NCBI GenBank assembly: GCA_033442325.1
Contig: JAWQFM010000005.1
Span: 250,564 to 314,563 of the forward strand
DNA length: 64,000 nucleotides
Source of the DNA: Salpingoeca rosetta
Taxonomy: Eukaryota; Protista; Choanoflagellata
Reading direction: 5' to 3'
Made by a program: the position numbers and the translations under genes. Below the pieces are notes generated by a model that did not search any database, had not been told where the DNA came from, and was given only the letters and a program-made list of their open reading frames with translations. This document shows, one piece after another, positions 1-64,000 of this stretch (its first letter is position 1; each line of letters begins with the position of its first letter).

Positions 1-1690
1 CATGGACACGCGCGAAGTGTCGCAGACATGGTCCCACCACTCCGCGGTGTGTGTGAGTGAGTGAGTGAGCGGGAGTGAGTGAGTGAGTGTGTGAGTGAGT
101 GTGTGTGTGCGTGTGCGTGTTCATGTGCCATCCCATTGCGTGATGTGGCCATTTGCAGTGTGTCCCTCTCCACCCCGTTCCCCCTACTGCCATACTCAGC
201 ACCTCTTGTGCGCTTGCTCGTGTCCTCACACCACTCCCAATCACCACTACCCGCATCGAAACATTCCCCCTGCCACGATGATGCTCCGCCACGTTCCAGG
301 GCCCGTGCGTGTGTGCATTTGGACCCACCAACGCCTTTGCGTCCTGCAGCAGTGCAGACGGGGTATGTGTGTGTGTGTGTGTGTCTGTATGTTCGTGCGT
401 GCGTGTAAGCGGCTGCTAATGTGTGTCTGACAGCCACGTCTCATGCTCATCGCTACCGCCAACAAGACCGCCAAGACCACCAGCACACACACACCAATAA
501 CGGCAACACCAGTGACGCCAATCCCTGTCCTGCTTTGCGTGCAGCGCGTGCTGTACTTTGCGTCGAAGGAAGCATTGCAGTCCCCAACACACACGTGGCG
601 CGAACTCCGGGGCATCCAGCTCGTGTTTTCACCAGACGAGACAAAGCTGATTGTTGCTGCGCACGACAAACGCATTCACATCTTCAACCTCTCCACATTT
701 GAAGAGGAGGCTTCCATCTCCGTACGTGCCCACACAGCGCTCTGTCGTCGAAATGTGTGTGTGTGTGTGCGTGCGTGCAAGTGTGTGCGTGCAAGTGTGT
801 GCGTGCGCGTGTGTGCGTGCGTGCAAGTGTGCGTGCAAGTGTGTGCGTGCGCGTGTGTGCGTGCAAGAGTGTGCGTGCAAGAGTGTGCCTCATCGTTTGT
901 GCGCGTGCAAGTGAATGCCTCACCACCACCACCGACCACTCCGCACCACCCGCGTTCAATTCTGCGCCCAATTATCCCAGACAAAAGGCGCCATCATGTC
1001 GCTCAAGCTCTCGGGCGATGGGAAATTCCTCCTCGTCAGCACAAAGCCGGCGGTGAGTGATGAACGCGGAATGATGAAGGAAAGGGGGGTGGGGCGGGTG
1101 AACGCAAGTCGTGCAACAACACACATAGACACACACACATAGACACACGCACACACACGCGTACACAGACACACACGCACACAGACACACACACATGCAC
1201 AGACACACAACATCTCACCCCGACATGTGTGTATGTGTGTGGCTTCGTATTTGCAGGTGGTGCAGCTGTTTGACATTGAGAAAAAGGCGCTGGTGCAAGA
1301 GTTTACGGGACACGTACAGGAACGGTTTATGATTCGATCGTGTTTTGGGCCCAAGGACAAGTTTGTCATCAGCGGCAGTGAAGGTGATGATGATGATGAT
1401 GATGATATGTGACTGCACACGACACAGAACAGACACACACACACAGAGTCAGTGATTGAGCTCACAAGCATCCTGCATTTGCTGCATGTGCTGCGTGTCT
1501 GCGTGTGCTGCGTGTGTTGCGTGTGTAGATGGGAAGGCGTACCTGTGGCACCGGGAGACGGCCCAGCGGGTGGCCAAGCTCGTTGGTCATGACGGTAAGG
1601 GCACATGGCGCTCGGAAGATGGAGGGAAGAAGGGTGGGAGGTTGGGTAGGAGGCGAAGACTCAGCCAAACAATTCAAAGACATTCACACG

Positions 1691-1728
<38 letters not shown>

Positions 1729-2115
1729 CACACACACACACCACACACGCACACAGACAGACAGACGCAGACACAGACACACACAGACACACACACACAC
1801 ACACACACACAGACAGACAGACAGACAGACACACACACATGGCTCACACTGGCTTGTTCACTGCTGTGCAGGCGCGGTGAACGACGTGTCATGGCACCCG
1901 CGCTGCCCGTATGTGGTGGTGACGGCGAGCGACGACCACAGCGTCTTCGTGTGGGGCCCGTCGCACTTCACACGCCGCGATCTCTGGCCACTGCTCAAGA
2001 ACCCCGGTCAGTCAACGCGTGTCGTGGCGTGCCGTGTGTTTGATTCAACTGTTGTGTCGCGGGTTGCTGTGGCTGTTTCGTGGTGACTGATTCATGGTTA
2101 TTTCTGCACACGTTG

Positions 2116-2181
<66 letters not shown>

Positions 2182-2725
2182 GCTTGTCGACGCTGTGCAC
2201 GATGCAGAGACACACGTGGTGTCACCCGAAACCAATGGAGAGACGGACGGGCTGTTCTCTGCCGACGACACTGGACGCAGCACGCGTGCAGTCCGTGGTG
2301 ACGAGGGTGAGGACGAGGGTGATGACGGCGGCAACACGAGCATGCTGAGCACACAGGCAGGCGCAACACAGGGGTCAACGACAAGTGTTGCGAGCGTGGG
2401 GATGGACAGCAGCGCGATTGAGGATGATGACGATGATGATGACGACGACACATATGATTACGAGGATGATGATGATGATGATGAGGATGACGACTGGCAC
2501 GACCGCCAGCTCACCTCGTCATCCTCCTCCTCCTCTGATGAAGACGGTGATGATGATGGTGATGGTGATGGTGGTGATGGCGATGGTGGCGATGGTGCGG
2601 TTGCAGGGGAGAACGATTCAGACAGCAGTGTCAACATGCCAGCTGTTTTCCGTCTCGTTGTCCGCAACTACATGCGTGAACGCGAGCGCGAGCGCGACAA
2701 CTCGTCAGATTCTGATGCCGTTTGA
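1..2725 (+). CDS. WD40-repeat protein, WDR26/GID7-like (CTLH E3 ligase subunit), 5'-truncated, with acidic C-terminal tail
   Basis: Spliced exons ~<1-46, 300-362, 546-721, 981-1052, 1257-1383, 1529-1594, 1872-2007, 2208-2725. They give WD repeats typical of the WDR26 C-terminus: IMSLKLSGDGKFLLVS, QEFTGHVQERFMIRSCFGPKDKFVISGSEDGKAYLWHRET, LVGHDGAVNDVSWHP, TASDDHSVFVW. The last exon is D/E-rich and joins in phase (KNP/E-THVV). Confidence 0.8.
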
Positions 2726-2802
2726 CGCTGATGCGATGGATATGTGCTGCTGTTGGTGGTTGCTTGTAGTTGTGTGTGTGCGTGCATTGTGACACGCATC
2801 AT

Positions 2803-2881
<79 letters not shown>

Positions 2882-3285
2882 GCTTTGGCTTGTTATTGGC
2901 TGCTCAATTTGTTATTGTGGTGTTGGTGCAATCCTGGTTGGCTTTGCTTGGGGTGTTGTTGAACGGTTCCTTTGTTGACGTGAGAATAACAGAAACCCAA
3001 TGACAGCGTCAAGGGGAAAAGGAGAGAAGCGAACGCGATATGGGAAGAGGGGAAGAAGGAGAGGGGAAGAAGGGGAAGGGGGTTGCGGTTACGCGTTAGG
3101 AAGACGAAAGCGATGGTGCACAACACCAAAATAGGGGAGGGGAGGGAAGAGACAAGGAAAAGCAAAGGGAGAACCAAGGATTATGAGTGGCATGAACGGA
3201 CCCAGCTACACACAGTGCGCAGAACAACACATTGACATGATGGAATGGAAGCGAGTGGATGGAAGGGAACGTTTGGTGTTTGGAA

Positions 3286-10792
<7,507 letters not shown>

Positions 10793-10890
10793 CTTCGTTC
10801 GTGTGGGCAGTGTCGAAATACCGTGAATGATATCCACCAATCGTCCACAACCAGAACGCAAGACGAGAGAGTGTCAGTGCGTGCATATGA

Positions 10891-14317
<3,427 letters not shown>

Positions 14318-14768
14318 TCTTTGTGTGTTCAATGTTTGTTATTGTGTGAATTGATATGCTGTTCACCACACGACAGCACGTCGTGCACTCGTGTCTTCCT
14401 CTCTCTCTCTCTCTCTCTCTCTCTTCCCCTGTCTTGCTTTGCAGTTGTATTTGTTTGAGTTGCACTTGTTTGCTCTTTTGCCGTTTGTTCATCACAGCTT
14501 GTGATGTGATGTGATTGGGCGTGATGTTGCGCCACTCTCATTTCGGTAATGGGTTGTCGTCGTCACTTGTATTGGTGTGCGTTTGGAAGCATTGCCATTT
14601 GTGCAACAGGACAATGCACGGGTCAACACTCGACAGTCCCATCCACTTTCATTCCGTCACTCGCTCCATCAAATCAATTACGCAACCCGTTGTCGCCATC
14701 CAGAAACATGTGTGGTGTTTGTGCAGGTCAGCATGTCACACACATACACATGCATACACACACACCCA

Positions 14769-14842
<74 letters not shown>

Positions 14843-15019
14843 CAAATAAGACCAACGCGACAATCCATGTGAACACGCAGTCGTATGGGATGGAGGGACA
14901 GATCACACCAACCACCGCAACAACCACCGCAACAACCACAGCAGCACAGCACCACAGCACAGCACTATCACTGCTACCACGCATTATCATCATCATCATC
15001 ATCATCATCATCATCGCCA

Positions 15020-15637
15020 TCAGGCGTCGGAGTGGGCCGTGTCCTGTTCGAGATCGAGTTGCAGTTTTGGCAGCGGGCGGTACGGCAGCAGCTGGTGCTT
15101 TTTGCTGGTGGAACGAACGCAGTGGTGGTGGTGGTTGAAATAAGGTGTTGGTTGGATGTGAGGAGAAAGCTGTCTGTGGAGCAAAGGGAATACGATGACA
15201 GGAATGCATCGGGAACATGCATTCATGCCATGACCGCATGTGCACTTTTTCATCATTCAACAACAGCAGCATGCATCATCACACAACTTGCGCGTTGCAC
15301 AACATCACCATCGCCATCGCCACACCTGTCCTCGCGGCTCATGCCTCTGAAAAAGCGGTCTGGGTTGTTGCAGTAGAAGGTGATGAGCTCTGGGATTGTC
15401 TTGAAGCACTCCGAGTCAGCAATGCGGAAGATCTGGTGGTGACGACGAAAAGGAGACGCGTGAGTGAGAATTGTTGGCTTGAAGTACGGCACAGCAACCC
15501 CAACAGACAGGAAGACCGACAGAAAGACCGACAGACCGACAGACACACACACACAGACACACAGACACACAGACACACAGACACAGACACACACAGACAC
15601 ACAGACACACACACACACACAGACACACACACACACG

Positions 15638-15670
<33 letters not shown>

Positions 15671-16564
15671 CATGTACGTACCGGTGCTTCGTGGGTAATG
15701 CGGACGTGAAAGAATATCTTCTCATCACTGACGGGGAACTTGAGTGTGATCACGTGCGAGCTGCGACCCTGGCGAACGACAAACGTGCCCGCAGGCCAGT
15801 GCCGCAGCATGTCTTCTGCCTGCTTGCGGTCGCTCTTGCCCACGTACCACGTGTACGTCTCAAGGTTGGACACCCCCTGTTGTTCGTTGTCAGCGGAAGT
15901 AGTGGTAGTGGTGGTGGTGGTAGTAGTAGCAGTGGTGGTGGTGGTCTGTGAGATGCGCGCATTGGTTACACTGGAACGACCTTGTCGTTGGCGCACAACG
16001 AAGCAGAAATACAAACAGACAGACAGACAGACAGATAGACAGACAGATAGACAGACAGAGACACAGAGAGACAGACAGAGACACACACAGAGAGAGAGAG
16101 AGACAGACAGAGACACAGAGAGACAGACAGAGACACACAGAGAGAGAGAGAGACAGACAGACAGACACACCCACACAACACACACACACACACACAACAC
16201 ACACCCACACACACACCCACACACACACACACACACACCACCCACCCCCCACACACACACACCCACACAAACACACTCACACACACACACACACACACAT
16301 ACACACACAACAGTATGAACACGGTGACAGACAGGTGCAGGTGTGAGTGATGCTGGAGGGCGAGTCAGCGCGAGATCACAGACAGCGAGATTTGCAGCCT
16401 GTGAGAAGTGGGAGAGGGCGACAGGCAGTAGGAGAATGACCGCGATTCGTACGTAGCTCAGCGGNNNNNNNNNNNNNNNNNNNNNNNNNNNNNNNNNNNN
16501 NNNNNNNNNNNNNNNNNNNNNNNNNNNNNNNNNNNNNNNNNNNNNNNNNNNNNNNNNNNNNNNN

Positions 16565-16616
<52 letters not shown>

Positions 16617-16622
16617 AACACA

Positions 16623-16681
<59 letters not shown>

Positions 16682-17539
16682 CACAGAGATGGAGCGACGC
16701 GGTGCGACGTGAGGTAGGGCAACCTGTCCAATGGAGGATGACCGCGACTTGGCCGTAAGCACGGTGCTCGATCGTTTGCGGGGGACAAACGTCGGTGGTC
16801 CTGGCAGTGAGGATGTCATGCTTGACTTGCGCGAGTGCTGTTGGTGGCTGTAGTTGCCACTGCCGTTGCTGCTGTGGCGCCGTGAATAGCTTGCCGAGGC
16901 AGTGACCGGCTCTTCGTAGATGCTGGCACGCGGATTTGGCGCGCGCTGGCCGCTTGCGCTGAGAGAAGGGCGGGACGGCCGAGGTGGTGGCACGCACTGG
17001 CTCGCCTTGCGTGACGGCGTGTGTGAGGCGGAAGGTGTGCCAGAGACGCTTGTTGGGATGGAGGATGTTGGTGGCGGAACAACTTGCTGCTGGGCTGATG
17101 GCTGCACAGGCACCTCGTACACATGCGAGTGTGTGTATGCACCTTGTTGTTGTTGTTGTTGCTGTTGTGGTTGTTGCTGCGCATGGTGTGGGCTGTGCGG
17201 CTGGTCAAAGTGCCTCAGGTTTGCACTGCTGGTGCTGGTGCGGCTGGAAGGCGGTTGGTTGTGTTGCGAGTGTTCTTGGACATGCCAGTTTGCCGACGAG
17301 GACGATGTTCGCCTGTGGTCAATCCCACCAAGCCCACGACTGCTACTGCCGATTTTGTTTTTGATGCTGTGGTGGGCACCGTTGTTGTTGTTGTTGTTGT
17401 ACATGGCGCTGCTGTTGAGCATTGCTGAAGGCGATTGCACGATGGTTCCACCAAGGGAAGGCCCAGAAGCGCGCTGGTCGTCCATGCGACCGCCCTGCGC
17501 CTTTGCCAACAGGTCGAACAGACTCTCATATGCGTCCAT
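15020..17539 (-). CDS. GoLoco (GPR) motif + SH2 domain protein; model spans an assembly gap
   Basis: N-terminus [20 protein letters not shown] matches the GoLoco consensus with its DQR triad. A long disordered exon runs 17539-16685. SH2 exons ~15877-15682 ([28 protein letters not shown]...HVITLKF...FFHVRI), ~15432-15327 ([19 protein letters not shown]) and ~15104-15020 (HQLLPY...*). Confidence 0.78.
16465..16564. other. Assembly gap (100 N)
   Basis: Run of N. Confidence 1.
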
Positions 17540-18776
17540 GATTGCGCTTCGTGCTTAAGCTGCTGCTGTTGCTGATGTTGTTGCGGGGTTTGGGTGCTGT
17601 GGATGTGTCCTGCTGGGGTGCGCTGCGTGTCTGCTGTGCAGCTCTGTGCTGTCTGCTGGTGGCTGCTTGTTCGAGTTGGCAAGCTCTCTGGTGGCGTGAA
17701 ATGGAGGAAACAGGCGGTGGTCTCCCACACAAACACACGCAAAGAAAAGTACACGTCTGCACAGCAACCAACCACTTTGACAGCAACCAACCAATGAGGA
17801 CGAGCAGAGCAGCAGCAGCAGTCGCAGGAGTACTGTGTCCTGCACGCTCGCCACCATGAGACCATGGCTGCCACCACCAACGTGCCATTCTCGCCATTGC
17901 TCCCATTCCAAAATGGCACTTTCCTTGAAGCGCTTACTGTTGCGATCAGTGGCGTTGGCGTGTGAGTCCTTCCTGTCACTTTTGACAGCGGCGTTGGTCC
18001 GGTTTTGGATGCGTTTTGCGCGATGTCGATTCGGTGCATTTCGAGCGAGAGAGACAAAGCAAAAAAACCAGACGAACAAACAGGCAAAGACGAACCAACC
18101 AACCAACCAACCAACCACAACCCTGACGGACAAATCGCATCGCCAGGAACGCAGCAGAGTTGGTGCAACCCGACAACAGCAGCGGCGTGGTGAGTGAGCG
18201 CAGCGGTGCAACCATCATCACGTCTCACCACCGATCAAACTCCATCTCAAACACAACCACACAACCACACGCGCACACAACCACTACAGAAAGTTTTGTC
18301 TGTGTTTTGTCAACCAACAAACACCCGGCTGCGCGTCCTTCCTTGTGTTGCCCACGCAGTTCTTACTCAAGAATCGCTCACTCGCACACCCGCTGTTTGC
18401 TCCGCTACTCATTCATCCACTCCCACCATCGGCCTGCACAACACCATCCAACACAACCTCCTGTTGTTTGGGGCGGATTCCATCCCCCATCCACATCCAT
18501 CCATTCATCTCCCTCCCTCCTACATACAACACGGCGTGTCGTCGGCCTCTCTTTGTTGCGTCCAACAACAACACCAACACTGTGTTCTTTGCGCTCTTGC
18601 TTTCTTTCTTTCTCTTGCTCGCCGTCCGGTTCTCTCTGTCCTTCTCCTCTCTGCTCTCCGCCATTTTTCCCCATCTCCCTTTTGTCTCCGTCTCCCGTGA
18701 TTTGTTGGATTGATTGATTCAATCTCTTGATTCTCGTTGCAACCGTTGCCGTCCACGTCTCCATCCTCCCCCGCAT

Positions 18777-23105
<4,329 letters not shown>

Positions 23106-23174
23106 TGCCGCCATCCCGACGCAGCTGCCGCATCACCTTCTGCACCCACAGCCGCATCCGCTGCTCTTGCTCCT

Positions 23175-23222
<48 letters not shown>

Positions 23223-23499
23223 GGAGTGAGCAAGCTGTCGATGAGCGAAGGTGTGGTGTGCAGAAACAGCTGCTGGCGCTGTGTGCATGAGCCAAGTATT
23301 GGGCTGTCTGCTATTGTTTGGTAGTCGCTGTAAACGACCATGCCATGGTTGCGGGTGTTGGCCCCATTCTTTTCTTTCTTCCTTTCTTCCTTTCTTTCGT
23401 CTTGTGTCCGCTTCGGTCGCTGTAGCTTGTTGGGTGCATCAACACCCCCATCATCCATCTTCTTTGCATTCGTTCTTTCCTCTTGCGTCCATGTGTTCA

Positions 23500-24395
23500 T
23501 CATTCCGTCTTCCCGGTGTCACAGCCTTTCACACCACGATGCATTGACCCCCTGTTGCTGCTATTTTGTTCCTGAGTAGTAATGCCATTGTCCCCCCTCC
23601 CTTCTGTTCTCGCTGCTGCTGTGTCAACGAATATACGGAATGGTGCAACTGCGCCTTCGTATGGCTGATGGTGTTGCTGGGGCTGATGGTGTTGCTGTCG
23701 CGGTGGTGTCTTGTCGCACGCAAGCGAGCACAGGACACATGTACACAGGTAATTGGACACACACACACAGACACGCAGACACACAGACACACACAGACAC
23801 ACAGACACACACGCACACAGACACAGACACAGACACACAGACACAGACACACACACACACACACGCACACGCACACACATACCTGGTCCTGTCGGATGCG
23901 TGCGTCCATGACCTCAGCGCTCACGGGCGATTCTTCAACCTTTGGTTCAATGGCACTGGCACTGGCCTTGCCGTGTGCTTTGGCTTGCTTGGCGCCTGGC
24001 GATGCTTCTGTGTTGGGGTATGGCGTGCACGCACCAGAATGTGCGCAAGGCCGCCGCAAAGCCGCGCGGTGTGAGGATGAAGGGAGTGACATTGAAGCAG
24101 GGAGAGACGATGGGCAAGGTAAAGGGACAAGGGACGAGGGACAAATCAGTGTCATATACGAACAAACGAACAAACAAACAAACAAACAAACAAACAAACA
24201 AACAAACAAACAAACAAACAAACAAACAAACAAACAAACAAACAAACAAACAAAACAAACAAACAAACAAAACAAACAAACACACACACACGATACTTGA
24301 TTCATCAACAGCCCAGTGATCACGCCTCACCTGCTCTTGCTGCACGTCGCTTTGCATTTCGTCCGGGCGACTGCTGCTGCTGCTGCTGCTGCTGC

Positions 24396-24449
<54 letters not shown>

Positions 24450-25188
24450 TGTTGTTGTTCGTTGTTGTGCCTTGTGTTGTGGCGGTGGGTCGGGTTGGCG
24501 TACCATGCGAGAGTTGACTATGACGGGGATGGCCGTTGAGAATGTTGTTATGGAGGTCGCAACAGCCGGGGTGCCGTTGCCTGTTCTTTGTCCAGCCGAA
24601 GATGGCGAAGGCTTGCCGTGTTGCACAGCATGCTGTCGTGGAGGTGTGGATATCGCGGAAGGCAAAGGCACAGCGACATGAGTTGGGTCGTGTGCTTGCG
24701 GTTGTTGTTGGTGTTGGTGTTGTTGGTGTTGGTGTTGTTGGTGTTGTTGTTGCTGCTGCTGCACAGTTGCTTGGTAGACGACTGGCGGCGTTGCTGTAGG
24801 TGGTAGCAACGACGTGGTCGTAGCGGCCATCGCCTCTGCAGGCGGCAATGGAGGCTGTGGCGCTGTGGCGACGATGTGCACGACCGGAGCGTGCTGTTGC
24901 TCGCTCTCCTTCTTGTGCTTCTTGTGCTTCTTGCTCTTTTTCTTGGTCCTGCTGCTGGACTTTGCGTCCTTGTCTGTCGCTCCAGCAGCCGCTGTTGTGG
25001 CTGACTCATCATCAACATCCGTCTGCTGCTTCTTCTTCGTCTTCTTCTTTTCGTGCTTGTCTTGCTTCTTCTTTTCCTTCTTCTCCATCTTCTTGTTCTT
25101 CTTCACATCACCCTTCTTCTGCTTCAGCTCCGTTTCCGTCTTCTTCTCCTTCTTCTTCTTCTTTCTGGGCTTTGGACTTTGTTGTTGC

Positions 25189-25234
<46 letters not shown>

Positions 25235-25814
25235 GCTGCTGCTGTTGTTGTTGTTTTGGATTCGCGGCAGCGCTGGCATGCGTGCTAGCTGCACTTGCGC
25301 TGGGTGCAGATGTGTTGTGCATGAGGCGCACCCGTAGGACGACCATGTGCGCCTCTGGCTTGAGCTGCGTTGCGCCCTGGAAGAATTTGTACGCTTTTGA
25401 TGCGGGCCAAGGTGCAAGGTCTGGGTAGATGACGAGGTGGTCGTGGCGCAGTGGCTGCTGGAAGTGGGTTGCGAACCCCGCCACAACCAGCTCATGCAGC
25501 TCCTGCTGCAGTGCGAGCGTGCTTGCCACGGTGCCAAAGTCCTGTTCCCTGTACATTTGCCGCCAGGCAGCCAATGAGTGGAAGCGTGTCCGCGTGAGTG
25601 GGTGAGTGAGTGAGTGAGTAGGTGAGTGAGTGAGTGAGTAGGTGAGTGAGTAGGTGAGTGAGTGAGTGAGGTTTGTAATGTGTGTGCACGGATGTTGTCG
25701 TGATGCGTGTACATGGCCACATCCGAGTGCACAGTGCATGAACGATCTTGTGCAAGTCAGAGTGCGTGCATATGTGTGTGTGTGCGATGCAAAGCCGAAG
25801 GTCTGCAAACACAT

Positions 25815-25853
<39 letters not shown>

Positions 25854-25999
25854 GCTTCCTCATTTCTCGCCGTCCCCATCACTGACCTGACAAAGGCAAT
25901 GGACATCTTGACGAGCTGGTTGCCGTGCACCAGCAGCCGTGGACGCACCAGCTCCCTCAGGGCATCATCTTCATCACCACCTCCAGCGTTTCCCGCCAT
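23500..25999 (-). CDS. MAJIN-domain protein (meiotic telomere-attachment MAJIN-like) with Lys-rich region; contains an apparent 1-nt frameshift at 24460
   Basis: Exons 25999-25887, 25548-24331, 24007-23883, 23709-23500. Spliced N-terminus: VRPRLLVHGNQLVKMSIAFVREQDFGTVASTLALQQELHELVVAGFATHFQQPLRHDHLVIYPDLAPWPASKAYKFFQGATQLKPEAHMVVLRVRL. It aligns with one gap to the human MAJIN N-terminal domain as recalled from memory. Confidence 0.75.
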
Positions 26000-26317
26000 C
26001 CTCAAGTGCAGTGCTTGAGTGTGAGTGTGTGAGTGTGTGTGTGTGTGTGTGTGGTGCGAATGCTGAATGTGAAAGTGAGCGACTGCCGATGTTTGGGGGT
26101 GCTGTTGTTTCTGCTGCTGCTGACGTATTGAGACGGCTGCACAGGCAAGTTCCCGCCTTTGGATCGTGGGTTTGTTCACGACAGCTGGTGCTGCTGGTGC
26201 TGCTGGTGCTGCTGGTGCAAACACACAGACACAAACACACTCGCACAACAAACAAGCAACTGCCAGCCAGCTCTGTTTGTTCTCGCTTTGCCTCTCTTTT
26301 GTCTTGCTTGCTTGTCC

Positions 26318-26354
26318 TTCCCGCCAAAAACGGCCAGTGCGCCGCCGGTTCAAA
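26318..26354. promoter_or_regulatory. Candidate E2F (TTCCCGCCAAA) + MYB-like (AACGG) + CHR (TTCAAA, TTTGAA on minus) cluster upstream of the MAJIN-like gene
   Basis: Motifs at 26318-26328, 26329-26333 and 26349-26354, ~320-355 bp upstream of the ATG at 25999. Confidence 0.4.
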
Positions 26355-59083: not shown

Positions 59084-61113
59084 CGATGACGGCGATGGTG
59101 ATGGGGATGGGGATGGTGACCAGACGTCCCCGAAACGCAAGTCGCCCATCCGTCAGCTTTCAGATGGGGCGGCACGGCTGTGGTCTCCGTTCAAGCGGAA
59201 GCGACGAACCCAGTCCAAAGACAGTGACACTTCTGATGTTGTCAGCCCTATCAAAACACAGACGCGCCAGCCATCTTCTGGGACAGCGAGCGTACAGAGC
59301 CTGGGAGAGACCGGCAGTCCCAGGAACAGATCCCCGTCCCCACAACACAACGACAGCAAGACGGACCGCAAGCTGTTGCTTGCAGGCAGGACCCACCGCA
59401 GCCAGTTTGCAATGGAGGCCCTGAGGCGAACACCGACCATTTTCGAAGAAGATGAAGACGACGAGGACGAAGAGGAGGACAAGGTTAAAGAAACAGGCGC
59501 AACAGCACAGAGGAGAATAGATCAACTGTCTGGGTTCGGTCAAAACCACAGCACCCAACAAACCACATCTCCCCCGCCATTCCGCCGGCAGCCCGCAGAG
59601 CAGCACGATGACGTACCAGATGCAGGAGAAGGGAACCCGACACTGGGTGCTTCTCGCTCGTCATCCGCATCATCAGCATCATCCTCATCGTCGTCGTCAT
59701 CAACGACATCAGATCAACCCAAGCAGAGAGACCGCAGCGACTCGCAGGTGCCGACGAAGACAAACCTCATGCACTGCAAGGACGCGCCCGTGTACATTGC
59801 GCTCGCATGCTGCTTCATCGATGACGCCATGCACGGAAGGTGTGTATGCATGTTTGCTTATGTATGTGTGTTTGTTTGTTTGTTTGTGTATGATCTGTGT
59901 ATGATCTGTGTCTGTGTCTGTGTCTGTGTTTGTGTCTCTACTTGTGTCTATGTCTAACTGTCCGTTTGCTGTATGCTCGCCTCACTGTTTTCCCTCTCCT
60001 CCACATGAAAGGCTGGCCAACGGCAAGAACAAGATGTATTTTGAGAAGTGGCTGGTACAACGCATCTTTCTCGTTCACACATCTCAGGTATGTACGAACA
60101 CGGCTCGTGTCTCCTTGTTTGGTGACTTGCTGGCATCAGCGCAACGTGTGCTGTGAGTTGCCGCGCCGACTTTAATGCATGCAAGCAAAGAACACGCTTG
60201 TTGAAACTTGTCTTCAACGCAACGCTGCTCACACGTGAATTCACAAACACGTGCGCACATGGCATTCCGCCGCAGTTGTGGCTGCACTTTGTGTACGCTG
60301 TGGCCATACTGCTTGCCACGCTGACGTTCTTTGAGCCGCCATCTGCGGACTCCTTCAAACCCTGGACCCTTGGCCTGGAGTTCTTCTGCATCATGGTTGG
60401 TTTGGGTGTGGGTGTGTTTGCATGCATGTGTTTGTTTGTTTGTGTTTGTGTGTATGTGTTTGTATGTACATGTGCATTGACGTTGGCTCAATTTACAACA
60501 CGCGCACGTCACGCATACCACCCCTTCTCCCCGTTCTCACTGCTTCCTCACGCGACTGTCAGGTGTTCATCACGGATATTGGCATGAAGATGTACTACAT
60601 GGGAGCAATGGCGTACTGGTCAAAGAACTGGCACAAGTGCGTTTCCCTTGCTGGTCCTGCTGTGCTTCGCATTGCGCTTGAATGACAAGGCTTAGTGTGC
60701 TTTCGACTGTTGTACGTACACGGCATATCATTCATTCATGCATGCTGTGCTATTCACGACACAACGTTCACAACCCCACACTCTTCCTTCCTGCCGCCCC
60801 CCTCTCCAACCCATGCCACAGAATGCAAATTGTGTTTGTGTGTCTGTTTCTTCTGGACGCGGTGATATTCTCCATCACCGGAAACACAATCCGCTTCAGC
60901 CGCTTTGTCCGGCCGGCTATCCTTCTTGGGCGCCACCGCGAACTCAGACACACCTATTTCATCATCAGCGCCATGCTCCCGCGCTTGGCCAAGGTGTTCA
61001 CCATGATGTTTGCCTTCATCGGCCTCTTTGGCATCATTGGCATTCACATCTTCGCTGAAGAGTACACGGGCGTCTCCAACGACGAGGAAATCTCCCAGCT
61101 GGAGGTCTGTCCT

Positions 61114-61170
<57 letters not shown>

Positions 61171-62601
61171 CGTGCGTGAGTGTGTGTGTGGGGGGGGGGT
61201 GCGGGAGTGTGTGTATGTGTGTGTGTGTGTGTGTATGTGTGTGTGGAAATATGTGTCTGAGTGAGTGAGTAAGTTCGTGTGTGTGTATCTGTCTGTGTGC
61301 GTCTTGTGTCTTGGTGTTATGCACACGTGGGCAATGTGTGGGTCCTCTTCCTCTATCCCCTCTGCACACGGTTGCACTTGTCCTGCGTGCTTTTGCAACC
61401 TGCAATCAGCTTCCCCCCCCCCACACACACACACCCTTGTCGCTCTTCCCCGACCGTTACATCTTCAGGGCACCTTTGACAACTTCCTGCGGGCGTTTCT
61501 GCGGCTGTTTGTTCTCTTCACAACGGAGAATTACCCGTATGTGGTTGTGCCCGCATATCAGAGGGACTCCGCCACGTTCATCTTCTTCTTTGCGTTTGTG
61601 TACGCGGGCGTCTTCTTCCTCACGGCCATGCTGCTCGGTTTGGTGAGTGAATGTGTGTGTGTGTGTGTGTCTGTGTGTGTCTGTGTGTGTCTGTGTGTGT
61701 CTGTGCGTGTGTTCGTTTATGCAGTCCTCATTGCCGTGTGCTCCCTACGCGCTGTTGCTGCTGGCAGTATTCCCTGTGGGTGCGCGTTCGTGTGCGTGTA
61801 GCAACACTCCAGCTCCATGTGCCCATGCCTTGTTTGAAATACACACCACCTTCATCCCTCTCACCACCAAGAGCGGCTGCTGTCCTGCTGTCTTTGCTTG
61901 TGCGAGCAGGTTGTGAGCACGTACTTTGACTACACAGCCAAGCAGATCCACGCAGAGAGAAAGAAGGAGTGGCGTGGTCTCATGCGCGCGTTTGCTCTCC
62001 TTGACCCTGATGGTGAGTGACAACATGCGTGGCAACACCCTTCCACACGTCGCATGCTGTTCGTGCTTCAATGAGCGACCGAAAAAACACCCATTGACCA
62101 TTGTGCGTGGGAGCTGTTGTTGCCTGTTTGCTATGAGACGTGCCTGAGCACGTGCACGCACATGTGAGTTTGTATCAGTGTACCTGAAGTCTTGCTACGC
62201 GTCTCACGCATGTTCGCGCCGTCTGTCATTGCACGCCTCACCACCACCACCACCACCCCGACAATGCATGATGATGATGACGATGGTAATTCCAATGTCG
62301 CCCGCCCCACGCTTACCAGGCAACGGATATGTGACGCTGTCGACGTGGTTTCTGCTCATGCGATATCTGCGGCCCGACATTGATCGAAAGCAGGCAAAGT
62401 TCTTCTTCGAACTCCTCGACCGCGACGGCAACAACAGAGTGAGCTGCAGTGACAGTCCTTGTGTGTATGTGTATGTGTGTATGTGTGTATGTGTGTGTGA
62501 ATGTGTACGTACGTGTGTGTGTGTGCATGTGTGTGTGAATGCGTGTGTGTGTGTGCGTGTGTGTGTGTGTGTGCGTGTGTGTGTGTGCATGTGTGTGTGA
62601 A

Positions 62602-62669
<68 letters not shown>

Positions 62670-63106
62670 GCTTTAGTCCAGAAAAGCACTCTGCCATCAA
62701 GCTGCTTGCTGTGATGTTGCCACGCGTCACACCGCAATTGCTTTCTGACTTCAACCTCCCAATACCCCAAACTCCCCATGATGTGCCGTACACCCGATAG
62801 CTCGACTGTTTCGACTTCCTTGACCTGCGAGAAATCATGCTGCTGAAGATCCGGCCGACGCCGGCAAGCGAACTCAACACCACAATGCAGCGGCGACAGT
62901 GGACGCGGTTTCGCATTCTCGCCTTTAACATCACAACGTCGAGTTGGTTCCATCCCGCCATCCTCGCTGCCCTGGCAATCAACGCCCTGGTTGCGTGTGT
63001 GTATCACGTGAGCATCACGCAGACAGAGCTTGCTGCCTTGCAGAGCGTTCACGTCGTCTTTGCTCTTGTCTTTGTCGCCGAAATCGTCCTCACGGTCCGT
63101 ACTCAA

Positions 63107-63150
<44 letters not shown>

Positions 63151-63885
63151 TGTATTGCTGTTGTGTGACATGACGCATGCGAGGGCGGTGAGAACCGCAC
63201 ACGCGTGCACCTGTTGTGCCAAAGTTTCTCGCCTTTCATCACATTCAACACACATTCACACACACACACACACGTTGTAGATTGTGTCGGAGGACTGGTA
63301 CACGTATATTGCATCCAAGTGGAACGTTGCCGACTTGTTCATCATTCCCAGCGCACTGCTGTGCCACTGCCTGTCGTTTGTGAGCTTCGAATGGGGGCAC
63401 TTCTTCACCCTCGCTGGCAACTGCTTGCTGTTTGTGCGGCTGCTGTGGGTGAGCCGAGACGCGCGCTTCGGGCTTGTTCTCATCTGGAACATCATCGAGG
63501 CTGTGCTCCACCTCTCCTACATCATGGCTGTCGTCATGTATCTGTTTGGCGTCGCGGGCACAGAACTCTTTCACGGATACACGCCTGGTGAGCCAACACC
63601 CAACATGCTCGTGGTGACGGGGAAGAAGCTGCATATGTGACTGACCGCAGTCATTGCTGTCGACCTGCCGGTTGCCTGCAAGCAAACATGACACATGTTT
63701 CTTCGTTTCATACGTCTCACACATGTGCACAACATCACATGACGCCGCCCTTTTTTTCTTTTGCACGCGGCGTTTTCACGCGCAGCCGACCCTACAACTG
63801 CGTACTATTTCGATTTCGGGTGTAACATGGGGTTTCGGTCCATGGGCTGTGCATGCTTCACCCTCTTCCAAGTCATGACCACCAG
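57972..63885 (+). CDS. Two-pore channel (TPC/TPC-related) with ~600-aa disordered N-terminus and EF-hand linker; continues past the window end
   Basis: [15 protein letters not shown] (TPC N-terminal helix), domain I S4 [13 protein letters not shown], pore [24 protein letters not shown]-hands [12 protein letters not shown] and DRDGNNRLDCFD, domain II S1-S5 and pore [20 protein letters not shown]. Confidence 0.92.
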
Positions 63886-64000
63886 GTGCGTTTGCTCGTT
63901 TGCTTGTTTTCTCGTTGGCAAGTGTGCAGTAACCTGCAATGGAAGGTTTGCCCGTGCCTGCCACCCATCTACAATGAACATGATACCTGACACTGTGTTG

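What the first reader, a model, noticed from the sequence alone, without database searches (positions are those of the whole stretch)
25318..25999. MAJIN domain outside animals: candidate pre-metazoan meiotic telomere-attachment (TERB1-TERB2-MAJIN) system
Seen: joining exon 25999-25887 to 25548 (GT-AG, phase 2) yields VRPRLLVHGNQLVKMSIAF-VREQDFGTVASTLALQQELHELV-VAGFATHFQQPLRHDHLVIYP-DLAPWPASKAYKFFQGATQLKPEAHMVVLRVRL. The human MAJIN N-terminal domain, recalled from memory, is PETRFLHAGPNVYKFKIRY-GKSIRGEEIENKEVITQELEDSV-RVVLGNLDNLQPFATEHFIVFP-YKSKWERVSHLKFKHGEIILIPYPFVFTLYVEM. I count 21 identities over 97 columns with a single 1-residue gap, including R.L..G....K..I, QEL, QP....H....P, W......KF..G...L.P. 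As in MAJIN, the domain is followed by a very basic disordered region (here Lys-rich), consistent with DNA binding. Established: MAJIN with TERB1/TERB2 tethers telomeres to the nuclear envelope in meiotic prophase and is generally described as metazoan. Inference: this machinery predates animals and may act in choanoflagellate meiosis. The domain is split across two ORFs in the six-frame track and is easy to miss.
Basis: partly seen in the sequence, partly recalled or inferred. Interest (0 to 1): 0.92.

Follow-up and report, generated by a model that had tools for sequence, protein, structure and literature searches.

The report
Possible anchorless MAJIN relative in choanoflagellate
An unannotated, expressed three-exon gene of the choanoflagellate Salpingoeca rosetta encodes a small N-terminal domain that weakly but collinearly resembles animal MAJIN; the same genome has a clear gene for MAJIN's partner TERB2, so this meiotic telomere machinery probably predates animals, but the MAJIN assignment itself is unproven.

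Summary
RNA reads confirm the GT-AG splice joining 25887 to 25548 (12 spliced reads, three runs). They also reveal a second intron and a short third exon. The product is 463 aa: a domain of about 115 aa, polyQ, a strongly Lys-rich stretch, a low-complexity tail, and no transmembrane helix.

The spliced domain aligns collinearly with human MAJIN 14-105: 23 identities in 90 columns, z 7.5 against shuffles. This is not database-significant (phmmer 13.8 bits, E 0.49 at PDB size). Pfam MAJIN hits neither the exon pieces nor the only homologue found, a Barroeca monosierra protein. Two AlphaFold2 models were too poor to use.

New context: the genome is S. rosetta and encodes a full-length TERB2 (PTSG_06632, Pfam 230 bits). 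Its MAJIN-binding motif is retained, so a partner is expected. MAJIN Arg14, which pairs with TERB2 Asp191, aligns with a conserved Arg.

- About 0.5: a divergent, anchorless MAJIN-like partner of TERB2.
- About 0.3: chance resemblance.
- About 0.12: another use of the MAJIN/SLX4IP-type fold.

It cannot be filed as a MAJIN family member. An earlier scan report on other DNA of this genome already noted a probable TERB1 and the TERB2 gene.

The parts
26321..26328 (-). E2F-like motif TTTGGCGG (in context TTTTTGGCGGGAAGG), about 100 nt upstream of the first RNA coverage
   Evidence: The motif count in the window is at chance level (4 found, 5.3 expected), so this is a lead only.
26000..26227 (-). 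5' untranslated region (approximate; its end is set by RNA coverage bins)
   Evidence: coverage by reads whose first mate lies on the plus strand in bins 25925-26227, and none above 26228.
25887..25999 (-). Exon 1 coding part: Met1 to the first two bases of Arg38. It holds the acidic N-terminus and the RPRLLVHGNQLVKMSIAFV segment, which aligns with MAJIN strands beta1-beta2.
   Evidence: It is the first in-frame ATG. The segment is conserved in Barroeca P0001.
25549..25886 (-). Intron 1, 338 nt, GT..AG, phase 2; rich in microsatellites
   Evidence: joint carried by 12 spliced reads in runs X21-X23. Splice sites read.
25319..25548 (-). Exon 2, first part: residues 38-115, the rest of the N-terminal domain (predicted helix, then strands)
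   Evidence: 43-46% identical to Barroeca P0001.
25179..25253 (-). PolyQ run, residues 137-161
24882..25172 (-). Lys-rich basic disordered region, residues about 164-260; net +15 in the first 40 aa
   Evidence: The Barroeca homologue has an equivalent patch (+13 in 40 aa from residue 150).
24331..24881 (-). Exon 2, remainder: Q/H/T/A/P-rich low-complexity tail, residues 261-443; no transmembrane segment
   Evidence: The best 19-residue Kyte-Doolittle hydropathy is 1.37, at residues 364-382.
24008..24330 (-). Intron 2, 323 nt, GT..AG, phase 2; contains a (GTTT)n repeat. Splicing removes the in-frame TGA at 24327-24329.
   Evidence: loose ends at 24010 (17 reads in X21, 14 in X23) whose letters are the end of exon 2. 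Sequence read, splice sites. The repeat stopped the tool from listing this as a joint.
23947..24007 (-). Exon 3 coding part: the last 20 residues (a basic tail ending CQCH) plus the TGA stop at 23947-23949. The 3' UTR runs on to about 23800.

Best explanation
The locus is a real, expressed, previously unannotated three-exon gene of Salpingoeca rosetta encoding a 463-aa nuclear-type protein. I think its roughly 100-residue N-terminal domain is most likely a very divergent relative of the MAJIN core, the MAJIN/SLX4IP-type beta-grasp.

Proposed mechanism, all of it inferred: the domain folds only together with the C-terminal MAJIN-binding motif of the S. rosetta TERB2 protein (PTSG_06632), which would wrap around it by strand addition as in animals. 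The adjacent Lys-rich region would bind DNA non-specifically, like MAJIN's linker basic patches. TERB2 in turn would bind a TERB1-like protein at telomeres.

Unlike animal MAJIN, this protein has no transmembrane helix. Envelope attachment would then have to come from another subunit, for example TERB1-SUN. The membrane anchor would be either an animal addition or a loss in this choanoflagellate lineage.

Shown: gene structure, expression, conservation in a second choanoflagellate, the weak collinear similarity to MAJIN, the basic region, absence of a transmembrane helix, and presence of TERB2.

Inferred: homology to MAJIN, TERB2 binding, DNA binding, and a meiotic role.
For: - MAJIN chains are the only PDB sequences hit by the exon-2 piece at E <= 10 (E 1.2). 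Adding exon 1 improves this to 13.8 bits, E 0.49, with one alignment covering almost the whole MAJIN core.
- Smith-Waterman gives z 7.5, and 0 of 3000 shuffles reach the score.
- The Barroeca homologue aligns to MAJIN in the same register (9.5 bits).
- The domain sits at the extreme N-terminus and has the same length as the MAJIN core. A strongly basic patch follows it in both choanoflagellates, as in MAJIN (PMC6297230).
- Several functionally named MAJIN residues align with identical or similar residues. R14, the salt bridge to TERB2 D191, aligns with R21. Also K24 with K31, P64 with P70, F73 with Y79, and W79 with W85 (residue roles from PMC6297230).
- A partner exists. Pfam TERB2 covers PTSG_06632 end to end (230.6 bits). 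Its last 69 residues alone score 40.6 bits on the MAJIN-binding part of the model.
- That TERB2 tail reads IDEFTPGKAPW. Against my own recollection of the human TERB2 sequence, not checked with a tool, this matches the D191/F192/P194/Y199 wedge named in PMC6297230 and PMC6361898, as E, F, P and W.
- The TERB2 N-terminal domain matches human 6j07_A at E 1.2e-8.
- No other MAJIN candidate appeared in the genome. The single Pfam hit, at E 0.33, is low complexity inside an unrelated gene.
- MAJIN is reported to be unstable without TERB2 (PMC6297230), which fits the failure to fold the domain alone.
Against: - No search reaches significance.
- Pfam MAJIN reports nothing at E <= 10 for the exon pieces or the contiguous Barroeca domain, and does not pick out this locus genome-wide.
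- A profile of the two choanoflagellate sequences scores lower than S. rosetta alone (11.4 bits, E 2.3). The tool's filtered version of that search found no MAJIN chain. A true remote homologue usually gains from profiles.
- One shuffle scored 59 against the observed 60.
- At about 1e-5 to 1e-4 per comparison, one such match per genome of about 12,000 genes can arise by chance.
- The 'well-conserved' C-terminal transmembrane helix of MAJIN is absent in both species.
- Dimer-interface residues Y75 and Y104, and most basic-surface residues (K26, R28, R81), are not conserved.
- Only one homologue exists among 1.84 billion representatives, so the family looks lineage-restricted.
- Language-model neighbours do not include MAJIN, although MAJIN may not be in that library.
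Confidence: 0.5

Rival explanations
1. Chance resemblance. The gene is a fast-evolving nuclear protein restricted to the Salpingoeca/Barroeca lineage. Its small alpha/beta N-terminal domain is unrelated to MAJIN, and a basic low-complexity tail follows it. The true TERB2 partner, if there is one, lies elsewhere or is too divergent to see.
For: - All matches to MAJIN are at E 0.5-7.
- Pfam MAJIN is silent.
- The two-species profile is weaker than the single sequence.
- There is no transmembrane helix.
- Only one homologue was found anywhere.
- Lys-rich and polyQ tracts are common in this genome's coding sequence (and neighbouring ORFs).
- The finding was selected by a reader looking for resemblances across many windows.
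Against: - MAJIN is the sole PDB hit rather than one of many.
- The alignment spans the whole domain in order, at the same end of the protein and with the same domain length.
- Positions shared with MAJIN are mostly those conserved between the two choanoflagellates.
- A conserved TERB2 MAJIN-binding motif in the same genome calls for a partner.
Confidence: 0.3
2. A member of the wider MAJIN/SLX4IP beta-grasp group that is not a TERB2 partner. One example would be an SLX4IP-like soluble adaptor that docks on a DNA-repair protein (XPF or SLX4-type) by strand addition. Another would be a descendant of the common ancestor of MAJIN and SLX4IP.
For: - The architecture is that of SLX4IP rather than MAJIN: an N-terminal domain of about 120 aa, a long disordered tail, and no membrane anchor.
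- The SLX4IP N-terminal domain is a structural homologue of MAJIN (PMC12804970).
- The gene is expressed at a low level in ordinary cultures.
- An E2F-like site lies upstream.
Against: - Pfam SLX4IP (PF15744) finds nothing in the genome or in P0001.
- No SLX4IP chain appears in the PDB sequence searches at E <= 10, whereas MAJIN does. I could not confirm that an SLX4IP chain is in that copy.
- The residue that pairs with TERB2 (R14) is conserved.
Confidence: 0.12

Closest known systems
MAJIN (membrane-anchored junction protein; Pfam PF15077; PDB 6GNX, 6GNY, 6J08)
   Same: - An N-terminal domain of about 100 residues, collinear with the MAJIN core (23 identities in 90 columns).
- Conserved counterparts of R14, K24, P64, H69, P74, W79, F87 and G90.
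- A basic disordered region directly after the core.
- A TERB2 with a MAJIN-binding motif in the same genome.
   Different: - No C-terminal transmembrane helix.
- No Pfam or profile significance.
- Dimer-interface tyrosines Y75 and Y104, and most of the basic beta-sheet surface, are not conserved.
- A much longer polyQ and low-complexity tail (463 aa, against about 250).
- Found in a choanoflagellate, whereas MAJIN is described as mainly metazoan (PMC7227075).
SLX4IP (Pfam PF15744; N-terminal beta-grasp, structural homologue of MAJIN, PMC12804970)
   Same: A soluble architecture: a small N-terminal domain plus a long disordered tail, with no membrane anchor. Possibly the same fold class.
   Different: No sequence or profile match at all. 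The weak sequence signal points to MAJIN, not SLX4IP.
TERB2 of S. rosetta, PTSG_06632 (the putative partner, not the window gene)
   Same: A full-length Pfam TERB2 match, with Tyr56 conserved against human 6j07_A and a Phe192-type motif in its tail. It is the protein that animal MAJIN binds.
   Different: It is encoded on another contig (G000:C17). It lacks the C-terminal basic patch of human TERB2.

Membership tests
MAJIN (PF15077) | Significant sequence or profile match of the N-terminal core to the family | tested here: not met
   Pfam reports no hit at E <= 10 for the exon-1 piece, the exon-2 pieces or the contiguous Barroeca domain. The genome scan with PF15077 does not find the locus. 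The best pairwise result is 13.8 bits, E 0.49. The spliced S. rosetta protein itself could not be given to Pfam because it has no reference.
MAJIN (PF15077) | Beta-grasp core, beta(2)-alpha-beta(3), with a two-strand appendage | tested here: inconclusive
The AlphaFold2 models have mean pLDDT 52 and 48. The predicted helix and two strands fall where MAJIN alpha1, beta3 and the last strand align, but confidence is low.
MAJIN (PF15077) | Binds the C-terminal MAJIN-binding motif of TERB2 | not testable with these tools
   Indirect evidence only. The partner motif exists. The Arg aligned with MAJIN R14 is present, and an acidic residue precedes the Phe in the TERB2 tail; its equivalence to human D191 rests on my own recollection of the human sequence.
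MAJIN (PF15077) | Basic patches in the linker next to the core (DNA binding) | tested here: met
   Net +15 in 40 aa from residue 164. The Barroeca protein has +13 from residue 150. DNA binding itself was not tested.
MAJIN (PF15077) | C-terminal transmembrane helix (inner nuclear membrane anchor) | tested here: not met
   In the RNA-supported gene model the best 19-residue hydropathy is 1.37, at residues 364-382, and the C-terminus is polar. Barroeca P0001 reaches at most 0.77.
MAJIN (PF15077) | Co-occurrence with TERB2 (and TERB1) in the genome | tested here: met
   TERB2. TERB1 rests only on an earlier scan note (s1-432391), which I did not test.
MAJIN (PF15077) | Meiosis- or germline-specific expression | not tested
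   The gene is transcribed at low depth in three RNA runs of unknown culture state.
SLX4IP (PF15744) | Sequence or profile match to the family | tested here: not met
   No match in the genome and none in P0001. No SLX4IP chain appears in the PDB searches.
SLX4IP (PF15744) | Soluble protein: N-terminal beta-grasp plus a long disordered tail | tested here: inconclusive
   The tail and the lack of a transmembrane helix fit. The fold is not established.
SLX4IP (PF15744) | Binds XPF and SLX4 | not tested

The most novel reading that the evidence does not exclude
The whole TERB1-TERB2-MAJIN telomere-to-envelope complex was already present in the common ancestor of choanoflagellates and animals. Its MAJIN subunit was then a soluble, DNA-binding beta-grasp protein that co-folds with TERB2. 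On this reading the transmembrane anchor that gives MAJIN its name is a later animal addition, or is replaced here by another attachment, for instance through the short spliced basic tail ending in a Cys-X-X-X box.
Probability: 0.35. Interest if true: 0.8.

Novelty: new variant of a known kind. Interest (0 to 1): 0.6.

Why it matters
The published view is that TERB1, TERB2 and MAJIN are 'mainly' metazoan and date to the animal ancestor (PMC7227075). No paper in the searchable library mentions TERB2 together with Salpingoeca.

A clear TERB2 in S. rosetta moves at least part of the complex back before animals. If the window gene is its MAJIN-type partner, the core of the complex is older than animals too. 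The membrane anchor would then be the evolving part, which bears on how telomere-led chromosome movement was wired to the nuclear envelope.

S. rosetta can be induced to mate and can be edited genetically. The hypothesis is therefore directly testable in a unicellular relative of animals.

The gene is also missing from the public S. rosetta protein sets searched here, so this is an annotation gain in any case.

Tried and rejected
- Complex prediction with Barroeca P0001 17-138 and S. rosetta TERB2 155-218 returned 'no answer'. This is neither support nor evidence against binding.
- AlphaFold2 on the Barroeca domain with the S. rosetta pieces as alignment gave pLDDT 52. On the S. rosetta exon-2 piece it gave pLDDT 48. 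Both are unusable.
- ESM Atlas feature searches:
  - The Barroeca domain gave only unnamed or unrelated clusters at 0.82-0.83.
  - The S. rosetta exon-2 piece gave the tyrosine-decarboxylase C-terminal domain at 0.93, but with low recognition and 158 shared features. I treat this as chance or a generic small alpha/beta resemblance.
- The search for homologous proteins found nothing for the S. rosetta exon-2 product and only P0001 itself for P0001.
- The metagenome scan with the two-species alignment found no relatives. The first attempt failed on gapped rows.
- The human MAJIN 44-106 fragment searched against the genome gave no candidates in the first look, which is uninformative.
- The Pfam MAJIN hit at G000:C13 (E 0.33) is low-complexity sequence inside an unrelated gene.
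- The weak P0001 hit at G000:C20 has no coherent ORF.
- P0002, the second hit of the exhaustive search, is a tandem-repeat protein whose E-value comes from summing seven weak repeats. I rejected it as a relative.
- Pfam Cor1 (SYCP3), tried as a way to locate the TERB1-like locus noted earlier, found nothing. TERB1 was therefore not checked.
- Step left out: the spliced 463-aa protein, or its roughly 115-aa domain, has no reference and reads through an intron. It was not typed into Pfam, PDB, structure or complex tools. It was analysed only inside scripts.

Full report
**Gene structure**

The minus strand between about 26230 and 23800 carries one transcribed gene.
- The first in-frame ATG is at 25999.
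- Exon 1 ends at 25887 and is followed by GTCAGT. Exon 2 starts at 25548, after ...TGTACAG.
- Stranded RNA reads from three 2026 runs carry exactly this joint: 25547/25886 with 'cut +1', CT..AC on the plus strand, in 1, 7 and 4 reads. Reads over the gene have their first mate on the plus strand, as expected for a minus-strand RNA in a standard stranded library.
- The same call shows 17 and 14 reads ending at 24010 whose overhanging letters are the reverse complement of the last bases of exon 2. Read against the sequence, this is a second GT..AG intron (24330-24008, phase 2). The tool could not list it as a joint because a (GTTT)n repeat lies inside it.
- Splicing this intron removes the TGA at 24327-24329 and adds a 20-residue basic tail that ends CQCH.

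The spliced product, built only inside a script, is 463 aa. It consists of a domain of about 115 residues, a polyQ run (137-161), a Lys-rich region (about 164-260, net +15 in its first 40 residues) and a Q/H/T/A/P-rich tail. No segment reaches transmembrane hydropathy; the best 19-residue Kyte-Doolittle mean is 1.37.

**Organism and annotation**

The assembly has 55.4 Mb in 68 contigs. A gene on contig 17 is 100% identical to NCBI protein PTSG_06632 of Salpingoeca rosetta. The contig is therefore choanoflagellate, not animal.

The window protein is not in the public protein sets.
- A word-indexed search of 5.8 billion clusters found nothing.
- An exhaustive phmmer search of 1.84 billion representatives found no S. 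rosetta entry.
- The only true relative is P0001, a 362-aa protein of the choanoflagellate Barroeca monosierra from EukProt.
- P0001 matches both the exon-1 and exon-2 parts at 35-46% identity, with a 12-residue insertion at the position of the S. rosetta intron.
- P0001 also has a basic patch after the domain and no transmembrane helix.

**The MAJIN resemblance**

With the exon-2 piece as query, the only PDB sequences at E <= 10 are the human MAJIN chains (E 1.2).

| Comparison with human MAJIN 11-106 | Result |
|---|---|
| Spliced S. rosetta domain, phmmer | 13.8 bits, E 0.49 at PDB size, one alignment over almost the whole core |
| Spliced S. rosetta domain, Smith-Waterman | 23 identities in 90 columns, R21-V111 against R14-V105, z 7.5; 0 of 3000 shuffles reach it (best shuffle 59, observed 60) |
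| Barroeca domain, phmmer | 9.5 bits, E 7.4, same register |
| Two-species profile | 11.4 bits, E 2.3 |
| Two-species profile, tool's filtered search | no MAJIN chain reported |

Pfam MAJIN reports nothing for any piece or for the contiguous Barroeca domain. It does not pick out this locus in the six-frame genome scan. The similarity is therefore real in the sense of exceeding shuffles. At roughly 1e-5 to 1e-4 per comparison, however, one such match could occur by chance in a genome of about 12,000 genes.

**Residue-level reading**

The residue roles come from PMC6297230.
- MAJIN R14 makes a salt bridge with TERB2 D191.
- P64, F73, Y75 and Y104 form the MAJIN dimer interface.
- K24, K26, R28, K31, R34 and R81 form the basic surface.

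In my alignment:
- Conserved or similar: R14 with R21, K24 with K31, P64 with P70, H69 with H75, F73 with Y79, P74 with P80, W79 with W85, and also F87, G90, L94 and P96. K31 aligns with R38, though in a loop where the alignment is uncertain. Most of the strand and helix residues are also conserved in Barroeca.
- Not conserved: Y75 (Asp), Y104 (Arg), K26, R28, R34 and R81.

**The partner**

Pfam TERB2 (PF15101) hits contig 17 of the same genome exon by exon (E 1.3e-23, 4.6e-12, 1e-6, 0.046).
- The annotated product PTSG_06632 (218 aa) matches the whole model, positions 1-207 of 207, at 230.6 bits.
- Its last 69 residues alone score 40.6 bits on model positions 138-207, the MAJIN-binding part.
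- Its N-terminal domain matches human TERB2 (6j07_A) at E 1.2e-8 with Tyr56 conserved.
- Its C-terminal motif reads IDEFTPGKAPW. Against my recollection of the human sequence, not checked with a tool, this fits the D191-F192-P194-Y199 wedge described in PMC6297230 and PMC6361898.

A TERB2 that keeps its MAJIN-binding motif implies a MAJIN-like partner. The only other Pfam MAJIN signal in the genome is a low-complexity stretch in an unrelated gene.

An earlier report of this scan (s1-432391) had already noted a probable TERB1 and 'a clear gene for TERB2' in this genome. I confirmed TERB2 myself and could not locate TERB1.

**Structure**

AlphaFold2 on the Barroeca domain gave pLDDT 52, and on the S. 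rosetta exon-2 piece pLDDT 48. Only two sequences were available for the alignment. The fold searches returned background.

The predicted helix and two strands of the exon-2 model fall where MAJIN alpha1, beta3 and the last strand align, but this carries little weight. MAJIN is reported to be unstable without TERB2 (PMC6297230), so failure to fold the domain alone is not informative.

**SLX4IP**

PMC12804970 shows that the SLX4IP N-terminal domain is a structural homologue of MAJIN that binds XPF by strand addition. The window protein shares SLX4IP's soluble architecture. However, Pfam SLX4IP finds nothing in the genome or in P0001, and no SLX4IP chain appears in the PDB sequence searches. The refutation 'a better match to SLX4IP' does not apply. 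A non-TERB2 role for a MAJIN/SLX4IP-type fold remains possible.

**Weighing**

For:
- a MAJIN-specific, full-domain, N-terminal, collinear match;
- the following basic patch;
- conservation of the Arg that pairs with TERB2;
- a conserved partner motif in the genome.

Against:
- no significant score anywhere;
- no gain from profiles;
- no transmembrane helix;
- a family seen in only two species.

I put about 0.5 on a divergent, anchorless MAJIN-like TERB2 partner, about 0.3 on chance, and about 0.12 on another use of the fold. The rest is unassigned. Two defining features were tested and not met: a significant family match and the transmembrane anchor. The gene should therefore not be filed as a MAJIN family member. 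'MAJIN-like candidate' is the right label.

**Literature**

[quoted passage not shown] No paper in the library holds both 'TERB2' and 'Salpingoeca'. A ranked search on MAJIN together with choanoflagellate terms listed no paper that mentions MAJIN among its 15 best. The Pfam TERB2 label on PTSG_06632 is already in public databases, so the TERB2 part is visible there but not discussed in print.

**Limits**

The spliced protein has no reference. It was therefore never given to Pfam, PDB, structure or complex tools, and was used only in scripts. TERB1 was not verified. The culture state of the RNA runs is unknown.

Noticed in passing
G000:C17:1012720-1014148 (+), loci L002-L004 and L006: Four-exon TERB2 gene of S. 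rosetta (PTSG_06632, 218 aa). It matches Pfam TERB2 over the full length at 230.6 bits. It has a YVLTP motif of the [F/Y]xLxP type that PMC7227075 describes at the end of the TERB2 N-terminal domain, a polyQ insert and a conserved MAJIN-binding C-terminus. It lacks the C-terminal basic patch of human TERB2.
   Followed up: yes
window 26314-26328 (-): TTTTTGGCGGGAAGG, a textbook E2F-type site about 100 nt upstream of the first RNA coverage of the gene. The TERB2 upstream region (L006 1200-1400) has only imperfect versions, and the motif count in the window is at chance.
   Followed up: partly
window 23947-24007 (-): The small third exon encodes a basic 20-residue tail ending CQCH, with Cys at position -4 (a CXXX box). 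Together with the upstream basic residues it could be a lipid-anchor signal standing in for a transmembrane helix. It is not conserved in the Barroeca gene model, and His is an unusual last residue for prenylation.
   Followed up: no
window 24701-24762: The His/Gln-coding CAA/CAC repeat shows many 'goes back' joints, base differences and very high depth in RNA reads. This most likely reflects cross-mapping from similar repeats elsewhere, or repeat-length variation. It is not evidence of editing.
   Followed up: no
window 23400-23650 (+): A much more highly expressed plus-strand transcript (depth 75-97, first mate on the minus strand) converges on the 3' end of the gene. Minus-strand coverage at 23804-24005 and a GT after CAGGACCAG at about 23881 suggest that the 3' UTR may hold a further intron.
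   Followed up: no
P0002 (556 aa, from the exhaustive search): A tandem-repeat protein of about 60-residue units that matched the beta3-beta5 part of the domain seven times (summed E 2.6e-9, 25% identity). It has weak Pfam hits to CTC1 and SHLD2 OB folds. I judged it an artefact of repeat summation.
   Followed up: partly
window 25549-25886: Intron 1 is built largely of microsatellites, (GT)n and CTCACTCA-type repeats. The Barroeca protein has a 12-residue insertion exactly at this exon junction, which is either a loop difference or a gene-model error there.
   Followed up: no
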